The notes below the pieces were generated by a model that saw nothing but the letters and a program-made list of their open reading frames with translations, made no database searches and had not been told where the DNA came from. Below are positions 1 through 61,188 of a stretch of DNA of 61,188 bases, in pieces. The translations under genes and the position numbers were made by a program. Numbering within the stretch: the stretch's first letter is position 1; each line of letters opens with the position of its first letter. The stretch spans positions 1 to 61,188 of the forward strand of contig JACOWS010000006.1 of NCBI GenBank assembly GCA_016176685.1, in the 5' to 3' direction. This stretch comes from Patescibacteria group bacterium. GTDB lineage: Bacteria; Patescibacteriota; Minisyncoccia; Phycocordibacterales; SBAW01.

Positions 1-321
1 CACCAGAGCAGAGGCCGCAGATGCGACAATAGCGATGCCGCTTACCTTGAGTATGGTCACAAAGGAGCGGCGCATGAGCGCGGGGTTTGCCATAGAGACG
101 CCGAGCGAAAGCCCCAACATTGGGTAGAGGATGGGCGCGATGAGCATACTGCCTATGACCACCGTCTCACTCCCCAAGAGGAGCCCGAACGAGGACATAA
201 AGACCGCGAGGGTGATCATAAAGAAAAAGTCGAAGTCGGGCGTGGCCCGCTCTACCAGCGTTTTAACCGTCCTCAGCTTGTCTTCTTCCCCAACGGTTTG
301 GAACCGCGATACCAAGCTCAT
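1..321 (-). CDS. DUF389 family membrane protein (3' end outside window)
   Basis: Manual translation from ATG at 321: MSLVSRFQ...PDFDFFFMITLAVLMSSFGLLLGSETVVIGSMLIAPILYPMLG. The VIGxMLIAP motif is typical of DUF389. Not listed in the ORF track because it runs off the edge. Confidence 0.75.
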   Translation of the reverse strand, partial: MSLVSRFQTVGEEDKLRTVKTLVERATPDFDFFFMITLAVFMSSFGLLLGSETVVIGSMLIAPILYPMLGLSLGVSMANPALMRRSFVTILKVSGIAIVASAASALV

Positions 322-401
322 AGGGGTATAGTATAGCAAAAAATAAGGAGCAGCTGCTACATGGCAGCTGCTCAAAATTCTTGCAGTTTATGTCTACTTT
401 T

Positions 402-803
402 TTATTTTTGCCGAGAAAGAACCACCCTGTGAAAGGTAACGTCTTCGTGGAGCAGTACGCGACCCGGTGTCGCGCCCGGAGCAAACACCTTTTCTGAATA
501 CAGCCCGTGGCTTTGTTCGCTGGCGTTCTCTGTGTTGAAAAACGCATAGAGCAATCTGGGGTCGAAACCTTTCGGCCCCAGGTCAATCATATCTTTGTCT
601 CGGTATGCCGGATGATCCTTGACCCAGACACACCGCCCCCAAGTCGCCCAACGTGGGTCTCCAAACTCAACCTCTAGTTTTTCGAGTTGGTACCCCGTTG
701 AGAGGTATTGCTCGACGACGGTTCGTGTGAGATATTCTCCGCTCAGTTCTATCTCATCAACTTCAACGTCGACCTGGCGGGGGTGAACGTTTATTTTCTG
801 CAC
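402..803 (-). CDS. hypothetical protein, 133 aa
   Basis: ORF with a GTG start preceded by a strong SD (GGAGGTG); no recognisable family. Confidence 0.6.
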   Translation of the reverse strand: MQKINVHPRQVDVEVDEIELSGEYLTRTVVEQYLSTGYQLEKLEVEFGDPRWATWGRCVWVKDHPAYRDKDMIDLGPKGFDPRLLYAFFNTENASEQSHGLYSEKVFAPGATPGRVLLHEDVTFHRVVLSRQK

Positions 804-898
804 AGTTTCACCTCCATAAGTGCTAGAGTATGGATCTTGTCCGTCAAAATACTACAATGAAATCGAGAAAAAGTCTAGGTAATTCCGATTGCGAGTCC

Positions 899-1654
899 TT
901 AAGAACGCGCAAGCGCCCCGGGGTTTTGGCTGTTCCAGGCAAAGAGTGCCACGGCGGCTGCGGCGGCAACATTGAGCGACTCGCAGCGCGGGTTAAGCGG
1001 TATGGAAAGCGTGCTGTTGCACAGCGCCTGTATCGGCTTTGACAATCCGAGCGCTTCATTGCCGAACACAAACACTGCGGGCGCGTTGAAGGCCTCTTGC
1101 ATAAGCGGCCTGCCATTCCCCCCGGCAAAACCGTACACATTAAACCCCCTCTTTTTTAAATCACGCAACGTGTTTTCAATACTTTCTATGGGCACCAGCG
1201 GTATGCGCAAGGCCATGCCCGCAGAGGCCTTGACCACCGCGCCGGATACTTGCGCCTGGTGTTTGGTGGGTATGAGCACCGCCATGGCGCCAAAGCCCGC
1301 CGCAGAGCGTATGATAGCGCCAACATTGTGCGGATCTTCCACGCCGCACAAGAGCACCAGCATTGTTTCCTTGCGGGGCTCGAGCTTTTCCGCAAAGGTG
1401 TTGTATGGCACCAGCAGTTCGTGGAGCGAGAGCGAAGCCATAAGCCCTTGGTGTGCCGTGCCGCGCACCATGTCTGAGCGCGCCTGCCCTAGCGCAAGCG
1501 GCCCCGTAGGCACGCCGGCCTTGGCAATGAGCGACTGCACGCCCTTTTCAACCGTGCGAGTGTCTACATACACCTTAGTAACCGCTTTGGGCGCATGCGC
1601 GAGCGCCTCGGTTACCGCGTGTTTGCCGTATATATAAATTTTAGTTTGCTTCAT
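899..1654 (-). CDS. rlmB: TrmH/SpoU family RNA 2'-O-methyltransferase (RlmB-like)
   Basis: N-terminal IYGKHAVTEAL; motifs VEDPHNVGAIIRSA, VFGNEALG and ESLNVAAA. Confidence 0.9.
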   Translation of the reverse strand: MKQTKIYIYGKHAVTEALAHAPKAVTKVYVDTRTVEKGVQSLIAKAGVPTGPLALGQARSDMVRGTAHQGLMASLSLHELLVPYNTFAEKLEPRKETMLVLLCGVEDPHNVGAIIRSAAGFGAMAVLIPTKHQAQVSGAVVKASAGMALRIPLVPIESIENTLRDLKKRGFNVYGFAGGNGRPLMQEAFNAPAVFVFGNEALGLSKPIQALCNSTLSIPLNPRCESLNVAAAAAVALFAWNSQNPGALARS

Positions 1655-1686
1655 GATAGGTATGCAAATTGTACAACAAAATATCG

Positions 1687-1715
1687 AAAAAGAAAAGGCC
1701 GCCTATGTGGCGGCC
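1687..1715 (-). terminator. intrinsic terminator of the lycopene-cyclase-domain pair
   Basis: GGCCGCC/GGCGGCC stem (1697-1715) followed by a U-rich run on the minus strand. Confidence 0.7.
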
Positions 1716-1754
1716 GAGTTATCATTAGCGGCCCACCAAGAAAGATTGGCTGGC

Positions 1755-2099
1755 CTATTGTCTTTTCCTATCTTCACGCCGCGCGTAAAGAAGCGTCGCC
1801 AATGATACGACGAGCGAAACAAGCGCAATGAAGAGGTAATTTTCCACTTCGGCACCAAGAAATATGGTGTGGAATGTTCGTTCTGGGTTGTATGCCCAAG
1901 CGCGCCACGCGAGTGCAAACCGTTCGGCGATCGCCGTGTAAACGAGGCCTCCTAGCATAACAACCCAAATGATGCGCCAATATCGTTTTGGAAGTTCTGC
2001 ACTTCTCGGCTTCCTCAAGCGCATGACGAGGTACAACAGAATCGCCAAGCCTGTGAAGATAATTGTGGTGGCTGTGAATGCGAAGATACCGAGATTCAT
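1755..2099 (-). CDS. lycopene cyclase domain membrane protein (CrtYc/Yd-like)
   Basis: Small hydrophobic protein with AWxYNPE...LGAEVENYLF, a variant of the G-x-P-x-E-E-x-x-F motif; ATGA-coupled to the upstream paralog. Confidence 0.6.
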   Translation of the reverse strand: MNLGIFAFTATTIIFTGLAILLYLVMRLRKPRSAELPKRYWRIIWVVMLGGLVYTAIAERFALAWRAWAYNPERTFHTIFLGAEVENYLFIALVSLVVSLATLLYARREDRKRQ

Positions 2100-2425
2100 A
2101 TGCCGCCTCCATCTGCTTGCTCACGAAGCTCAAGCCGTCTTTTCAAGAGCAGGGTAACGGTTGATATCATCATCGTGACGAAAATAATAAACAGATACTC
2201 TTCCAGAGGTAGGCCCGCAATCCAAAGCCCGACATTCGTGTCGCTCGGGAAAAGCCAAATTTGTGTCCGAACAGCCCACACATCCCACGGAACGCTAAAA
2301 AGGAGTGCCCACCCGATGCAATACAGAACAGTGCGCTTGTATTGCAACAGGTATCCCCAATTCAATGCCCACATCAAAATGATAGGTAGCCACACGAACA
2401 GGAGCAGCCATGCTAGATAATTCAT
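2096..2425 (-). CDS. lycopene cyclase domain membrane protein (CrtYc/Yd-like)
   Basis: PWDVWAVRTQIWLF...GLWIAGLPLEEYLFIIF matches the lycopene-cyclase-domain signature; perfect SD AAAGGAGG upstream. Confidence 0.75.
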   Translation of the reverse strand: MNYLAWLLLFVWLPIILMWALNWGYLLQYKRTVLYCIGWALLFSVPWDVWAVRTQIWLFPSDTNVGLWIAGLPLEEYLFIIFVTMMISTVTLLLKRRLELREQADGGGI

Positions 2426-2549
2426 TATTGTCCTCCTTTGTGAAAGAGTACTGTGGAACTACCAGAGTGCAACTTGCTGGAGCTTCCGACATCCGAAAAG
2501 ACAATACAGTATGTATTTTAAAAAGTCGAATTGCGGCTCTTATAGCAAA

Positions 2550-2580
2550 AGAAAAGGCCGCCTAAAAGGCGGCCTTTTCT
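2550..2580. terminator. bidirectional intrinsic terminator downstream of the cold-shock gene
   Basis: AGAAAAGGCCGCCT-AAA-AGGCGGCCTTTTCT, a 14-bp perfect stem with A/T tails. Confidence 0.8.
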
Positions 2581-2596
2581 CTAACCGGTGCGTAAA

Positions 2597-2794
2597 TTAC
2601 GCGCGGGTTACATTGACGGCGCTCAACCCTTTCTGCCCCTCCTGAACTTCAAAGGAGACACTGTCGCCTTGTTTAAGTTCGTCGAAAGTGACACCGTTGA
2701 GATCTTTGGAGTGGAAGAAGAGGTCCTTCGTCTCGCCTTCGCGAGCGATGAAACCAAATCCCCTATCCGTCAGAGTCTTTATTGTTCCTGTCAT
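2597..2794 (-). CDS. cspA: cold-shock domain protein
   Basis: RNP motifs RGFGFI and DLFFH; C-terminal GQKGLSAVNV; 65 aa. Confidence 0.93.
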   Translation of the reverse strand: MTGTIKTLTDRGFGFIAREGETKDLFFHSKDLNGVTFDELKQGDSVSFEVQEGQKGLSAVNVTRA

Positions 2795-3032
2795 ATTTTT
2801 GTGTTTGCTTTTGCTTTTTTGCTGTTTGAGAAAACCGACCTCTTTTCTTTAGTCTCTAGGACCGCCTCTATAGTAACAGACTCCTACCCCGCTGTCCACA
2901 AGCCCTGTAAGAGCATTATTTACCGCCCTTTTTTGGTTTTTTCTTATCCTTTTTGTATGCGTTGTTTCCTTTCGCCATAAACTTAATGTTATTTGATATT
3001 CTAAAAGTATATCATCGCTCGCTAGCCCTCGG

Positions 3033-3596
3033 CTAAGGGCATGGTGCAAATTCGCAATTCGGGCCTACTCTGCCCACCGCGGAGCCGTCGGGGCATAGTT
3101 TTGCTTCCATGGTACAGGCAACAGGTGGCGGGTTATTACTTACACCGGTTCCGGCAAACACCACCGGGATCTCGAGCGCATCATCGTGTTCGGGCAGGCC
3201 CGACGGGTTGTCTTTTTTGAGGATAAGCGTCCCTCTATTGCTATAGATGTTTTCATCTACCGTGAAGGTGAGTGTCGCTTCAAATGGCACAAAATCAGTC
3301 GTCATCCACTCGCTCTTGGCCGTTGCAATGCCCTGCGCGACAATCCTCCCGTCCCAGTCGGTCAAAAACACCGGGAAGCTCGCCTCAAAAAACCAATTTC
3401 CCCGCGCCTCTCCCAGGATGGTGAGCGGGCTAATGACACTCTGGTTTGGGCGCGGAGAGTCTAAGCGGATGAGGTCGGCATGAGAGTTTACCGGTTCTGC
3501 GGCACGAGGATTGAAAAATAAATATATGCCGGCGGCAACAACCAGCAGAACCAGTATGCCAGCTGTTCTACCCGCAAAAAATCTTATTGGTTTCAT
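3033..3596 (-). CDS. membrane-anchored Gmad2 (Ig-like) domain protein with C-terminal Cys motif
   Basis: N-terminal TM helix; ISPLTILGEARGNWFFEASFPV...WMTTDFVPF (Gmad2-like); C-terminal CTMEAKLCPDGSAVGRVGPNCEFAPCP. Start moved to MKPIRF at 3596. Confidence 0.75.
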   Translation of the reverse strand: MKPIRFFAGRTAGILVLLVVAAGIYLFFNPRAAEPVNSHADLIRLDSPRPNQSVISPLTILGEARGNWFFEASFPVFLTDWDGRIVAQGIATAKSEWMTTDFVPFEATLTFTVDENIYSNRGTLILKKDNPSGLPEHDDALEIPVVFAGTGVSNNPPPVACTMEAKLCPDGSAVGRVGPNCEFAPCP

Positions 3597-3603
3597 AGAA
3601 AAA

Positions 3604-4089
3604 TTACAAATAACTATCGAACCAAATGGCGTGACAGGTATAGCCACCTTTGTTTTTCTGTAGATAATCCTGATGATATTCTTCGGCTCTATAAAATTTA
3701 GTTAACGGCTCAAGAGTAGTTACCACAGGATCCTTCCAGCGCTTCGATTTATTTACGATGGAGATAAAATCTTCTCCCTCTTTTTTCTCCTCCTCGTTTC
3801 CATAGAAAATAGCCGAACGATAGGAAGTTCCTCGATCGTTTCCTTGTTGATTTAGAGTTGTTGGATTATGAATCTGGAAGAAAAAGTCCAGAAGCTTTCG
3901 GTATGTTGTTTTCGATGGGTCGTACTCTATCTCTAGGGCTTCGGCATGGCCTGTATGATTCTCATACGTCGGGTTTGCATTTGTTCCGCCCGTATAACCA
4001 ACCTCGGTACTTATCACTCCAGACTGAGTTCTAAACAAATCCTCAAGTCCCCAGAAACATCCCCCGGCAAGTACAATTTTCTTATTCAT
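3604..4089 (-). CDS. msrA: peptide-methionine (S)-S-oxide reductase
   Basis: GGCFWG active site, GHAEA and AEEYHQDY; start at MNKKIV (4089). Confidence 0.95.
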
Positions 4090-4489
4090 AGTGTCTGGCT
4101 TTAAAGTCTGCAAAGCAAACGGAGTTTATGCAATACCTCTTTCCTGTCTTTGTAGGGCCGTCTTCAAACACATGTCCAAGATGTGAGTCACAAACCGCAC
4201 AGACTGTCTCTGTTCTTTTCACACCATGGGAAGTATCCTCAATATTTCTTACAGCACCGGGTAAGGCTTCATCAAAACTTGGCCAGCCCGTACCAGAATC
4301 AAATTTTGCCTCTGCTTTAAAAAGTGGATTTCCACATGCGGCACATTTGTAGAAACCATCTTTGTCCGGATGAATGAGTTTCCCAGAAAAAGGAGCTTCC
4401 GTACCTTTTTCTCGTAAAACTCTGTACTGTTCACTAGTTAATTTATTTTTAAATTCTTCATCCGTTTTAGGTGTGTTTTTATCGTTCAT
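4082..4489 (-). CDS. msrB: peptide-methionine (R)-S-oxide reductase
   Basis: [20 protein letters not shown] and RYCINS; CxxC zinc pairs. Confidence 0.95.
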
Positions 4490-4549
4490 ATGTTTTGGCC
4501 GACATTTTAGTCTATTCTATCATCTTATAAATTTAGCATATGCTTCAGT

Positions 4550-4843
4550 CTAGTACAGACCTATTAAAACAAGAGTTACAGCACTTGTGGCAAAGGCACC
4601 GAGTGTCTTAAGGAATAAGTTTACAGACTTTTTCTTTTCTCCTTCGAGAAAAAGCTGCAGCGGCTGATACAAAAAAATATAGCCCATGCACGCAGCAGAG
4701 AACACAAACAGCGACAACATCGCAATTGGTATAAAGATGCTTTCTTCCTTACCAAAAAATAGTGGAGCGTAATGCAATAACGAAACTACCAAAACTATAT
4801 ACAACAGTGCCGCAAGAGCATTGATGATAGGATTTTTTGTCAC
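4550..4843 (-). CDS. small multi-pass membrane protein
   Basis: 97-aa hydrophobic ORF with three predicted TM segments. Confidence 0.7.
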   Translation of the reverse strand: MTKNPIINALAALLYIVLVVSLLHYAPLFFGKEESIFIPIAMLSLFVFSAACMGYIFLYQPLQLFLEGEKKKSVNLFLKTLGAFATSAVTLVLIGLY

Positions 4844-5031
4844 ATTGTCTGTAACTTTTTAAAGGGTATAGAAGTTTCCTTTTTGCTTTCTTGGCAGACT
4901 CGACTTTTAGTCACGTTTTTTAATTATATCAAAATCGGCTGACCTCCTCGGATTCGGATAATTCTACCATCAAGCTCCACAAGGCTTTTTTGATGCTTTT
5001 TATTCTACCATTTTGACGCTCCTCGGACGAG

Positions 5032-5445
5032 CTAAATCCCGTTCTGCTTAGTGTAGTTACGTTGCATCATTCCCGCCGCTTTCTTCATGCCGAGATCTTC
5101 ATAAAATACCTGCAGTTCAGTGTCGCACAGGAGATCAATCATATAGAATTCTTTGAGCACCAACAGCATTCGAGTAACGAGCTCTTTACCAATCCCTCGC
5201 TTTTGATATTCAGGCAACACTTCGAGAAAAGGAATGTACGCCGCCAGATGCTTATCAGTTATAGCAGTGGCAAACCCGACAACTTTTTTGCTTTGTGGAT
5301 CTAATGCAAGCAGAACATAATCACTATCACGAAGCAACTCCAAATGGCGAGCGGGAGTGGGTGGATTCTGCCACCCCACAAAAAATCCCTGCAAGTCATT
5401 CTCTTTAACATTTTCCAACGATGAAATAAATTCGATGTTACCCAT
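5032..5445 (-). CDS. GNAT family N-acetyltransferase
   Basis: Acetyl-CoA binding motif VLPEYQKRGIGKELV and FYEDLG. Confidence 0.88.
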   Translation of the reverse strand: MGNIEFISSLENVKENDLQGFFVGWQNPPTPARHLELLRDSDYVLLALDPQSKKVVGFATAITDKHLAAYIPFLEVLPEYQKRGIGKELVTRMLLVLKEFYMIDLLCDTELQVFYEDLGMKKAAGMMQRNYTKQNGI

Positions 5446-5506
5446 GACATTTATTATCTCACAGACTAATCAATAAAAAACGATGCTCTTCGGACATCGA
5501 ACTCTG

Positions 5507-5746
5507 TTATTTGAAGAGTGCCAACTTCTTTTCTCTATCCCAATGCTTAATCTCGGCCTCGCGGTTGCGAGCCTCTGTGAGTGTACCGTAGGTCTCAGAG
5601 TATCTAAGAACCACCGGGCGACGAATCTTGGTGTAATGCGCTCCCGACTTTGCGCCATTATGTTGCATTAGTCTCTTCTCCAAGTCATTGGTGCATCCCA
5701 CATACAAAGAGGAGTCTACGCATTCGAGAATATATACGTATTGCAT
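5507..5746 (-). CDS. GIY-YIG nuclease family protein (UPF0213-like)
   Basis: YVYILEC...LYVGCTNDLEKRLMQHN...YT..RRPVVL...EA.NREAEIK. Confidence 0.9.
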   Translation of the reverse strand: MQYVYILECVDSSLYVGCTNDLEKRLMQHNGAKSGAHYTKIRRPVVLRYSETYGTLTEARNREAEIKHWDREKKLALFK

Positions 5747-5822
5747 AGTCGAAGTCCCCTCGTCTGCCTCGGGACGATTGAAAATCTAAGACGCCTTACA
5801 GGCGTTAAGATTTTCTAATCGG

Positions 5823-5893
5823 CTGGGGGACAGGGATTCGGACCCCGATTAACGGCTTCAAAGGCCGCTGTCCTACCATTAGACGATCCCCCA
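5823..5893 (-). tRNA. trnQ: tRNA-Gln(TTG)
   Basis: Cloverleaf TGGGGGA/TCCCCCA; anticodon loop CTTTGAA; T-loop TCCGAAT. Confidence 0.93.
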
Positions 5894-5983
5894 ATACGCT
5901 TTGAGAATAGCAGATTTTATACCTAGCCACAAAACCCCCAAACTCCTCACGCTCCCCTCCGAACCTCTCCCTCTCACCAACAC

Positions 5984-6003
5984 CCTTACAAACTTGAGAA
6001 TGT
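5984..6003 (+). repeat. 20-bp direct repeat, copy 1 (CCTTACAAACTTGAGAATGT), overlapping a TTGAGA -35
   Basis: Identical to 6320-6339; TTGAGA(5994)-N16-TATACT(6016) promoter for the HTH gene. Confidence 0.85.
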
Positions 6004-6028
6004 TGGTGTGTTGTGTATACTCCAGTGC

Positions 6029-6313
6029 ATGAAAAAATTAAAGACTGCTAGGCAAATGGAGCACCACTTAAAAGGCATCTCAAATCATTATCGGATAGAG
6101 ATATTACTGCTTATCGGGCGGCACGAGAGCATTACTCTTGAGACCATCGCTTCAACGCTGGAAGCGAACGAGAAGACCATAGGAGAACATACGAGGCGGC
6201 TTTACCAGGCGGGACTGATTTCCAAAAAATATAATGGCAAATATGTAGAACACCGGCTGTCGCCCTACGGCAAGAATTTTGTACGCTTTCTCAAATCCCT
6301 CCAAACTCTATAA
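6029..6313 (+). CDS. ArsR/SmtB-like winged-helix protein
   Basis: KGISNHYRIEILLLI...IASTLEANEKTIGEHTRRLYQAGLISKK; ATG at 6029 lies 7 nt after TATACT. Confidence 0.85.
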   Translation: MKKLKTARQMEHHLKGISNHYRIEILLLIGRHESITLETIASTLEANEKTIGEHTRRLYQAGLISKKYNGKYVEHRLSPYGKNFVRFLKSLQTL

Positions 6314-6319
6314 CATCAT

Positions 6320-6339
6320 CCTTACAAACTTGAGAATGT
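6320..6339 (+). repeat. 20-bp direct repeat, copy 2, inside a 10-bp stem hairpin
   Basis: CATCCTTACA-AACTTGAGAA-TGTAAGGATG (6317-6346), immediately after the HTH stop codon. Confidence 0.85.
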
Positions 6340-6406
6340 AAGGATGTTTTAGATGGGGTTGGGTATTGCAAGTTCTGTTGGCTATACAAGTGGATATGCA
6401 AGATGG

Positions 6407-7465
6407 CTACTCTTTAGTTCCAAACAAGCGGTAGAGCGCCAGCTCAAGCGGGAGCGCTGGCAGTGGGGCGCGCGGCGTTTCCACAAGCGCGGTAAGAAGC
6501 TCCGCGAGCATTGCGGAGTTTATTGCCGCCCCCGAAGCGCCGGCGAGTTTTTTTATCAGCACCATATCGTCTGTTCCAAACTGATACTCCAATTCCTTTT
6601 CCATCTTCGGCGCAAAGCGTGCAAGCAAAACCGCTCGCACTCGGGCAACCGCCACCAGCACAAACACGCGCGGCTCTGCCCCCTGCCTAAGCGCGGTATG
6701 GAAAGCGCTGACCGCCGCGGCGATGTCTTTCTCTGCCAGCGCCTGCAAAAAGGCGCCGACAAGCTTGGAAGGAGGTGCCCCCACCACCGCCGCCACCTCG
6801 TCTTCCGTCAGTGTCGCATCGGGAGAGATGGTGAGCACCTTTTGCAAAATCCCCAGCGTGTCGCGGAAGGAACCCTCCCCCATCATGGCAATAAGTTCCG
6901 CACCGGCCGGCGCCAAGCGTGTGCCTTCTTTTTTGGCAATGTCGAGCGCCAGTGTTTTGAGCACCTCGTGCGACGGTTTTTTAAAGTGGAATACCTGGCA
7001 GCGCGATTGCACCGTCTCCGGCACCTTCTCTAGCTCGGTTGTGGCCAGCACAAAAATAGCGTGTTCGGGCGGCTCTTCCAACGTTTTCAGCAGTGTATTG
7101 AAAGCGTCTTTGGTAAACATGTGCACCTCGTCGAGTATGTAAAATTTATAGGTTGAGGAAAATGGCAAGGTTGAGACACCCTCGCGCAGAGTGCGTGCGT
7201 CGTCTACCTGGCGGTTGGAGGCCGCGTCTATCTCGTAGACATCCTCGTCGTGAGTGCCGAGGGCGTGCGCCAAAATGCGCGCCATCGAGGTCTTGCCCGT
7301 GCCGCGCCCGCCGGCAAAGAGGTACGCATGGGCGACCTTTTTTTGTTTGACCGCCGCTTCCAATACCTTGGTGATATGCTCTTGCCCAAGCACCTCGGCA
7401 AAGTTTGCCGGCCTATAGGTGCGATACAGCGCCATCGGCGTACGCTCTGTTTCGACTTTTTTCAT
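6407..7465 (-). CDS. dnaX: DNA polymerase III subunit gamma/tau
   Basis: LYRTYRP; Walker A GGRGTGKT; ILDEVHM; AFNTLLKTLEEPP; TVQSRCQ. Confidence 0.96.
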   Translation of the reverse strand: MKKVETERTPMALYRTYRPANFAEVLGQEHITKVLEAAVKQKKVAHAYLFAGGRGTGKTSMARILAHALGTHDEDVYEIDAASNRQVDDARTLREGVSTLPFSSTYKFYILDEVHMFTKDAFNTLLKTLEEPPEHAIFVLATTELEKVPETVQSRCQVFHFKKPSHEVLKTLALDIAKKEGTRLAPAGAELIAMMGEGSFRDTLGILQKVLTISPDATLTEDEVAAVVGAPPSKLVGAFLQALAEKDIAAAVSAFHTALRQGAEPRVFVLVAVARVRAVLLARFAPKMEKELEYQFGTDDMVLIKKLAGASGAAINSAMLAELLTALVETPRAPLPALPLELALYRLFGTKE

Positions 7466-8577
7466 TGCTTACTTAGTATACCGTTTAGAAACCGCTCTAT
7501 CACCCGCTCTACCTCCCTTGCATTATTTGCCTCCATCAATGCTATACGCAACTCTTTGGCGCTGGGGCTAGCCACATACGCCTTAAAATGCTTTTTCATT
7601 ATGGCGAAATTTTTGATGTCGCCCAACAGCTCTTCAAAAAGCTTGGTGTGTTCTACTACTATTCGCAAACGCTCTTCAAGCGAAGGCAAAAAGCTTTGGA
7701 CAAATGGTCTGGCCCGAAGCCCGCCTGAAGGCGGACGAGGGAAACCCGAGGACCTTTGTCCAGAGCTTTTTGCTGAAGCTTCATCGAACAACCACGGCCG
7801 GCCAAAAATGGCGCGGCCGAGCATAATGCCGTCTGCGCCTGTTTCTTGCGCTTTGGCGCGAGCATCGTCAATGCTCAACATATCGCCATTGCCTATAATA
7901 AGCGTTTTGCTTTTCATTTCATCGCGGATCTCGACCGCCTTTTTTATCCGCTCCCAATGCGCGGGTACTTTTGACATTTCTTTGCGGGTACGCGCATGTA
8001 TCGCTATCGCGGCAGGTTCTGCCACAAGGAGCGCCGGTAGCCACTCTTCTAGTGTGTCTTTGTGGTAGCCAAGCCGCGTTTTGACCGAGACAGGCAAATG
8101 CCGCCCGCCGGGCAGACTCCGTCTGGAGACTCTGTCGGAACGAGCACTCTGGGCGGCGCCGCGTTTGGCCGCGGCTATAAGCTCTTGCGCGAGCTGTGGA
8201 TTAAGTATCAGCTTTGCCCCGGCACCCTGTTTTTCTACCACGCGGTCAGGGCAGCCCATATTGATGTCCACGCCGTCAAAACCGAGGCGCGCCGCCAGTA
8301 CCGCGGCTTTTTCCATATGCGCCGGAGTGGCGGTAAAAAACTGCGCCACTATCGGCCGTTCGGTTTCCGTATACAGTAGATCGCGCAAAAGTTTTTGCCT
8401 TCCCGCTTCCGGCGCGAGTGCCAGGCCGTCGGCCGAGACAAATTCCGTCCACAGCACTGCCGGGCCGGCGGGCTTGCTGTACTTTGCTATGATGCGACGA
8501 AAAGCCGCATCGGTGACGTTAGCCAGCGGCGCCAAACAAAAAAACGGCTTAGGTAGTGAGTCCCAAAAGCTTTGCAT
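7462..8577 (-). CDS. dusB: tRNA-dihydrouridine synthase with two in-frame hairpin insertions
   Basis: LAPLANVTD, DINMGCP, VSVKTRLG, AIHART, GNGD and GIMLGRA. Confidence 0.92.
   Translation of the reverse strand: MQSFWDSLPKPFFCLAPLANVTDAAFRRIIAKYSKPAGPAVLWTEFVSADGLALAPEAGRQKLLRDLLYTETERPIVAQFFTATPAHMEKAAVLAARLGFDGVDINMGCPDRVVEKQGAGAKLILNPQLAQELIAAAKRGAAQSARSDRVSRRSLPGGRHLPVSVKTRLGYHKDTLEEWLPALLVAEPAAIAIHARTRKEMSKVPAHWERIKKAVEIRDEMKSKTLIIGNGDMLSIDDARAKAQETGADGIMLGRAIFGRPWLFDEASAKSSGQRSSGFPRPPSGGLRARPFVQSFLPSLEERLRIVVEHTKLFEELLGDIKNFAIMKKHFKAYVASPSAKELRIALMEANNAREVERVIERFLNGILSKQ
7686..7773. repeat. in-frame hairpin element in dus (shares core with the parB element)
   Basis: 19-bp arms 7686-7704 and 7755-7773 (1 mismatch); core GTCTGGCCCGAAGC...GGGAAACCCGAGGAC. 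Confidence 0.85.
8103..8162. repeat. in-frame REP-like element in dus (shared with 37076-37108)
   Basis: GCCCGCCGGGCAGA (14/14) and GAGCACTCTGGGCGGCGCCGC (20/21) match 37076-37108. Confidence 0.75.
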
Positions 8578-8586
8578 GCCAGTACC

Positions 8587-9420
8587 CTACTGCCCTTTTA
8601 GCTTATAGTACAGTTTGTCGCCAAAGCGAAGGTCAAGGTACTCGAAGTCGGGCAAGGCGTGGGTGGTAAACGGCTCGGCGGTGAGTGCCAAGGTAAAGCG
8701 CTCGTATACGTCGGCACTGTTGTCGTCAATGGAAAAGATGAGCAAAAAATCTTGCTGGAAGTACACGCGCGCGTCGCCGCCTTCGTCTACCACTACTTGC
8801 CGCACCGGGTCTTCCGGTTGGGTTTTTCCAATAGCGGCAACCAGGGCAAAGAGGGCGCGATAATTTTTTTCTGTCAGATATTGCGCGGGCAGTGAACCTC
8901 CAGCCAAGAGCGGCGTCGCGGTACCAAAGTACCGCACATAGGCATCGCCGGAAAAGTCGGCTGCAGGCGCATACACCACCCCTCCCTCATCCATTAGCGC
9001 ACAGCCCGTAGAAGAGGCGCCCGCACCGCACCATAGCGCTTGAGGCGCGCGCTCTGCGACCACAACCGCAAGCGTGTCAAAGTTTTCCGCATGCACGATA
9101 GCACTTTTAAGCGCCGGGAATAGTTTAAGCAGGTTTTGCTCGATGGCGCGCTTGGGGTAAAAAAAGATGCTGTCTTTGGGGATAGCGTATAAGTATGCGC
9201 CGGAAATCGCATCGCGTATCGCCTCTCTAACCTGTGCCGTGGTGACACTTTCGGCACCGGAGATGTCGATTGCCGTCACGCGCACAAAAGGCGCATGTAA
9301 AAACCATATTGCTCCGCCACAGAGCACTAGTAAAAGCGCGCCCAACACAAGCGCTATACGCGCGCGGCGCCCTCGGCGCCGCGCGCGCACTTGAGACATT
9401 GGAAAAGAGACGCGAGCCAT
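8587..9420 (-). CDS. ftsQ: FtsQ/DivIB-like cell division protein (POTRA domain)
   Basis: Basic N-terminus, single TM, POTRA-like segment, C-terminal EYLDLRFGDKLYYK; start set at MARVSF. Confidence 0.75.
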   Translation of the reverse strand: MARVSFPMSQVRARRRGRRARIALVLGALLLVLCGGAIWFLHAPFVRVTAIDISGAESVTTAQVREAIRDAISGAYLYAIPKDSIFFYPKRAIEQNLLKLFPALKSAIVHAENFDTLAVVVAERAPQALWCGAGASSTGCALMDEGGVVYAPAADFSGDAYVRYFGTATPLLAGGSLPAQYLTEKNYRALFALVAAIGKTQPEDPVRQVVVDEGGDARVYFQQDFLLIFSIDDNSADVYERFTLALTAEPFTTHALPDFEYLDLRFGDKLYYKLKGQ

Positions 9421-9544
9421 ACCCTTATAGTATAAGCGAAGCAAAAAATAAGATAAAAGTGAGTCCGAGGCGCGTCGGCGCCGAGGCGAGGGAATTTATC
9501 AGCAGGAAATTCCCGCTCATTTTTATATTATTTTTTGCTTCGCC

Positions 9545-10834
9545 CTACAATTTCACCTTTTCTATTTTCTCTTTCCCCAGATACGCCTGGAGTGCTTTTG
9601 GCACTGCAACCGAGCCGTCCGCCTGCTGGTAGTTTTCAATAATAGCTATAAGGGTGCGGCCTATGGCTATGGCGGTCGCATCATTCATATGTACATGTTC
9701 GCTCGTACCATCAGTGCGTCTAACTTTTGTTCCAAGTCTCCTCGCCTGGAAGCCGCCCACATAGTCGGCGCTGTGCGTCTCGCGGTAGACATTCTGCCCC
9801 GGCATCCAGGTTTCTATATCTATCTGCCGCTGGTCGGGAAAGCCCATGTCGCCGGTGCAGACAATGATAGTTTGGTGCGGCAGCCCGAGCCCCCGCATCA
9901 GATGCTCTTGTATCGCCACCATAAAGTCCTGTTCGGCGATGCCGTCCTCCGGTTTGATAAAACTCTCCATCTCGAGCTTATCGAACTGGTGTTGGCGCAA
10001 AATACCCTTGGTGTCTTTGCCATAGCTGCCTGCCTCGCGGCGGAAAGCGGTCGAGTATCCTACGTAGCGTATAGGCAGGCGCGTCTCGTCCAACATCTCG
10101 TCCATATGCAAGGGCCCCAGCGTATGCTCGGCACTGCCTATCAAAACCAGGTCGTCCTTTTCGAAATAAAAGCGGTCTTCAATGGGGTTGAGGCGGGCCA
10201 TCCGGTTCATCACCTGGGAGCGCATAAAGGCCGGCGGGATAACCGGCACAAAAGGTTTTGGGTCTACAGAAAGATTCGCTTTTTTTGCTATTTTCGCCAA
10301 GGCCTCTCGCGAGGTTAAAACGCCAAGTGCAAATTGCAGGAGCGCAAACTGCATAAGCGCAAGGTCGCCCTTGAGGTAGGTAAAGCGCGCGCCGGAAATA
10401 TCGGCCGCTTTTTCGCTGTCGATGATGCCCAGCGTTTTGCCGATGTCCCAATGCGCCTTGGGTTCAAAATCAAACTTTGGTAGCTCTCCCCACTGCCTGA
10501 GCACCTTGTTGCCCGACTCGTCTTGCCCCACAGGCGTGTCTACCGACGGGATGTTGGGGATTTGTATAAGCAGTGATAGCAGCTCTTTTTCCAGCGTTTG
10601 GTATTGCTCCTCCAGTGCCTTGGCTTCTTCTTTTGACTTTTTACCGGCCTCTGCATCACGGTTATCAGCCGCCTCGTTGCGGCTGCGGTTTGCATCGGCA
10701 AGCTTTCCCGCCAAGACCTTGCGCAGGTCGGCAAGCGTAAGGATTTTGTCGAGGTCTATACCCTCTCTTTTTTTGTTTTTGATAGCCGCGCGCACCAGCT
10801 CCGGGTTCTCGCGTATAAAGGTGATGTCAAGCAT
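9545..10834 (-). CDS. serS: serine--tRNA ligase
   Basis: True start MLDITFIRENPEL at 10834; FRREAGSYGKDTKGILRQHQFDKLE; DIETWMP; RTLIAIIENYQ. Confidence 0.96.
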   Translation of the reverse strand: MLDITFIRENPELVRAAIKNKKREGIDLDKILTLADLRKVLAGKLADANRSRNEAADNRDAEAGKKSKEEAKALEEQYQTLEKELLSLLIQIPNIPSVDTPVGQDESGNKVLRQWGELPKFDFEPKAHWDIGKTLGIIDSEKAADISGARFTYLKGDLALMQFALLQFALGVLTSREALAKIAKKANLSVDPKPFVPVIPPAFMRSQVMNRMARLNPIEDRFYFEKDDLVLIGSAEHTLGPLHMDEMLDETRLPIRYVGYSTAFRREAGSYGKDTKGILRQHQFDKLEMESFIKPEDGIAEQDFMVAIQEHLMRGLGLPHQTIIVCTGDMGFPDQRQIDIETWMPGQNVYRETHSADYVGGFQARRLGTKVRRTDGTSEHVHMNDATAIAIGRTLIAIIENYQQADGSVAVPKALQAYLGKEKIEKVKL

Positions 10835-10861
10835 ATAACTATGGTATATGTGTATCCTACA

Positions 10862-11722
10862 ATGCCATTTCCTATACGACAAATACGGCCACGGGGTTTC
10901 CCCATACTGCTTAAAGAAGTTCCGGACAAGCCGGCGCAGCTCTACATGCGCGGGACACTGCCGCCACCGGAGCACCGGCTCCTGTGCGTGGTTGGCTCGC
11001 GCGCGTGCAGCGCCTATGGCCGTCGGCAGACCCAAAAACTCATCGCCGGACTTGCGCGGGAAAAGGTGGCTATTGTCTCGGGGCTCGCGCTTGGCATAGA
11101 CTCCGAGGCGCACAAAGCGGCGCTCGATGTCGGGCTGCCAACCGTGGCGGTGCTCCCCTCCTCTTGTGACGACGCATCGCTCTACCCCGCTACCAACGCA
11201 GTCCTTGCGGGGCGGATACTTAAGAGTGGCGGCGCCCTGCTTTCCGAGCGTACCGCCCCCTGGAAAGCGCATATACACGACTTTGCCGCTCGCAACCGCA
11301 TTATGGCCGGCATGTCGCAAGCAACTCTTATTATTGAGGCGGGAGAAAAGTCGGGCACGCTCATCACCGCGCGCCTGGCGCTCGACTACAACCGCGAGGT
11401 GCTGTGCATACCGCACGAGCTCGAGCGCATGGGCGGCGCCGGGGCCAACCGGCTTCTGCGGCAAGGGGCAACACTGGTGCAAAACAGTGCCGACATTTTA
11501 GAGGCGCTGGGTTTTACGGCAAGAGCCCCCGTGCAAGCGCCTCTCCCAACCGACCTCACCCCCGAGGAGACGTCGGTGCTCCACACCCTTGCCGAGCCCT
11601 TGGCAAACGACGAGATCATCGAGCGCTCGGGACTCTCGGCACAGGAAGCAAACGCAGCGCTCTCTTCTCTCCTTATCCGCGGGCTCATCGTGGAGCGCCT
11701 GGGTAAAATCGAGCGCCAGTAA
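10862..11722 (+). CDS. dprA: DNA-processing protein DprA/Smf
   Basis: VVGSR, IVSGLALGID, FAARNRIMAG, EAGEKSGTLITA and a C-terminal winged helix; start could be 10841. Confidence 0.94.
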   Translation: MPFPIRQIRPRGFPILLKEVPDKPAQLYMRGTLPPPEHRLLCVVGSRACSAYGRRQTQKLIAGLAREKVAIVSGLALGIDSEAHKAALDVGLPTVAVLPSSCDDASLYPATNAVLAGRILKSGGALLSERTAPWKAHIHDFAARNRIMAGMSQATLIIEAGEKSGTLITARLALDYNREVLCIPHELERMGGAGANRLLRQGATLVQNSADILEALGFTARAPVQAPLPTDLTPEETSVLHTLAEPLANDEIIERSGLSAQEANAALSSLLIRGLIVERLGKIERQ

Positions 11723-11782
11723 AAAAGTAATTCGCCCAACAAATAGTTGACAGGAAGGTTTATTTATAGTAATTAGTAGTAA

Positions 11783-13369
11783 ATGCAATTGAAGATTTCT
11801 GTAAACATTTTGACCTCGCGGGCCATTCAGGCCGGACTCTTGGTATGGCATAGCGCTCTGCGCGTGGGCTTCTGGAAGATAGGTGCCGCGGTGCTGGGCC
11901 TCTTGCTTGGTATAAACGCGGCCGGCCACCTGTTTGGTGCTACAAAAGCCGAACAAGCGGCCACCGACGTGCGCACCGTCTCGGTGCGCACGGTGGCCGA
12001 CCTCGTCAACGAAGGCGAGCCGCTCTCGGTCGCCGGCACGGTAAGTTCCAAGTCGGAAGCATCCGTGCTTGTGCAAAAAACGGGCGGCGTGGTCGGTGTG
12101 TACCATCAGCTCGGCGACTACGTTTCCGCCGGAAGCATTATTGCAGAAATCGACAGTGCGTCCGAGCGCGCGGCCTTGGCGCAGGCGCAGGGGTTGCTTG
12201 ATGCCGCGCGTGCCTCTGGCGGCATTTCGGACACATCTCTCGCCGCCGCGCAAAGTGGTGCCGTAAACACGCTCCTTGCCACCTACGCTATCGTCGACAA
12301 CGCCGTGCGCGGCGGCATAGACCCGATGTTTTCAAACCCAGAAACGGTATACCCGCAATTTAGCGTCCTAAGCTCAAACTCACAGGTAAAAATAGATATA
12401 GAGAACGGGCGCGTGGCACTTTCCCCCCTGCTCGCGCGCGAGCAGGCGCGGGCTACTACACTGGTAAATACCGACGAGCTTGCGGCGGAGCTTGCCGCGA
12501 CCGCAGGAGAGGTGCGTGTAGTGCGTGACTTTTTGGACCAGGTGATTATCACGCTCAACAACGGCATCCCGGCAAACAACATTAGTGCCGCCACCATTGC
12601 TTCGTACAAAGCAACCGCTTCTGCGGCTCGCAGTGCGGTCACCGCGGCGCTCTCCTCGCTCACCGGAGCACAGCAGACACTCACCACGGCAGAGCAAAAC
12701 GCCACCGGCGGGGCCGCCATGTCATCCTCGGCGGGCGCACTGCTTGCGCAAGCACAAGCGGGGCTCAAGGCGGCGGAGATAAATCTTGAAAAAACGCTGA
12801 TACGCGCATCTATTGCCGGCACTATCAACTCGCTTTCGCTCAAGCGGGGCGACTTTGTACAGGCATTTACACCGGCCGCCTCTATCGCCAATAACAATGC
12901 CCTGGAGGTGGTGCTGTATGTAACCGAGGGAGACTCTCGCAACATCCGCGTTGGCGCCAAAGCAATAGTACATGCAGGAAATGGAGCAACTCTTAACGGA
13001 ACGATAACGCGTATTGCGCCGGCACTAGACCCGCTGACAAAAAAAATAGAGGTGCGCGTCGCGGTGGCGGACGAGGCGCACCTGCTCATCAATGGACAGT
13101 CAGTGCTCCTTGCCATTGCCCGCACGCTTGCAACCCCTACGTCCGCGACCTCCCTACCCATCATCATACCCATTGCCGCACTTAAAATCGGCGCCGACGG
13201 CACCAAGATATTTACGGTGAGTGCGAGCTCTAGCGCGGTGGCGCACTCGGTTACGATTGGAGCGCTCCTGGGCGACAAAGTGACCATCAAGGAGGGCCTG
13301 ACTCTCGACATGGAAATAGTGACCGATGCGCGAGGCCTGCAAGACGGCGAGCGGGTATTGGTGCTCTAA
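11783..13369 (+). CDS. RND efflux periplasmic adaptor (HlyD/MFP family) with long helical insert
   Basis: Lipoyl half-motifs VGDYVSAGSIIAEI and IRASIAGTINSLSLKRGDFV; beta-barrel GTITRIAPALDPLTKKIEV; upstream of the AcrB-like gene. Confidence 0.88.
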   Translation: MQLKISVNILTSRAIQAGLLVWHSALRVGFWKIGAAVLGLLLGINAAGHLFGATKAEQAATDVRTVSVRTVADLVNEGEPLSVAGTVSSKSEASVLVQKTGGVVGVYHQLGDYVSAGSIIAEIDSASERAALAQAQGLLDAARASGGISDTSLAAAQSGAVNTLLATYAIVDNAVRGGIDPMFSNPETVYPQFSVLSSNSQVKIDIENGRVALSPLLAREQARATTLVNTDELAAELAATAGEVRVVRDFLDQVIITLNNGIPANNISAATIASYKATASAARSAVTAALSSLTGAQQTLTTAEQNATGGAAMSSSAGALLAQAQAGLKAAEINLEKTLIRASIAGTINSLSLKRGDFVQAFTPAASIANNNALEVVLYVTEGDSRNIRVGAKAIVHAGNGATLNGTITRIAPALDPLTKKIEVRVAVADEAHLLINGQSVLLAIARTLATPTSATSLPIIIPIAALKIGADGTKIFTVSASSSAVAHSVTIGALLGDKVTIKEGLTLDMEIVTDARGLQDGERVLVL

Positions 13370-13381
13370 CCTTCCCCGCCT

Positions 13382-16300
13382 ATGCTCCCCCTTTGGAAAT
13401 TTTTTATAGAAAAGAGGCAGTTCACCATACTGCTTATGTTGGTGCTCTTAGCGTGGGGCAGCGTCGCTACGATACGCATCACCAAAGAGTCTGCTCCGGA
13501 GGTGCAAATACCGGTTGGCATTGTTACCACCGCATTACCGGGTGCCTCCGCGGAAGACATAGAAAAGCTGGTCACCAACAAGCTTGAGCAGAACCTTACC
13601 AGTCTTACCAACCTGGAAAAGCTTACCTCCACCTCTCGCGACGGCGTCTCGGTTATTGTTGCCGAGTTTAGTGCCTCCGCAAACCTAAACCAGTCTATTC
13701 AAGACCTCAAGGACCAAGTAGACAAAGTAAGAGGCGACCTGCCCGCCGATGCCACCGACCCGTCGGTTACCGACGTCAACTTTGTCGACCAGCCGATACA
13801 AATTATCTCCATTACCGCTGACCTGCCATTTGCAAAGTTTGCGGAACTCGGGGAGGAGGTAAAAAATGAGCTGCAGACGGTCCGCGGCGTCTCCAAGGTA
13901 ACTGTTTCCGGCGTGCGCAACCGAGAGATAAACGTTGTGGTCAAAAAAGAGCAGATAGCGCGGTACGGCATTTCCCTTTCGCAGGTGGTTGCGGCCATCT
14001 CGTCCGCAAATGCCTCACTGCCCGTTGGTGCCATCACCGTTGGGAACATCTCCTACAACATTGCGTTTGAAGGAGGTCTCGACACCGTGAGCGCCTTCCA
14101 TAGCATCCCCCTCCTACTGGCCAGCAACCAGGTGGTGTATTTGCGCGACATTGCCGACGTGTCCGACGGAGTAGAAAAAGCGACCTCATACTCGCGGGTA
14201 GCCATAGGGAAAAATCCCAGCCGCCAAGCACTGACGCTTGCGGTGTTTAAAACACACGGGCAAGACGTAACCACTACTACAGGGGGCGTTAAACAAAAAC
14301 TGGACGAACTTACAAACACGCTCCTGCGAGGAAGCGAGATTGTTATTACCTATGACACCGGCGAGGAGGTGGCGAAAGACCTCTATGAACTTACCCGTAC
14401 CGGCATCATTACCATGACCCTGGTTATGCTCGTGCTCTTTGCCACACTCGGTTGGCGCGAGGCGCTGGTGGCGGGTATGTCAGTCCCTTTCTCTTTTCTT
14501 ATCGCGTTTGTGGGGCTCTGGTACTCCGGCAACACGTTTAATTTTGTTTCCCTCTTCTCTCTCATTCTTGCTATCGGCATTTTGGTTGACTCGGGCATCG
14601 TGGTGGTCGAGGCCATACACACCCGAGTTAGGATTTTTGGCGACAAAAAAAAGGCGGCCATACAAGCGCTCGAGGAGTACGCATGGCCACTTATCGGCGG
14701 CACGATGACAACCGTTGCGGTGTTTATACCGCTCTTTTTTATCTCTGGTATTGTAGGCAAATTTATCGCCTCCATCCCCTACACGGTTATCTTTGTGCTT
14801 ATGGCGAGCATCTTCGTGGCGCTGGGGTTTGTTCCTATGTGGGCGATGCTATGTACCTCCACCGGGCGCTCGCCGCTTACCGACCGGCAGGAGCAGTATA
14901 CGGAAAAAATGCGGGTGTGGTACACACAAAAACTCGGCTTATTTTTCAAAAACCGCGCCGCGCAAAACCGCTTTTTGGTCGCTATCTTTGCGAGCTTTAT
15001 ACTTGCGGTACTCCTCCCCATTACCGGCATCATAAAAGTAAACTTTTTTCCGCAGGACGACTCCGACTTTTTGTACGTCGATATCGAGCTCCCCGTCGGT
15101 ACAGAGCTTGAGACAAGCGACCTTTCGGCACGCCAGGTGGAAGAGGCGTTGTATGGCCTTGCGGATGCAGACTCAACCATCACCAGTGTGGGCAACACCA
15201 GTTCATTCGGCAACAACCCGCAAAGCGGCGCGCGGTACGCCAATGTAACCATCAATCTTGCGGCGGACCGCGCACACTCTTCAACCGACATACTCGCCGA
15301 GGTGCAGACTCGTCTCAAAAATATCCACAGCGCAACCATCCGCGCGGGGCAGCCCTCGGGCGGGCCGCCGGTCGGCGCACCCATACTCATACAATTTTTC
15401 GGGCAAGATAGAGACGCGCTTGACCAGGCGCTCTTAGAAGCACAAAGAGCACTGCAAAAAATTTCCGGAATCATCAACATCGACCCGTCAAACAAAAACG
15501 ACGGTACCGAGTTTATCCTCCGCATAAACCGCGACAAAGTGGCGGCGCTGGGGCTCACACCGCAAGCGGTTGCCTTGACCTTGCGCACGGCTATTGCCGG
15601 CTCCAAAGCAACCACGCTAGTGGGCGGCGAGCGCGATGTAAACCTCATGGTCTCACTCAACCTCAACCCTGTGTACACCGACCCGCACGACGCCTCGCGC
15701 GTGTCTCTAGATGCAATACACCAGATACCGATACAAACACCGTCCGGCGCAAGTGTGCTCCTTGGGTCGGTGCTGGAGTCGAGTATCGGGCGCAGTGATG
15801 CGGTTATCAACCACGAAAATCGCCAGCGCGTTGCTTCCATTTCTACCAACCTAGAGGCCCCGCTCACCACGGCAGAAGCCATTGAACAGTTCAACAAAAA
15901 TATGGCGGGCGTAGAGCTGCCGAAAGGGGTAACGATGAAAATCGGCGGAGAAAACGAACAGACTAACCGGTCGTTTGCAGAGATGGGTTTTGCTTTGGTC
16001 GCCGGGTTGGCGCTCATGTTTGTGATATTGGTGCTTGCCTTCAACTCCTTCCGATTTACCACTTACCTGCTTTCCGTCGTGCCGCTTTCGCTCATAGGAG
16101 TCTTTGGCGGGCTGGCGCTCACGGGCCAGGCACTTTCGTTTTCTTCTCTGCTTGGCATCATCGCACTGGCCGGGGTCATAATCAACCACGCCATTATTCT
16201 TATGGACGCTATCATCAAGCGCATGCGGGCAAGCGCCGGGTATGCCTTAAGCGACATCGTGGTTGACGCGGCAGTCTCTCGGCTGCGCCCTATTGTCCTT

Positions 16301-16492
16301 ACCACCGTCACTACCGTTATCGGCATGATTCCGCTCACGACAGTCTCCGCTCTGTGGGGGCCGCTGGCGTTCGCAATACTCTTTGGCCTTTCGTTTGCAA
16401 TGATACTCACACTCGTACTTATCCCCACACTGGTCTACCGCTGGCCTGGAAAATTACCGAGCAACGTTACGCGCGGGGAATACATTTTATAA
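13382..16492 (+). CDS. RND efflux permease (AcrB/AcrD/AcrF family)
   Basis: 1036 aa, 12-TM architecture; LAIGILVDSGIVVVE, GVIINHAIILMD and RLRPIVLTTVTT. Confidence 0.95.
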   Translation: MLPLWKFFIEKRQFTILLMLVLLAWGSVATIRITKESAPEVQIPVGIVTTALPGASAEDIEKLVTNKLEQNLTSLTNLEKLTSTSRDGVSVIVAEFSASANLNQSIQDLKDQVDKVRGDLPADATDPSVTDVNFVDQPIQIISITADLPFAKFAELGEEVKNELQTVRGVSKVTVSGVRNREINVVVKKEQIARYGISLSQVVAAISSANASLPVGAITVGNISYNIAFEGGLDTVSAFHSIPLLLASNQVVYLRDIADVSDGVEKATSYSRVAIGKNPSRQALTLAVFKTHGQDVTTTTGGVKQKLDELTNTLLRGSEIVITYDTGEEVAKDLYELTRTGIITMTLVMLVLFATLGWREALVAGMSVPFSFLIAFVGLWYSGNTFNFVSLFSLILAIGILVDSGIVVVEAIHTRVRIFGDKKKAAIQALEEYAWPLIGGTMTTVAVFIPLFFISGIVGKFIASIPYTVIFVLMASIFVALGFVPMWAMLCTSTGRSPLTDRQEQYTEKMRVWYTQKLGLFFKNRAAQNRFLVAIFASFILAVLLPITGIIKVNFFPQDDSDFLYVDIELPVGTELETSDLSARQVEEALYGLADADSTITSVGNTSSFGNNPQSGARYANVTINLAADRAHSSTDILAEVQTRLKNIHSATIRAGQPSGGPPVGAPILIQFFGQDRDALDQALLEAQRALQKISGIINIDPSNKNDGTEFILRINRDKVAALGLTPQAVALTLRTAIAGSKATTLVGGERDVNLMVSLNLNPVYTDPHDASRVSLDAIHQIPIQTPSGASVLLGSVLESSIGRSDAVINHENRQRVASISTNLEAPLTTAEAIEQFNKNMAGVELPKGVTMKIGGENEQTNRSFAEMGFALVAGLALMFVILVLAFNSFRFTTYLLSVVPLSLIGVFGGLALTGQALSFSSLLGIIALAGVIINHAIILMDAIIKRMRASAGYALSDIVVDAAVSRLRPIVLTTVTTVIGMIPLTTVSALWGPLAFAILFGLSFAMILTLVLIPTLVYRWPGKLPSNVTRGEYIL

Positions 16493-16536
16493 GTTGTGCT
16501 TTGCACATTTTTTGACTTCGGTGTATCAATAGCGAA

Positions 16537-18780
16537 ATGAAGTTGGTTATTGTTGAGTCGCCCGCAAAGGCAAAGACTATAGAAAAGTATCTTTCCCACA
16601 TCGACCAGAAGGGCGACTTTGTCGTGCGCGCCTCGGTGGGCCATGTGCGCGACCTGCCCAAGAGCAACAAAAAGGCGATAGATATTGAGGGTGGATTTGT
16701 CCCCCATTACGAGGTGGTGCCGGGAAAAGCGCGGGTTATCCACGAGCTTAGGGAGCTGGCACACAAAGCCGGCGAGGTTATACTGGCGACCGACCCAGAC
16801 CGCGAGGGCGAGGCGATTGCCTGGCACATACAAGAGGAACTGGGGCTTAAAAAACCAAAGAGAATCGTCTTTTACGAAATTACGGAGGAGGCCATAGCGG
16901 AGGCGCTGGCACACCCGCGTACCATTGACGACCACTTGCGGCTGGCACAAGAGGCGCGCCGCGTACTCGACCGGCTCGTGGGCTACGACCTTTCAGGACT
17001 TATATGGAAAAAGGTTCGCTACGGCCTTTCGGCCGGCCGTGTTCAAAGTCCGGCGCTCCGCATCATTATGGAGCGCGAGCGCGAGATACGCGCTTTTAAA
17101 CCGGAAACGTTTTATGTAATCACCGCACAGACAAAAACGCCTAAAAAAGAATCTCTGGTGTTGACCTGTTCTGAAGAGCCAAAAGAAAAGCGGGAATCGG
17201 AGCGCATCATAGCGGCGGTAAAAAAAGACGGGCTTATCGTTGCCGGTGTTACGGAAAGTGAGATGAAGCGCGCCGCCCGCGCACCTTTTACCACTTCAAC
17301 CCTGCAGCAAACGGCCTCAACCAGGCTGGGGTTCTCTCCTCAAAACACGATGCGTATCGCACAAAAGCTGTATGAGGCCGGGCATATTACCTACATGCGC
17401 ACCGACTCAACCAACCTCGGAGCCGCCGCGCAAAGCGCACTACTTGCCCAGGTGGAAAAAAAATACGGCAAAGAGTACGCAGCGGCCAACACCTTTGCCG
17501 CCAAGTCCAAAAACGCGCAGGAGGCGCACGAGGCGGTGCGTCCCACCCACGCGGACAAAGAGTCTATGGGCTCGACCCCCGAGCAGAAAAAACTCTACGA
17601 GCTTATCTGGCGGCGCGCCATCACTTCGCAAATGGCCGATGCAAAACTGCTTAAGACAAAAATCACCGCTCAAGTTCCAAGGGTCGCCCTTGGACATGTC
17701 CAAGGGCGACCCTTGGAACAAATTCCGGAATTTACCGCCAACGGCTCGCGCGTGGTATTTGACGGCTGGCTCCGCGCCGACCCGGCCGCACGCGGCGAAG
17801 ATGTCGAGCTTCCAAAAGTGGAGCAAAAAGAAGCGTTGGTTGTCGAAGAGGTCTCTTCCGAAGAAAAGCAGACCACCCCGCCGCCGCGCTACACCGAAGC
17901 GGGACTTATTAAAGAGTTGGAGAAGCGCGGCATCGGCCGCCCGTCCACTTACGCGAGCATTATGAAGACGCTTGCCGACCGCGGCTACGTGGTAAAAGAG
18001 GGTCGGAGTTTGCAGCCGACCGACACAGGCGACGTCGTTTCCACCTTTTTGGAAAAAAACTTTCCCTCCTACATCAGCGACACCTTTACCGCCGAGATGG
18101 AAGACGAGCTCGACGAAATAGCCGATGGCAAGCGCGAGTACGCAAAGACGCTCCGCGATTTTTATACCCCGTTTCGTAAAGAAGTAAAAATAAAAGACAA
18201 AGAGGCGGGGAAAATAACCGACCTCGGCCCCGCACCAAAAGAGTTTCCCTGTCCGGTATGCGGTGCCGGCATGGTGTTTAAACTCTCGCGCCAAGACACC
18301 TTTATGAGCTGCGCCCGCTTCCCCGACTGTTTGGGTGCGCGTACCGAGAAGGGAGAAGTACTTTTAAACGAGCCGCCAAAACCAATCGGTACGTATCCAG
18401 AAACAGGCGAGCCCATTTATGTGCTTAGCGGGCGCTTTGGCCCGTATGTCCAGGTTGGTGATACGCCGACCGGCAAAGGGTCAAGGTCGAAAAACAAGCC
18501 GCACCGCGCAAGCGTCCCAAAGGGAAAAGTGCCGGAAGAGGTGACTCTTAAAGATGCGTTAAAATATCTTTCGCTCCCGCGCGTGCTGGGCAACCATCCG
18601 GAAACTAATGAGCCCATTTCCGCAAACATCGGGCGCTTTGGCCCGTATGTCGTGCATCAAAAAGACTTCCGCTCGCTCAAAACAGACGATGTCTACACCA
18701 TAGAGCTTCAAAGAGCACTCGAAATTTTGAGAGAGGAAAAAAAGAAGCGCGGCTTCGCGCGCAAAAGTAAAAAGGAGTAG
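16537..18780 (+). CDS. topA: DNA topoisomerase I with an in-frame 46-bp palindrome
   Basis: VIVESPAKAKTI, ATDPDREGE, SAGRVQ, ITYMRTD, GIGRPSTY; Zn ribbon and Toprim C-terminal repeats. Confidence 0.97.
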   Translation: MKLVIVESPAKAKTIEKYLSHIDQKGDFVVRASVGHVRDLPKSNKKAIDIEGGFVPHYEVVPGKARVIHELRELAHKAGEVILATDPDREGEAIAWHIQEELGLKKPKRIVFYEITEEAIAEALAHPRTIDDHLRLAQEARRVLDRLVGYDLSGLIWKKVRYGLSAGRVQSPALRIIMEREREIRAFKPETFYVITAQTKTPKKESLVLTCSEEPKEKRESERIIAAVKKDGLIVAGVTESEMKRAARAPFTTSTLQQTASTRLGFSPQNTMRIAQKLYEAGHITYMRTDSTNLGAAAQSALLAQVEKKYGKEYAAANTFAAKSKNAQEAHEAVRPTHADKESMGSTPEQKKLYELIWRRAITSQMADAKLLKTKITAQVPRVALGHVQGRPLEQIPEFTANGSRVVFDGWLRADPAARGEDVELPKVEQKEALVVEEVSSEEKQTTPPPRYTEAGLIKELEKRGIGRPSTYASIMKTLADRGYVVKEGRSLQPTDTGDVVSTFLEKNFPSYISDTFTAEMEDELDEIADGKREYAKTLRDFYTPFRKEVKIKDKEAGKITDLGPAPKEFPCPVCGAGMVFKLSRQDTFMSCARFPDCLGARTEKGEVLLNEPPKPIGTYPETGEPIYVLSGRFGPYVQVGDTPTGKGSRSKNKPHRASVPKGKVPEEVTLKDALKYLSLPRVLGNHPETNEPISANIGRFGPYVVHQKDFRSLKTDDVYTIELQRALEILREEKKKRGFARKSKKE
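17674..17719. repeat. perfect 46-bp palindrome in topA (REP doublet)
   Basis: GTTCCAAGGGTCGCCCTTGGACATGTCCAAGGGCGACCCTTGGAAC is its own reverse complement. Confidence 0.95.
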
Positions 18781-18790
18781 TATAGGTGTA

Positions 18791-20341
18791 ATGCCTGCTA
18801 TCCCGACCGCACAAGACATTATTGCTCTTATGGGTGCGCCGAGTGCCGAGGACAAAACCTTGGTAGAGAAAGCGTATGCTTTCGCGGCCGATGCGCACAA
18901 AGACCACAAACGGCTCTCCGGCGAGCCATACCTTATTCACCCCGCCGAGACAGCCAAAGAGCTCGCCAAGCTCGGCATGGGGGCCAAAACAGTTGCGGCT
19001 GGGCTTTTGCACGACACGGTGGAGGATGTCGGCGTGGAGTCCGAAACAATTGAAAAAGAGTTTGGCAAAGAGGTACGCTTTTTGGTAGAGGGGGTAACCA
19101 AGCTCGGCCAGCTTAAGTATCGCGGCACCGGGCGCCATCGGGAGAGTTTGCGCAAATTGTTGGTGGCCACCGGCAAAGACGCTCGAGTTTTGATAATCAA
19201 GCTTATGGACCGGCTCCACAACATGCGCACTCTCGCCTATGTGCCCAAGGAAAAGCGCGAGCGCATTGCGCTGGAGACTCTTGAAATTTACGCGGCCATA
19301 GCACACCGGCTTGGTATGGGCGTGGTGCGCCGCGAGTTGGAGGACCTGGCTTTTGAGCATGCATACCCAAAGGAATTTGCACACACCAAAAAGCTTTTGA
19401 GCGAGAAGGCCAAAGAGGCACAGAAGCGACTCGAGGTAATGGCGCGTACTTTGCGCAAAAAACTTGCCGAGGGCGGTATTGTAAAGTTTGAGAGTGACCA
19501 TCGCGTCAAGGGTATTTGGAGTCTTCATCAAAAATTAAAACGTAAAGGTGGTGACATGAGCGAGATCCATGACATCGCGGCGCTACGCGTGGTGGTTGCG
19601 ACAGTGCCGGAGTGTTACCGTGCTCTGGGGATAGTCAACAACCTATGGCAACCTTTGATGGGCAAAATAAAAGACTACATAGCCTTCCCCAAACCAAACG
19701 GGTATCAGAGCCTGCACACCACGGTATTTACCGGCGATGGCAACATTGTAGAGATACAAATCCGCACCAAGGAAATGCACGATCGGGCAGAGTACGGTAT
19801 TGCCGCACATGTGATGTACAAAGAGCGTGGAGGTACCACTACCAGTCGCGCGTCAAGTTTTGACTGGATCAAAAGTCTTATACCAAAAATAGGTCGCAGT
19901 AGCGAAACAGACAATCCTAAGGTGGAAGAAAAAGTTGAGGAGCGCAGTCACCGCTATGGCGACCCGTCCGCGCCGGAGTGGCTCGCTCGGCTGGGAGAAG
20001 AAGGGGTTGACGACCCCGAGTTTGAGACAACACTTAAAACAGACATTTTTACCCACCGGGTGTTTGCCTTTACCCCCAAGGGCGACGTGGTAGACCTGCC
20101 GCTTAATGCAACTCCAGTCGACTTTGCCTTTGCCATACATTCCGATATCGGCAGTCGGATTTCGGGCGCCAGGGTCAACGGCAAGATGGTGCCTTTCGAC
20201 ACGGTACTACACAATGGCGACATTGTAGAGATAGAAACGCGCAAGTCTGCACGCCCCACAAAAAAATGGCTCAATTATGCGAAGACCACTCTCGCTCGCA
20301 GACACATCCGTAGCGCCCTTGGCCAAGATGAAAAAAGTTAG
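18791..20341 (+). CDS. rel: RelA/SpoT family (p)ppGpp synthetase/hydrolase (HD-SYNTH-TGS, no ACT domain)
   Basis: LLHDTVED, IKLMDRLHNMRT, KDYIAFPKPNGYQSLHT, EIQIRT and the TGS motif TPVDFAFAIHS. Confidence 0.92.
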   Translation: MPAIPTAQDIIALMGAPSAEDKTLVEKAYAFAADAHKDHKRLSGEPYLIHPAETAKELAKLGMGAKTVAAGLLHDTVEDVGVESETIEKEFGKEVRFLVEGVTKLGQLKYRGTGRHRESLRKLLVATGKDARVLIIKLMDRLHNMRTLAYVPKEKRERIALETLEIYAAIAHRLGMGVVRRELEDLAFEHAYPKEFAHTKKLLSEKAKEAQKRLEVMARTLRKKLAEGGIVKFESDHRVKGIWSLHQKLKRKGGDMSEIHDIAALRVVVATVPECYRALGIVNNLWQPLMGKIKDYIAFPKPNGYQSLHTTVFTGDGNIVEIQIRTKEMHDRAEYGIAAHVMYKERGGTTTSRASSFDWIKSLIPKIGRSSETDNPKVEEKVEERSHRYGDPSAPEWLARLGEEGVDDPEFETTLKTDIFTHRVFAFTPKGDVVDLPLNATPVDFAFAIHSDIGSRISGARVNGKMVPFDTVLHNGDIVEIETRKSARPTKKWLNYAKTTLARRHIRSALGQDEKS

Positions 20342-21387
20342 ATTGAGAAGTTTTTCGGGTCAAACGTGTTTTCGTCTATAGTTTTTTCCTCTTCCGAGCG
20401 GTCGTCGAGATACTCCGCAGAAATATCGCCGTCAGCAGAGGCGGCACTGTCCTGCAAAATAGTCTGGCCCGAAGCTCGCTCACCTAGGCGAGCTTCGGGA
20501 GACCCGAGGACTTTTTGCAGGACAGTGCCGCCGGCGTTCTCTTGTTTTATTGAGGTAGCTTTTGCAACCAGCGAGTTGAGCAGTCCGCGCAGGTCGTCCT
20601 CGGTCATAAAGTCTATAGAGACTTTGCCACCGTTCTCCTTTGGCTCTATGGCGACGCGGGTGCCCAATACCTCGGTAAGGTCGCGCTCCATTTGCAAAAT
20701 CTCCGGCGCATAGAGGTACTCTTTTTTGCGCACGCGGTCGGTGGCGATGCGGCGTGCGATAGCCTCTGTGTCGCGCACGGTCAAACGTTTGAGCATAATT
20801 TCTTTAAACAGCACTGCCTGCTCGGCCGGGCGCTCTATAAGCATCAAAAGCGGCCGGGTGTGCCCCTCGTTTATCTTGCCTTCCGCCAGTGCTTGGCGCA
20901 TCTCCTCCGGCAGCCCAAGTATCCGCAGAGAGTTGGAGACATACTCGCGGCTCTTGCCAATTTTGCTGGCAATTTCCGTGTGTTTAAATCCAAACTCTTT
21001 TACCAACTTTTCAAATGCTTGCGCGCGGTCTAAGGGGTTTAAGTCCTCGCGCTGGAGGTTTTCTATAATAGCCAATTCCAGTTTGGTTTTGTCGTCGTCA
21101 AAACCGGCACGGATAAGGACGGGCACTTGAGCTATACCGGCGATTTTTGCGGCGCGCAGGCGCCGCTCGCCGGCTATAAGCTCATACTCGGCAGCCAGCC
21201 CTCCCTCCGCCTTTTCCACCTCGCGGCGCGAGACGGTTAGCGGTTGCAAGACACCATACTGGCGTATGGAGCGCGCAAGGTCGGCCAACTTAGCCTCGTC
21301 AAACTCTTTGCGGGGCTGAAAGGGATTGGGTTTTATCTTGTCTACCTCTATCCAAAAAATCGCGTTGTTGAAAAACTCGGAAGCCAT
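20338..21387 (-). CDS. parB: ParB/Spo0J partition protein with an in-frame hairpin in the C-terminal tail
   Basis: IKPNPFQPRKEF, GVLQPLTV, AGERRLRA and IIENLQREDLNP. Confidence 0.93.
   Translation of the reverse strand: MASEFFNNAIFWIEVDKIKPNPFQPRKEFDEAKLADLARSIRQYGVLQPLTVSRREVEKAEGGLAAEYELIAGERRLRAAKIAGIAQVPVLIRAGFDDDKTKLELAIIENLQREDLNPLDRAQAFEKLVKEFGFKHTEIASKIGKSREYVSNSLRILGLPEEMRQALAEGKINEGHTRPLLMLIERPAEQAVLFKEIMLKRLTVRDTEAIARRIATDRVRKKEYLYAPEILQMERDLTEVLGTRVAIEPKENGGKVSIDFMTEDDLRGLLNSLVAKATSIKQENAGGTVLQKVLGSPEARLGERASGQTILQDSAASADGDISAEYLDDRSEEEKTIDENTFDPKNFSI
20440..20532. repeat. in-frame hairpin element in parB (shares core with dus 7686-7773)
   Basis: Perfect 20-bp arms 20440-20459 and 20513-20532; inner 12-bp stem CCCGAAGCTCGC/GCGAGCTTCGGG. 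Confidence 0.88.
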
Positions 21388-21435
21388 GCAGTGATTGTAT
21401 CACTTTTTTATATTCTGCTCACCAGTTCGCGATTG

Positions 21436-21516
21436 TGCCGGAGGTGGGACTCGAACCCACACCCCTTACGGGACACGATTTTGAGTCGTGCGCGGCTGCC
21501 ATTACGCCACTCCGGC
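21436..21516 (-). tRNA. trnL: tRNA-Leu(CAA)
   Basis: GCCGGAG acceptor; loop CTCAAAA; long variable arm; GGTTCGAGTCC. Confidence 0.94.
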
Positions 21517-21606
21517 AATACTACTCTACCCTACCACCCCCACTATTTTTGTGGTAGTGTGCTCTCGGCAGTTCACTACAAATCAATCTCGAAGAGGAGT
21601 GAGAGT

Positions 21607-22968
21607 ATGAAGTTAGAACCATTACCGGCATTGCGTATGCCGGTCCCGCAAGAAACATGGATCCCGCGGAAGATGCAGGGCGAGGTTGTTGCTTGGATGA
21701 TCGAAGCGGGCCTTATCAAACACGACAACTCCCGCAACCTGCCACTCAAAAAGGGCGGGTTCACGGATGTATACGTCAACCTACGCAACGCACGCAGCCA
21801 CCCCGATGCGCTAAGGACTCTTGCCGAGCTTTATGCCTACCCGCTGCGTTGGCTTGAGCCCGACCTCTTTGTCGAGGTCCCCGACGCGGTGTCCTGCTTC
21901 GCAGGGCCCTTGGCGGTGGAGCTTGGCATGCCCTACACCACGGTGCGAGCCCAGGCCAAGGAAAGCCGCGCCACCGATGCAAACATCATCGGCAGCTGTG
22001 AATCTGGCCAGAGCGTTGTCATTATCGACGACGTCATCACAAACGGCGCCTCCAAGGTACTGCCCTACCGGGCATGCCTCGACAAAAACCTCCAGGTGCA
22101 AGCTTTTGTGGTTTTGGTCGACCGGCAACAGGGCTGGCGGGAGGACTTCCGCGAGCTCGGCATCCGGATGCCCGTGTGGGCTGGGATGACGCTCCATGAC
22201 GTCCGCCGCGAGCTGGTACAGATGGGGGCCATGATGCGCTGTGACTACCGGGTGGAGGACAGCAACCCGATGGTCATCGCACTCGACGGCAAGTCGTGGG
22301 AGGAAATCTTGCCGCTGGTGGAGCAACTGCGGCCCACCGGCTGTATCCTTAAGGTCAACGACTTGCTGTTTGCCAAGGGGATCGAGCACCTCTTGCCGGA
22401 GCTCTCGACCTATGGGCGTGTTATGGCCGACTTGAAGTGCCACGATATACCCCAAACGGTCGAAAATGCCTGCAAGCACCTGCGTATCTGCCCGCCATGG
22501 GCGATGACGGTGCATGCATCCGGCAGTGGCGAGATGGTCAAGGCGGCAAAAAAAGGTCTTGCCCATTGCGGCACCAAAGTCCTCGCCATCACTGTCCTCA
22601 CCTCGCACAACAAGGAGTCGTGCGAGGAAGTGTACCGGCGGCGTCCGCTTGGCGCAGTCAAGCATCTGGCGCAAATCGCGTGGGATGCCGGTGCAGATGG
22701 GTTTGTCTGCTCTCCGGAGGAGGCGCCCCACTTGCGCAAGATGTTCCCCAATGCGCTCATCGTCACGCCTGGCGTGCGCTCGCCCGGCAAGGACACCCAC
22801 GACCAAAAGCGGGTGGCAACGCCTGCGGAGGCAATGAGGTGTGCCGACCACATTGTTATGGGTCGGCACATACTCGGGGCTGACGACCCGGTTGCCGAAG
22901 TGCGTCGCGTCTTGAGCGAAGAGCTCAAGATAGACGCGTTCTCACAAAGTTGGTGGCAACTATCTTAG
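21607..22968 (+). CDS. pyrE-pyrF: fused orotate phosphoribosyltransferase / OMP decarboxylase (PyrE-PyrF, UMP synthase-like)
   Basis: PRPP loop VVIIDDVITNGASK and LPLKKGG...YVNLR; PyrF motifs IALD, DLKCHDIPQTV, LIVTPGVR and VMGR; SD GAGGAG before ATG 21607. Confidence 0.88.
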   Translation: MKLEPLPALRMPVPQETWIPRKMQGEVVAWMIEAGLIKHDNSRNLPLKKGGFTDVYVNLRNARSHPDALRTLAELYAYPLRWLEPDLFVEVPDAVSCFAGPLAVELGMPYTTVRAQAKESRATDANIIGSCESGQSVVIIDDVITNGASKVLPYRACLDKNLQVQAFVVLVDRQQGWREDFRELGIRMPVWAGMTLHDVRRELVQMGAMMRCDYRVEDSNPMVIALDGKSWEEILPLVEQLRPTGCILKVNDLLFAKGIEHLLPELSTYGRVMADLKCHDIPQTVENACKHLRICPPWAMTVHASGSGEMVKAAKKGLAHCGTKVLAITVLTSHNKESCEEVYRRRPLGAVKHLAQIAWDAGADGFVCSPEEAPHLRKMFPNALIVTPGVRSPGKDTHDQKRVATPAEAMRCADHIVMGRHILGADDPVAEVRRVLSEELKIDAFSQSWWQLS

Positions 22969-22979
22969 ACTAGACCTGT

Positions 22980-23020
22980 GCACCCCGCCTTCCGTTTGGA
23001 GGCGGGGTGCTTTCTTTTTT
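22980..23020 (+). terminator. intrinsic terminator after pyrE-pyrF
   Basis: GCACCCCGCC/GGCGGGGTGC stem followed by TTTCTTTTTT. Confidence 0.85.
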
Positions 23021-23045
23021 ATGCAAAGCGCGGTACAAAAATGTC

Positions 23046-24011
23046 GTGGCAAAAAAGATTAGAATAATTGCGGTGGTGGGTCCTACCGCTTCTGGCAAGT
23101 CTTCGCTCGGGGTCTACCTTGCACAAAAGTGCGGGGGTGAAATCATTTCTGCCGACAGCCGGCAAGTATACCGCGGGCTTAACATCGGCAGCGGCAAGGT
23201 AACAAAAAAAGAAATGGCGGGTGTCCCCCACCACCTGCTTGATGTTGCCTCACCAAAAAAGCAATTTTCTGCCGACGACTTTGTAAAACATTCAGAAAGA
23301 GCGATAAAAGATATAACGGAAAGTGACTTGATATATCAAGTCACTTTCCGCGCGCAACTCCCCCCCGTGCCAATTGTGGTGGGCGGCACCGGGTTTTATA
23401 CAGACGCGCTTTTGGGGCGCATTACCCTGCCCCAGGTACCGCCAAACCAAAAACTGCGAGAACAACTGGAACAAAAAACAGTCGAGCAATTATTCAAACA
23501 ACTCAAAAAGCTCGATCCCAATCGTGCCAAAACTATAGAGCCATACCACAAGCGCCGGCTCATCAGAGCAATAGAAATAGCTAAATATCCCAACAAATTA
23601 TTGACTACTGGTAAAAATCATAGAGGCGATGCCTCTATGAAATATGATGTGCTTTGGCTTGGTCTTAAGCCCAATACAGAAAAGTTAAAGAAAAACATTC
23701 ATACTCGCCTGCTGGCTCGACTTAAACAAGGCATGGTCGCAGAGGCCAAGCGCCTGCATGCCAGGGGGCTTTCGTACAAACGGATGGAGGAGCTGGGGCT
23801 GGAGTATCGCTCGCTTGCAAAATTTTTACAGAAAAAAATAAGCAAAAAAGAGCTTGAGGAAGAAATAGAGCGTGGTAATTGGCTCTACGCCAAACGGCAA
23901 ATGCGCTGGTTTAAACGCAACCCCGACATCCACTGGGTCAAAAGCCCGCCTGACAGTCGGGCAGGCAAAACAGAGGCCCTGCGGTTGGCGCGAAAGTTTT
24001 TAAAAGATTAG
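23046..24011 (+). CDS. miaA: tRNA dimethylallyltransferase with three in-frame palindromes
   Basis: VVGPTASGKS, IISADSRQVYRG, VVGGTGFY, RRLIRAIE and YAKRQMRWF; GTG start inferred at 23046. Confidence 0.94.
   Translation: MAKKIRIIAVVGPTASGKSSLGVYLAQKCGGEIISADSRQVYRGLNIGSGKVTKKEMAGVPHHLLDVASPKKQFSADDFVKHSERAIKDITESDLIYQVTFRAQLPPVPIVVGGTGFYTDALLGRITLPQVPPNQKLREQLEQKTVEQLFKQLKKLDPNRAKTIEPYHKRRLIRAIEIAKYPNKLLTTGKNHRGDASMKYDVLWLGLKPNTEKLKKNIHTRLLARLKQGMVAEAKRLHARGLSYKRMEELGLEYRSLAKFLQKKISKKELEEEIERGNWLYAKRQMRWFKRNPDIHWVKSPPDSRAGKTEALRLARKFLKD
23317..23350. repeat. perfect 34-bp palindrome in miaA
   Basis: CGGAAAGTGACTTGATATATCAAGTCACTTTCCG. Confidence 0.92.
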
Positions 24012-24012
24012 G

Positions 24013-24084
24013 CGGGCCCACTCCGACTCGAACGGAGAACTCTTCTTTTGGAGAGAAGTGTTTTACCATTGAAACTATAGGCCC
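24013..24084 (-). tRNA. trnW: tRNA-Trp(CCA)
   Basis: GGGCCTA/TGGGCCC acceptor; loop CTCCAAA; CGTTCGAGTCG T-arm. Confidence 0.93.
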
Positions 24085-24740
24085 TTTTGCAGAAAAGCTC
24101 TTGCTATGGCATGTACTTGTCGAGCAATCCTTACATCATAGTACCGTACACTGGCGCACCCTGCATACCCCTTCCGTACATTGCGCCCGCCGTTCTGTTT
24201 TTGATACGGCTTGGTAAACTGCTCAAGTGGGATAGTGGTAACCTCCGACCAAAAAATCAGTTGTTTTTTAGGATTATGATAGTGGTGCAAGTGTATGCAA
24301 ACTCTGAACTTCTTCTCATCTATTGCATACCCTTTCCTGAGATTTCTCAAAAAAGTTTTTACCAACGTCGGGTCTGAATTAGTGAAGATAAGGGATTTGT
24401 CATTTTTTGATTTTTCTCCTTCACACCAGTAGAGCAATGCGCAAATTAGCCTAGCTTGATCGATGCTGTAGGAAATATTTCCGAGCACTTCTTTGGCAAA
24501 GGTATTAGCTTGCTCTAGGTTACGTCTTGTCTGACTCTGATGAGTAAGTGCCGACTTTTCATTGGCTTGCTTACGTTTGACAAGGATTGAGTTACGAGCT
24601 TTTAAAGACAGCTCGATACCGCGCGCCCAATTAGAAGCAGATGACTTTGAGACCCTGAGAATGCCACTAATCTCACTTAATGAGTGCCCTTCCCGGCGCA
24701 ATCGGCGTGCCTTCTCCCTTTCTAAACTTTTAACCCTCAT
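24075..24740 (-). CDS. HTH + LAGLIDADG-like putative endonuclease
   Basis: N-terminal HTH (LRREGHSLSEISGILRVSKSSASNW); LYWCEGEK...FTNSDP LAGLIDADG-like helix; the stop codon lies inside tRNA-Trp. Confidence 0.75.
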   Translation of the reverse strand: MRVKSLEREKARRLRREGHSLSEISGILRVSKSSASNWARGIELSLKARNSILVKRKQANEKSALTHQSQTRRNLEQANTFAKEVLGNISYSIDQARLICALLYWCEGEKSKNDKSLIFTNSDPTLVKTFLRNLRKGYAIDEKKFRVCIHLHHYHNPKKQLIFWSEVTTIPLEQFTKPYQKQNGGRNVRKGYAGCASVRYYDVRIARQVHAIARAFLQKGL

Positions 24741-24788
24741 CGAACCTATTATAACAGTTACATTACAGCAAGTACAAACACTGCTAAT

Positions 24789-24947
24789 CTACTTCTTGGC
24801 CTCTTTGTGGATGGTCCCCGCCCGGCACCACTTGCAGTACTTTTTAAGCTCTATTTTGCGCTCCACCAGCTTCTTGTTTTTGGAGCTCCAATAGTTAATG
24901 CGCTTGCACTTCTGGCATTGCAGTTTGATGAGTCTATCTTGTGACAT
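24789..24947 (-). CDS. rpmG: 50S ribosomal protein L33 (Zn-binding type)
   Basis: Manual translation MSQDRLIKLQCQKCKRINYWSSKNKKLVERKIELKKYCKWCRAGTIHKEAKK; absent from the ORF track (52 aa). Confidence 0.93.
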   Translation of the reverse strand: MSQDRLIKLQCQKCKRINYWSSKNKKLVERKIELKKYCKWCRAGTIHKEAKK

Positions 24948-24989
24948 AGGTCACAGAAATATACCCTAAATGACGTCTTTTAGCAACGG

Positions 24990-25598
24990 TTAGAGCACCG
25001 TGGCCCCAGGACAAAAACTAAAACCAAGGTTTTTACTGGAGTACAGAGGATTAACAGCGTAAGACACGCCCACCCAATAGGTAAGTAGACACATGGCGGT
25101 TTCGTCGATACCAAGAGTTTGCATAAGATACTGTTGCGCATTGAGCCGCGCTTCTCCTATAGGTTCTTGTGAAAGTCCTATGGTAAAACTTTGGTCAGAC
25201 CCGTTGTAAAGTATGTCATAGGGTGGAGAGTTTTCTGTCGGAGGGACCCCTCCAGCAAGAAAGTAGTTCCCGGGATTATTTTTATCCTCCATGGTGCTGG
25301 GTGCATTGATAAAATCGCGCACCGTGATAATCCCTCCATTTCTAGCGGAAACAACCATGGTAGGTTCTTCCCCGGCAGTGCCTTGAGTACCCGTAGTAAC
25401 GGGAACTTGCGAGGTGTTGGGTATACTTCCTCCAGGATACACCGTGGTGCCTCCGGGTTGGCTCGTACTTCCATCACCAAACCCTCTTAGCACAAGAACG
25501 AATATACCAAGCGCAACTATGAGTCCCGCGGTTACCATAATACCGACGGTCCACAATATTTTAGTAATGCGGTTGGAGTTGAGTGGTGAGGGAGGCAT
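24990..25598 (-). CDS. membrane-anchored hypothetical protein
   Basis: N-terminal TM, Thr/Gly-rich linker and a globular C-terminal domain with two Cys; downstream of the pilin fusion. Confidence 0.7.
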   Translation of the reverse strand: MPPSPLNSNRITKILWTVGIMVTAGLIVALGIFVLVLRGFGDGSTSQPGGTTVYPGGSIPNTSQVPVTTGTQGTAGEEPTMVVSARNGGIITVRDFINAPSTMEDKNNPGNYFLAGGVPPTENSPPYDILYNGSDQSFTIGLSQEPIGEARLNAQQYLMQTLGIDETAMCLLTYWVGVSYAVNPLYSSKNLGFSFCPGATVL

Positions 25599-25624
25599 AC
25601 TGTTGATATAGTACCACTATACCG

Positions 25625-27064
25625 TTAATTACAATTGCCGTATGCACCCCAAGCGGTAGGACCTTGGGTCTTTAAAATAGTCTGCGCCGCCTGCGTGTTG
25701 CATTGCACATTTAACGCCGCTTGTACGCATTGCCGGTACAATGATGGGTTAATAACGGTTACATTGTGTTTGTTCGCCGAATATTTTCCGGAGAATGCAT
25801 TTGTGCAATTTAGGACTTGGCCCTGGCAGGCAAAACTATTCTGCCAAGAAAGATTGATCTGATACAAACCAACAGATATTGCCTGTCCGGCCGGTGTTTT
25901 ATCGACACGACTGTAGTTGTTAGCGCCACATGCGCTTTCCCCTTGGGCGATACACGACATAAGGGCTGCTTGTGACCCCCAGGTTGATTGCAGACTAGCA
26001 GGAGAGCAGGTACCTACCCCTACCGCAGAAAGGGGCACGCTTATTGCGCCCAACGACGCACCCGTAGGGTCTATACAACTACCGCCTTGCAGCGTATAAC
26101 CCGCAGGACAACTCGCTACGCCTGTTGGATCCACGCACACCCCTTGCATAAAAGTACCGCCAGTTGACGCACAGGGGTCTATATAGGTCGTCGGCGTGTA
26201 GCTTGACAACCCCGGCAGTGTATTCAAGAAATCACCTACGGTTACCGTATAGTCAACGCCGGGGCGTTTCTGCCCCGAATCACACTGCAAATCGTTCCAA
26301 TGCCCGCCAATGTAGAAGTCTTGCTTAACCAAGACGCTCAAGACGGTTTGCACTACCAGCCAGCCGGTAAGCGCGAACAAAAAACCGATAAAGACATTTT
26401 TAAAAATACCTTTGGCCCTTGTTATATTTGTTTTATTAGCGGCAGAGGTAAAGTACAAGATGCCCGCCCAGGCAAACATAATGACCGCGATGGGGATAGA
26501 AAGACCGATTAAAAAGTTGATGATGTTTTGTATGAGCTGGCCCGCATCACACAAGTTGCAGTTGATACCATTACAAGTCACCAAACCGCCTGCGGGGGGG
26601 CCGCTTTGTGATGATCTGTTCAACTGCGGACTATAGATAGGTGTGGGGTTTGGTTGCGTCTCACTAAGTGAGTTGTTGCCGCCTCCGCCAGAAGGTGTTG
26701 GCGGATTTTCCATCAGGTAACCGCTTGAGCCAGGATAGATATAATTATTTTGTGCGGAAGCAACGGTCACTTTTGCAGAGCAGGTAGTTGTCCCTAAAGA
26801 TCCTACAAAGGTGCCGTTGTAGATAGTGGTGGTGTTTGGACTTACGGTCCTAGCGCCGGAGGTAGCAACATTGCCGAGCGTTGAGATGGTTCCACTGGCC
26901 ACATTGACACTATTCCAGACCAGCTGGGTTGAACCGCCCGGAGCTATGGTGCTTGGATTGGCCTTAATGAAACAACTGGGAAAAGAAAGCTCGGCGGCGT
27001 AGACGGGAGCAGAGACAAGCAGAAAAAAAACGCCGCTCATGAGCCACACAAACCATCGGTTCAT
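25625..27064 (-). CDS. secreted Ig-like + VirB2/TrbC-like pilin + Cys repeats + lysozyme/SLT-like fusion protein
   Basis: Signal peptide; Ig-like segment; pilin hairpin (IINFLIGLSIPIAVIMFAWAGILYFTSAAN...AKGIFKNVFIG); C-terminal CIAQGES...SVGLYQIN...AW. Confidence 0.7.
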   Translation of the reverse strand: MNRWFVWLMSGVFFLLVSAPVYAAELSFPSCFIKANPSTIAPGGSTQLVWNSVNVASGTISTLGNVATSGARTVSPNTTTIYNGTFVGSLGTTTCSAKVTVASAQNNYIYPGSSGYLMENPPTPSGGGGNNSLSETQPNPTPIYSPQLNRSSQSGPPAGGLVTCNGINCNLCDAGQLIQNIINFLIGLSIPIAVIMFAWAGILYFTSAANKTNITRAKGIFKNVFIGFLFALTGWLVVQTVLSVLVKQDFYIGGHWNDLQCDSGQKRPGVDYTVTVGDFLNTLPGLSSYTPTTYIDPCASTGGTFMQGVCVDPTGVASCPAGYTLQGGSCIDPTGASLGAISVPLSAVGVGTCSPASLQSTWGSQAALMSCIAQGESACGANNYSRVDKTPAGQAISVGLYQINLSWQNSFACQGQVLNCTNAFSGKYSANKHNVTVINPSLYRQCVQAALNVQCNTQAAQTILKTQGPTAWGAYGNCN

Positions 27065-27127
27065 ACTTTCTTATGATAGCACTTGTTTTTGCGCGCCTGC
27101 CCCCTTTGTTGTACTCTTTGTGGGTAT

Positions 27128-27213
27128 GCGTCGGTGGTAGAGTGGTCAATTACAACAGGCTGTAAACCTGTCGCCTTCGGGCTACGGAGGTTCGAATCCT
27201 CCCCGGCGCACCA
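27128..27213 (+). tRNA. trnY: tRNA-Tyr(GTA)
   Basis: Loop CTGTAAA, long variable arm, GGTTCGAATCC, encoded CCA. Confidence 0.95.
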
Positions 27214-27349
27214 TTTAGGAAATTGCAAGTCAGAGCTCGCCGCCGCGTAGGACGCGGCGGCTGGCGCATAGTGCGGTTTCGGGTCAAAAACAAATTTGAT
27301 TGGAAAAAAGAAAATTCTTTTGGCATTTAGAAACTAATCAAAACAAACT

Positions 27350-27535
27350 ATGAAGTACGTACTTTACGCTAGAAAGTCCACAGAGGAAGATGACCGCCAA
27401 GTATTGAGCATTGAAGCTCAGCTCGCTGAGCTGTCTTTGTATTCCGCCAAAGAAAAATTTGATATTGTCGCCTCCTTTGAGGAGGCGAAAACCGCCAAGG
27501 AGCCCGGAAAACCATCGGCCCGAACCATGTGTTGA
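27350..27535 (+). pseudogene. serine recombinase/resolvase N-terminal fragment
   Basis: YVLYARKSTEEDDRQVLSIEAQ catalytic motif (YxRxS...Q), truncated at 61 aa by a TGA inside a 31-bp repeat. Confidence 0.85.
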
Positions 27536-27623
27536 TTGGAAAAAAGAAAATTCTTTTGGCATACGCTCAATTGCGATAAATACGTTGGTACATATGGGTA
27601 GTTTTTGATGTCCACACAACCAC

Positions 27624-27653
27624 TTGACAGCTTCATACTTTAGGGTGTATAAT
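27624..27653 (+). promoter_or_regulatory. consensus sigma70 promoter
   Basis: TTGACA-N18-TATAAT, with exact consensus hexamers. Confidence 0.8.
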
Positions 27654-27726
27654 TACAGGGTCATTGGATTCTCTAATGACCCCTACCACGAGGGCTTCGT
27701 GGATGAAGCACCTTGAGGAGAGAAAC

Positions 27727-27951
27727 ATGGATAGCAAGCGCCAAGGCGAAATCGCCCTTGAGCTGGTGAAGACATACGCCAGCAAAAACGGCCTTCCGAG
27801 CGTCGACGAAGCAAAGCGTCGGTTCGGAAATATCGCCAAGGAAACTGGTATTTCGAAGGAAGAGTTGACGGCGTTCGCCGATGCAATTCTTCCCGACCTC
27901 ATCGGTCGGATCTTCGGATACAAGAGTGTCTCCATGGAAACGTCACGGTAA
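27727..27951 (+). CDS. small hypothetical protein (islet cargo), 74 aa
   Basis: SD GAGGAG before ATG 27727; MDSKRQGEIALELVK...; has its own promoter and terminator. Confidence 0.7.
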   Translation: MDSKRQGEIALELVKTYASKNGLPSVDEAKRRFGNIAKETGISKEELTAFADAILPDLIGRIFGYKSVSMETSR

Positions 27952-28068
27952 ATGACGGATAAGAACTTACCACAACACACAGGTTGAGATCCTCGGATCT
28001 CTTAAAGGGTAATGCTCACTATCCTGCGGGATAGAGAGCGAATAAGAACCTTCCTCGTGTTGGTTACT

Positions 28069-28098
28069 GAACCCCTTGCTTCGGCAAGGGGTTCTTTC
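28069..28098 (+). terminator. intrinsic terminator with UUCG loop
   Basis: GAACCCCTTGC-TTCG-GCAAGGGGTTC-TTTC. Confidence 0.85.
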
Positions 28099-28300
28099 TA
28101 TCCATTTGTAAAGAACCATTGTGTGGGCTTTGCCCACTCGAACCTTTTCCGCCAAAGAAAAATTTGATATTGTCAGCGGTGCGGCTTCGCCGCGCCGTTT
28201 TCCTGCGCGGGGTTTGCGCCGCCGCCCCCACCGGCGGCGCTGGTTCGAGCTATTGCAAGTATTTTGCACCATTTAGGAAATTGCAAGTATTTTGCACCAA

Positions 28301-28338
28301 CGTCAAAAAGTCCCAACTTTTGTTGGGACTTTTTGACG
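28301..28338. terminator. 17-bp perfect inverted repeat, probably the clpB terminator
   Basis: CGTCAAAAAGTCCCAAC-TTTT-GTTGGGACTTTTTGACG, 17 nt beyond the clpB stop. Confidence 0.7.
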
Positions 28339-28355
28339 CCCACCTTTGACTATAC

Positions 28356-31070
28356 TTAGGATAAACTTACTTTTTCTTCCCCCAGGATTTCTTGCGGGAG
28401 TTTGACGCGGCGGGTGCGGCCGGTTTTTTTTACCTCAAAAACAAACTCGCCGTCTTTAACATTGACCATTACGCTCCCGCCTTGGAGTACCCCGCGCGAC
28501 ACCATCAAGTTGGCCATTTTGGTTAAAATTTTGTCCTGTATGAGCCGGCGCAGTGGCCGCGCGCCATAGTGCGGGTTGTAACCCTCCTTAGCCAGGTAGT
28601 CGTACACCGCCGGCGCAAACCCGAGCGTAATGTCTTTGGCCGCCAGGCGCGCCACAATTTCTTTAATTGCCTCGGGGCTTAGAATATTGAAGATGATTAT
28701 CTCATCGATACGGTTGAGGAACTCCGGGCGGAAGTGCTCTTTGAGCGCCGCGCTTACCTTTTCCTTCGCCATTTTGTAGTTTTGCGCGTCGCTGGTGCCG
28801 CCGAAGGCAAAGCCGATTTGCTCCATCTTGTCTATGTACTGCGCGCCGATGTTGGAGGTCATAATGATGATAGTGTTGCGGAAGTTGACCCGCCGCCCCT
28901 TGGCATCGGTCAGGTAGCCGTTGTCCAGCACTTGGAGGAGTATGTTAAACACCTCCGGGTGCGCTTTTTCTATCTCGTCAAACAAGAGCACCGCGTAGGG
29001 CCGGTGGCGCACCACTTCGGTCAAGGCGCCGCCCTCTTCGTGTCCCACATAGCCTGGCGGCGCGCCGATAATTTTTGAAACCGAGTGCTTTTCCATATAC
29101 TCGGACATATCTACCCGTATGAGCGACTTTTCGTCGTCAAACATAAACTCCGCAAGCGCGCGCGTGAGCTCGGTCTTGCCCACCCCGGTGGGCCCCAAAA
29201 ACATAAACGAGGCGATAGGCCGGTTGGGGTCGGAGATGCCGGCGCGCGAGCGCTTCACCGCGTCGGACACTTTTCCAACCGCCTCGCTCTGCCCGACCAC
29301 GCGCTCTTTAAGCGACGCTTCGATTCGCATGAGTTTTTGCGCTTCTTCCTCGAGCATGCGCGAGACCGGCACGCCGGTCCATTTTGAAACGACCGAGGCA
29401 ATGTCGCTTTCCGTTATCTCCTCTTTGAGCAGGCGGCGCGAGGTCTGGAGTTTTTTGAGCCTCTTTTGTTTTTGCTCAAGCTCCTTCTCGAGGCTCGGTA
29501 TCTCGCCGTAGCGGATTTCCGCCGCGCGCGAAAGGTCTACCGCCGCCTCGGCGGTGTCCGCCTCCATGCGCAGAGACTCCAGCTCTTTTTTTATAGACTT
29601 AATATCCTGCAAAATCTGCTTTTCGTTCTTCCATCGAAGTTCCAACTCGCCGGTTTTTTCCTTGAGCTCCGCAATATCGCGCTCGATCTCTTTGACGCGC
29701 GCTCCCGCCTTGCCATGAGGCGTCGTGGCGCCTTTTTTGCCGGAAGCGGACTCCTTTTCCCCCTCGGCCTCTTTGCGCAGGGCCTCCTTTTCTACCTCGA
29801 GCCGCATTATTTTGCGGTGGGCATCCTCCAAAACCGGCGGCTTATTTTCCAAAGAGATGCGCAGAGAAGATGCCGCTTCGTCTATAAGGTCTATCGCCTT
29901 GTCGGGCAAAAACCGGTCCGGGATATACCTGGCGGAAAGCTCTACCGCGGTTACTATCGCATTGTCGGTGATGTGCACGCCATGGAAGAGTTCGTATTTT
30001 TCCTTCAGCCCGCGCAAAATAGCGGTCGCATCGTCTATAGACGGCTCAAGTACGTGCACCGGCTGGAAGCGGCGCTGGAACGCCGGGTCGCGCTCGATGT
30101 GTTTTTGATATTCCTTGAGCGTTGTCGCACCCACCACGTGCAGGTCGCCGCGCGCCAGAGCCGGTTTGAGCATATTGCTGGCGTCGAGCGCTCCCTCGGC
30201 GGCACCCGCACCTATCATAGTGTGTATCTCGTCTATAAAAAGGAGGATCTTGCCCTCGGAGCGCTCGATTTCTTTGACTATCGCTTTGAGCCGCTCTTCA
30301 AACTCGCCGCGATACTTGGTGCCGGCGATCAAAGACCCCAGGTCAAGCGAGACGAGCTCTTTGCCGCGCAGAGATTCCGGCACGTCGCCCGTGGCTATCC
30401 GCGAGGCGAGACCCTCGGCTATTGCGGTTTTACCGACTCCCGCCTCGCCTATCAAAATGGGGTTGTTTTTGGTGCGGCGAGAAAGTATTTGGATAACGCG
30501 GCTGATTTCTTCGTCGCGGCCGATAACCGGGTCGAGTTTGTTTTCGGCGGCCATCTTGGTGAGTGAGCGCGTGTATTTGGAAAGCGCTCGGTATTTTTTC
30601 TGCTCCGGGGCGGCCGACTTGCTGGAGCGCAGTTCCGATACCATGCGAACCAACCCGTCCCTGGTGATGCGAAAGCGGTTTAAGAGGTCGCGTGCGGCGC
30701 CGGGTATGTCGAGTAATGCCACAAAAAGATGTTCGGTCGAGACAAACTCGTCGTGGAGTTCGGTGGCCACCTTGGCCGAGCGCTCAAGCACCTGTACCAG
30801 GTCGGGAGTTAGGTACAGCTGGTAGGAAGGCGATAATACTGAAGATACCGAGCCGCTTCCCTCGAGCGCCTCGAGCACCGTGTCGGTGAGCAGTATCACG
30901 TCTATGTCGAGCCGCTCAAGGACGGTGGCAACCAAAGATTCTTCTTGCAGGAGCAGGGCGCCCAACAGATGTATCGGGCTCACTTGGTTTTGGCCGCGCT
31001 CAACGGCGAGCTCGTACGCTCTGCGGACCGCCTCTTTTGCCTTGGTGGTGAAGTGGTTAAATGGGGGCAT
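28356..31070 (-). CDS. clpB: ATP-dependent chaperone ClpB
   Basis: Two AAA+ modules ([16 protein letters not shown]), coiled-coil M-domain, IDLIDEA and GYVGHEEGG. Confidence 0.95.
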
Positions 31071-31085
31071 ATAGTTACTTATATA

Positions 31086-31913
31086 TTACGAACTGGTGGC
31101 TGGTTTTGTTTCAGTAGGGTTTACGGGGGCGGCGGGGGCGGCAGTTTGCGGTATGGAGTAGAAGTCGGAGCCACGCGCTGTCGACTCGGCGGTTATCATG
31201 CCCACCACCTCTCCAAAAAGCGTGATGATAATGGAACCCGGTGTTGCCGAGGACACACTTGCCTCAATCATGCTCGGCGCGGTACCTGGGGCGCCGGCCG
31301 GGATCATTGCAACCACTCCGGAGCCGACTGTGTCTGCACTGATACCGCCGATACGGATGACCGTTTGCCCTAGCGCCACTTTGCTGATGTCAACTATTTT
31401 TACCGGGGCAAAGCCGGTAGAGGTACCGACCGCAACCGCAATGGTTGCGAGCGGGGTCGAGGTTGCCTGCATCGAGGGGAGAGTAAGCGGGACGCGCTCG
31501 CCGCTTGCCAGAATCGCCTCAAAGTCTGTAGCTCCGGATGCCGAGAGTGCCGCACGGTCGGTTAGGCCCGCGCCCTCTTGGCTCATGATAATGCCGCGCG
31601 CCACCAACGTATCGCCCCCCCTTGCAACGATGCGGATAATCCCCTTTTGCACCGAGGCGATAGATTGTGCGATAAGGTCGTCATCTTTAACTACCACCGT
31701 CTTCTCGGTCACGGTTACTGCCGCGGCGCCCAGGTTTTGCGGCACTACTCTTTCTATAGTTTTCTCGACTATCTGATTAACGACCTTGGTGACCCCGGCT
31801 GGGGCTTGGTCCATGAGAGAAACGGTGACTATGCCGGTTGCTATAGACGTCACAAAACTCACCAAAAGCGTGAGTAAAATAATCTGATGCTTAGTGAGCT
31901 TTTCTATATCCAT
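31086..31913 (-). CDS. membrane-anchored trypsin/HtrA-like fold protein, catalytic residues not recognisable
   Basis: TM plus S1C-like layout (GIIMSQEG.GLTDRA, LGQTVI, GEVVGM) without the TNxH or GNSGG motifs. Confidence 0.6.
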   Translation of the reverse strand: MDIEKLTKHQIILLTLLVSFVTSIATGIVTVSLMDQAPAGVTKVVNQIVEKTIERVVPQNLGAAAVTVTEKTVVVKDDDLIAQSIASVQKGIIRIVARGGDTLVARGIIMSQEGAGLTDRAALSASGATDFEAILASGERVPLTLPSMQATSTPLATIAVAVGTSTGFAPVKIVDISKVALGQTVIRIGGISADTVGSGVVAMIPAGAPGTAPSMIEASVSSATPGSIIITLFGEVVGMITAESTARGSDFYSIPQTAAPAAPVNPTETKPATSS

Positions 31914-31937
31914 ACCACAATGTTTTTCTAAGCCGCA

Positions 31938-33266
31938 TTATAGCACATGACGGTACAGTGCGACAATACTTTCCAAGGCGCGGGCGATAGTACGCGCGTC
32001 GGCTCTTGTGGCGGTTGGCAAAAGGGTCAGCCGCAGTGAAGAGCGCGCCAACTCCGGAGAAACGCCGAGCGCCTCAAGCATGTGGCTGGGGTGGCCCGAG
32101 GAAGTGTCGCAGGCACTGCGGGTCGAGGCGGCGATGCCGCCCGCGTCGAGCGCTATAACCGCCATCTCACCGGAGAGACCGGGTATTATTAAATTAATAT
32201 TATTTGCAATCCGGCAGGCCGGAGAAAAGGGGGTAAGACTTGGCCTAGCGGCCCGGAGCGCACCCTTTTCCTGGCCTGCCGGATTGTTCCCACATGCCGG
32301 ACCGTTGAGTTTTGCACTCGGAATGCGCCGCTGTATTTCGCTCCATAAAAAGTCGCGCACAGCCGCCGTCTGCAGTGCGCGTGCTTCGCACCCTTTTGCC
32401 GCCTCCACAAGCGCCGCGGCAAACGCACCGGCCGCGGCGACATTTTCTGTCCCACTGCGCAAACCGGCCTCTTGCCCGCCGCCCCAAATAATCGGCTCAA
32501 CCAAAGTACCGCGGCGTACGTAGAGAGCTCCTATACCTTTTGGCCCGCCGACCTTTTGCGCATCCAGAGTCATCAAATCAACGCCAAGTTTTTCTACATT
32601 AAGCGGCAGCCACAGGGGCGCCTGCGACGCATCGGTGTGCAGGTAAAGCGGGGCAGAATCTCGCAAAGCGAGGGTAAGACTTGGGTCTTTAGCGGCCCGG
32701 AGCGCCCGAGTGTGCGGGATTCTGCCCCGCTTTATAAAACGCAGTTCTTTTGCAATCGCGCGGATGTCTTGCACCGCGCCCATTTCGCTGTTGACCATCT
32801 GCACCGACAAAAGCGCGGTGTCCTCGCCTACCGCTTCGCGCAACTGTTTTGGGTCTAGGAGTCCGTGTGCATCTACGGTAAGTTTTGTAACATACAAACC
32901 CTCGCGCTCAAGCGCGCGCAGGGGTTCCAATACCGAAGAATGTTCTATCGCGCTCGTGACTGCCCCCACCTCTCCACGATCTAAAAGAAGCGGCCGCAAT
33001 ACGCCTTGGAGCGCGAGGTTGTTTGCCTCGGTACCGCTGCCCACAAATATAATTTCGTCCGCGTGGGCGCCGATGGCGCCTGCAACTTTCGCGCGCGCGG
33101 CCTCAAGCTCTTTTTGTGCCGCAACCGCCTCCTGGTGGAGCGCGCTTGGATTGCCAAAAAGCCGCAAGAGCCGTGCAAGCTCTTTTCGTGCCGCGCGCGA
33201 GAGCGGCATCGCCGCCGCCGCGTCTGCATAGACCCGTTTACCCGGCCATCGTATCTGCCATTTCAT
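31938..33266 (-). CDS. iscS: cysteine desulfurase (IscS/NifS family) with two in-frame hairpin insertions
   Basis: GNPSALH, SGTEANN, HTDASQ, DAQKVGGPKGIG, RSGTEN and STRSAC (catalytic Cys). Confidence 0.92.
   Translation of the reverse strand: MKWQIRWPGKRVYADAAAAMPLSRAARKELARLLRLFGNPSALHQEAVAAQKELEAARAKVAGAIGAHADEIIFVGSGTEANNLALQGVLRPLLLDRGEVGAVTSAIEHSSVLEPLRALEREGLYVTKLTVDAHGLLDPKQLREAVGEDTALLSVQMVNSEMGAVQDIRAIAKELRFIKRGRIPHTRALRAAKDPSLTLALRDSAPLYLHTDASQAPLWLPLNVEKLGVDLMTLDAQKVGGPKGIGALYVRRGTLVEPIIWGGGQEAGLRSGTENVAAAGAFAAALVEAAKGCEARALQTAAVRDFLWSEIQRRIPSAKLNGPACGNNPAGQEKGALRAARPSLTPFSPACRIANNINLIIPGLSGEMAVIALDAGGIAASTRSACDTSSGHPSHMLEALGVSPELARSSLRLTLLPTATRADARTIARALESIVALYRHVL
32207..32286. 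repeat. in-frame hairpin element 1 in iscS
   Basis: 14-bp perfect arms CAATCCGGCAGGCC/GGCCTGCCGGATTG; core shared with 32644-32734. Confidence 0.88.
32644..32734. repeat. in-frame hairpin element 2 in iscS
   Basis: 22-bp arms (1 mismatch); core GGGTAAGACTTGG...TAGCGGCCCGGAGCGC. Confidence 0.88.
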
Positions 33267-33300
33267 ATTCGCTCCAATCTACTATATACTGTTTGTACGT

Positions 33301-34833
33301 ATGAGCGAAACGGCCGCGGATAAGGGGGTTCGGCCCCCGATTGTTGCCATTGTGGGACATATAGACCACGGCAAGTCCACCCTGCTCGACTATATTCGAA
33401 AGACCAATGTGGTAGAAGCGGAGGCGGGAGGTATCACCCAACACCTCTCCGCCTACGAAGCCGTGCACAAAAACACAACCGGAGAACATCGCATAACCTT
33501 CCTCGACACGCCGGGGCACGAGGCCTTTAAAGCGATGCGCTCGCGGGGGCTTGAGGTCGCCGACGTTGCTATTTTGGTAGTCTCTGCAGAGGATGGCGTA
33601 AAACCGCAAACGGTAGAGACGCTTAAACTTATTGCCGATACAAAAATTCCTTACATTGTTGCACTCACCAAAATAGACAAACCGGATGCCAATGTAGAAA
33701 AAGCAAAAATGTCTTTGCTCGAGCATGGCGTCTACCTTGAAGGGCTCGGCGGCAACATCCCCTATGTTGCCATTTCAAGCAAGACAGGCGCGGGAGTGCC
33801 GGAGCTGTTGGACCTCATTTTGCTTGCCGCAGAGCTCGAGGGTATCTCCGGAGACCCGGCCGCCCCGCCTAAGGGCGTGGTGCTAGATGCGTACGCCGAC
33901 AGCAAGCGCGGCACCACCGCCACGCTGCTGGTAAAAAACGGCACACTGGAGAGTGGCCAGTTTGTGGTTGCCGGTGATGCGTGGGCTCCGGTGCGGATTA
34001 TGGAAAACTTTTTGGGCAAATCCATACAGCTAGCACTCCCAGGGAGCCCTGCTCGAGTGGTGGGTTTTTCCGCTCTCCCGGCCGCGGGGAGATCGTTTAT
34101 GGTTGTGCATAGTAAAAAAGAGGCAGAGGCACAAGCGCTTGCCAACGCGCCCAAAAAAGCCGGCAGACCCATGCCGGCCGCCCTAGACGCCACCGAGGCA
34201 CAAAGCGAGGAACCGACGCCGCATCTGGTACTCCCTATTGTTATCAAAACAGATGTGGCCGGCATGGGCGATGCGGTTATGCACGAGCTTCGCAAGCTGC
34301 CCCAGAGCGAGCAGTTGGAAATACACCTGGCGCTCCAGGGCGTGGGCCCTATTTCCGAAAACGACGTCAAGCTGGTGGGCGGCGGCAAAACACCCGGGCT
34401 TATCATCGGCTTCAACGTCAAGGCGGATGCCGCGGTACGCGAGGCGGCAGAGCGGCACGGCGTGGTGATAGGTATGTTTGATGTCATCTACAAGCTCGGT
34501 GAGTGGCTCGGCAAAGAGTTTGAGGCGCGCCGGCCCAAAGTGCGCACGGAGGAGCGTACCGCCGCCGCCAAGGTTTTAAAATATTTTAGCGGCGGTAAGG
34601 GCAAGGTGGTCTTGGGCGGCCGAGTCGAGGAGGGCACTTTGGCGTTGGGCGAGGAAGTGTATTTTTTTAGACGCGACCTCAATCTTGGTTCCGGCACCAT
34701 CACCAACCTCCAGGCGCAGAAAAAAGAGGTGAAGCGGGTCGAGGCCGGGGCCGAGTTTGGCGCGCAGATAAAAACATCGGTGGAGCCGGCACCCGGCGAC
34801 AAGTTCGAGGCGCACGCTATCGTATTTAAATAA
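33301..34833 (+). CDS. infB: translation initiation factor IF-2 (short form, no N-terminal domain)
   Basis: [29 protein letters not shown] and IIGFNV; 510 aa. Confidence 0.95.
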
Positions 34834-35148
34834 ATGCACAATCGAGACGACAAAATGCGCGAGGCACTGCGCGAGGTTGCGGCAGAGTTTTTGTCGCGCG
34901 AGGCAAACCCCACCCCGCTTATCACGGTGACCCGCGCCGCACTAAGCGAGGACCACGCGCGCGGCGTGGTGTATATGACCGTGTTCCCCGAGTCGGGCGA
35001 GGCGGCTGCGGTTGCTTTTGCCAACCGCGCCGCTGGGGAGTTTGCAACGTTTTTTAAAAAGCGCATCCGCGGCATGTCGCCGCCGCGCGTTGTGTTTGAA
35101 ATTGATAAGGGAGAAAAAAGCCGCCAACGGCTCGACCAATTACTCTAG
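34834..35148 (+). CDS. rbfA: ribosome-binding factor A
   Basis: ITVTRAALSED...PRVVFEID; directly after infB. Confidence 0.85.
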   Translation: MHNRDDKMREALREVAAEFLSREANPTPLITVTRAALSEDHARGVVYMTVFPESGEAAAVAFANRAAGEFATFFKKRIRGMSPPRVVFEIDKGEKSRQRLDQLL

Positions 35149-35220
35149 AGGCCACGGCGGGAATCGCACCCGCGTATAAGGGTTTTGCAGACCCTTGCCT
35201 TACTACTTGGCTACGTGGCC
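35149..35220 (-). tRNA. trnC: tRNA-Cys(GCA)
   Basis: GGCCACG acceptor; loop CTGCAAA; T-loop TGCGATT. Confidence 0.92.
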
Positions 35221-35260
35221 GTGTTTGTTACTGTATCATTTGATGGTAAAAATAGTAAAC

Positions 35261-35342
35261 GCCCGGGTGGCGGAATTGGTATACGCGCTCGACTTAAGAT
35301 CGAGTTCCGTAAGGAATGTGAGTTCGAGTCTCACCCCGGGCA
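35261..35342 (+). tRNA. trnL: tRNA-Leu(TAA)
   Basis: GCCCGGG/CCCGGGC acceptor; loop CTTAAGA; variable arm; GTTCGAGTC. Confidence 0.93.
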
Positions 35343-35378
35343 CCTGTTAGTGAGAAAGACCAAAGACGCATAAATGCT

Positions 35379-35867
35379 ATGAAATTACTTACAGGGCAGG
35401 AAGAACAAGAAGCAAATAAGTGGTTTGGCGAGGCGGCACAGGTCGCGCGCAGAGCGCTCTGCCTACGTGCCAAGTGTGGAGCAGTTATTGTGAAAGACGG
35501 AGAGATAATTGGCGAAGGATACAATGCCCCGCCGCAAGATAATCCCGAATTCCGAACGTGTTTGAATGAATACGAATTGCCTAAAAATTATCGCCATGAC
35601 CACACCTGTTGCATGCATTCCGAATGGCGAGCCATACTCGACGCCAAAGAACGCAACCCCGCCAAACTCAAGGGCTCACGGCTATATTTTGTGCGAGTAA
35701 CGGATGCAGGCGAATGTAAGCGTTCAGGAAAACCTTATTGCACGGTATGTAGCAGACTCGCGCTTGATTCGAGGATAGCGGAGTTCGTCCTCTGGCAAGA
35801 GGAAGGTTTTGCCGTTTTTCCGACCGATGAATACAATCAGCTCTCGTTTCAAAATATAAAAGAGTAA
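35379..35867 (+). CDS. dCMP deaminase-like Zn-dependent deaminase
   Basis: CLRAKCGAVIV...GYNAPP; HSEWRAI (HxE); PYCTVC (PCxxC variant). Confidence 0.85.
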   Translation: MKLLTGQEEQEANKWFGEAAQVARRALCLRAKCGAVIVKDGEIIGEGYNAPPQDNPEFRTCLNEYELPKNYRHDHTCCMHSEWRAILDAKERNPAKLKGSRLYFVRVTDAGECKRSGKPYCTVCSRLALDSRIAEFVLWQEEGFAVFPTDEYNQLSFQNIKE

Positions 35868-35919
35868 TCCAGACCGAGGGACTTAAGTCTGCTATAGTAA
35901 AATCATCAATACGGTCTTT

Positions 35920-36807
35920 ATGGAATGTATTTACGGCCCGCTTGCGAAAGAATTGCCGGACGGTTTTGCCCCGCCGGAGATGTGGCCGGAGTACGGGCAT
36001 CTTGTCGACCCGGCAGCCATTTGCAAACGCGAAGCCATAAGTAGCGACCCCATGGGCATCCGCTGGAGTTTGTGGCCACTGACGTTTGAAGAGTACGTCG
36101 GCGACACGGTCCCCGATGTAGTGCAGGCAAGCACGGGCGCGCTTGCCTACAGCCGGCTTGCGGTGTGGTACCGGGTACGAAACAACAACAGCGTGGCTCC
36201 CGGTGGGTGGTGGCAGTGGTCCAAACAAACCTATCGCATAGACGGCTATCAGATTCTCTCTTTCCACGAGCACATAACGGCGCACTGGAACAAAAACGCG
36301 CGCAGAGAATTGCGGCTGTGGCAGGAGCGGCACATGGGGACAACGCACGCCGTGATAGAGTTGTCGTTGGAAAAATATACCGAAGCATATAAAAAAAGTT
36401 TGATATCCAAACGACAGGGCAATGACCGACTCTACGCCCTACAGAGAAGGTTGAGACTTCCGGAGGTGGCCGCACACACCACGCTGTGGGGTGTTGTTAA
36501 CAGGCACAACGGTGCCGTGGTAGCCGGCACGGCGATAATCTATTCCCCCACTTATAAAAGCTCGACGCATTTTGCACCATTTATCCTCAAGGAGGCGCGG
36601 CCCATATTTGCGGCCACGGCACTTATACACCATTGGTTTGCCGAGTCGCTACGGAAAGGGATGCCTAAAATAATAACCACCAACTTTTGGCACCAGGGCA
36701 AACCTAAAAGCTGGAAGGGGTTCTCCGAGTTTAAATCGCACTTTGGGTTTACCTACGTTGCATATCCGCCGACCTTGTACCGGTTTGTGGGCGGAAAGTT
36801 TTTTTAA
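35920..36807 (+). CDS. hypothetical protein with GNAT/FemAB-like C-terminal fold
   Basis: WNKNARREL, GAVVAGTAII, ATALIHHWF and GFSEFKSHFG resemble the FemABX-type pattern. Confidence 0.6.
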   Translation: MECIYGPLAKELPDGFAPPEMWPEYGHLVDPAAICKREAISSDPMGIRWSLWPLTFEEYVGDTVPDVVQASTGALAYSRLAVWYRVRNNNSVAPGGWWQWSKQTYRIDGYQILSFHEHITAHWNKNARRELRLWQERHMGTTHAVIELSLEKYTEAYKKSLISKRQGNDRLYALQRRLRLPEVAAHTTLWGVVNRHNGAVVAGTAIIYSPTYKSSTHFAPFILKEARPIFAATALIHHWFAESLRKGMPKIITTNFWHQGKPKSWKGFSEFKSHFGFTYVAYPPTLYRFVGGKFF

Positions 36808-36812
36808 AATAT

Positions 36813-37142
36813 ATGAAAGGGTATGTATACATTCTAAAGGTAAGAAATGGGAATAGATACATTGGATCTACAATAAATTTAGAGAAGAGGGTGCTTGAAC
36901 ATATGAGAGGAAAAGTTTTCTCGACTAAGAATAAGTTACCGGTTACTTTAATGGCTTATAGATTTTTTGAAGATGTAAAAGAAGCTTCACTCTGGGAAAA
37001 AAAGTATAAAAAGAGTCACGGACAGTTGGAAAGAGACATTAAAAAAGGTATATTACTTCTTACTCCAGATGGACTGCCCGCCGGGCAGAGCCCTCTGGGC
37101 GGCGCCGCCCATAGCTCAGTTGGTAGAGCAACTCCCTCTTAA
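36813..37142 (+). CDS. GIY-YIG nuclease whose ORF runs into tRNA-Lys
   Basis: GYVYILK...YIGSTINLEKRVLEH...EKKYKK; the tail derives from a REP-like element and the tRNA 5' half. Confidence 0.85.
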   Translation: MKGYVYILKVRNGNRYIGSTINLEKRVLEHMRGKVFSTKNKLPVTLMAYRFFEDVKEASLWEKKYKKSHGQLERDIKKGILLLTPDGLPAGQSPLGGAAHSSVGRATPS

Positions 37143-37177
37143 GGAGATGGTCCGAGGTTCGAATCCTCGTGGGCGGA
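37105..37177 (+). tRNA. trnK: tRNA-Lys(CTT)
   Basis: CCGCCCA/TGGGCGG acceptor; TAGCTCAGTTGGTAGAGC; loop CTCTTAA; GGTTCGAATCC. Confidence 0.93.
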
Positions 37178-37339
37178 CAAAAGACAATAAAACCTGCCCT
37201 GCGGCAGGTTTTTTGCTTTTGTCCGAGGCGCAGCTATGTCCCGCACTTGCGGGACAGCGAGCCGGGGTCGCGAGCGCACCGAGTGACGGCGAGGTGCGAC
37301 TTGTGACGACAAGGTATTATGATATAGCATGCAGAATAT

Positions 37340-37424
37340 GCTGGGGTGGCGAAATTGGTAGACGCACCTGCCTTAGGAGCAGGTGGGGCAACCCTTGGAG
37401 GTTCGAGTCCTCTCCCCAGCACCA
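37340..37424 (+). tRNA. trnL: tRNA-Leu(TAG)
   Basis: GCTGGGG acceptor; loop CTTAGGA; variable arm; encoded CCA. Confidence 0.94.
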
Positions 37425-37571
37425 GTTCGGAAATTGCAAGTCATTGAAAGTGCACCCGGCCAAAAATATCGATGCCCGAAGTCTAGTGTACTTGTTTATT
37501 ACTCACGACCGCGAGAGATAAACAAGTTACTTAAGGGTTTTTAAATCCGGTTTTTAAGGGGTTTTTGGGCC

Positions 37572-37601
37572 TTGACTTTTGGCCGTTTTGTATGATATAA
37601 T
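37572..37601 (+). promoter_or_regulatory. sigma70 promoter with extended -10
   Basis: TTGACT-N18-TATAAT with TGn; phased T5 tracts upstream (37538, 37551, 37562). Confidence 0.75.
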
Positions 37602-37667
37602 TTTTTATGGAAAGGCGACATGAGGTCGCCCGCAATCGCCACAGACCTTTGACTTGAGAGGTGCAAC

Positions 37668-38663
37668 ATGACAAGCACTACATCTACAACTCCGGAAGAG
37701 CCCCCGGCGTGGGTTCAGATGGAAGAAGAGGCAGCACAAGCTGCCATGAGTCAGATAAGCATCTTGGTAGGCGCAGTGTTCTCTCTGCTCCTAGCCCTGG
37801 TGCTCGACCTCCCAATGCGCCACCTGTTCGCTCTTATTGGGTTGGGTGACTCCCTACTCGTGAACGGCGTGTTCGTACTGACCGTCGGGAGCCTCTACTT
37901 CTTGTGGGGACTCGATAATATCCCCATAGGTTTTCGCGGCGTCGTCCTTTTTTTGGGAAGACGCTTGTTGCGAAACGGTAAGGGGCTCTCGGAAGGGTAC
38001 CAGTGGACCCCACAGCCAATCATGTTCATCAGGCAGGTCGACTGCAAGCCAAAATCGATTGACATAAGCGACGAGGAAGGAGCCTATACCTCTGACGGGG
38101 TCTTAATAGCCACCAATGGCATCCAAAGACTTCGGGTTGGCGGTCCTTACCGCTTCCTCGGTGTTGACGATGCTGTCCTATCGCTGGAGCGACTGGCTCG
38201 CCAGGCAGTCCGCATTGTCATGAAACAAAAAACAGCTGTTCAGGCCCGTAACGCGGACAAAAAAGACTTTTCCGACGAGGTTGCGAGAGTGCTCCACGCC
38301 CAGCTCTACTCCACAAACAACCCGAATGCGGTCATGTGGGGCCTCAATACGGGCACCACTATCATTGACGATATCTGGGCCGTGGACGAAAAGTTGGAAG
38401 CCGCCTGGGCCGCACAGGTACGGGAGCAGGCCGAGGGTGTGGCAGAGGCTGTTCAAACCGCTCGGCGCCGTGAGCAAGCGCAGCAATACATCAACATGGG
38501 GGCAAGCCCTGACTTGGCAGTTATTGCTGCACAAACCGACGTCGAGAAGCCTCATGCTAGCATCAGTGCCACTGCCTTGCCGGGGATACCCGGGGCCATC
38601 ACGGCGGCGGCAAATGCACTCGCTGAGGCCATCAAGGGCTGGTCTGGGAGTGGGAGGAAGTAA
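37668..38663 (+). CDS. SPFH (stomatin/prohibitin/band-7) domain membrane protein
   Basis: TM helices, then IPIGFRGVVLFLGRR...EGYQW, and a C-terminal coiled coil (REQAEGVAEAVQTARRREQ). Confidence 0.75.
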   Translation: MTSTTSTTPEEPPAWVQMEEEAAQAAMSQISILVGAVFSLLLALVLDLPMRHLFALIGLGDSLLVNGVFVLTVGSLYFLWGLDNIPIGFRGVVLFLGRRLLRNGKGLSEGYQWTPQPIMFIRQVDCKPKSIDISDEEGAYTSDGVLIATNGIQRLRVGGPYRFLGVDDAVLSLERLARQAVRIVMKQKTAVQARNADKKDFSDEVARVLHAQLYSTNNPNAVMWGLNTGTTIIDDIWAVDEKLEAAWAAQVREQAEGVAEAVQTARRREQAQQYINMGASPDLAVIAAQTDVEKPHASISATALPGIPGAITAAANALAEAIKGWSGSGRK

Positions 38664-38665
38664 AC

Positions 38666-39076
38666 ATGAACAAAACTCTCATTGCAAAATGGATTGCTGG
38701 TATTGGTTTTTCGCTGCTTGTTGTTGCCGGTATCTACAACTGGGCTACAAGCCCTGGTGTAGGACGGCACACCGCCACCCAGCAGTCGGCTGCTACCTCC
38801 GTACCGCTGGAGTACAAGCTGGTGACACTCGACGGAGTGAAGCGGGTCATAAACCCCACACTCCAGCAGGTGCGGACATCGGTAGAGTCCGAGGGCTGTA
38901 TTCTGCTCTACAATCGGGCTGGCCGTTATAACGGAAAGTCCTGTAGCGGCCCAAATCACGAAATAATTAATGGTCTTGGGTACTCGGCCAAGACCGAAAG
39001 CGGACAGAAGATGTTGGTCATGGTGACCATTTGTCCGCTTGGCAGCCCGGGGACGAACTCCGGCAGCTGCAATTAG
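38666..39076 (+). CDS. secreted/membrane-anchored hypothetical protein
   Basis: N-terminal hydrophobic segment, four Cys; co-oriented 2 nt after the SPFH gene. Confidence 0.65.
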   Translation: MNKTLIAKWIAGIGFSLLVVAGIYNWATSPGVGRHTATQQSAATSVPLEYKLVTLDGVKRVINPTLQQVRTSVESEGCILLYNRAGRYNGKSCSGPNHEIINGLGYSAKTESGQKMLVMVTICPLGSPGTNSGSCN

Positions 39077-39087
39077 AACACGACGTC

Positions 39088-39124
39088 GCGGCGGAACCTT
39101 TCGAGGTTCCGCCGCTTTATTTTT
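39088..39124. terminator. terminator between convergent genes
   Basis: GCGGCGGAACCT-TTCG-AGGTTCCGCCGC followed by TTTATTTTT. Confidence 0.85.
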
Positions 39125-39130
39125 ATGAAA

Positions 39131-39457
39131 TTAAATCCCGCCGCTGCACACGCCGCCAGGACCTGGTGGAAGGTCGCCGGGGCACAACGAGGCGGGTGCC
39201 CCCGGTAGCGGAAACGTATTTACTATAATCCCCACAATGGCATATGCCGCCACCATTACAAACATCCCCACCAGGCCCCAGAACATATGCTTGCGACCGC
39301 TGTCTATCCCGACGCTCTTGCCGCTTTTGTTAAGATTGAAAAGAAATTCGACTATGCCGAATATAAACACCAAAAGACCCACCGCAAAAAGCAGTAACAA
39401 AAGCGGGTTGATGAGCACGGTCGCTATGTTGTCGACCAAGCTACTTATAGAATCCAT
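39131..39457 (-). CDS. VirB2/TrbC-like pilin
   Basis: LINPLLLLLFAVGLLVFIFGIVEFL...GRKHMFWGLVGMFVMVAAYAIV two-helix pilin pattern. Confidence 0.75.
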   Translation of the reverse strand: MDSISSLVDNIATVLINPLLLLLFAVGLLVFIFGIVEFLFNLNKSGKSVGIDSGRKHMFWGLVGMFVMVAAYAIVGIIVNTFPLPGAPASLCPGDLPPGPGGVCSGGI

Positions 39458-39470
39458 ACGCTCTTAGCTT

Positions 39471-39818
39471 TTACCCGTGCGGGATAGCAGGGACAGTGGG
39501 GACGACATTACTGGGGACGCCAAGCGCACTCTGTAGTAGGGCGATAATCCCCCAAAGAGATACCATGATAAACAGCGCTGCTATGCCGGCGAACATTATC
39601 TTCTTTCCCTTTTCATTACCCTCCTTGCCGGATTTAAATATATACACCAAGAGCCCCCAGAAGAAGACTACCACCGCCGCCCCTATAAGGAGCGGCACCA
39701 GGGCAATAACAATACCGTTTAGCGCCGCTATGAGGTTGCGTATCGGGATGAGCGATTGGGCCAGAGCCAAAAGCGGCGTAAAGAAAAGCACAGACGAAAA
39801 TAGTGCGGTCTTTTTCAT
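39471..39818 (-). CDS. VirB2/TrbC-like pilin
   Basis: Signal peptide; LVPLLIGAAVVVFFWG...GKKIMFAGIAALFIMVSLWGII. Confidence 0.8.
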   Translation of the reverse strand: MKKTALFSSVLFFTPLLALAQSLIPIRNLIAALNGIVIALVPLLIGAAVVVFFWGLLVYIFKSGKEGNEKGKKIMFAGIAALFIMVSLWGIIALLQSALGVPSNVVPTVPAIPHG

Positions 39819-39902
39819 AGTAAAAAAGTGACAAATAATCTATAGCTGCACTTTTAAGTGTAACAAGCGAGCAGTGGGAGGCAAGCACCTAGTGTGGATA
39901 GG

Positions 39903-40205
39903 CTAGTAAATCGCGGGGAAGGTGCTGGTTTGACTCGCCGGCGCGGCTTGGTCAAGCAAAGAGGAGGTAAAAAAGCGCAGTATCCCCCAGACAGAGACAA
40001 GTACAAACAGCGCTACTATGCCCCATATAAGCATATCTTTGTCTTTGTTTTTGCCCTTGACGCTCTGCGCCCGCATGATAAAACGCACTCCTCCGTAGAG
40101 AAAGAGCACCAGCGCCGCGCCGGATAGTACCGGTATCACCAGGTTGATGAGCCCCACCAAGACCCCTACCAGGTCGCCAAAGTTTTGCGCAGCAGAAAAG
40201 TTCAT
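39903..40205 (-). CDS. VirB2/TrbC-like pilin
   Basis: VIPVLSGAALVLFLYGGVRFI...KDMLIWGIVALFVLVSVWGIL. Confidence 0.78.
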   Translation of the reverse strand: MNFSAAQNFGDLVGVLVGLINLVIPVLSGAALVLFLYGGVRFIMRAQSVKGKNKDKDMLIWGIVALFVLVSVWGILRFFTSSLLDQAAPASQTSTFPAIY

Positions 40206-40208
40206 AGG

Positions 40209-40655
40209 TTAAAAACAAGTGTTAAAGCCGCTGCCGCCCAGCTGCAGGAGCGTGTTGGCCACCACCTGCGCGAGGAACCACGCGCCGACAAACAGCGCGA
40301 TACCGACCATGGTGTAGTAGATATTTTTCTTTGCATTGCCGAGCTTTTTGGGGTTGCCGAGCGCCAGCACAAACTTGAGCCCCGCGATGACCATAAACAC
40401 CACCGCAATGGGTATCCCGAGCGTAAGGGTGACGCTAAACACCGCGTTTAAGAGCTCGCAAAGGGTGGAGCCGTGCGCCAGGGGGTTTTGGAGGGTGAAA
40501 GAATTTGAAGGCTGTTGTACAGTGTTGCTGGTAGGTTGAAAAGGATCGCTAGTCGGCTGTTGCACAGTCACGGCCTGGACACTGATGGGGAGAATAAAAA
40601 ATAATGCGACTGTAACCCCTACCACCTGCCGATGCTTCCAAAAAAAGTATTGCAT
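40209..40655 (-). CDS. VirB2/TrbC-like pilin
   Basis: LQNPL...LGIPIAVVFMVIAGLKFVLALGNPKKLGNAKKNIYYTMVG. Confidence 0.8.
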   Translation of the reverse strand: MQYFFWKHRQVVGVTVALFFILPISVQAVTVQQPTSDPFQPTSNTVQQPSNSFTLQNPLAHGSTLCELLNAVFSVTLTLGIPIAVVFMVIAGLKFVLALGNPKKLGNAKKNIYYTMVGIALFVGAWFLAQVVANTLLQLGGSGFNTCF

Positions 40656-40657
40656 AG

Positions 40658-41962
40658 TTAGTTTGGCAACAGCGCTTCAAACTCTTGAGCCGCCGCGGCA
40701 ACCGCGGCGGCGGGCTCATTTTTGCCGCTTATAACCGATTCTACCATGGTCTGGAATATGCGATTTGTCGCCTTGGGCGATGGGTCGAGCCACCCGCGCG
40801 CCAACAAAGCAGATTGCACAAACACCGCCATGGCCGCGTTGTTTGCGGTGTCGAGCACCACATCGCGCCGCACGGGCGGGAGCCCCGTGAGCGGCGCTAG
40901 AGCCCCGATACCTTTTTTGTCGGTTAGGCGTTGTGCCACGGTGAGCGCTCCTTGGGGATTATGGCTGCTGCGGGGTATAGCCAAGCTAACCAGCCGACCG
41001 TAGGTCGCCTTGACGCCGCCACCCTCTATCTGCGGCAGCACTGCCGCGCTAAAGCGCAAGTTGGGGTTGCGCTCTAAAAGTCCTGGATATTCGCTCGCGT
41101 AGCCAAAGTAGACGGCTACGTCACCCGCGACAAAAGCGTTGTCCGAGCGCGGGAGCGAGCGGTTCCACGAGTAGCTAGTTTTGGATGGGTTGCCAAACTC
41201 GGTGTAAAAGCGCAGGGCCGATTCCGACGGCGTACTTTGTGCGTTTGTCGGACGCCTGCCAAACACCGAGCCGGGTGTGCCGTCCTCGCCGCGTACCACA
41301 ATGCGGTCGCCTGCCTGCATAAACAGCGTGGCCAAAATGTCTTTGGCATGGAAAATATTTTCCCATTGCCCGAGCGCCACGGCGCTCTTTTTTACCGTCG
41401 CCCCCGCGTCAAGCGAGGTTACCTTTGGCGCGAGGTCAAAAAACTCGTTCCAATACTTGGGCGGCAAGGCAACCCCCGCACCGGCAAGCAGGTCGCGGTT
41501 CCAATACATTACCAGGGGGTCGATTATAAACGGCAGTGCCAAGGAGCCGTCCTGGGTTAAAAAGAGTTGCCCCTCGTCTATATACGAGCCGATAAAGCTG
41601 GCCTGCGACACCGCGCCGTAGGGTATGGTGAGCACTTTGTCGGCAAACGCCAACAACTCGTCTTGCGAAAGCATAATAAGGTCCGGGCCGGTGCCCGAGG
41701 CCATGGCGTTAATCAGCTCGGAGTCGTATGTTTCCGGCTTTTTTTGCACGTAGCTGACATTTTGAAACGTCTTGTCCTTTGGCCGCAACTCTCCAAACAC
41801 ACGCTGCAGCACATTGCTGTCTACAGTTCCCCACACCACCACCGAGCCGACCTCTTTCGAGCCGCCGAGGCCGCCGGACACCGCAAACACACCCACCCCC
41901 ACCAAAATAAGGGCGGCAAAAATCCCGAGTACGACTATTTGAAAGGTGGTGAGTTGGTGCAT
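40658..41962 (-). CDS. extracellular solute-binding protein (sugar-binding family 1-like), membrane-anchored
   Basis: N-terminal TM; GTGPDLIM, LPFIIDPLVMYWNRDLL, AFVAGDVAVYFGY. Confidence 0.85.
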   Translation of the reverse strand: MHQLTTFQIVVLGIFAALILVGVGVFAVSGGLGGSKEVGSVVVWGTVDSNVLQRVFGELRPKDKTFQNVSYVQKKPETYDSELINAMASGTGPDLIMLSQDELLAFADKVLTIPYGAVSQASFIGSYIDEGQLFLTQDGSLALPFIIDPLVMYWNRDLLAGAGVALPPKYWNEFFDLAPKVTSLDAGATVKKSAVALGQWENIFHAKDILATLFMQAGDRIVVRGEDGTPGSVFGRRPTNAQSTPSESALRFYTEFGNPSKTSYSWNRSLPRSDNAFVAGDVAVYFGYASEYPGLLERNPNLRFSAAVLPQIEGGGVKATYGRLVSLAIPRSSHNPQGALTVAQRLTDKKGIGALAPLTGLPPVRRDVVLDTANNAAMAVFVQSALLARGWLDPSPKATNRIFQTMVESVISGKNEPAAAVAAAAQEFEALLPN

Positions 41963-41974
41963 AGTTTGTTTGTA

Positions 41975-42532
41975 CTATTGTGCGCGCCCTCGCCGCGTTT
42001 TGCGAAAGAGTAATCCCCAATGGTACTCCCCTGCCGGCACTTGAGTGGGCGGCGCAAACCCTTGCGACTCAAACAATTTTTGCGCCTGGGCGGCAGAAAC
42101 CACGTGGTCTTGATGCGGCCCCAAGCCGCCAAACGACTCGCGCCAGTCTACCAAGAGAGCCCTGCCGCCCGGTTTAAGCACCCTATACGCCTCGGCGGCA
42201 AGCTCGCGCTTGTGCTCGACGGCAAAGAGTAGGTTGGCCACTACCACTGTGTCGAGCCCTTCTGCGGGGAGATTGCTGCCGCCGGCAACTTCAACGTCGC
42301 CGTAGACCACTTCCACATTGGCAAGACCTTCTGTCAGTGCCACACTTTTAATGTGCGGGAGTATGTCGCGATGGATGTCCACCGCCCACACGGCTCCTCC
42401 CTGCCCCACCAGGCGCGCGGCGGCGCGGGTAAAAAAGCCGGAGCCCGCGCCAAAGTCGGCGACCTGCATCCCTTCGTGGATACCTGCGGCGCGCGCAACC
42501 TTAAGCGGGTTTAAAAAAGAGCTCTCTGCCAT
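41975..42532 (-). CDS. class I SAM-dependent methyltransferase
   Basis: VADFGAGSGFFT motif I; AVDI; LKPGGRALLVDW. Confidence 0.88.
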   Translation of the reverse strand: MAESSFLNPLKVARAAGIHEGMQVADFGAGSGFFTRAAARLVGQGGAVWAVDIHRDILPHIKSVALTEGLANVEVVYGDVEVAGGSNLPAEGLDTVVVANLLFAVEHKRELAAEAYRVLKPGGRALLVDWRESFGGLGPHQDHVVSAAQAQKLFESQGFAPPTQVPAGEYHWGLLFRKTRRGRAQ

Positions 42533-42641
42533 TGCCTACAGTATATCACCGCCTTTGGCGGAATCCCGCTGTAAACGGTGATCGTATAAAAAACAAACCG
42601 CCGGCGTAAAACGCCGGCGGGCAGAGGTTTAGTGAACCATT

Positions 42642-42809
42642 TCAACTTGGGAAAAAATAAAGTAACACAGAAAGAAACAGTGTGCCAGCCGTGAGCATTA
42701 CGACTGTAATACCCAAAGCCTCGAAAAATACTTTCGGGTTTATTTTTTCCTCTTTGCGGTGGCGGTACCATTTCGTGCGGGTAGCACGCGCTCCCCAGAA
42801 CGCAGACAT
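42642..42809 (-). CDS. small membrane protein, 55 aa
   Basis: SD AAGGAG before ATG 42809; promoter TTGTCA-N17-TATACT (42877-42849); single C-terminal TM. Confidence 0.55.
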   Translation of the reverse strand: MSAFWGARATRTKWYRHRKEEKINPKVFFEALGITVVMLTAGTLFLSVLLYFFPS

Positions 42810-42923
42810 GGCAGTCTCCTTTTTCAAACAAGTTGACAACTATTCAATAGTATACTTTCTTGCTCCATTCCTGACAAGCCATATACAGTATATTATTTTT
42901 TAAAATTATAATATATCAAAATT

Positions 42924-42953
42924 TATTCCGGTATTCTGCAGAATACCGGAATA
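42924..42953. repeat. perfect 30-bp intergenic palindrome
   Basis: TATTCCGGTATTCTGCAGAATACCGGAATA. Confidence 0.9.
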
Positions 42954-43032
42954 CTTAGGAGACGGCTACTGACTTGCTATGGCAAGTCAATGGAATTCTA
43001 TTGTACCTTCTCAAAACTTTTGCGAGAGAATT

Positions 43033-45519
43033 TTACAAACACACAAAGGAGGCGATAGCATCGCCTTCGTGCAAGCGCATAATGCGCACCCCTTGGGTGG
43101 AACGCGAGAGCGAAGGGATCTCTTTGAGCTCGGTGCGTATCACCTGACCTTTTTTGGAGATGACCACAATCTCGTCTGCACCCACTCCCTCCTCTTTTGA
43201 AATAATATGTGCGGCAATGAGCGGGCCGGTCTTCGGCGTCACTTTTACCGTTTTGATGCCCGAGCCGCCGCGTTTTTGCGTTTTATACTCTTTTACCGGC
43301 GTGGTTTTGCCGTAGCCGTTGCGGGAGACCACCAGCACCTCTACCTCTTTAGCGCCCTTTGGCACCATGTCGGCCGCGACAATAGTGTCGCCCGCGCCCA
43401 ACTTCATCCCGCGCACACCGCCGGCCGTGCGGCCCATCGCGCGGACATCACCCTCTTTAAACTTGATAGACTGTCCCTTTGCGGTGGCAAGCAAAATGTC
43501 GTCGCCTTTTTCCACAAACAAAGCGGCAATGAGCTCGTCGCCCTTTTGGAGTTTTATGGCAATAAGCCCACTACGCCTTACGTCGTGGAAGGCGGTTGCA
43601 TCAACCTTTTTTGCAACGCCATGCTTGGTTATCATGTACAAAAACTTTTCGCCCGCCTTTTGACCCTTGCGCATGGGGAGTATGCCGGTAACCTGCTCGT
43701 CGCCCCCCACGGAAAGGAAGTTGACAATGGCCTTGCCCTTGGTCGAGCGTTTGCCCTCGGGCAGTTCATACATCTTTAGCTGATAGGCCTTGCCCGCGTT
43801 GGTAAAGAAGAGCAGGTCGCTGTGTGTCGAGGTGGTGAGGAAGGTGGTGACAAAGTCCTCCTCTTTGGTGTTGAGGTCTATTACCCCCACCCCGCCGCGC
43901 TTTTGCTTGCGAAATTCCTCCGGGTTGGTGCGCTTAACATAACCGCCCTGGGTGAGGGTCAGCACCTGCTCTTCGTCGGGCACCAAGTCCTCTATGTTTA
44001 TGACGCCGGCAGGGCCCTTCATCATTTTGGTTTTGCGGTCGTCGCCAAACCGTTTGGCGGTGTCCGCAATTTCCCCCTTGATGATGCCGAGCATTTTCTT
44101 TTCGCTCTTTAAGAGCTCGGTCAGCTCTCCCATTAGCGCTTGCACCTCTTTGAGCTCATCCTCAACCTTTTGGCGCTCGAGGTTGGCGAGCTTTTGCAGG
44201 CGCATTTCCAAAATGGCCGTTGTTTGCAGGGGCGAAAACTTAAACTTTTTTATCAAATTGGCGTGGGCGTCGGCCACGTCTTTGGAGGCGCGGATTGTTT
44301 TTATTATTTCGTCTATATGGTCGAGCGCCTTTTTAAGCCCGAGCAATATGTGTTCGCGCTCTGTGACGCGGGTCAGGTCAAACTGCGTGCGGCGGCGCAC
44401 CACCTCCTGCCGGTGCTTGATAAACTCCTGCAAAATTCCCTTGAGCGAGAGCGTTCTTGGCACGCCGTCTACCAGCACCACCATGTTGAAGTGGAAAGTG
44501 TCTTCAAGCGCGGTGTGTTTGTAGAGATAGTTTAAAACTTTTTGCGGATGTGCACCTTGCTTCAGGTCTATAGCAATGCGGATGTCGCGGGTGGACTCGT
44601 CGCGCAGCCCGCGGATGCCGTCTATTTTTTTGTCGCGCACCAAGTCGGCGATGCGCACGATGAGGTCTGCTTTGTTGACCCGATACGGGATGCTGGTGAC
44701 GATAATCTGGAAGTCGCCCTTTTTGCCTTCCACAATTTCGGCATTGCCGCGCACCACCACCCCGCCTTTGCCGGTGGAGTAGGCGTGAAGCAGGTCTTTT
44801 TTATTAAAAGCAACGGCGCCAACAGGAAAGTCGGGCCCCGTAACAAACTGCATCAAGTCCTCTACCGAGGCCCCGGGGTTGTCTATCAAATGTGCGAGTG
44901 CGTGGGAAAGCTCGTGCAGGTTGTGCGGCGGAATGTTGGTTGCCATGCCCACCGCAATGCCGAGTGTGCCGTTGAGCAAAATGTTTGGCACCGCCGCGGG
45001 CAGGACCTCGGGCTCTTTAAGCGAGCCGTCGTAGTTCCCCCGCCATTCGACCGTGTCTTTTTCCAAATCGTGCAAAAGTTCCATGGCGAGCGGGGACATC
45101 TTTGCCTCGGTGTAGCGCATGGCCGCCGCCGAGTCGCCGTCTATCGAGCCGAAGTTGCCTTGGCCGAGCACCAGCGGGTAGCGCATCACAAAGTCTTGCG
45201 CCATTTTGACCATTGCCTCATAGACCGCGGAGTCGCCGTGCGGGTGGTATTTGCCCAAAACATCGCCCACTACTGCCGCACTTTTGCGGAAGCGCGATTG
45301 CGGGGTCAACCCCATGCGATGCATCGTGTAGAGGATGCGCCGGTGCACGGGCTTAAGCCCGTCGCGCACATCGGGGAGAGCGCGCGAGGTAATGACCGAC
45401 ATTGCGTAGTCTAGGTATGCCTCGCGCATCTCTTGTGAAATGTTGCGCGACACAATACCCTGCTCCGCCGTTCGTTGTGGCACTTCGCCAGCCGGCGGTT
45501 TTTTTTCTCCCTTAGCCAT
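43033..45519 (-). CDS. gyrA: DNA gyrase subunit A
   Basis: [22 protein letters not shown]; GyrA-box QKRGGVG and beta-pinwheel repeats. Confidence 0.97.
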
Positions 45520-45520
45520 A

Positions 45521-45781
45521 TCAGTTGTTGAAAACGCTCGTGGTGGCCACTTCTAACCCGTTTGTTTGTGTTTGATAGTTCACCACTGCGGCGGTCTGTG
45601 TGCTGTCAGCGCCGCCTATAGCGCTGGGGTTGCCCGTGCCAGGGTTGGCAAGCCGCACGCCAAGAGACGCCGCCCAGGTGACAAAAAGCACTGTAGTGAG
45701 CGCGCCCGCCGCGCGCATGGCAAACTGCCGCCTCTCGTGCGGGGCCGTGTTTTCCTGCAGATGTTTAAAATATTTTTTCAT
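45521..45781 (-). CDS. small single-pass membrane protein
   Basis: 86 aa, one TM, in the operon upstream of gyrA. Confidence 0.65.
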
Positions 45782-45787
45782 CTTTCT

Positions 45788-46450
45788 CTATGCACTCAAC
45801 ACTATAACCTCGCCCTCTTTGCCCTCCAGATCTTTTTTCTTTACCGTCAGTTTGTCTATCGGTACTACCTCCTCTGCTCCGGCCTCTTTAAGAAACGCTT
45901 TAAGCGCGCCTGGCTCGCAGCGACCTGAAGGTAGGTCATAGCCCATAGGCACCACTGCCTTCGGCTCCAATTGTACCGCAAGCTTGTATGCCTCGCTCGC
46001 ATCAAGCATCCCCGAGCCCCCTATGGGGACAAAAAGTATGTCGATGTCGTCGAGCTCTTGGAGCGCCTCCTTGGAAAGGGCCAGGTTGCCCAAGGCGCCC
46101 AAAAAAACCAGGTTCATCCCTTCAAAAAGGATACTATATACAGTATTGAGTCCCCTTTCTCCACCCGCCTTGCCGGCAGAAAGGTCGTAGCTGGTTTCCG
46201 AGGCAAAACCGCGCACCGCCACTCCCTTGACTTCGTACTCGCCGGGGCCCTGTATGGCAAACGGTTCGCGCTCGCCGTACACGCAATTTTCTACCCCGTT
46301 AAAGTCCTCGTGGTTGTAGGAAACGAGCACAATGTCGGAGCCGAATTTTGGCGACTTAAGGTCGGAGTCTTTGGAGGGCGGGTTGAGAGCTATGGTGAGC
46401 TCCCCTTGCGATATCTTGAAGCACTCACCCCCCAAATAGGTTATCACCAT
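45788..46450 (-). CDS. MBL-fold protein (Lactamase_B_3-like), degenerate metal motif
   Basis: MVITYLGGECFKI; VSYNHEDFN in place of SHxHxDH; GPGEYEVKGV; DILFVPIGG; VVPMGY. Confidence 0.8.
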   Translation of the reverse strand: MVITYLGGECFKISQGELTIALNPPSKDSDLKSPKFGSDIVLVSYNHEDFNGVENCVYGEREPFAIQGPGEYEVKGVAVRGFASETSYDLSAGKAGGERGLNTVYSILFEGMNLVFLGALGNLALSKEALQELDDIDILFVPIGGSGMLDASEAYKLAVQLEPKAVVPMGYDLPSGRCEPGALKAFLKEAGAEEVVPIDKLTVKKKDLEGKEGEVIVLSA

Positions 46451-46534
46451 ATAACAATTATAGCATATGTTGCGCTGTTTTAAAAGCGTGCTAGGGTAAA
46501 TATTGCGCCTACCGCATGGGCCCTTTCTATATTT

Positions 46535-46543
46535 TGTGGATAA
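46535..46543 (-). promoter_or_regulatory. perfect DnaA box TTATCCACA
   Basis: Exact 9-mer on the minus strand, 5 nt upstream of a TTGACA. Confidence 0.6.
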
Positions 46544-46578
46544 GTGGTTTGACAAAAAACTATTTTGATATAGTATCT

Positions 46579-46898
46579 GAAGTGCCTTGGCTTGCTTTGG
46601 TAGCCGAGGCGATGCACTTCAAAATCGAAACTAGGGAGAATGATTATGGCTCATTTCCACGGACCCCCGATGAGTTCAATCAGCATCAATAACCGGGCCG
46701 TCATCCGCAACTGACCACTGGTGATCGGCCGCGCCATTAAGCAGGCGCAACAGGCTGATTTGGTCCTTTCAACAGGGAGTACGTTTCGCCATGAAGACCC
46801 TTCACGGCAGATTCACCCGGGCTGAGTAGTTTTCTCAGCCAGGTTTTCGATGTTCGTTCCCCGGGGTCCCGCTGCACTTCGCAGTCGGGGCCCTTTTT
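46579..46898 (+). other. self-contained ~320-nt transcription unit (sRNA or interrupted small ORF)
   Basis: TTGACA(46549)-N16-TAGTAT promoter, 5' hairpin, SD AGGGAG, ORF 46646-46825 with internal TGA at 46712, terminator 46864-46898. Confidence 0.5.
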
Positions 46899-46900
46899 AT

Positions 46901-46929
46901 TTGCACATATCACTCTGCCTTGCTATACT
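46901..46929 (+). promoter_or_regulatory. rpsA promoter
   Basis: TTGCAC-N17-TATACT with extended TGn. Confidence 0.7.
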
Positions 46930-47014
46930 GCCTGGCAATAAAGGGCTTGTCCTTTTATTAGAAAGCGCGAGAGTAACTCCCGACCTGGGACCCTCGCCTT
47001 ACAACCACATATAT

Positions 47015-48139
47015 ATGACAGCAAAAACACCGGCCGTATTGGATACGGTAACGTCTTTAGACGCAACCCAAGAGGCCCCCTCGCTTATGGCGGGGTTTGT
47101 TGAGCGCTCGGCGCAGCCGCCTAAAGAGGGCGACCTTGTCGAGGGCAAGGTTATAATGCTCGACCGCGCGCGGGTTTACATCGACCTGCCGCCCTTTGGC
47201 ACCGGCATCATTTATGGCCGCGAGTACCTTAACGCGCGCGAGGTTATCAAGCGCACCAACCCGGGCGACATCATTGCCGCCAAAGTGGTTGACGTTAACT
47301 CAAAAGAGGGATACATCGAACTATCGCTCAAAGAGGCGCGTCAGGCGCTCTTGTGGGGCGAGGCCGAAGAGGCGCTCAAAAACAAAACGCAGTTTGAACT
47401 GCCGGTCAAAGAGGCTAACAAAGGCGGACTCATTTTGGAGTGGCAAGGTATTGCCGGTTTCCTCCCCGCCTCGCAACTCAAAGCCGAGCACTACCCGCGC
47501 GTCTTGGACGGCGACAAAGACAAAATACTCGACGAGCTGCGCAAGCTGGTGGGCGAAAAGTTTACGGTTTCTATCATCTCGGCAACTCCGAAGGAAGGCA
47601 AACTTATTTTTTCTGAAAAAGGGCTGGATGACAAAGAAAAGCGCGACCTCATCGCCGGCTACCAGGTTGGCGCCGTTTTGGAGGGCGAGGTCACCGGCAT
47701 GGTGGACTTCGGCGCATTTGTAAAATTGGAAGAGGGGCTCGAGGGTTTGGTACACATTTCCGAAATCGACTGGGGCCTGGTAGACGACCCGCGGCACTTC
47801 TTTAAAGTCGGAGACAAAGTGACGGTCAAAATAATAGACATAAAAGAGGGCAAGGTCTCGCTTTCGGTCAAACAGCTCAAAGAAAATCCGTGGACCATTG
47901 CCGCCGACAAATACAAAAAAGGCGACAAGGTGGAGGGGGTGGTTATAAAGTACAACAAGCATGGCGCCCTGGCCTCTATAGAAGAAGGCATAGCCGGCCT
48001 GGTGCACGTGAGCGAGTTTGGCGGCGAGGAAAAGTTGCACCAAAATCTCGAACTTGGAAAGCGCTACCCATTTACTATTTCCCTCTTTGAGCCAAAAGAG
48101 ATGCGCATGGCGCTTGCCTTTTCCGGAGAAAAGAAATAG
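47015..48139 (+). CDS. rpsA: 30S ribosomal protein S1 (four S1 domains)
   Basis: Repeated S1 motifs (GFLPASQL, DFGAFVKL..GLEGLVHISEI, GLVHVSEF); start MTAKT at 47015. Confidence 0.92.
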   Translation: MTAKTPAVLDTVTSLDATQEAPSLMAGFVERSAQPPKEGDLVEGKVIMLDRARVYIDLPPFGTGIIYGREYLNAREVIKRTNPGDIIAAKVVDVNSKEGYIELSLKEARQALLWGEAEEALKNKTQFELPVKEANKGGLILEWQGIAGFLPASQLKAEHYPRVLDGDKDKILDELRKLVGEKFTVSIISATPKEGKLIFSEKGLDDKEKRDLIAGYQVGAVLEGEVTGMVDFGAFVKLEEGLEGLVHISEIDWGLVDDPRHFFKVGDKVTVKIIDIKEGKVSLSVKQLKENPWTIAADKYKKGDKVEGVVIKYNKHGALASIEEGIAGLVHVSEFGGEEKLHQNLELGKRYPFTISLFEPKEMRMALAFSGEKK

Positions 48140-48163
48140 GGAGTAAAAAATAAATAAAGATAT

Positions 48164-48198
48164 ACCCGCCTTAAGCTAGCTCAAGGCGGGTGCTTTTT
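48164..48198. terminator. terminator between rpsA and the response regulator
   Basis: ACCCGCCTT/AAGGCGGGT stem followed by GCTTTTT. Confidence 0.75.
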
Positions 48199-48217
48199 GC
48201 GTGTGGGCGGGACAATG

Positions 48218-48907
48218 CTATGCGGCGGTATGTTGTTGTTTTTTCTGACCGCGCAGTATGTACCCATAGCCCCAGACTGTCTCTGGGATAGTGGTTCCTC
48301 CGGCTTCGATAATTTTTTGCCGTATACGGAACACCAGCGTATCAAGCGCACGGGAGTCTGGCTCCCTTTCGCTGTTGTAGAGGTGTAGGAACACACCCGT
48401 CTTGGCGACCATCTCCCTCCTCAACATAAGCAGCCTGAGAAAAGAGTATTCTTTCGGACGTAGAGGCACCTCGGTGCCAAGTACCTTAAATGTTCTCGTT
48501 GTAAGGTTAATGGAAAGGTCTCCAACAACTACAAGCGGGGTTGCGTGACCATGAGCACGGCGTATCATCGCACGCAAACGCGCCATTAGCTCGTCCATGT
48601 CCGGAATGCGGTCCATACAATCGTCGGCTCCGCTGTCGAGAAACTCTTTCCGCTCCATTGGCCCGCCATCCACCAAAACAATTACCATAATAGATAACTT
48701 GCGTATGCGTGCGGTGCGTACCGTTTGGATGCTTGACAGATCAGCGGTAATGACACCGACTACCAACACATCAAACCCGCACAGCTTGGCGGCGCTGAGT
48801 GCATCCTCCCCGCTTTCCGTTATGTAGGAATACTCGCCATCCTCTCGAATAGAGTTACCGATGGCCTTAGCGACAGTTGGGTCGCTTTCTGCAACAATAA
48901 CGCGCAT
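48218..48907 (-). CDS. orphan OmpR-family, CtrA-like response regulator with degenerate receiver
   Basis: SD GGAGGT before MRVIVAESD; GADDC; RRAHGHA; HLYNSEREPD; ETVWGYGYILR; phospho-Asp position reads Gly. Confidence 0.82.
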   Translation of the reverse strand: MRVIVAESDPTVAKAIGNSIREDGEYSYITESGEDALSAAKLCGFDVLVVGVITADLSSIQTVRTARIRKLSIMVIVLVDGGPMERKEFLDSGADDCMDRIPDMDELMARLRAMIRRAHGHATPLVVVGDLSINLTTRTFKVLGTEVPLRPKEYSFLRLLMLRREMVAKTGVFLHLYNSEREPDSRALDTLVFRIRQKIIEAGGTTIPETVWGYGYILRGQKKQQHTAA

Positions 48908-48983
48908 TGCTCTACCTCCATGAGACAGTTTGAAGAACATAAACACTAATGCAGAAACTACCGCAAAACGCCTGGAGTTACAA

Positions 48984-49514
48984 CTACCGCGTATTGGTGG
49001 CGGTCATGGCAGGTGCCAGACCATCGGCCAGTAGCAGTGCGAGCGCTTCTTTGACCGTCTTTTTTACCTTTTTGAGTTTGTCGCGCTCTGCGGGTTTAAA
49101 TTGCCCGAGCACAAAGTCCACCACCTTTTTTGCGTCCGGCTTTTTGAGTTTGCCTCCCGGGGTGGTTGGACAAATCCCCACCCGCACGCGCACAAAGTCG
49201 CGCGTTTTTAATGCCTTTATTATAGACTCCACGCCGCGGTGGCCGCCGGAGCCGGAGCCAAACGAAAGTTTTACGCTCCCCAGCGGCAGGTCTAGGTCGT
49301 CATGGACCACCACCAGGCGCTCTGCGGCTTTTGGGGATGGCACCGCTTTTTTTATGGGGCCGCCAGAGTGGTTCATATAGACGTCAAGGTCCAATATTTT
49401 CGGTTTTCCGGGCAAGTCATTTGCCAGCGCATGCAAAAAGTCGCGCCCGACGTTGTGCCGGCTCCCTGTATACTCCTGCCCCGGGTTGCCGAGGCCCGCC
49501 AACATCCATTGCAT
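48984..49514 (-). CDS. pth: peptidyl-tRNA hydrolase
   Basis: GLGNPGQEYTGSRHNVG, YMNHSG, VVHDDLDL and GGHRGVES; start at 49514. Confidence 0.94.
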   Translation of the reverse strand: MQWMLAGLGNPGQEYTGSRHNVGRDFLHALANDLPGKPKILDLDVYMNHSGGPIKKAVPSPKAAERLVVVHDDLDLPLGSVKLSFGSGSGGHRGVESIIKALKTRDFVRVRVGICPTTPGGKLKKPDAKKVVDFVLGQFKPAERDKLKKVKKTVKEALALLLADGLAPAMTATNTR

Positions 49515-49571
49515 GTGTTGTACTGTAGCAAAAAACTTGCATAGGTGCACCAAGCCGGTACAATGGTGTGT

Positions 49572-50129
49572 ATGCAGGAAGAGTCTCGTGAGAATTTCTT
49601 TATCGAGCTCCTCAAATTTGCTCTCATCGCGGTTGTTATAGTCGTCCCGGTGCGGCTCTATGTTGCACAACCTTTTATTGTATCCGGCGCCTCTATGGAG
49701 CCGACCTTCGACAACGGACAATACCTTATTGTCGACGAGCTTTCCTACCGGCTGGAAGATCCGAGTCGCGGTGATGTCATAATTTTCCGTCCGCCCGGGC
49801 AATCCAATGGAACCTACTTTATAAAACGGGTCATCGGCTTGCCCGGCGAGACAGTACGCATTACCGACAGCGCGGTTTCTATCACCTCCATAGACGGCAT
49901 ACGGACAGAGCTCGACGAGTGGTACATAAAAAACATCGGCAACGGCAAAACGATGCAGGTTGCACTGGGGAAAGATGAATACTTTGTCATGGGTGACAAT
50001 CGGCCGGAAAGTTCCGACTCGCGCTACTGGGGAGTACTCCCGCGAGGAAACATTATCGGACGCGCACTATTTCGGCTCTTGCCGCTACAAAGTATCAGTA
50101 TCTTGCCCGGAAGTACGTCGTTTAAATAA
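49572..50129 (+). CDS. lepB: signal peptidase I
   Basis: SGASMEPTF (Ser), FIKRVIGLPGE (Lys) and GDNRPESSDSR. Confidence 0.95.
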   Translation: MQEESRENFFIELLKFALIAVVIVVPVRLYVAQPFIVSGASMEPTFDNGQYLIVDELSYRLEDPSRGDVIIFRPPGQSNGTYFIKRVIGLPGETVRITDSAVSITSIDGIRTELDEWYIKNIGNGKTMQVALGKDEYFVMGDNRPESSDSRYWGVLPRGNIIGRALFRLLPLQSISILPGSTSFK

Positions 50130-50146
50130 CGCTAAGTATTTCAATC

Positions 50147-51307
50147 ATGAGCCCTACACGAACCTCGCCCGTTTCCTTTTTAAAACTGTCGAGCGATGTT
50201 GCCTCTTTTTACGGGTTCCGCCCCATGCGCGAAGTTGAGCGTGCCTCGGCGGGAGCGTGGAAAAACCGCGAGCGTCCGCGCGCGCGCGCGACGCACACGT
50301 TCGACGCGGCTGCTGCAATGTGCGCGGCAAGCGCGTCGGTCTCCCAAGGCGAGCCGGTGCTCGCCTATTATGCAACTCCCTCCCCTTCGCCGCTTCCTCT
50401 CGGCTCCATAGTTCAAGAAGTCGGCGAGTTTGGACTCCAAGCGGTCGGCACGAGCGAGAGCGTCGGGGAAATTATTTTGCTCAAAACACTCTCTACCATT
50501 TTTGCCGAGTGGGGGACGCCGCCCACGCGCGTGCGGGTAAATGCGCTAGGCGACCGCGAGTCACAGCAACGGTTTGCCCGCGAGCTTTCCATACACGTGC
50601 GCAAGCATGCAAACCGCCTTCTCGCCGAGCACCGCGCCGCCATTATGGAAAACCCGATGCTTTTGTATCGTATAGAAGCGCCCGAACATCAGGAACTGCG
50701 CGCCGAAGCGCCGCACTCGCTCACCTACCTTTCCGAAAAGAGCCGCGCATACTTTCGCTCGATGCTCGAGCACTTGGAGGTTCTCGACATTCCGTGGGAG
50801 ATTGACGACTCGCTGGTGGGCGACCCGCGCGCGCCGCACGTTGCATTTGCACTCGACTTTGCCGAAGGAGACACCACTATTATCGCGGCCATGGGAGGGC
50901 GCTTCGACGACTACCTGCGCGAGCGCGCACAACGCAAAGACAGCACCGGGGTCGGCGCAAGTATTTTTTTTCGCAAAAAGGGCGCCTCGGCAAAAAACTT
51001 TGCAACATCCGTCGTAAAACAAAAACCAAAAATTTATTTTGCACAATTGGGAATCAAAGCCAAACTCCAGGGGCTTAAGGTGGTAGACCATCTGCGCAAG
51101 GCGCGCGTGCCGGTGATGCAGACATTCGAGGCCGCACACCTCTCCTCGCAGCTCACAACGGCGCGCGCGCTGGACGTGCAGTACCTGTTTATAATGGGCC
51201 AGCGCGAGGCCATCGACAGCACGGTGCTCGTGCGCTCAATGGACAACGGCGTCCAGGTGACTTTGTCCATACACGAGATTCCGCGGTTTTTGAGGACCTT
51301 GCGATAG
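50147..51307 (+). CDS. degenerate HisRS/HisZ-like protein with anticodon-binding domain
   Basis: GGRFDDY...GVGASI motif-3-like segment and C-terminal HGTP domain (YLFIMGQRE...VLVRSM); motifs 1 and 2 are eroded. Confidence 0.7.
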   Translation: MSPTRTSPVSFLKLSSDVASFYGFRPMREVERASAGAWKNRERPRARATHTFDAAAAMCAASASVSQGEPVLAYYATPSPSPLPLGSIVQEVGEFGLQAVGTSESVGEIILLKTLSTIFAEWGTPPTRVRVNALGDRESQQRFARELSIHVRKHANRLLAEHRAAIMENPMLLYRIEAPEHQELRAEAPHSLTYLSEKSRAYFRSMLEHLEVLDIPWEIDDSLVGDPRAPHVAFALDFAEGDTTIIAAMGGRFDDYLRERAQRKDSTGVGASIFFRKKGASAKNFATSVVKQKPKIYFAQLGIKAKLQGLKVVDHLRKARVPVMQTFEAAHLSSQLTTARALDVQYLFIMGQREAIDSTVLVRSMDNGVQVTLSIHEIPRFLRTLR

Positions 51308-51341
51308 GCACGATTCTTGTGCTACCATAGCCATATAACCT

Positions 51342-51599
51342 ATGGCGGTAAATGCGGAGGTCAGCAAAAATGATAACGAAACGGCGGTGAATTTAATACG
51401 CCGTTTTTCGCGTCGCGTGCAGGGCACCCGGCTTATACAGCAAGCGCGCGCGCGGCGCTACTACTCGCGCGACAAGTCGCGCATAGTAAAGCGCAAGCAC
51501 GCGCTTAAGGTACTCAAGCGGCGCGAGGAGGTGGCGGAGCTTATCAAACTGGGCAAAATGCTCGAGAAACCTCCGCACACCCGCGGCCGTCGCTCCTAG
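51342..51599 (+). CDS. rpsU: 30S ribosomal protein S21-like
   Basis: EV.K.DNE....LIRRFSRRVQ.TRLI..AR.RRYY pattern; highly basic. Confidence 0.75.
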   Translation: MAVNAEVSKNDNETAVNLIRRFSRRVQGTRLIQQARARRYYSRDKSRIVKRKHALKVLKRREEVAELIKLGKMLEKPPHTRGRRS

Positions 51600-51968
51600 A
51601 TGTCTACATTTTCTTTGGTTAACAAGACCCGCTTTACGGTAGGGAGTATTCCGTTTAAAAAGATAAAAGAATCTGTGCTCGGTACGGATTTCGACCTGTC
51701 GGTTGCGCTGGTCGGGCCCGCGGAGTCGCGCGCCATAACTCGCCAGACCAGACGGCAAGACCACGTGTCCAACGTACTCGCCTTCCTTCTTTCTAAAAAC
51801 TCGGGAGAAATCATTTTGTGTCCATCCGCGGCAAAAGAAGGTATCGGATACCTATTTATCCACGGACTCCTGCACAGTAAAGGACACGTCCATGGTGTTA
51901 CAATGGAGAAAGCGGAAGCGCGTCTGCAAAAGCAATTTCCTATATGCAAAAAACAGTCACCGGGATAG
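51600..51968 (+). CDS. ybeY: rRNA maturation endoribonuclease YbeY
   Basis: SNVLAF and IHGLLHSKGHVH Zn motif. Confidence 0.88.
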   Translation: MSTFSLVNKTRFTVGSIPFKKIKESVLGTDFDLSVALVGPAESRAITRQTRRQDHVSNVLAFLLSKNSGEIILCPSAAKEGIGYLFIHGLLHSKGHVHGVTMEKAEARLQKQFPICKKQSPG

Positions 51969-53122
51969 ACGTTGGCAGCTACCAGATAAAGGTGGTTATT
52001 GCCGCACCCGGAGACTCGCCGCGCGATACCCCGCGCATCCTCGGTACCGGCTACGCGGAGAGCCGCGGCCTTAAGCAGGGGTACATAGTTTCTATAGACG
52101 AGGTGGCTCGCTCTATAGTCGCCGCCGTTGCACAGGCCTCCAAGGCGGCGCGTGTAAAGGTCAAGCGCGTGTACCTGGGCGTTGGCGGCGTCGGGCTTGA
52201 AGAGGCCTTTTCCCGAGGAGAAACGGTGGTCGAGCGCGGCGACTCGGAAGTTACCGACCGAGATATCCCGCGCGCCATCGCGGCGAGTGAAACCGCGCTG
52301 GCACCGTCGATAATGCTCAACCGTAAAATTATACATACCATTCCACTGCACTATTTTGTCGACGGAGTGCGCGTGATGGGCAAAAGCCCCGTGGGGATGA
52401 AGGGTATGCGCCTTTCGGTGGAGGCGCTGTTTGTCACCTGCCTGGAGCGCCACCTCGACGACCTGGTCGAGGCGGTCGAGCGGGCTGGGTTGGAGGTTGA
52501 TGACGTAGCCGCCGCCCCGTTGGCGGCAAGTTTTGTCGCGCTCAACAACATGCAAAAACGGGTCGGGTGCGTGTTGGCAAACATCGGCTCGGAAACACTC
52601 TCCATTATTGTGTTTGAAGACGGCTTGCCGATATCTATAAAAGTATTTCCCACCGGAGCCGCCGACATCACCAACGACCTAGCGCTGGGCCTGCGCATAA
52701 GCCCCGAGGAGGCCGAGCAACTAAAACACGGCGCGGTGTTGGGAGCCCCTTTCTCCAAACGCAAAATTGACGACCTTATGTCGCGCAGGATGCAAGACAT
52801 GTTTAAGCTGGTGGAGTCGCACCTTAAAAAAATCGGCAAAGACGGTTTGCTTCCGGCGGGCATCATACTCACCGGTGGCGGCTCCTCCGTGCAAACAGTG
52901 TCCGACCTTGCCAAAGCGGTTTTGCGCCTGCCGGCTCGGACCGCGGCGCTTTCGGAAAGCGCCGGATCAAAAGTGCAGATGCGCGATGGTTCGTGGGCGG
53001 TTGCCTACGGGCTCACCATCTGGGGTTTTACCCAGGGCAATGGGCTTGAGGTATCCTCCCAGAGCGGTATGCATGACTTCATCGACATCTTTTGGCGTTT
53101 TATAAAAAAACTCTTGCCGTAG
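51944..53122 (+). CDS. ftsA: cell division protein FtsA
   Basis: GIDVGSYQIKV, ITNDLA, AEQLK and GIILTGGGS; upstream of ftsZ. Confidence 0.94.
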   Translation: MQKTVTGIDVGSYQIKVVIAAPGDSPRDTPRILGTGYAESRGLKQGYIVSIDEVARSIVAAVAQASKAARVKVKRVYLGVGGVGLEEAFSRGETVVERGDSEVTDRDIPRAIAASETALAPSIMLNRKIIHTIPLHYFVDGVRVMGKSPVGMKGMRLSVEALFVTCLERHLDDLVEAVERAGLEVDDVAAAPLAASFVALNNMQKRVGCVLANIGSETLSIIVFEDGLPISIKVFPTGAADITNDLALGLRISPEEAEQLKHGAVLGAPFSKRKIDDLMSRRMQDMFKLVESHLKKIGKDGLLPAGIILTGGGSSVQTVSDLAKAVLRLPARTAALSESAGSKVQMRDGSWAVAYGLTIWGFTQGNGLEVSSQSGMHDFIDIFWRFIKKLLP

Positions 53123-53247
53123 CGGTCAACGTAGACGGAACATAATTTTGTTTTGTCAAACCAGCCCTTAAAACAGGCGGGGTTTGCATTTCTGGCGAGA
53201 GTGGTATAGTGGTGAAGCTTATTCAGAAATTCATACCCTTACCATTT

Positions 53248-54426
53248 ATGCCGCAAGTACAACCGGAAGTAGAAGCATTCGCACGGATACGCGTTGTGGG
53301 AGTCGGCGGCTCGGGCTGTAATGCTATAAACCACATGGTCAACAGCAAAGTGCGCGGGGTAGACTTTATCGCCATCAACACCGACGCACAGGACCTGCAC
53401 CACTCGCTTGCCAAACGCAAGATCCACATCGGCAAAAACTTGACCCGCGGGCTCGGCACCGGTATGAACCCGGAGTTGGGCAAGCGCGCTGCGGAAGAAA
53501 CAAAGGAGGAAATCCAACAGACGCTTAAGGGCTCCGACATGGTATTTGTCGCGTGCGGCGAGGGCGGCGGCACGGGCACCGGCGCGGCGCCTATCGTGGC
53601 AAAGACCGCCAAGGAACTCGGCGCACTTACGGTCGCGGTGGTTACCCGGCCTTTCTCGTTTGAGGGTCTGCAGCGCCAACGCCTGGCAGAGCAAGGCATC
53701 GAAGAGTTGCGCAAAGAGGTAGATGCGCTCATTGTGGTCCCCAACGACCGACTGCTTGCCACCGTGCAAAAAGAAACGACGCTTAAAAGCGCTTTTGCCA
53801 TGTGCGATGACATACTCCTGCAGGCGGTTGAGGGTATCTCCGACCTTATAACCCACCCGGGCATTATCAATGTTGACTTTGCAGACGTGCGCGCGGTGAT
53901 GGAAAATTCCGGCTCGGCACTCATGGGCGTGGGGATCGCCTCGGGAGAAAACCGCGCTCAATCTGCGGCACAAATGGCCGTATCTTCTCCCCTGCTTGAG
54001 CTTTCTATAAACGGCGCCAAGGGAGTTTTGTTTGCCATCGCGGGCGGCGATGATCTGGGTATGATAGAGGTCCACGAGGCAGCCAAGATAATAACCGAGT
54101 CGGTCGACCCAAATGCCAAGATCATTTTTGGCGCCATCAAAGACGACAAACTCAAAAAGAGCGAGGTGCGCGTAACGGTTATCGCGACCGGCTTCCCGGC
54201 GGCCGGTATAAGCCCGCGCGGGACTCCGCTGTTTACCTTTGGACAGAGCGGCAAGGAAAAAGAGAACGAGAGCGACGCAGTGGGCCGCATATACCACACG
54301 CCGGTTCCGCAAAAAGGTAGGTCTGATGCCGATGAAAAACCGGCCGCTAAACCAAAACCGGAAGACAAAGAGGAGGACGAGTGGGGGGCGATACCAAGTT
54401 TCCTGCGCAGACCTAAGATTAAATAG
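53248..54426 (+). CDS. ftsZ: cell division protein FtsZ
   Basis: GGGTGTGAAP tubulin signature, INVDFADV and C-terminal IPSFLRR. Confidence 0.97.
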   Translation: MPQVQPEVEAFARIRVVGVGGSGCNAINHMVNSKVRGVDFIAINTDAQDLHHSLAKRKIHIGKNLTRGLGTGMNPELGKRAAEETKEEIQQTLKGSDMVFVACGEGGGTGTGAAPIVAKTAKELGALTVAVVTRPFSFEGLQRQRLAEQGIEELRKEVDALIVVPNDRLLATVQKETTLKSAFAMCDDILLQAVEGISDLITHPGIINVDFADVRAVMENSGSALMGVGIASGENRAQSAAQMAVSSPLLELSINGAKGVLFAIAGGDDLGMIEVHEAAKIITESVDPNAKIIFGAIKDDKLKKSEVRVTVIATGFPAAGISPRGTPLFTFGQSGKEKENESDAVGRIYHTPVPQKGRSDADEKPAAKPKPEDKEEDEWGAIPSFLRRPKIK

Positions 54427-54524
54427 ATTTCACGCACAAATTTAAAAAAGTCGGCGCTCCGGGCCGTTAAAGACACAAGTCTTACCGACTTTTTTAATTT
54501 TGTGCGCTCCTGTATACTGTTTCT

Positions 54525-55463
54525 ATGTACGACTTGGCGATAATCGGCGGAGGGCCCGCGGGGGTGTCGGCTGGCGTGTATGCGGCGCGCAAACGGCTCA
54601 ATACTATTTTTATAACCGAGACAATCGGCGGACAGAGCATGGACTCCGTCGAGATACAAAACTGGATAGGCACGCAAAAAATATCCGGGCTCGAACTTGC
54701 CAAGTCGCTCGAAGCTCACCTTAGGGCCTACGTAGCCGGCCTAGTAGATATCAAACAGGGTGTCCGCGTAGATAGGGTAGAGAAGACCGCTTCCGGTTTT
54801 ATGGTATACACCGACAAAAATACATTTGAAGCGCGAGCGGTGCTGGTTGCCACCGGCGGTGTGCGCCGCAAGCTCTCCGTGCCCGGCGCCAAGGAGTTTG
54901 AAAACAAGGGAGTTACCTACTGCGCCTCCTGCGACGGCCCGCTGTTTGCCGGCCAAGATGTCGCCGTGGTGGGCGGCGGCAACGCCGGGTTTGAAACTGC
55001 CGCTCAATTGCTTGCATACGCCAAGTCTGTCACGTTGGTGCACCGCAGTGGCGAGTTTAACAAAGCAGACAAATCAACCGTCGATGCGGTTATGGTTCAC
55101 CCAAATTTCAAAGCGCTCATCAACACCGAGCCCGTTGAGGTTAAAGGGGGTGGAGCCAATGGCAAAAACTTTGTAGGCGCTCTGGTTGTTAAAAACAACG
55201 CTACCGGGGTATTGCAGGATCTACCCGTTACCGGCGTGTTTGTGGAAGTAGGTATGCTCCCGGCCACCGACCTGGTAAAAGGCCTGGTGGAACTCGACCA
55301 ATTTAGTCGGATCATAGTCAACCCAAAAAATCAGCGCACATCTCAAGACGGCGTGTGGGCCGCGGGCGACTGCACCGATGAGCTGTATCATCAAAACAAC
55401 ATCGCCGCCGGCGACGGCGTCAAAGCGCTCGAGGACATCTACTTTTGGTTAAAACGGCAATAG
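54525..55463 (+). CDS. trxB: thioredoxin reductase / AhpF-like FAD oxidoreductase
   Basis: GGGPAG, YCASCDG, GGGNAG and WAAGD. Confidence 0.9.
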   Translation: MYDLAIIGGGPAGVSAGVYAARKRLNTIFITETIGGQSMDSVEIQNWIGTQKISGLELAKSLEAHLRAYVAGLVDIKQGVRVDRVEKTASGFMVYTDKNTFEARAVLVATGGVRRKLSVPGAKEFENKGVTYCASCDGPLFAGQDVAVVGGGNAGFETAAQLLAYAKSVTLVHRSGEFNKADKSTVDAVMVHPNFKALINTEPVEVKGGGANGKNFVGALVVKNNATGVLQDLPVTGVFVEVGMLPATDLVKGLVELDQFSRIIVNPKNQRTSQDGVWAAGDCTDELYHQNNIAAGDGVKALEDIYFWLKRQ

Positions 55464-55474
55464 CCGGGGCTGCA

Positions 55475-56809
55475 CTAGAGCGTCGGCGGATATAGGTTGC
55501 CTTCTGTGTACGAGCTGTTAGAAAGTAGGCGGCGATTTGCCTTTATTTTCCTGTAAAGTGTAATTAAGTCCTTTGCTATCTGGGCGCTAGTAAATTGAGT
55601 TGCAGTCTCTTTTGCTTTTAATGCCATGGTCAGGCGTAGCTCCTGGTTTCTAAGCAGCTCGCTCGCTCTGTCTACGGCCTGCTCTAAGGAAGTAACTATA
55701 AAACCGTTCACTCCGTCTTGTATAACTTCTTCAACCACACCGACCGGGTACGCCACCGGCACCAGCCCCTGCGACATACCCTCGATAAGACTCAGAGAAA
55801 AACCTTCGTAGCGCGACGGGAGAAACAGGATACCGCCATACAGGGGTGCCAAAGCGCCGGGGATGAGGTCTTTGCGCAAGTTGACATACATAGAGTGGAG
55901 CGGAAATGATACCTTAAGCCACTCTTTGAGCTTGCGGTTAGCGGTCATGCAGATAGTGGTTTTATGCACCTCGGGAAACGCGCGGTAAAACTCCACTAGA
56001 TGGTCTACTCCTTTGAGTTTGAGCGTAAAAATGTCACCACCCAATCGCCCCAAAAAAACAAGGTGCGGCGGTCGAGGAGTGTTGGGTATCTGTGCCGGAG
56101 TTTGGGTAAACCAATAATTTTCAATGGCATTGTGGATTATGTACACGCGCTCCGGTGCAACACCGGCTTTGACAAGTTCTACCTGCACTTTTTTTGACGT
56201 GGCGATGCAAGCATCCACGCGTGTGGCCACTATCTCTTCCATATCGGCGGTGTCGGTAAGAGGCCTAAATGTTTTAAAATCCAGTTCTGGTACAATGTCC
56301 AACTTATACAATTCCTTATAAAACTTTTTTGCTTTAGCGGGCAGTTTTGTAGTCATAGGCACCGAGTGTAAAAAGCCGCGGGCGGTCGAGCCAAAGTGGC
56401 TCACCGTCAACACATTGGGAAATGTGAGGAATGGGAGCGTGGTGTAAGTGGTTCCTTGAACGATGTCGTTTTTTAGTATCTCCTCTTTACGGTCAAGCAG
56501 TGAGTGAAAAAATAGGATGTTTGCAATGCCGCGCAAGTGCGCGGGCGTGTCGGTAAGCCGCACCCTGGGGTAGAAGTTGTGTATCTTTACTCCTTCTGCG
56601 GCGAGCGCCTCGGTCATCAGTTGGTTGATGTGGTGCGCGCCGGTGCTCAACTTGCGCTCGCCGTGGACAAACGCAACCTTTAGCCCGCTACCGAGGCCTT
56701 GTCTCGGGACTCTTTGCTTCTTGTCCTCCCTGGGTTTTAAAAGCCGTATAAGAGAGCGCGTGGCGCTATAGGCGCGGCGCTGCAACCCTGAGTTTTTTTT
56801 ATTTTCCAT
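55475..56809 (-). CDS. glycosyltransferase family 4 (GT-B)
   Basis: IIHNAI; LPSRYEGFSLSLIEGMSQG; VIQDGVNGFIV. Confidence 0.88.
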   Translation of the reverse strand: MENKKNSGLQRRAYSATRSLIRLLKPREDKKQRVPRQGLGSGLKVAFVHGERKLSTGAHHINQLMTEALAAEGVKIHNFYPRVRLTDTPAHLRGIANILFFHSLLDRKEEILKNDIVQGTTYTTLPFLTFPNVLTVSHFGSTARGFLHSVPMTTKLPAKAKKFYKELYKLDIVPELDFKTFRPLTDTADMEEIVATRVDACIATSKKVQVELVKAGVAPERVYIIHNAIENYWFTQTPAQIPNTPRPPHLVFLGRLGGDIFTLKLKGVDHLVEFYRAFPEVHKTTICMTANRKLKEWLKVSFPLHSMYVNLRKDLIPGALAPLYGGILFLPSRYEGFSLSLIEGMSQGLVPVAYPVGVVEEVIQDGVNGFIVTSLEQAVDRASELLRNQELRLTMALKAKETATQFTSAQIAKDLITLYRKIKANRRLLSNSSYTEGNLYPPTL

Positions 56810-56834
56810 TTTTCTTCAGCGGTTGCAGAATGCA

Positions 56835-57254
56835 CTAAAAAAGCTCTTTAGTCAAGTTTTTCGACTCCTTCGGAGTCCCTTTGAGCTCGTGCATGTCCTC
56901 TTCCATGTGGTCTATCTTTGCGAGTATTTGCTCGGCGGTCGACTTCCCCGCCTCGATTATTTCCTTCTCGCTCTTTTCCGCTATTTTTTTGTCGCGCTTA
57001 ATGCCGGAGAGGATTATAGTATCGCCGATAAAAAACGACACCATGAGCCCGGTCGCAAGCAAAATGAGTATCCCAAGAATGATAGAGGTCGGACCCCATA
57101 GCACCGGGTAAAACTCGGCTGTTTCCCACACACCCTTCCACACCAGGACAATACCCACCGCCCCAACAAGCGCGTACAAAATCGGGTAGTGGCTCAACTT
57201 TCCCCGCACCACGTCTTCAAACTTGTCGAAAAATCGTACAATCTTTTTAAACAT
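56835..57254 (-). CDS. membrane protein, two TM plus coiled-coil tail
   Basis: 139 aa; its 5' end is duplicated at 57984-58036. Confidence 0.75.
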   Translation of the reverse strand: MFKKIVRFFDKFEDVVRGKLSHYPILYALVGAVGIVLVWKGVWETAEFYPVLWGPTSIILGILILLATGLMVSFFIGDTIILSGIKRDKKIAEKSEKEIIEAGKSTAEQILAKIDHMEEDMHELKGTPKESKNLTKELF

Positions 57255-57330
57255 ACCCTCTTATTGTAGCAAATCCCTCTACAGACCACACTAATTGCAA
57301 AGCAATGCCACAAGTGTACAATACCCGTCA

Positions 57331-57858
57331 ATGAAAGGTAAAAATGTAGAAGAACGTCTTAAAGATTACGCCGATATACGCTCAAAGGCACTAAAAATTT
57401 ATAATACTTTTGGGAAAGTTAACTGTCCCGCCCTCGGTGGTTATGTCCACTTCACTTCAGAAGGGTTCAACCATCTAGTTTACGGAAGGGCTAAAAAAGA
57501 ACGGGATAAGAGGGCACAAATCGCTAGGTTTGATATGCTAGAGAAAGCAAAGTTCATTCTTGAAGAATCAACTACTTTTCAAGAATACGACGAAGCTATT
57601 GAGTATGTGAGGGTAAACCGACATGGCAAGTATGTTGGTATGAATGCCATAGTACGGTGTTGGGGGTTTGTCGCTATCGTAAGAAAATTTCGTCTAAAAG
57701 TGGTCGTGGTACAGGTTGGTAATGGAAAAATGGAATTTCAGAGCGTTAGACCTGCTTGGTTTATAAAACAATACAGAGACATAAAATTGGTGCAGACCTC
57801 AACAGGAGCAGGTCTTTTAGGTGACGATGATGATGAGGTACTAAAAAACACCACATAA
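57331..57858 (+). CDS. putative BECR-fold (LPD3/PBECR-like) ribonuclease
   Basis: VNCPALGGYVHFTSEGFNHL...R...STTFQEY...WGFVAIV...KVVV...GNG...F.SV.P; a spot count gave 33% GC. The family call is from pattern recall only. Confidence 0.6.
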   Translation: MKGKNVEERLKDYADIRSKALKIYNTFGKVNCPALGGYVHFTSEGFNHLVYGRAKKERDKRAQIARFDMLEKAKFILEESTTFQEYDEAIEYVRVNRHGKYVGMNAIVRCWGFVAIVRKFRLKVVVVQVGNGKMEFQSVRPAWFIKQYRDIKLVQTSTGAGLLGDDDDEVLKNTT

Positions 57859-57929
57859 GGTGGCGTTCTTTAGTGTGTCTGTCTCCAGCGCTTCACTTGG
57901 CCAGATAGGGCTGACGCCCCGCAGACACA
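57843..57929 (-). ncRNA. candidate ~87-nt sRNA convergent with the nuclease gene
   Basis: Promoter TTGCTT-N17-TATAAT (57963-57935); closing stem UGUGUCUG/CAGACACA; terminator ACGCCAC/GUGGUGU + U6 overlapping the ORF stop. Confidence 0.6.
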
Positions 57930-57983
57930 ATCCTATTATACTCAATCAATGTGCGACAAGCAAGTTTTTCCACACTTAAAATA

Positions 57984-58048
57984 TGGCTCAACTTACCCCG
58001 CACCACGTCTTCAAACTTGTCGAAAAGCCGTACAATTATTGTAGCAAA
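57984..58048. repeat. duplicated 5' end and promoter of the 56835-57254 gene
   Basis: 57984-58036 matches 57190-57242 at 50/53; TTATTGTAGCAAA is repeated at 57261 and 58036; the start codon is deleted. Confidence 0.88.
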
Positions 58049-58133
58049 CTAAACTGGTGAGGATATTCTAACCCGTCCGCGAACTCACTTCGCACGCGCG
58101 GAGCGCGTGGTGGCTTGAGATTCTTTCGTGCGC

Positions 58134-58200
58134 TCCGATTCCGTGCCAGTGCGGCGGGGGGTGCCGCGCTGTCCTCGCTTTGATTTTTGAGTGGGCGGCT
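58134..58200. repeat. left inverted repeat flanking lysS
   Basis: Reverse complement of 59707-59753 plus 59784-59806. Confidence 0.9.
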
Positions 58201-58250
58201 TTCAAGAAAAGTGCTAAAATATAAATACAGAGGATACTTCTCCAAAATAT

Positions 58251-59702
58251 ATGTCCGACGATATCCGCGCAGAGCGCGTAAAAAAATTAGAAACCCTAAA
58301 GGCGCACGGGATTGACCCCTATCCCGCAGAATCTCACCGTACGCATGAGAACGGAGCCTTTTTGAAAAGTTTCGACTCTTTTTTGCATTCACACGAGCAG
58401 ATTACTCTTGCTGGACGAATAATGTCCTTGAGAGACCAGGGTGGAATTATTTTCGTCGATTTATTTGATGGTACTGCTCGTGTTCAAGCACTAATTAAAA
58501 AGGACGAAGTTGGCGAAGATAGTTTCGAGCTCTTTATGGAGGCAGTCGGAATAAGCGATTTTGTGGAAGTAGCTGGCAGTGCGTTTACGACAAAGCGAGG
58601 TATGAATTCTCTGCTCGGCAAATCGTGGCGAATGTTGTCAAAAAGTTTGCGCCAAGTGCCCGATGAATGGTTCGGTTTGAAAGATGAGGACGAACGATAC
58701 CGAAAACGGTATCTCGATATTCTCCTGAACCCAGAGGTTGCAGAAATCATAAAAAAGCGCTCCACTTTTTGGAATGCCATTCGAGCGTTCATGCTTGAAC
58801 GCGATTTCCTTGAAGTTGAGACTCCTGTGCTAGAAACTAAAACTGGAGGTGCTGAGGCGCGACCATTTACTACACACCATAAAGCACTTGATATGGAAAC
58901 ATATCTGCGCATTTCCACGGAGCTGTGGCATAAGAAATTGATGGTGGGTGGCGTGCCGAAAGTTTTTGAAATCGGGAGAGTTTTTAGAAACGAAGGAATG
59001 TCGTTTGAGCATGCACAAGATTATACGCACTTTGAGTTTTATGAGGCGTATCAAGACGCTCGAAAAGGCGTGCCAATGATTATTGAACTCTATCGCACTG
59101 TCGCGGAAAAAACTTTCGGCACGCTACAATTCAAAATCGGCGATTTTGACGTTGACCTTGGGAAAGAATGGGGGTCGTACGATTTTAACGACCTCATGCA
59201 AAAACAATATGGTTTCGACCCGCGCGCTGTGGATTTGCAAACAGTTCGCGCACGGCTAGATATCGAGAATATTTCTTATGAGCCAAACGCTGATATTGGG
59301 CGCGGAGTCGATCTTCTGTGGAAGAAAATCAGAAAAACTATTGGTGGTCCGGCGATTTTGACGGGTATACCCGTATATTTGGAACCGCTCGCAAAGAAGT
59401 CTGCTAAAGACGCTCGCGTTGTTGACCGTTTTCAAATTTTGATTGGTGGAAGCGAATTGGGTAAGGCGTTCAACGAACTCAATAACCCGCTTGACCAACG
59501 CGAGCGCTTTGAAAAACAGCAGTCGCTTCGAGACGCTGGCGATGACGAAGCGCAGATGGCAGATTTTGAGTACGTAGAGGCAATGGAGTATGGAATGCCG
59601 CCCATATTTGGTTTCGGCGTCTCGGAGCGTCTATTCAGTTTTTTGCTAGGCAAGAGTATACGAGAAGCTCAACTTTTCCCACTGATGCGTCCAAAAGTAT
59701 AA
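58251..59702 (+). CDS. lysS: lysine--tRNA ligase (class II)
   Basis: AGRIMSLR, RYRKRYLD, GGAEARPFTTHH, FRNEG and GMPPIFGFGVSERL. Confidence 0.96.
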   Translation: MSDDIRAERVKKLETLKAHGIDPYPAESHRTHENGAFLKSFDSFLHSHEQITLAGRIMSLRDQGGIIFVDLFDGTARVQALIKKDEVGEDSFELFMEAVGISDFVEVAGSAFTTKRGMNSLLGKSWRMLSKSLRQVPDEWFGLKDEDERYRKRYLDILLNPEVAEIIKKRSTFWNAIRAFMLERDFLEVETPVLETKTGGAEARPFTTHHKALDMETYLRISTELWHKKLMVGGVPKVFEIGRVFRNEGMSFEHAQDYTHFEFYEAYQDARKGVPMIIELYRTVAEKTFGTLQFKIGDFDVDLGKEWGSYDFNDLMQKQYGFDPRAVDLQTVRARLDIENISYEPNADIGRGVDLLWKKIRKTIGGPAILTGIPVYLEPLAKKSAKDARVVDRFQILIGGSELGKAFNELNNPLDQRERFEKQQSLRDAGDDEAQMADFEYVEAMEYGMPPIFGFGVSERLFSFLLGKSIREAQLFPLMRPKV

Positions 59703-59706
59703 TTGT

Positions 59707-59806
59707 AGCCGCCCACTCAAAAATCAAAGCGAGGACAGCGCGGCACCCCCGCCTTGCAGCGCTGTCCCGCACTGCGTTTCCGACGCCGCACTGGCACGGA
59801 ATCGGA
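59707..59806. repeat. right inverted repeat flanking lysS
   Basis: Starts 4 nt after the lysS stop; carries a 30-nt insert relative to the left copy. Confidence 0.9.
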
Positions 59807-59937
59807 CTCAAAACCAATAATCCAGTTCCTCCAAGAGCTAAGCACTGCAGCCTCCAGATTCGCAAGCCTCCAAAATAAGGCTTTTCTAGCTAACAATTAG
59901 ATGCAGGTAATACTCCTATAATGAATTCAAAACCCAA

Positions 59938-60660
59938 CTATAACAACTTCGCCAAATAGCGAATTGATTCTACAGATAGTCTGTGGCGAAAAAGTGATTC
60001 ATCAGTTTCTGCAATACCTGGATGGGCGCCTTTGTCCGAAAGCATGCCGTAAAGCGCGTAGAGAGAATCTTTCTCGTTCTGCGTAAGAATGCCCACAGAA
60101 ACGAGTGTTTTAAGTCTCCCATTGGTGCTATCTGATGTCGAAGACTGATGTCTATTGGCAGCAAACTCTATCAGATATTCAAAAGCCTTTCTCAGTTGCG
60201 AGGACATGTCGTCCCATTTTTTCTCCCCAAAGTGGGTTTGTGCCGCTGTTAAATGGTGCCTCAGCACTTCCAAAGAATCTTTACTCATACCTTTTGCTCC
60301 CAGTGTGTTTAGCAGCTCGTGAATCTCGGTTGGGAAACTATTACCACCATTAGTTATATAGAAAATACTTAGATCGTCATTGACTCCTAAATTGAAAGAT
60401 CGCAAATGTTCGTTGACTAAGGCGAGATTAGATTTTGCGGTGTAACGATGCTCGCTGAACAGTAGATTGAAGAACGAATATAACTTTTGTGGATTGCTCG
60501 AATATTTCCTTATAATGTAATTTATGGCTTCGGCTTTTGAAGATATCCATTCATCATTAGAGCCAACCAGGTACTCCTTGAACAACTTGCTCCAACCAAC
60601 ATTGGCTTTTACTTTCCCAAAAATACTTCCAAGCGCTATCGCGTCAGTTTCTGGGTTCAT
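59938..60660 (-). CDS. low-GC hypothetical protein, Abi-C/HEPN-like C-terminal helical domain (putative defence)
   Basis: QLRKAFEYLIE...LYGMLSDKGAHPG resembles Abi_C-type domains; spot count 33% GC; next to tRNA-Glu. Confidence 0.55.
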   Translation of the reverse strand: MNPETDAIALGSIFGKVKANVGWSKLFKEYLVGSNDEWISSKAEAINYIIRKYSSNPQKLYSFFNLLFSEHRYTAKSNLALVNEHLRSFNLGVNDDLSIFYITNGGNSFPTEIHELLNTLGAKGMSKDSLEVLRHHLTAAQTHFGEKKWDDMSSQLRKAFEYLIEFAANRHQSSTSDSTNGRLKTLVSVGILTQNEKDSLYALYGMLSDKGAHPGIAETDESLFRHRLSVESIRYLAKLL

Positions 60661-60806
60661 ATGTGTTTATCTTTAGGTTTAAAATTTCATTAAGGGGCTT
60701 GAAATCCTCTTGGAACCGAGAATCTGGAATCCACAATTTTAAACCCAGATTCTACTGTGGAGTAAAGCAGTATTCCAGTCCAAAAACTGGGTACTGAATC
60801 GTTATG

Positions 60807-60878
60807 TGACCCCACCGGGAATCGAACCCGGATTTAGAGCTTGAAAAGCTCTCGTCCTAACCGTTAGACGATAGGGCC
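60807..60878 (-). tRNA. trnE: tRNA-Glu(TTC)
   Basis: GGCCCTA acceptor; loop TTTTCAA; GGTTCGATTCC. Confidence 0.93.
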
Positions 60879-60988
60879 CTAAAACATTGTTGCACAATGT
60901 TCGGGCGAACAATCGCTACGCGATTGTTTTAGCCACCCACAAAACTATAGCCGAAAATTGAAAAAAGTGCTATTTTGTGGTGGTAAAA

Positions 60989-61075
60989 GGAGAGGTGGCT
61001 GAGTGGTCGAAGGCACCGCACTCGAAATGCGGCGTGGGGGAAACCTCACCGTGAGTTCGAATCTCACCCTCTCCG
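60989..61075 (+). tRNA. trnS: tRNA-Ser(CGA)
   Basis: GGAGAGG/CCTCTCC acceptor; loop CTCGAAA; long variable arm. Confidence 0.94.
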
Positions 61076-61128
61076 CAGATGTCCAAGTTCGAACCGAGGT
61101 AGAATAAGGGTTCTTGGACAAAAGTAAT

Positions 61129-61188
61129 ATGCAAAAACGAACATTAATCCAAATTAAGAAAGCCCTTCAAGAACTCTCGAAAAAAGGG
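61129..61188 (+). CDS. 5' end of an unidentified CDS (runs off window)
   Basis: ATG 61129 opens MQKRTLIQIKKALQELSKKG with no stop before the edge. Confidence 0.4.
   Translation, partial: MQKRTLIQIKKALQELSKKG

Follow-up and report, generated by a model that had tools for sequence, protein, structure and literature searches.

Large serine recombinases (LSRs) of phages and islands, such as the A118/LI, SPbeta SprA/YokA, Bxb1 and phiC31 integrases, exchange strands at a very short core without creating a long duplication, and the spacing of their distal recognition motif from the centre is 5 bp shorter in attB than in attP; in the case of LI integrase, the zinc-ribbon motif is found 5 bp further inward in attB (PMC3783163). 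Multi-targeting LSRs of the TnpX/TndX type place one lineage at many sites per genome, at short AT-rich or TT-core motifs and often with DUF4368 (Durrant et al., 2022; PMC10083194); the word tRNA is absent from the main text of that paper. Insertion at a tRNA 3' end, with the element restoring the end of the gene, is found in Islander-type islands and in Prochlorococcus tycheposons, 910 of 937 tycheposon-type elements having a tyrosine recombinase.

The element family analyzed here, for which no published description was found in the literature, resembles the phage and island integrases in the respects named above, and the LSR of its intact members has the same three-domain protein with a coiled coil. 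Unlike those systems, however, it targets the 3' ends of tRNA genes, and not a single locus but many tRNA species. Its B' arm is unconserved and its P and P' arms have no visible symmetry; the integrated element retains a complete inverted attP, and the P' arm is traversed by the recombinase ORF. As in the multi-targeting LSRs, one lineage occupies many sites per genome, but here the multiplicity comes from a structured motif common to a gene family (T-loop and GCA end). The family also restores the tRNA end upon insertion and shares with the tyrosine-integrase islands the small cargo-carrying and recombinase-less satellites, the tandem arrays and the scars; those islands duplicate a long tRNA block, whereas this family shares a core of 3-4 nt and uses a serine recombinase.

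Our analysis concerns a 15-nt motif, GGAAATTGCAAGTCA, in a 61,188-nt stretch of DNA (the window). Comparison with related genomes makes it very probable that the motif is part of the P' half-site of small elements moved by an LSR and located at tRNA 3' ends, with the window copies as relics. It is the first part of the ~95-nt L arm of elements of Parcubacteria/Kaiserbacteria, ultra-small groundwater bacteria in which they are inserted at many different tRNA genes. We observed the anatomy and distribution of these elements, their empty sites, and one element lineage at different tRNAs. The recombination would be catalyzed by the LSR, and the motif is probably bound by its C-terminal (linker/zinc-ribbon) domains.

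Only tRNA-Tyr and tRNA-Leu(TAG), of the ten tRNA genes that ARAGORN found in the window, have an encoded CCA. As the original prediction stated, GGAAATTGCAAGTCA occurs exactly at 27218-27232 and 37429-37443, starting 4 nt past the CCA in both cases (GCACCA-N4-GGAAATTGCAAGTCA; positions +8 to +22 counted from the discriminator base), and a third copy is present at 28276-28288, with a match of 13/15 over 28276-28290. A second exact copy of a 15-mer is expected by chance in 61 kb at ~1e-4, and the two exact copies also share the same register relative to the tRNA end. The 10 kb that separate them encode a ClpB-like ATPase, a cysteine desulfurase, IF-2, a deaminase and three more tRNAs; since this is ordinary host DNA, each copy stands for an insertion site of its own, and their reading as two ends of one element was rejected. 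In the whole 550-kb source genome, the 13-mer with at most one mismatch is found at four sites, three in the window and one past tRNA-Phe (C3:56720). A degenerate copy lies downstream of tRNA-Gly(TCC) and a sister motif, GGAAAAGTCAAAG, downstream of tRNA-Arg(GCG), and the motif is found past only 4-5 of 40 tRNAs. One left end is common to five tRNAs, each with one common right end (...GTTCGAGCTATTKCAAGTATTYTGCAC) further downstream, and the R arm sequence is common to these five elements.

Enrichment of the motif at tRNA ends and its association with serine recombinases, both anticipated earlier, were found on a broader scale. A global scan of ~185,000 species with GGAAATTGCAAGNNNGAGCTC returned 34 matches, 29 of them in CPR genomes. 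All 29 are preceded by [C/T]CA-N4, 21 lie at the 3' ends of tRNAs with 13 anticodons, and another 6 at a tRNA-end mimic carried by the element (R arm); the 5 non-CPR matches have no CCA context. Intact serine-recombinase elements in relatives start with the motif directly past tRNA genes of at least 13 anticodons, and the LSR family is present in 251 of 401 genomes in the order. At 22 of 30 fetched LSR loci, the gene and a tRNA are convergent, with 85-121 nt between them, and at 20 the gene lies between inverted repeats, 82 nt or longer, whose first nucleotides are the last 4-6 nt of the tRNA. The far repeat adjoins a tRNA-end mimic, the last 6 nt of which equal the end of that tRNA (GCACCA, CCGCCA, CAGCCA or CCACCA). 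Two same-genus genomes (G029 and G030) have intact elements at tRNA-Arg(GCG) encoding a 457-aa protein with Resolvase, Recombinase and Zn_ribbon_recom domains, and the window stub is the N-terminus of this recombinase type. In a full-length homologue (P0001, locus L020), PF00239, PF07508 and PF13408 score above cut-off, and the nearest solved structures (PDB) are the SPbeta and A118 integrases. LSRs that are 89-93% identical are found at differing tRNAs (Val/Lys, Arg(GCG)/Arg(TCT), Tyr/Arg(TCT)).

The full elements (L020, L058, L080, and L057 with L070) have the order attL (tRNA-core-L arm), convergent LSR gene, complete inverted attP (R-core-L), cargo module and attR (R arm-core-host), and thereby contain two pairs of ~100-nt perfect inverted repeats. 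An intact element with a window-like cargo and a recombinase lies at tRNA-Phe in a lake (Umea) MAG contig, CAIRSC010000089.1. The window copies are without the LSR and the inverted attP and derive from full elements by deletion, which makes them relics rather than full members. LSR matches in the source genome comprise the stub and two LSRs, one at tRNA-Thr with 37% identity and one with 23%; without a cognate full-length LSR, the copies there are not able to move on their own. The assembler contigs of four metagenomes contained neither an excised site nor a circle junction.

The inverted repeats could also be interpreted as those of an IS-like transposon (L arm, recombinase, inverted L arm) with the motif at the extreme end of its terminal inverted repeat and with the R-bounded cargo as a second, separate unit of the same kind. 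The series of attL, inverted attP and attR would then be a by-product of two adjacent units. Such an arrangement would fit the perfect ~100-nt repeats around the recombinase (20 of 30 loci) and the perfect ~95-nt repeats that the cargo has of its own, both pairs meeting at the core. It is nevertheless improbable, since the recombinase-less elements of the source genome consist of one L and one R arm in direct order without inverted pairs, and L arm, R arm and cargo move jointly between genomes and between tRNAs. Moreover, the R/L junction has an attP-like 5-bp geometry relative to the tRNA, and serine recombinases exchange at one short core and need no terminal repeats. A MITE, or an IS with terminal inverted repeats, was rejected separately, as the mini elements end in L versus R, which are unrelated when inverted, with no duplication beyond the core.

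Native tRNA genes end in GCA(C) with no CCA. In 25-30 same-genus genomes (fetched from up to 40), the motif is absent after the orthologous tRNA-Tyr and tRNA-Leu(TAG); these orthologues end in GCAC without CCA or motif (for tRNA-Leu(TAG), CCA is missing in 25 of 27), indicating that the CCA is supplied by the element. The element contributes the N4 and the CA of CCA, which is why only two window tRNAs end in CCA. An empty site (G021, L084) reads tRNA-Tyr-GCAC-AAACGTCAAAAAGTC and is continuous with the window from 28300 onward, host ACGTCAAAAAGTC... following directly after GCAC-AA. The window attR reads GCAC-CA-ACGTC versus GCAC-AA-ACGTC in empty sites of relatives, 1 base off the simplest prediction. 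The predicted attachment-site arm at a generic tRNA end is supported by the intact serine-recombinase elements, but encoded GCACCA is not the target, as the native genes have no CCA; common to the target tRNAs are the T-loop GTTCRA and G71-C72-A73.

Two other explanations center on the tRNA itself, and we consider both very unlikely. First, the motif could be a host signal for tRNA 3' processing, as had been proposed, or for transcription termination. The fixed register after CCA and the strong L-arm hairpin (90-nt stretch 27211-27300, -39.4 kcal/mol, z = -4.5) would agree with this, and RNAalifold pairs AAATTGC with GCGATTT at the far arm end. Against it stand the absence of the motif at the same-genus orthologues, its restriction to so few source-genome tRNAs and its presence at R/L junctions with no nearby tRNA. 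In addition, the covariation term of 0.16 amounts to none, the sister motif would not pair with an unchanged partner, and an Rfam search gave no family match. Second, the element could have arisen through RNA, with a mature, CCA-tailed tRNA serving as its acceptor or primer and the product becoming fixed in the gene, which would explain why CCA lies exactly at the junction in occupied tRNA genes and is missing in native ones. However, GCACCA-N4-motif lies within a perfect inverted repeat with its second copy far from any tRNA, the attL of tRNA-Gly(TCC) has GCAC-TA instead of CCA, and the elements are associated with no reverse transcriptase and always with a complete LSR.

Under site-specific integration by an LSR, the reading we prefer, the circular form would carry an attP consisting of R arm, GCAC and L arm, with the R arm ending in a tRNA 3'-end mimic (GTTCG-N18-GCACCA) and the L arm starting CA-N4-GGAAATTGCAAG. 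The attB would be the 3' end of any tRNA gene with T-loop GTTCRA and the ending G71-C72-A73. Strand exchange within GCA(C) would yield attL (tRNA-GCAC and L arm) and attR (R arm-GCAC and host DNA), so that the tRNA gene acquires an encoded CCA, with the motif at a fixed distance behind it. In tRNA-Tyr, the crossover dinucleotide would fall within the GCAC core.

Table 1. Features of the tRNA-Tyr element and the tRNA-Leu(TAG) scar (window positions).
Feature	Position	Strand	Remarks
tRNA-Tyr(GTA)	27128..27213	+	ARAGORN; Rfam tRNA model ends A73 = 27210
CA of CCA in tRNA-Tyr	27212-27213	+	Element-derived; 100% identical tRNA-Tyr of G004, G029 and G021 end GCAC without CCA
attL core GCAC	27208..27211	+	Sole sequence common to tRNA end, R arm and attR
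L arm (P' half of attP)	27212..27295	+	CA, N4 (TTTA), GGAAATTGCAAGTCA at 27218-27232, GC hairpin, recombinase tail coding
GC hairpin of L arm	27239-27261	+	Inside 27211-27300
Box P copy 1, promoter region	27296..27326	+	Upstream of recombinase stub
Large serine recombinase stub (dead, 61 aa)	27350..27535	+	Residues 1-53 fused out of frame to the gene's last ~28 nt
Palindrome GCCTCCT-TTG-AGGAGGC	27470..27486	+	Inside recombinase coding, codons 41-46; conserved
Box P copy 2	27532..27562	+	Head of cargo module; exact 31-nt direct repeat with 27296-27326
Cargo	27563..28146	+	Promoter, ORF, terminator-like hairpin
Cargo consensus promoter	27624-27653	+	12/12 match
Cargo ORF, 74 aa	27727-27951	+	Predicted
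Cargo terminator-like hairpin	28069-28094	+	Predicted
N1b, second copy of recombinase codons ~31-40	28147..28174	+	Exact 28-nt repeat of 27442-27469
R arm (P half of attP)	28175..28269	+	Ends in tRNA 3'-end mimic GGTTCGAGCTATTGCAAGTATTTT-GCAC
Second-element tandem scar	28270..28299	+	CA-TTTA-GGAAATTGCAAGT joined at 9-mer ATTGCAAGT to R-arm end (ATTTT-GCAC-CA)
tRNA-Leu(TAG)	37340..37424	+	ARAGORN; Rfam
CA of CCA in tRNA-Leu(TAG)	37423-37424	+	Element-derived; 25/27 same-genus orthologues end CAGCAC without CCA
Solo scar CA-GTTC-GGAAATTGCAAGTCA	37423..37443	+	First 21 nt of an L arm

The tRNA-Tyr copy is the putative attL of a 1.06-kb deletion derivative (27212-28269; Table 1), which has lost the recombinase body and the inverted attP by deletion between short internal repeats. 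Its L arm is 94% identical to that at tRNA-Phe in the Umea MAG (L070) and 79-81% identical to those of L020 and L080; the L-arm alignment comprised the window arm and 16 others. Beyond the hairpin, the 3' part of the arm is the reverse complement of coding for the recombinase C-terminal tail. The stub is identical to the intact Umea recombinase in 52 of 53 residues, matches Pfam Resolvase (PF00239) at residues 4-55 only, and maps on L020 at 7787-7630 and 8056-8078. The palindrome within it is paired in 100% of cells among 14 distinct homologues, 3 of 7 pairs being changed on both sides. Box P homologues are also found upstream of intact recombinase genes, and a contig of metagenome run X4 joins 27295 to 27532, which indicates deletion between the two P boxes, as predicted. 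The region 27486-28269, spanning the cargo, is 95.7% identical to the Umea cargo module over 786 nt; a Pfam search with the 74-aa ORF gave zero matches. N1b adjoins the R arm, a junction also seen in the source-genome Phe and Arg(GCG) elements and in L020, L058 and L080. Past the R arm, the tandem scar reads as the first 23 nt of an L arm followed by terminal R-arm nucleotides, host DNA resuming at 28300; the R-O-L arrangement is the attP junction observed in relatives.

Tyrosine integrases usually insert at tRNA 3' ends, and the Tyr insert is bounded on both sides by an exact 23-nt direct repeat (27208-27230 = 28266-28288) that could be taken for the att core of a classical tyrosine-integrase island, but this is the least credible explanation of all, given that there is no tyrosine recombinase, that the resident remnant is a serine recombinase and that the ends of other elements share GCAC only, and the repeat exists only because the L arm of a second element survives as a scar past the R arm.

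The geometry of the sites agrees with a serine integrase. GTTC precedes GCAC by 18 nt in 31 tRNA junctions; among 16 R junctions, the spacing is 23 nt in 15 and 22 nt in the other (23 nt in the window R arm), which by sequence matches the 5-bp attB/attP offset of these enzymes. The L- and R-repeats overlap by 3-4 nt, GCA(C), in the composite elements L058 and L020, and attL and attR of the other source-genome elements share GCAC only. Inverted symmetry is usual in serine-integrase sites, but the P and P' arms have little of it: inspection revealed the direct 9-mer ATTGCAAGT 28 nt apart, which could not be fitted to a symmetric dimer, and CGAGCT/AGCTCG in some, with no consistent dyad. On the host side, the B' arm is entirely unconserved, an unusual situation for a site-specific LSR. 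The reverse complement of the L arm, with the motif, forms part of the LSR reading frame, so that coding constraint accounts for some of the conservation of this arm.

More tentatively, and with some doubt on our part, the recombinase could read tRNA-gene DNA as a generic half-site, paired with a 5-bp-offset mimic, and the full element could be a two-module device with two inverted attP sites and handle repeats. If so, the half-site would be T-loop GTTCRA and G71-C72-A73 in double-stranded DNA with no host-side demand, making about half of all tRNA genes usable by one enzyme lineage. The handles (promoter box, flanks of the conserved hairpin in the recombinase gene, and ORF end) would let the recombinase and cargo modules fuse, flip and separate, a cassette-exchange system for tiny CPR genomes. 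In layout only, this recalls the yeast 2-micron plasmid, whose recombinase FLP (site FRT) is a tyrosine recombinase: the circle would carry two inverted sites and two flippable unique segments. Unlike that plasmid, the family has another recombinase class and no evidence of replication or copy-number control.

The tRNA-Leu(TAG) scar is, N4 included, identical to the start of the Umea L arm. Past 37443 there is no L- or R-arm similarity and nothing element-like, and the next gene (37668-38663) is syntenic in a second genome (G001). This scar is fixed in four metagenomes.

Within the window, ARAGORN finds ten tRNA genes, and printing the 3' ends and trailers of all tRNAs of the genome (G000, of whose seven contigs the window is C7) confirmed that only tRNA-Tyr (27128-27213) and tRNA-Leu(TAG) (37340-37424) carry an encoded CCA there. 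The 15-mer GGAAATTGCAAGTCA lies exactly 4 nt past the CCA of both (27218-27232 and 37429-37443), the third copy matches it at 13 of 15 positions (28276-28290), and 27208-27230 is repeated exactly, over 23 nt, at 28266-28288. The original prediction took this motif for the element-side arm of an attachment site, and a search after all tRNAs of G000 recovered further left ends at tRNA-Phe, tRNA-Gly(TCC) and tRNA-Arg(GCG). The similarity of these L arms, which carry the motif (GGAAATTGCAAG) at their tip, spans about 95 nt past the tRNA and includes GAGCTC, a GC-rich hairpin and then ...GGCGATTTCGC. A common right end, the R arm (...GCCAAAGAAAAAYTTGAWATTGTC/AGCGGTGCGGCT...GGTTCGAGCTATTKCAAGTATTYTGCAC(CA)), follows 0.8-1.5 kb downstream in each insert, with unrelated host DNA beyond, and the L and R junctions of one insert have just GCAC in common. 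At least 7 of the 40 tRNA genes of this 550-kb genome are occupied by elements of the family. A single 10-kb element bounded by the two motif copies was ruled out, because the genes in this interval have housekeeping functions.

Comparison with empty sites bears on the origin of the CCA. The tRNA-Tyr genes of three same-genus genomes (G004, G029 and G021) are 100% identical to that of the window as far as GCAC and divergent beyond; the empty site of G021 reads GCAC-AA-ACGTCAAAAAGTC plus a hairpin, and this sequence is the host DNA that resumes at 28300 behind the window insert. tRNA-Leu(TAG) ends in CAGCAC, with no CCA, in 25 of 27 same-genus genomes. The CA of the CCA, the N4 spacer and the motif are thus the element's own sequence, which explains the restriction of CCA to these two tRNAs within the window. 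The proposed target, a generic GCACCA end, stands in so far as many tRNA species are used, but its CA is supplied by the element and native ends are GCAC. An encoded CCA followed by N4-GGAAA behind a Parcubacteria tRNA is a quick marker of present or past insertion. Encoded CCA as a universal marker was rejected, since several same-genus tRNA-Tyr genes combine it with native-looking downstream DNA.

Intact serine-recombinase elements that start with the motif at a tRNA end do occur in relatives, whose genome records are those of Candidatus Kaiserbacteria or Parcubacteria. Two same-genus genomes each have two copies of the motif in opposite orientation, separated by about 1.6 kb. In L020, a locus of genome G030, the recombinase has Resolvase, Recombinase and zinc-ribbon domains (Pfam), and its closest solved structures are the SPbeta and A118 integrases. 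No stop codon interrupts the recombinase ORF of the family ahead of the core, and the reverse complement of the L arm with its motif is part of the translated sequence. Neither the L020 cargo protein nor a 74-aa ORF of the tRNA-Tyr insert has a Pfam match. L058 and L080, loci of other genomes, repeat the layout of L020 down to its four short internal inverted repeats.

Features of the element family in the window, elsewhere in G000 and in the intact element L020
Locus	Feature	Position	Content
Window	tRNA-Tyr insert	27212-28269	L arm, box P (31-nt promoter-region repeat), recombinase codons 1-53 + last ~28 nt of ORF, second box P, cargo, N1b, R arm
Window	tandem scar	28270-28299	CA-TTTA-GGAAATTGCAAGT-ATTTT-GCAC-CA, directly after R arm
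Window	tRNA-Leu(TAG) scar	37423-37443	CA-GTTC-GGAAATTGCAAGTCA, all that survives
Window	ORF hairpin	27470-27486	
G000, C3	L end after tRNA-Phe		same left end as window
G000, C5	L end after tRNA-Gly(TCC)		degenerate copy
G000, C4	L end after tRNA-Arg(GCG)		sister version GGAAAAGTCAAAG
L020, order 1	tRNA-Arg(GCG)		
L020, order 2	L arm	6318-6417	~100 nt, counted from GCAC core
L020, order 3	recombinase		457 aa, opposite strand
L020, order 4	perfect inverted L arm, then perfect inverted R arm		minus strand reads R-GCACCA-L, a complete attP
L020, order 5	cargo gene, then R arm, then host DNA		cargo 250 aa
L020	ORF hairpin	7652-7668	
L020	internal repeat: ORF end	6418-6445/8056-8083	
L020	internal repeat: segment after hairpin	7630-7651/8034-8055	
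L020	internal repeat: segment before hairpin	7668-7697/8975-9004	
L020	internal repeat: promoter box	7815-7842/8115-8142	

Of 401 genomes sampled from the order, 251 (~60%) have recombinase homologues (E <= 1e-20), frequently more than one per genome and frequently at the end of a contig. In 22 of 30 fetched loci, a tRNA gene is convergent with the recombinase gene and lies 85-121 nt from its 3' end; the recombinase gene of 20 loci is enclosed by an inverted repeat (82 nt or longer, in most cases 100% identical) that starts at the final 4-6 nt of the tRNA. A tRNA-end mimic is always present past the far repeat, its final 6 nt being the end of the tRNA used: GCACCA, CCGCCA (Ser), CAGCCA (Gln) or CCACCA (Ala). 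A scan of about 185,000 species genomes with GGAAATTGCAAGNNNGAGCTC returned 34 matches, five of them in unrelated bacteria, without CCA context and in roughly the number expected by chance. The remaining 29, from CPR (Patescibacteria-type) genomes, are all preceded by [C/T]CA-N4, and the enrichment at tRNA ends on which the prediction depended was borne out: 21 lie directly at tRNA 3' ends, six at R-arm mimics and two in other left contexts. Thirteen anticodons are represented among the 21 (Arg five times, Leu and Lys twice each, Tyr, Phe, Gly and Val), in agreement with the claim that more than one tRNA species is targeted. Recombinases 89-93% identical sit at different tRNAs (Val(CAC) versus Lys(TTT), Arg(GCG) versus Arg(TCT), Tyr versus Arg(TCT)). 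Window positions 27486-28269 (cargo module and R arm) share 95.7% identity over 786 nt with a segment of CAIRSC010000089.1, a contig of a MAG from Umea whose complete element, with an intact recombinase (52/53 identical to the window stub), is located at tRNA-Phe; its N4 is GTTC, as in the window tRNA-Leu scar. These identities show one element lineage at different tRNAs. The elements are probably a main route of gene gain in CPR genomes and often the reason why MAG contigs break.

Serine integrases normally have one target site, and a link to tRNA genes is rare. This family appears to solve target choice via features common to all tRNA genes, with a shifted mimic of them in its own site. Among 51 distinct junctions compared, the distance from GTTC to GCAC is 18 nt in all 31 tRNA junctions, and 23 nt in 15 of 16 R-arm junctions, with 22 nt in the remaining one. 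This offset between tRNA T-loop and R-arm mimic agrees with the rule for LI integrase, where half-site positions 16-24 of attP and 11-19 of attB are taken up by the zinc-ribbon motif, and the 5-bp inward shift in attB underlies site discrimination (PMC3783163). On the opposite side of the core, the 15-mer could cover roughly the stretch that the linker and zinc ribbon would bind in the P' half-site, formed by the L arm. The P half (the R arm) and the P' half have no clear dyad symmetry, and the 9-mer ATTGCAAGT occurs in both as a direct copy. The host-side arm is without conservation, and the crossover is bounded only to GCA(C). The family gives a concrete rule for telling attB from attP and might supply integrases whose landing site is small, predictable and ubiquitous. 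Our literature search returned no account of serine-recombinase elements at tRNA ends in CPR bacteria, and the main text of the large survey of large serine recombinases (LSRs) by Durrant et al. is without mention of tRNA (PMC10083194).

Other explanations fare less well. An IS-like reading, in which the mobile unit is the recombinase gene between its two L arms, accounts for the perfect repeats but leaves both the L...R mini elements and the co-travelling cargo unexplained. An RNA-mediated origin of the CCA does not fit, as it conflicts with the inverted attP copy and with the tRNA-Gly element, which lacks CCA. A host processing or terminator signal, the first of which had been offered as the alternative for the motif, is excluded on four grounds: orthologous tRNA sites are empty of it, the motif also occurs at places without a tRNA, the only pairing predicted (RNAalifold) shows no covariation, and Rfam gives no match. 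A tyrosine-integrase island is likewise excluded, the enzyme found being a serine recombinase and the core just 3-4 nt.

Against this background of serine-recombinase elements, the window holds relics. The 61-aa ORF of the tRNA-Tyr insert is a serine recombinase N-terminus (Pfam Resolvase, residues 4-55 only), and N1b is a second copy of recombinase codons ~31-40. The insert could derive from a flipped isomer of the full element, in which recombination between two copies of N2 (the segment after codon 46) would delete the recombinase body and the inverted attP. A contig of run X4, one of four groundwater metagenomes, lacks 27296-27531 (27295 joined to 27532) through a deletion between the P boxes; the stub is therefore polymorphic in the population, and P-box deletion also accounts for the recombinase-less elements at tRNA-Phe and tRNA-Arg(GCG). 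This was the one internal deletion variant in the assembler contigs of the four metagenomes, which contained no empty site and no circle, and the tRNA-Leu(TAG) scar is fixed in all four. Comparison of the sequence past 37443 with the arms of all loci gave no similarity and hence no R arm, and the gene that follows belongs to the host, with conserved synteny. The tandem scar is an L-arm start fused to an R-arm end at the common 9-mer, the remnant of a second, tandem element and the source of the third motif copy and the 23-nt repeat. Apart from the stub, G000 has only two LSRs, 37% and 23% identical; without a cognate full-length LSR, all its GGAAA-type copies are therefore non-autonomous.

A palindrome with a 7-bp stem and a 3-nt loop occupies codons 41-46 of the recombinase ORF. 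It is fully paired in 14 homologues, and compensatory changes preserve the stem even where they change amino acids (ASFYEA, ASFEEA, ASLCEA, ASLSEA). The 20-30 nt on either side are duplicated alongside the R arms of the cargo module, at their inner ends, the hairpin marking exactly the start of N1b and N2. In every full element examined (L020, L058 and L080), four near-perfect inverted repeats of 20-30 nt connect the recombinase and cargo modules; they vary among elements, yet agree inside each element, a pattern that suggests either gene conversion or modules that have repeatedly fused and resolved. In locus L051 (6328-6420), the L arm continues, 33 nt on, directly with the sequence immediately 3' of the hairpin in the recombinase gene, another deletion with breakpoints at the L-arm and ORF hairpins. 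In locus L023 (1274-1420), an intact tRNA-Val without CCA is followed after 20 nt by a duplicated tRNA-Val 3' fragment ending in GCACCA and then by the element, which suggests that a piece of a previous host's tRNA was carried along.

Several further loci were noted. The 37% identical LSR (C2:77497-79048) is full length and belongs to another clade. Its gene converges, shortly before the end of the contig, with that of tRNA-Thr(GGT), where a CCA is likewise encoded. The distant homologue (C2:31756-32790), with 23% identity across 353 aa, is separated by about 460 nt from the minus-strand tmRNA gene (33250-33638) and may represent another RNA-gene-end element. At C3:5332-8360, a Gln-clade R-arm mimic (GTTCGGATTTTGTTCAAGAGACA-CAGC) 2.9 kb downstream of tRNA-Gln(CTG) marks another element of the wider family, in which no recombinase match was found. 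On C4 (6650-7713, minus strand), an R-like end (GCTATTTCAAGGATATACCAC) lies downstream of tRNA-Leu(CAG), followed by a stray tRNA 3' fragment (GGAGGTTCAAATCCTCTCTCCGGCAC). In the ClpB-like gene of the window (28356-31070, minus strand), all contigs of metagenome runs X1 and X2 have 24 additional bases (ACTACCTCTTGTATCTGGATGCCG) after 28653, an in-frame difference of 8 codons between assembly and reads. Finally, downstream of tRNA-Leu(TAG), a consensus promoter (TTGACA-N17-TATAAT) and a GC-rich hairpin leader (GGAA.GGCGAC...GTCGCC) at 37560-37660 are kept in many same-genus genomes (L114, L123, L125-L131); they precede a conserved 331-aa gene without Pfam match, for which the hairpin may act as a structured leader.

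Follow-up and report, generated by a model that had tools for sequence, protein, structure and literature searches.

Patescibacteria, ultra-small bacteria of groundwater, are noted for odd insertions in conserved proteins and rRNAs. Elsewhere, folded DNA is handled in well-described ways: the attC sites of integrons are recognised as folded single strands of one polarity, their sequence being largely free if the structure is kept, and small inversions between short inverted repeats ('flip-flop') are known from plastid non-coding DNA and from quasipalindrome template switching in bacteria. Among repeat families, the Rickettsia palindromic elements (RPEs) of ~105-146 bp are fused in frame into protein genes (Ogata et al. 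2000; PMC3184786), and the REP/REPIN sequences, associated with RAYT (Y1 HUH) transposases, are GTAG/CGTC-tagged palindromes (PMC3733652). Here we describe two hairpins within a patescibacterial cysteine desulfurase gene, and we think it fairly probable that they belong to a selfish, RPE-like hairpin repeat that its hosts tolerate, that is probably translated within surface loops, and that is probably handled in single-stranded form by a putative factor.

The window, by which we mean the whole stretch of 61,188 nt analysed, carries on its minus strand a gene (31938-33266) for a NifS/IscS-type cysteine desulfurase of 442 residues with an Aminotran_5 fold. The gene stands in the order IF-2, desulfurase, a 275-residue protein and ClpB, and this synteny is kept in the related loci L118-L121. 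Both hairpins lie inside the desulfurase ORF, as the first-pass annotation had observed, and their peptides are in frame (...GALRAARPSLTPF... and ...RALRAAKDPSLTLA...; RALRAAKDPSLTLALR is the insert peptide string named alongside GALRAARPSLTPF). Read on the plus strand, the site-2 hairpin (32207-32286) has a 32-nt tip region and occupies approximately residues 327-353, between LNGP and RIANN, while the site-1 hairpin (32644-32734) occupies approximately residues 178-207, directly before the PLYLHTDA strand. The blocks reported as common to both, GGGTAAGACTTGG (32231, 32672) and TAGCGGCCCGGAGCGC (32246, 32690), are indeed identical, and the spacers differ by 3 nt, so that the shared apical core consists of GTAAGACTTGG, then CCT or GTCTTT, then AGCGGCCCGGAGCG. 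Site 2 has the standard 28-nt core (32233-32260, plus strand; GTAAGACTTGGCCTAGCGGCCCGGAGCG), the usual form among the 117 genome loci considered below, and site 1 has a 31-nt variant (32674-32704, plus strand; GTAAGACTTGGGTCTTTAGCGGCCCGGAGCG) that is found elsewhere only in a third copy in the window; its extra GTCTT is the reverse complement of the adjacent AAGAC. Each hairpin does possess arms of its own, and these are longer than originally stated: we find 24 nt with 83% complementarity at site 2 (32207-32230 with 32263-32286) and 22 nt with 95% complementarity at site 1 (32644-32665 with 32713-32734). Both strands of each window hairpin fold far better than shuffled sequences (z -5 to -9), and in both iscS copies the plus strand folds better than the minus strand (-57.7 vs -50.8 and -62.7 vs -46.4 kcal/mol). 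The internal loop of the tip did not fit a K-turn by eye; it may be of the UAA/GAN type.

Judging by its sequence, the host protein is assigned to the NifS/IscS cysteine desulfurases, with the regions of the PLP lysine and the catalytic cysteine conserved: PF00266 is present in the desulfurase homologues, HTDA, K238 and C386 are invariant across 60 sequences, and solved cysteine desulfurases match the query protein with E=3e-63. This match falls into three aligned blocks that skip both inserts, query residues 175-204 standing opposite 5 residues and 320-348 opposite 4 in the alignment to a solved cysteine desulfurase. In an AF2 model with a mean pLDDT of 87, the blocks of residues 331-350 (site 2) score 47-49 and those of residues 181-200 (site 1) score 68 and 64. 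The comparison with sister genes that had been suggested as a check on the inserts bears them out, since site 2 is empty in L120 and L121 and some orthologues have short loops at the insert sites. The two iscS hairpins are genuine inserts in surface loops of an essential enzyme, and core-derived peptides occupy the same two loops in 14 of 120 homologues.

The genic copies of the family that we have seen all lack stops and keep the frame, whichever orientation they have, and four or five different frames are in use among them. Judged solely by these open frames, the inserts are probably translated as floppy loop extensions of ~25 residues. One could imagine instead that they are removed from the RNA, like introns or by processing and re-ligation, leaving an enzyme that lacks them; such a reading could draw on the great stability of the hairpins and on the in-frame TAG that the L125 orthologue has inside its site-1 insert, with the frame kept downstream. 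However, stop-free and frame-preserving copies would be needless if they were spliced out, and a search of positions 32150-32800 against Rfam at E up to 10 matched no ribozyme or intron family, giving weak miRNA-like hairpin matches only. Moreover, the L125 hairpin, which has an altered arm, is itself disrupted, so that the TAG is more simply read as the mark of a pseudogene or of a strain variant, and we consider removal of the inserts from the RNA very improbable.

The orthologous loci allow the history of the two sites to be followed. L125, the L118 group and L119 all have the site-2 copy; that of site 1 occurs in L125 and L121 and survives as remnants in L119 and L120. When compared with its counterpart at the same codon position in L118, the window's site-2 hairpin is identical at 77 of 80 positions as the reverse complement, compared to 60 of 83 when both are read in the same sense. 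The inversion covers the asymmetric inner 52 nt, and the outer 14-bp arms are perfect. Read from this alignment, the site-2 hairpin has been inverted in place between close relatives, being antisense to the mRNA in the window and sense in its nearest relatives. The site-1 copy of L125 has the left arm of the window copy and the standard 28-nt tip instead of the 31-nt one. Core decay does occur in the orthologous desulfurase copies, and L120 has a truncated remnant and L119 a decayed loop between 18-bp arms. In addition, L121 and L202-L204, with 1 mismatch in 4065 nt of flank (99.97% identity), carry unrelated site-1 patches of 98 nt and 83 nt, a whole hairpin having been swapped in near-clonal alleles. 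As a second allele pair, P0019/P0027 was dropped, being merely 97% identical overall.

The first-pass annotation had interpreted the two copies as repeated local insertion, one having seeded the other in an orientation set by the mRNA. In line with this, the copies lie 441 nt apart in one gene and in the same orientation, with identical 13-mer and 16-mer blocks, and the string CCACAAAACGAGGGTAAGACTTGG, shared by site 1 of L120 and site 2 of L119, hints at exchange between the sites in a sister lineage. Nonetheless, the tip variants differ and so do the stem types (A-tract/GGGG in the site-2 copy, CGAGG...CCCGAG in the site-1 copy), each copy has a separate set of orthologues, the site-2 copy is in the opposite orientation in L125, L118 and L119, and in P0022 and P0064 both loops are filled in other orientations and frames. 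As each of the two stem types is common to orthologues, the two insertions were separate and not recent. Local seeding is thus left without support, and we give it next to no credence.

Beyond the desulfurases, a scan that required the exact core, in the pattern GTAAGACTTG-N(3-12)-GGCCCGGAGCG, found it on different stems in at least 117 genome loci, a degree of conservation that is partly built in, as the scan demanded an exact match; the three window copies also fit the pattern. The carriers belong to Saccharimonadota, Minisyncoccota, Kaiseribacteriota, Peregrinibacteriota and Bifidobacterium, most loci being patescibacterial and few from Bifidobacterium (carriers include B. hapali, B. cebidarum, B. 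panos and B. goeldii, whereas other Bifidobacterium are core-free), and the core was not present in viral contigs. One complete patescibacterial chromosome of 804 kb, OY970216.1, carries at least 4 copies. Family members are ~80-95 nt long, with arms mostly of 21-31 nt (118 copies measured) and copy-specific stems of ~20-30 bp. In the source metagenomes, the cores have ~25 times the word depth of their flanks, and contigs assembled from the source runs break at the cores. Housekeeping genes that act as hosts and as recurring sites are those of class I tRNA synthetases, an MTS methyltransferase, MgsA, MiaA, UvrC and another desulfurase.

Alternatively, the replicating unit might comprise just the ~30-nt apical module and a few flanking base pairs, copied in either orientation into the loops of pre-existing palindromes. 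This would explain why stems are copy-specific and why those of non-orthologous copies are only weakly alike (54-76%; copies agree at a median of 28-29 of 54 arm positions). It would also agree with the common left arm and different tips (31 vs 28 nt) of the window and L125 copies at site 1, with hairpins that have no core in the same loop of close relatives (the L118 group and L202), and with the overlap between the outer arm ends in iscS and conserved native codons, CCGCTTTA for PLY and CGGATT for RI. Against it, the L018 empty site has neither arm of the L081 hairpin, but is missing ~83 nt with both arms included. Inner stems recur across genomes (A5GTGG/CACACT5, CGAGG/CCCGAG, GGTA/CGACC), as do some stem ends (GAGCCGGCA...TGCCGGCGA), and whole arms are common to copies of one genome: arm matches average 33.0 of 54 positions within a genome versus 27.6 between genomes, and scores of at least 45 were reached by 4 of 106 pairs within genomes (as in L047 and L070, which lie on one chromosome) versus 10 of 6680 between them. 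The L081/L018 empty site and the arms shared within genomes point to the whole hairpin as the unit, and we regard copying of the module by itself as unlikely. Of the features of a MITE (a non-autonomous DNA transposon), the stems act as inverted repeats, and L081/L018, the one clean empty-site pair, has no clear target-site duplication. The idea that stems are copied from their target, suggested by the PLY/RI overlap, was rejected as a general rule in view of L081/L018, the recurrent stem motifs and the shared arms. It counts against a mobile repeat that no mobilising enzyme was found and that a stem likeness of 54-76% is unusual for a recently transposing unit.

A further member of the family, which had not been listed in the first-pass annotation, lies on the minus strand between two plus-strand ORFs (54433-54506, core 54455-54485), with 22-nt arms and A6/T6 tracts. 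The window also contains a second kind of hairpin, in frame within a dus-like ORF (7686-7773, plus strand; core GTCTGGCCCGAAGC...GGGAAACCCGAGGAC) and, with 20-nt perfect arms, within a parB-like ORF (20440-20532, plus strand); a search of the remaining 1.25 Mb of fetched loci did not find it. Its only parts in common with the iscS family are GGCCCGRAGC and CCCGAG, and any kinship between the two families would have to rest on these. The window has 5 occurrences of GGCCCGRAGC where 0.52 would be expected, and 0 of 100 shuffles reached that number, the five sites being the two iscS copies, the third, intergenic copy and the dus-like and parB-like hairpins.

As had been claimed, this motif keeps one orientation relative to the mRNA in the window, all five sites being antisense to local transcription. 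The bias turned out to be a small-sample effect, however: across the 117 loci, genic copies are sense in 22 cases and antisense in 16, and those in desulfurase homologues are split 8 to 8. What survives of the strand-specific mechanism that had been proposed is a signature without any link to the mRNA. On the core strand, stem mismatches are G·T in 102 cases and A·C in 25 (p=3e-12), with G·T:A·C ratios of 16:1 in antisense copies and 19:3 in sense copies, indicating that the strand-specific property belongs to the element and not to the host transcript. Because this asymmetry follows the core rather than the host gene, we infer that one strand is recognised, in single-stranded form.

About two thirds of the copies are intergenic, mostly beside gene 3' ends, a placement of most copies that also fits a function for the host. 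The element could then be a two-way terminator, a site at which RNA is stabilised or processed, or one that binds a protein, with the genic copies as tolerated by-products or regulators. In many stems the tip is preceded by an A-tract and followed by a T-tract. This, the identical tip in several phyla, and the G·T excess, which implies that the folding of one particular strand matters, would all be compatible with such a role. Yet genic copies occur in both orientations, and in many of them, both iscS copies included, the strand that is favoured runs antisense to the mRNA; a simple consensus scan called none of the three window copies an intrinsic terminator (loops 30-47 nt), and termination does not need a constant 28-nt tip. 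Since copies also freely decay and vanish at orthologous sites, a host-serving element seems to us improbable.

We therefore return to the selfish repeat as our preferred reading. The two iscS hairpins would be copies, now resident in the gene, of a palindromic repeat family that is non-coding and widespread, each a near-constant apical module of 28-31 nt on a copy-specific stem of 20-30 bp, and each would have entered separately and whole, one per surface loop of the desulfurase. The inserts would owe their survival to a length that maintains the frame and to the lack of stops in four or five of the core's six reading frames. Once resident, a hairpin could invert by exchange between its own arms, as seen at site 2; the arms would stay complementary, the tip could change type, and truncation or deletion would follow. 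The whole hairpin patch may also be replaced in otherwise identical alleles, as in the relatives. Spread would proceed via a putative trans-acting factor that reads the folded apical module on one strand, most likely as ssDNA.

A more far-reaching notion, which we put forward tentatively and hold to be rather doubtful, is that the constant 28-nt tip serves as the handle of an undescribed machinery, common to Patescibacteria and passed on to some Bifidobacterium, that acts on single-stranded hairpins of one polarity; hairpin sites in essential genes would then be recombination hot spots at which entire hairpin cassettes are flipped, exchanged and replaced. If this were true, such hot spots would continually supply the lineage-specific loop insertions that are typical of Patescibacteria. 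The locus itself provides a concrete and datable case, in which hairpin repeats have time and again come to occupy two loops of a single essential enzyme, and one copy can be traced from orthologue to orthologue as it is inverted, changes its tip, is truncated and is lost. The strand signature, being bound to the element, narrows the search for the factor to a reader of a folded single strand, and the presence of the core in cultivable Bifidobacterium opens a route to experiments that are impossible in uncultured groundwater bacteria.

The hairpin repeat family of Patescibacteria is apparently undescribed. No published name for a conserved-tip hairpin family was found in the literature, where words of the core sequence returned unrelated primer or mitochondrial matches only and a topic search general repeat reviews only; Rfam 15, applied to the whole window at gathering score, reported tRNAs only. 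Among the known systems, REPs and REPINs are also multi-copy hairpin repeats, and REPs are thought to be handled as ssDNA of one polarity, which the G·T excess seen here would fit. REPs, however, measure 20-40 bp, have a tag at the stem base and a stem that are constant within a genome, and are typically extragenic, whereas here it is the loop that stays constant, on varying stems; this and the length of 80-95 nt set the family apart from REP/REPIN. Sites of the attC kind are conserved at the stem base (R''/R') and have a variable tip, the reverse of what we observe, and attC flanks cassettes near an integrase, a context that was not seen here. The flip of the inner 52 nt at site 2, with breakpoints inside perfect 14-bp arms, resembles flip-flop inversion but, unlike it, took place within an essential coding sequence that is open in both orientations. 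The closest likeness is to RPEs: both are small, non-coding palindromic repeats of reduced genomes, found between genes and in frame within housekeeping genes, where the added loop segments leave the protein intact. The present elements differ in being shorter (80-95 nt), in having a conserved tip on stems that vary by copy, and in their documented in-place inversion and whole-hairpin replacement. As the hosts here are Patescibacteria and a few Bifidobacterium, we liken the element to RPEs by its features and claim no membership among them; inserted in frame inside protein genes, it works like an RPE.

The cysteine desulfurase gene iscS, a 442-aa ORF on the minus strand (31938-33266), hosts two hairpins, copy A at site 2 (32207-32286; arms of 24 nt, 83% complementary) and copy B at site 1 (32644-32734; arms of 22 nt, 95% complementary), and the element recurs a third time between genes (54433-54506), there with a minus-strand core. 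As the first-pass annotation had stated, the core blocks GGGTAAGACTTGG and TAGCGGCCCGGAGCGC do not differ between copies A and B, the spacers separating the blocks are CCT and GTCTTT, and the reading frame is kept through both hairpins, yielding the peptides GALRAARPSLTPF and RALRAAKDPSLTLA. Copy A has an A-tract stem and copy B a CGAGG/CCCGAG stem, and all hairpins of the window fold much better than shuffled sequence. The motif GGCCCGRAGC is indeed common to the iscS hairpins and to a second hairpin family in dus-like and parB-like ORFs, but at five sites (0.52 expected in the window; five reached in none of 100 shuffles) rather than the four reported, the intergenic copy having gone unlisted. 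A 31-nt variant of the tip, which only the site-1 and intergenic copies of the window have in common (32674-32704 and 54455-54485), carries an extra GTCTT that is the reverse complement of the adjoining AAGAC; the orthologous site of L125, the locus of the closest relative, has the standard tip instead. The variant suggests either tip conversion between copies or a recurrent template-switch mutation.

In the protein, the iscS hairpins are inserts in two surface loops. Alignment with the solved cysteine desulfurase 9wep_A (E=3e-63, three aligned blocks) sets query residues 175-204 opposite residues 174-178 and 320-348 opposite 294-297; in some homologues, either insert position spans no more than a few residues. 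With 60 homologues as input, AlphaFold2 gives a model of mean pLDDT 87, and its chief dips are the two inserts, with 68 and 64 for the blocks at residues 181-200 (site 1) and 47 and 49 for those at 331-350 (site 2); a further short dip at residues 262-270 bears no relation to them. Judging from their open frames, the inserts are probably translated.

The iscS hairpins are members of a multi-copy family. At least 117 loci match the core pattern when one genome per species is scanned for the exact sequence GTAAGACTTG-N3-12-GGCCCGGAGCG; since only exact cores could match, the near-invariance seen among these loci is to some extent a product of the scan. The matches listed come nearly all from Patescibacteria (Saccharimonadota, Minisyncoccota, Kaiseribacteriota, Peregrinibacteriota), along with four Bifidobacterium species and one Actinomycetota MAG, and at every listed locus the core is enclosed by inverted arms of its own, for the most part of 21-31 nt. 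Some inner-stem types are found repeatedly between genomes (A5GTGG...CACACT5, CGAGG...CCCGAG, GGTA...CGACC). Among assembled contigs of the source metagenomes, both iscS cores are break points, where word depths add up to about 25x the value of the flanks. No match was found for the hairpins in Rfam, for the core words in the papers searched, or for the core in viral contigs. Bifidobacterium hapali, cebidarum, panos and goeldii (L001, L038, L061, L073) carry the same core on long perfect stems, B. panos having two inverted core copies in one intergenic region, 157 nt apart; in the Actinomycetota MAG (L004), the core lies in frame within an ABC-F-type ATPase. Actinobacteria are the hosts on which Saccharibacteria live, and it is conceivable that the core has been transferred between these partners.

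Resident copies decay, become truncated and get lost, as seen in the related loci L118-L126, which share a conserved neighbourhood of IF-2, desulfurase, hypothetical protein and ClpB, and whose desulfurases are 90% (L125), 82% (L118, L122, L123, L126), 76% (L119) and 60% (L121) identical to that of the window. At site 2, a hairpin occupies the same codon position in L125, L119 and the four loci at 82%, with the core in mRNA sense (GKTWPSGPER), and L120 and L121 have short loops. Copy A matches the L118 hairpin at 77 of 80 positions when reverse-complemented, compared to 60 of 83 in the same sense; 34 of its positions, all between 14 and 65, break self-reverse-complementarity, and its arms are perfect repeats over their outermost 14 bp. 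The match after reverse complementation and the perfect outer arms therefore show that the insert was inverted in place. This happened in the lineage of the window genome, probably through exchange within the arms. At site 1, the orthologous copy in L121 is intact but for 2-3 changes in its core, L119 has a decayed loop inside retained 18-bp arms, and L120 has only ACTCCACAAAACGAGGGTAAGACTTGGCC, corresponding to a left arm and half a core in opposite orientation; other truncated remnants are found at L057 and L090. L125 has the left arm of copy B, the standard 28-nt tip and a different right inner arm with an in-frame TAG. Its insert (L125:3013-3133) reads ...SLTLLQ*RAPLY..., the frame downstream being preserved, and the TAG could mark a pseudogene, a strain variant or an insert that is not always translated. 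Given these patterns at the two sites, the window copies are separate, non-recent events, neither being a local copy of the other, and the repeated local insertion proposed in the first-pass annotation is not supported. Site 1 of L118, L122, L123 and L126 (e.g. L118:1780-1891) contains a core-less palindrome, AGCAAGGGGAACCCTTGCT-AAGAAGT-AGCAAGGGTTCCCCTTGCT, with the peptide ...KGSPC..., and site 2 of L127 a related one, GAGCAAGGGTAGTCCTTGCTC. Moreover, the sisters L120 and L119 share CCACAAAACGAGGGTAAGACTTGG, the former at site 1 (3513-3597), the latter at site 2 (2951-3059), which hints at exchange between the two loops of one gene.

The two loops are hot spots. Among the 120 best desulfurase homologues (53-82% identity), 14 contain recognisable core-derived peptides, 16 altogether and every one at site 1 or 2, split evenly between sense and antisense (eight each) and spread over four frames; both sites are filled in the proteins P0022 and P0064. 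On a tree of the 121 proteins, presence at site 1 takes 8 changes (9.7 on average for shuffled labels) and at site 2 takes 6 (7.8), so that presence states are scattered and clustering is weak. Several other hairpin-type inserts also occur at site 1. In near-identical alleles, the whole hairpin patch has been replaced: L121 and L202/L203/L204 differ by one mismatch in 4065 nt of flank, yet at site 1 a 98-nt family hairpin (L121:1929-2026) stands against an unrelated 83-nt hairpin-containing sequence (L202:2020-2102), the patch boundaries coinciding with the base of the hairpins. The L202 patch includes CCCGAGCGTAGTGAGGG, which is similar to an inverted arm of the L121 hairpin. Other genes repeat the same-site pattern: L036, L046 and L057 share one copy site in class I tRNA synthetases, L017 and L054 share one in an MTS methyltransferase, and opposite orientations are seen in MgsA (L053 and L085, with unrelated stems) and in a Wzy_C membrane protein (L019 and L031); MiaA, UvrC and another desulfurase contain single copies.

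A crude ORF calling, which probably over-called some genic copies near ORF starts, places 38 of the listed copies, about 120 in number, within ORFs (22 sense, 16 antisense); among the copies facing gene 3' ends, 55 are antisense and 35 sense. The 22:16 ratio, the desulfurase ratio of 8:8 and the opposite orientation of the site-2 hairpin in relatives together remove the orientation bias relative to the mRNA that had been claimed earlier. Stem mismatches do bear a strand-specific signature: beyond 5 nt from the core, G·T exceeds A·C on the core-sense strand by 102 to 25 (p=3e-12; among the matches listed). The excess is present in every context, be it genic antisense (16 to 1) or sense (19 to 3), or intergenic antisense (27 to 10) or sense (13 to 5), and thus it is the element and not the host transcript that sets which strand must fold. 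In both iscS copies, this strand is antisense to the mRNA.

We had suspected that stems are copied from the target, because arm ends overlap native PLY and RI codons. As a general rule, this is countered by the empty site of L018, which lacks the whole ~83-nt hairpin of L081 including both arms, by stem ends such as GAGCCGGCA...TGCCGGCGA recurring at many loci, and by the likeness of arms within genomes. The L018/L081 pair displays no clear target duplication. Among the matches listed, arms agree on average at 33.0 of 54 positions within and 27.6 between genomes, and scores of at least 45 are reached by 4 of 106 pairs within versus 10 of 6680 between genomes; in L047 and L070, on one chromosome, arms differ at a single position. 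Stems of non-orthologous copies are otherwise just 54-76% alike, so that spread of the tip only, with the core module copied into palindromes already present, remains a rival, albeit an improbable one.

The second family comprises hairpins in frame within the dus-like ORF (7686-7773) and the parB-like ORF (20440-20532), with GTCTGGCCCGAAGC...GGGARACCCGAGGAC on 20-bp arms; it folds slightly better on the strand bearing the shared GGCCCGRAGC, and a search of the other 1.25 Mb of Patescibacteria loci compared yielded no further copy. With the iscS family, of which it may be kin, it shares only GGCCCGRAGC and CCCGAG. Two perfect palindromes without spacer also lie in frame, one of 46 nt (17674-17719) in a 747-aa ORF (16537-18780; peptide VPRVALGHVQGRPLEQ) and one of 34 nt (23317-23350) in a 334-aa ORF (23007-24011; peptide TESDLIYQVTFR), the former similar to CAAGGG...CCCTTG palindromes in the desulfurase loops of relatives.

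We propose that the copies are selfish passengers, which selection would leave only where loops are permissive and frames free of stops. Exchange or template switching between arms may account for inversion and arm homogeneity, as supported by the variant tip, whose GTCTT looks like a template-switch product of AAGAC. Spread would depend on a factor that recognises the folded tip in nucleic acid single strands of one polarity. These would more plausibly be ssDNA than RNA, given that the favoured strand is in many cases complementary to the sole known transcript. More speculatively, patch replacement might reflect hairpin-induced breaks mended from homologous DNA.

Hairpin-loop inversions are known from other systems, and the flipping of the site-2 hairpin parallels them. 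Like REP/REPIN-RAYT elements and integron attC sites, the window element is apparently read as a single strand, but it fails the defining layout of both, a conserved tag at the stem base. Rickettsia palindromic elements reside in frame within housekeeping genes of a reduced genome (PMC3184786); the window element differs from them in size, in host and in its constant tip with variable stem, but resembles them in mode, with in-frame copies in housekeeping genes.

What the first reader, a model, noticed from the sequence alone, without database searches (positions are those of the whole stretch)
48218..48907. Orphan CtrA-like regulator that cannot be phosphorylated
SEEN: a 229-aa OmpR-type protein with a strong SD, no adjacent kinase, wedged between rpsA and pth. 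Motifs RRAHGHA, FLHLYNSEREPD and ETVWGYGYILR parallel my recollection of alphaproteobacterial CtrA (RRSKGHA, FLNHLYGGMDEPE, ETVWGRGYVLR). The phospho-acceptor position reads DVLVVGV (Asp to Gly), the acidic pocket is ESD, and the conserved Lys-Pro is Arg-Ile. KNOWN: CtrA is the master cell-cycle, flagellum and pilus regulator of Alphaproteobacteria. INFERENCE: a horizontally acquired, phosphorylation-independent CtrA derivative in a probable episymbiont, either repurposed internally or a host-directed mimic.
Basis: partly seen in the sequence, partly recalled or inferred. Interest (0 to 1): 0.75.

Follow-up and report, generated by a model that had tools for sequence, protein, structure and literature searches.

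The report
Kinase-less CtrA-like regulator in CPR bacterium
A tiny groundwater bacterium of the candidate phyla radiation carries a regulator related to CtrA, the cell-cycle master switch of Alphaproteobacteria, that has lost every residue needed for phosphorylation yet is still kept by selection; related genomes hold intact, truncated or no copies at the same chromosomal spot.

Summary
Window 48218-48907 (minus strand) encodes a 229-aa OmpR-type regulator with a GGAGG ribosome-binding site, no kinase nearby, between rpsA and pth. It has Gly at the phospho-acceptor position, and three more of the five catalytic receiver residues are replaced.

It belongs to the CtrA-like branch. The NCBIfam CtrA model is best by 70 bits, but at 153 bits it is far below the 350-bit cut-off. 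It separates from generic OmpR-type regulators with 100/99 support. It shares 14 of 29 CtrA-specific columns and keeps the CtrA-style C-terminal Ala-Ala.

It is not a pseudogene. dN/dS is about 0.2 in both domains, and the predicted fold is intact (pLDDT 90).

The host is a Paceibacteria (CPR) bacterium from groundwater. In 70 related genomes the rpsA/pth gap is variable. CtrA-like genes occur in 13, all within one clade of 34. One is canonical and 57-60% identical to alphaproteobacterial CtrA. The others lack the Asp, have only one domain, or are degenerate. This supports transfer from Alphaproteobacteria followed by decay of the phosphorylation module.

It most likely works as a phosphorylation-independent transcription factor, like ChxR or HP1043. 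A host-directed mimic role has no support. Targets are unknown.

The parts
48218..48907 (-). CDS of the 229-aa CtrA-like atypical response regulator (P0001), stop codon included
   Evidence: Orthologs P0002 (79% identity) and P0003 (72%) start at the same Met.
48554..48907 (-). Pseudo-receiver domain, residues 1-118, with a (beta-alpha)5 fold. The catalytic residues read E7, S8, G51, V79 and R100.
   Evidence: Pfam Response_reg scores 21.9 bits, below the gathering cut-off. AF2 pLDDT is above 90 with all five strands and helices. The domain superposes on the CtrA receiver 4qpj_C at TM 0.91 and rmsd 1.5 A. dN/dS is 0.22-0.28.
48755..48757 (-). Codon GGT, Gly51, at the phospho-acceptor Asp position
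   Evidence: Read from the sequence and from the alignments. P0002 and P0003 also have Gly; P0115 has Ser.
48248..48535 (-). Winged-helix DNA-binding domain, residues 125-220. The recognition helix is about residues 185-201 and the wing about 207-219.
   Evidence: Pfam Trans_reg_C E = 6e-11. AF2 secondary structure. dN/dS is 0.13-0.23. CtrA-specific columns L162, R163, K169, L176, Y177, E182, P183 and W212 are retained.
48221..48244 (-). Disordered C-terminal tail, residues 222-229, ending in Ala-Ala (a CtrA-style candidate ClpXP degron)
   Evidence: pLDDT is 41. The -AA end is conserved in P0001-3. The -AA end occurs in 42/145 CtrA-like against 2/115 generic OmpR-type proteins.
48915..48919 (-). 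Shine-Dalgarno GGAGG, 7 nt upstream of the ATG
   Evidence: Conserved in L001 and L003.
48955..48983 (-). Candidate own promoter, TTGTAA-17 nt-TAGTTT, starting right after the pth stop codon
   Evidence: Hexamers and spacing are identical in three orthologous loci whose spacers differ. It is too weak for the consensus scanner, which found no promoter. This is an inference.
48933..48949 (-). Conserved 5'-UTR element TTAGTGTTTATGTTCTT, a possible operator of unknown role
   Evidence: Conserved in window, L001 and L003. The pattern gives 4 hits against 0.57 expected at up to 2 mismatches. Weak evidence.
48164..48191 (-). Intrinsic-terminator hairpin (12 bp, 7 GC) between the convergent regulator and rpsA
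   Evidence: Equivalent hairpins follow the gene in L001 and L003.
48984..49505 (-). pth (peptidyl-tRNA hydrolase), the upstream neighbour that defines one side of the slot
   Evidence: Pfam Pept_tRNA_hydro. The same arrangement is seen in L001, L008, L009 and 71 genome loci.
47015..48139 (+). rpsA (S1), the convergent neighbour that defines the other side of the slot
   Evidence: Pfam S1. 81% and 80% identical to the relatives L008 and L009.

Best explanation
The gene encodes a functional, phosphorylation-independent transcription factor of the CtrA-like branch of the OmpR/PhoB family. It is resident in a Paceibacteria (CPR) chromosome.

Origin (inferred): a ctrA-type gene came from an alphaproteobacterium into the variable gap between pth and rpsA of an Adlerbacteria-like clade. 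Without its phosphorelay, the receiver lost its catalytic residues and became a structural pseudo-receiver.

Mechanism (inferred): the pseudo-receiver still folds and keeps the alpha4-beta5-alpha5 signature (GADD...EL.AR..A..RR). This should let the protein dimerise constitutively and place two winged helices on repeated DNA sites, as ChxR and HP1043 do. Activity would then be set by protein amount. Two features fit this: its own promoter and terminator, and probably proteolysis through the exposed C-terminal Ala-Ala tail inherited from CtrA.

The DNA target probably differs from TTAA-N7-TTAA.

Shown here: family placement, loss of catalytic residues, purifying selection, intact predicted fold, and slot distribution. 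Inferred: dimerisation, control by proteolysis, direction of transfer, and regulon.
For: Family placement:
- The CtrA model is best for this protein and all its relatives.
- In an exhaustive phmmer search, 143 of the 150 best cluster representatives fall in the CtrA-like clade.
- ML trees split CtrA-like from generic OmpR-type proteins at 100/99 support.
- The protein shares 14 of 29 CtrA-specific columns. Generic proteins share a mean of 2.7 and at most 6.

Loss of phosphorylation chemistry:
- S8, G51, V79 and R100 replace catalytic residues.

Still functional:
- Three intact orthologs have dN/dS of 0.20-0.23. The receiver gives 0.22-0.28 and the DNA-binding domain 0.13-0.23.
- AF2 gives pLDDT 90 and pTM 0.80. 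The whole model matches DNA-bound PmrA at TM 0.87-0.90.

Dimer-face residues:
- G93, D95, D96, E106, A109, R110 and R116 are invariant across 46 typical and atypical regulators.

Degron:
- The -AA end is conserved and is a CtrA-clade hallmark. CtrA's C-terminal 15 residues are a direct ClpXP degron (bioRxiv 10.1101/301606).

Origin:
- The L015 slot protein is canonical (D51, S, KP) and 57-60% identical to CtrA of Parvularcula, Martelella and Microvirga.
- CtrA-like slot occupants are found in 13/34 genomes of one clade and 0/36 outside it (Fisher p = 2e-5).
- The relative L009 has an empty slot.

Precedent:
- Atypical orphan OmpR-type regulators that dimerise without phosphorylation are known (PMC12632262).
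Against: - No binding site, target gene or expression data exist.
- TTAA-N7-TTAA is not enriched in the window (3 sites against 1.4 expected).
- Three of four recognition-helix positions that I recall as specificity-determining in PhoB differ from CtrA (from memory, not tested).
- Whether the genome has ClpX/ClpP, or any kinase or Hpt protein, could not be checked because the genome search was shut.
- The protein evolves 2-5 times faster than its neighbours (dN/dS 0.20 against 0.04-0.09). Relatives show truncation and loss, so constraint may be weakening.
- Common descent of all slot occupants is marginally rejected by the AU test (p = 0.03), so more than one transfer is possible.
- The backbone of the CtrA-like clade is unresolved and most members lack taxonomy, so the direction of transfer is not proven.
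Confidence: 0.6

Rival explanations
1. The pseudo-receiver is still a sensor. It takes a non-phosphoryl input that switches DNA binding, for example a small ligand, a partner protein, or redox through the conserved Cys43 and Cys97. RitR, Hp1021 and Rem/MirA work in this way.
For: The receiver half is under purifying selection as strong as the DNA-binding half (dN/dS 0.22-0.28), which argues for more than a passive scaffold. Cys43 and Cys97 are conserved in P0001-3. Redox and partner-controlled atypical regulators are documented (PMC12632262).
Against: Selection on the receiver is equally explained by a dimerisation role. Cys at position 97 also occurs in CtrA-like proteins that keep Asp51 (P0121, P0208). 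No partner gene is conserved beside it.
Confidence: 0.2
2. It is a regulator in decline. The gene was stranded after transfer without its phosphorelay, has little or no remaining function, and is on its way to truncation or loss, as seen in sister genomes.
For: The same slot holds receiver-only ORFs (L012, L013, L016, L036), DNA-binding-domain-only ORFs (L008, L020, L021, L023, L042), or nothing (27 genomes). The protein evolves 2-5 times faster than its neighbours. Only three close ortholog clusters exist among 5.8 billion proteins.
Against: dN/dS of about 0.2 holds over dS of 0.65-0.97 with no frameshift or stop in three lineages. The SD, promoter-like hexamers and terminator are conserved. 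The predicted fold is confident.
Confidence: 0.12
3. It is a host-directed mimic. The protein is exported into an alphaproteobacterial host, where it competes with host CtrA.
For: Only circumstantial evidence exists. The protein has CtrA ancestry, CPR bacteria are thought to live on the surface of host cells, and T4SS-pilin-like genes occur in the window and in relatives.
Against: There is no signal peptide or recognisable secretion signal; residue 2 begins strand beta1. The recognition helix has diverged from CtrA. The gene sits among housekeeping genes, not with secretion genes. No host is known.
Confidence: 0.03

Closest known systems
CtrA, the cell-cycle response regulator of Alphaproteobacteria (NCBIfam NF045991)
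   Same: It is the best-scoring family (153 bits against 84 for the next). The protein groups with CtrA-like proteins at 100/99 support and shares 14 of 29 CtrA-specific columns. Shared motifs include the RR..GHA linker, LY..EP, the W in ETVWG.GY, and a C-terminal Ala-Ala on a disordered tail. It has the same length and domain order.
   Different: The score is far below the 350-bit cut-off, and identity to canonical CtrA is only 33-36%. It lies outside the canonical subclade. Asp51, the second acidic residue, Ser/Thr79, Lys-Pro and the switch Tyr are all replaced. The recognition helix has diverged. The host is a CPR bacterium, and CtrA boxes are not enriched.
ChxR (Chlamydia trachomatis) and HP1043/HsrA (Helicobacter pylori), atypical orphan OmpR/PhoB regulators
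   Same: All are orphan OmpR-type regulators in small genomes whose receivers lack phosphorylation chemistry. ChxR and HP1043 are known to be constitutive dimers that bind DNA repeats without phosphorylation (PMC12632262). HP1043 (2hqr) appears among the sequence and fold matches, and a ChxR-family structure (3q9v) among the sequence matches.
   Different: They belong to other branches of the family and have no CtrA signature or AA tail. Dimerisation and DNA binding have not been tested for this protein.
Asp-less CtrA-like paralogs in Alphaproteobacteria and metagenomes (for example Plastoroseomonas hellenica WP_211887785.1, cluster P0128)
   Same: They belong to the CtrA-like clade, have Gly at position 51, have lost Lys-Pro, and end in AA. 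About 60 of the 150 best cluster representatives lack Asp51.
   Different: Identity is only about 33%, and they sit in a separate subclade. They keep a near-canonical CtrA recognition helix. As far as I found, they are uncharacterised.
Slot homolog in Parcubacteria group bacterium Gr01-1014_56 (L015, P0403)
   Same: It occupies the same chromosomal slot in the same orientation, in the relative with the closest RpsA among 80 genomes (85%). It is CtrA-like and ends in AA.
   Different: It keeps Asp51, Ser and Lys-Pro. It scores 271 bits on the CtrA model and is 57-60% identical to real CtrA, but only 28% identical to the window protein.

Membership tests
CtrA equivalog (NCBIfam NF045991) | Whole-protein score at or above the curated cut-off of 350 bits | tested here: not met
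   153.1 bits. A true CtrA control, P0122, scores 419 bits.
CtrA equivalog (NCBIfam NF045991) | Phospho-acceptor Asp51 together with the acidic pair, Ser/Thr and Lys of a working receiver | tested here: not met
   G51, S8, V79 and R100.
CtrA equivalog (NCBIfam NF045991) | Placement inside the canonical CtrA subclade | tested here: not met
   The protein is inside the CtrA-like group but outside the 14-15-member canonical subclade.
CtrA equivalog (NCBIfam NF045991) | Recognition of TTAA-N7-TTAA boxes in target promoters | tested here: inconclusive
   The 61-kb window has 3 sites against 1.4 expected; 15 of 100 shuffles reach 3. L015 has none. Binding itself is not testable here.
CtrA equivalog (NCBIfam NF045991) | CckA-ChpT phosphorelay and ClpXP control encoded in the same genome | not testable with these tools
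   The whole-genome search was shut. No kinase was found in the 30 window ORFs scanned.
CtrA-like branch of OmpR/PhoB regulators (broad sense) | Closer to CtrA than to any other OmpR-type family by profile score and by phylogeny | tested here: met
   153 bits against 84. Split from generic types at 100/99 support. 14 of 29 signature columns shared, against at most 6 in generic proteins.
CtrA-like branch of OmpR/PhoB regulators (broad sense) | C-terminal Ala-Ala on an exposed tail | tested here: met
   The protein ends ...HTAA and the tail has pLDDT 41. The AA end occurs in 42/145 CtrA-like against 2/115 generic proteins. Whether it works as a degron is untested.
OmpR/PhoB-type response regulator (receiver plus winged helix) | Trans_reg_C domain above the Pfam cut-off | tested here: met
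   42.6 bits against a cut-off of 26.2.
OmpR/PhoB-type response regulator (receiver plus winged helix) | Receiver domain recognisable by sequence or fold | tested here: met
   Pfam gives 21.9 bits, below the 30.2 cut-off. The AF2 model has a full (beta-alpha)5 fold and superposes on receiver structures at TM 0.84-0.91.
Atypical response regulator with an aspartate-less pseudo-receiver (as defined in PMC12632262) | Lacks the phosphorylated Asp or another of the five catalytic residues | tested here: met
   Four of the five are replaced, and this is conserved in the orthologs.
Atypical response regulator with an aspartate-less pseudo-receiver (as defined in PMC12632262) | Activity independent of phosphorylation (constitutive dimer, DNA binding) | not testable with these tools
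   The alpha4-beta5-alpha5 signature residues are retained. That is only indirect evidence.

The most novel reading that the evidence does not exclude
CtrA-family regulators entered one clade of Paceibacteria from alphaproteobacterial hosts. In genomes such as this one the regulator has become a phosphorylation-independent master regulator of division or surface-appendage genes, controlled by proteolysis. If so, the gene would mark the host lineage of these episymbionts and would be the first candidate cell-cycle regulator in CPR bacteria. The slot series (canonical, Asp-less, single-domain, absent) would be a natural record of how a response regulator evolves once cut off from its kinase.
Probability: 0.12. 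Interest if true: 0.75.

Novelty: new member of a known kind. Interest (0 to 1): 0.45.

Why it matters
Aspartate-less orphan OmpR-type regulators are a known class, so the mechanism proposed here is not new.

Three things are new. CtrA is treated as a hallmark of Alphaproteobacteria, and I found no paper linking it to Patescibacteria. Here CtrA-like genes sit in a fixed slot in a CPR clade, and one is 57-60% identical to real CtrA.

That points to gene flow from Alphaproteobacteria into these ultrasmall bacteria. Because their hosts are mostly unknown, the transfer gives a testable hint about who the hosts are.

The same slot also shows, side by side in related genomes, every stage from an intact receiver to pseudo-receiver, single domain and loss. 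This is useful material for the open question of how pseudo-receivers arise and what keeps them (PMC12632262).

Tried and rejected
- **Regulator scan of genome contigs.** A scan with the regulator alignment A2 found no relative, so the window's own genome is not in that collection. I used the second scan on RpsA instead.
- **Whole-genome search.** The search for kinases, Hpt, ClpX and ClpP could not be run because the tool was shut.
- **CtrA-box scan.** There is no enrichment in the window and no site in L015.
- **Consensus promoter scanner.** It finds no promoter upstream. The TTGTAA-17-TAGTTT proposal rests only on conservation in three loci.
- **Conserved 5'-UTR motif.** My first pattern had the wrong spacing and found nothing. 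The corrected pattern gave 4 hits against 0.57 expected, but the extra hits lie inside ORFs or at the window end, so I dropped it.
- **Phage origin.** tblastn against 50,697 phage records gave only generic hits of 28% identity or less over the full length. Rejected.
- **Names for the nearest CtrA-like neighbours.** Few cluster members carry names. The context of P0208 was uninformative.
- **Best-scoring hits to L015.** P0404-P0407 turned out to be CtrA chimeras with internal duplications, not CPR relatives.
- **Monophyly of slot occupants.** It could not be shown. The AU test gives p = 0.03 against it, and the group was named after the tree was seen.
- **GC content.** It gives no transfer signal: the gene is 52.2% GC and the window 52.9%.
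- **lepB rate comparison.** The comparison used wrong coordinates and is discarded.

Full report
**1. The observation**

The minus-strand ORF 48218-48907 encodes 229 aa. The longest ORF starts at a GTG 39 nt upstream. The ATG at 48907 is the real start for four reasons:
- GGAGG lies 7 nt before it.
- That stretch is conserved in two orthologous loci.
- All homologs begin MR(V/I).
- In the predicted structure, strand beta1 begins at residue 2.

Pfam finds the winged-helix Trans_reg_C domain (42.6 bits). The receiver scores only 21.9 bits, under the 30.2 cut-off.

Alignment with CtrA-like proteins puts Gly51 at the phospho-acceptor position. It also shows E7-S8 for the acidic pair, Val79 for Ser/Thr, Arg100-Ile101 for Lys-Pro, and Cys97 for the switch Tyr. 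By the definitions in PMC12632262 this is an aspartate-less pseudo-receiver in an atypical response regulator.

The neighbours are housekeeping genes: gyrA, an MBL-fold gene and rpsA on one side, then pth, lepB, a hisS-like gene, S21, ybeY, ftsA and ftsZ on the other. No kinase was found among the 30 window ORFs scanned.

**2. Which family**

Against NCBIfam the CtrA model scores 153 bits and the next family, PmrA, scores 84. The curated CtrA cut-off is 350, so the protein is not an equivalog. A true CtrA control scores 419.

An exhaustive phmmer search of 1.84 billion cluster representatives returned CtrA-like proteins as the best hits. In a 260-sequence FastTree, 143 of the 150 fall in one clade with the query, apart from 111 generic OmpR-type hits.

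Two careful IQ-TREE runs (LG+C20 PMSF) split CtrA-like from generic proteins at 100/99 support. The query group comprises P0001-3, then P0115, then P0208. It lies inside the CtrA-like side but outside the canonical CtrA subclade, and the backbone is unresolved.

I also built a column test. Of 29 columns that separate canonical CtrA from generic regulators, the query has the CtrA residue in 14. Generic proteins have a mean of 2.7 and a maximum of 6. Canonical CtrA has at least 21.

The protein and both close orthologs end in Ala-Ala. This ending occurs in 42/145 CtrA-like against 2/115 generic proteins. In Caulobacter the last 15 residues of CtrA are a direct ClpXP degron (10.1101/301606).

**3. 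Is it alive**

Only three close clusters exist among 5.8 billion proteins: P0001, P0002 (79%) and P0003 (72%). All three are intact and all have Gly51.

Nei-Gojobori dN/dS is 0.20-0.23 overall, 0.22-0.28 for the receiver and 0.13-0.23 for the DNA-binding domain, with dS of 0.65-0.97. Neighbouring genes give 0.04-0.09. The gene is therefore constrained but evolves faster than its neighbours.

AlphaFold2 with a 46-sequence alignment gives pLDDT 90 and pTM 0.80. The model has a complete (beta-alpha)5 receiver, a winged helix, and a disordered tail at 222-229. The receiver superposes on the CtrA receiver 4qpj_C (TM 0.91, rmsd 1.5 A). The whole model superposes on DNA-bound PmrA 4s04_A (TM 0.87-0.90). 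The domain arrangement in a prediction is not evidence of an active state.

Residues of the alpha4-beta5-alpha5 face (G93, D95, D96, E106, A109, R110, R116) are invariant across typical and atypical regulators in the alignment.

Upstream, TTGTAA-17-TAGTTT follows the pth stop codon in all three loci while the spacer varies. A terminator hairpin follows the gene. This suggests the gene has its own transcription unit.

**4. Organism and slot**

GyrA is 80-87% identical to proteins named Candidatus Pacebacteria, Adlerbacteria, Kaiserbacteria and Paceibacterota. The locus occurs in groundwater metagenomes.

The convergent rpsA/pth arrangement is conserved in 71 loci: 69 of the 80 named Paceibacteria loci fetched with RpsA, plus L008 and L009. 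The gap between the two genes ranges from 7 to about 3000 bp.

I searched the gap ORFs with a profile built from the CtrA-like set. Adding L008, CtrA-like genes occur in 13 of 70 scorable genomes:

| Type | Loci | Notes |
|---|---|---|
| Full length | window | Gly51 |
| Full length | L015 | canonical: Asp51, Ser, Lys-Pro, -IAA end |
| Full length | L032 | Glu51, degenerate pocket |
| Full length | L019 | unrecognisable N-terminal half |
| DNA-binding domain only | L008, L020, L021, L023, L042 | L008 ends -VAA; L023 has two copies in tandem |
| Receiver only | L012, L013, L016, L036 | |

Of the other genomes, 27 have an empty gap, for example L009 with 36 bp by tblastn (30 bp between the called genes). 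The remaining 30 hold unrelated or unassigned cargo, such as a methyltransferase, an IS200-like transposase, a pilin and secreted proteins.

P0003 (L003) has the RpsA C-terminus downstream, and P0115 (L007) follows a pth C-terminus. Both therefore sit in the same slot.

On an RpsA tree all 13 occupants fall in one clade of 34, with none among the other 36 (Fisher p = 2e-5). Within that clade the state is scattered, needing 12 changes.

**5. Origin**

The L015 protein scores 271 bits on the CtrA model. It is 57-60% identical to CtrA of Parvularcula, Martelella, Microvirga and Methyloceanibacter, and it has no closer CPR relative. The four higher-scoring hits are chimeric CtrA sequences.

This is well above the 25-33% identity of the query to generic OmpR-type hits. 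Together with the clade-limited distribution, it supports transfer from Alphaproteobacteria.

Whether there was one transfer with very unequal later rates, or several, is open. Holding the slot proteins together costs 40 log-likelihood units (AU p = 0.03). The group was named after the tree was seen, and rate shifts after loss of function could mislead the model.

GC content gives no signal. Another CtrA-like, Ser51 protein (P0130) sits at a different locus in another Parcubacteria MAG. About 60 of the 150 best representatives lack Asp51, including a paralog in the alphaproteobacterium Plastoroseomonas hellenica.

**6. How it most likely works**

The evidence supports a folded, selected DNA-binding protein that cannot carry out phosphotransfer. 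By analogy with ChxR, HP1043 and GlnR (PMC12632262), I infer two things. It dimerises constitutively through the retained alpha4-beta5-alpha5 face. It is regulated by abundance, through its own promoter and perhaps ClpXP acting on the AA tail.

The targets are unknown. TTAA-N7-TTAA is not enriched (3 sites against 1.4 expected). The recognition helix (SRALDTLVFRIRQKI against LKIIDVFICKLRKKL in CtrA) differs at positions I recall as base-contacting in PhoB. That recollection is a lead, not a test.

The rivals are:
- a pseudo-receiver that senses a ligand, a partner or redox (conserved Cys43 and Cys97);
- a regulator drifting towards loss;
- a host-directed mimic, for which nothing speaks beyond ancestry.

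**7. Verdict**

This is a new member of the known class of aspartate-less orphan OmpR-type regulators. It derives from the CtrA branch and sits in a CPR genome.

The more interesting result lies outside the original coordinates. It is the clade-wide slot series and the near-canonical CtrA in a sister genome.

No paper in the library links CtrA with Patescibacteria. Earlier scan notes on this genome did not bear on this gene.

Noticed in passing
window 48140-48983; loci L008-L091 downstream of rpsA: The convergent rpsA/pth gap is a variable hot spot across Paceibacteria. The gap ranges from 7 to about 3000 bp. Unrelated cargo in different genomes includes a SAM methyltransferase (L063), an IS200/Y1-like transposase (L049), a pilin-like protein (L012) and Cys-rich secreted proteins (L073, L081).
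   Followed up: partly
L008 4947-5881: The closest relative by GyrA (87%) carries in the slot a 155-aa ORF that looks MarR-like by eye (no Pfam hit on record). Next to it is a 129-aa receiver-less CtrA-like winged helix that still ends in -VAA.
   Followed up: partly
L023, slot downstream of rpsA: Two DNA-binding-domain-only CtrA-like ORFs (104 and 117 aa) lie in tandem in one genome.
   Followed up: no
proteins P0128, P0005, P0144 and about 60 others: A large, diverse set of CtrA-like proteins in public data lack Asp51 (Gly, Asn, Ser or Glu instead). One is a paralog in the alphaproteobacterium Plastoroseomonas hellenica (WP_211887785.1). I found no description of them.
   Followed up: partly
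L010 8001-8690 (GCA_028286615.1): Another Parcubacteria MAG has a CtrA-like regulator with Ser51 (248 bits on the CtrA model). It sits at a different locus and is also without an adjacent kinase. A single-domain receiver lies 5 kb away.
   Followed up: partly
proteins P0404-P0407: These database entries are CtrA sequences with internal duplications of receiver or C-terminal segments. They are probably assembly chimeras, and they outrank real CtrA in bit score.
   Followed up: yes
window 11783-16492: An AcrB-type RND transporter (1036 aa) with a HlyD-type adaptor lies in a CPR genome. Such pumps normally span a Gram-negative envelope.
   Followed up: no
window 50147-51307: A conserved 360-397-aa protein between lepB and S21 matches only the HGTP_anticodon domain, with no recognisable synthetase core. 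It is syntenic in L001, L008 and L009.
   Followed up: no
window 46850-48139 and 48984-49802: The longest ORFs of rpsA and pth overrun the likely starts. Relatives and alignment indicate 47015 for rpsA and 49505 for pth. A public gene call gives pth as 272 aa against 169-176 aa in relatives.
   Followed up: partly
window 5311-5327, 57681-57697, 61137-61153: These are weak extra matches (2 mismatches) to the conserved 5'-UTR element TTAGNNNTWATGTTCTT of the regulator. In total there are 4 hits against 0.57 expected.
   Followed up: partly
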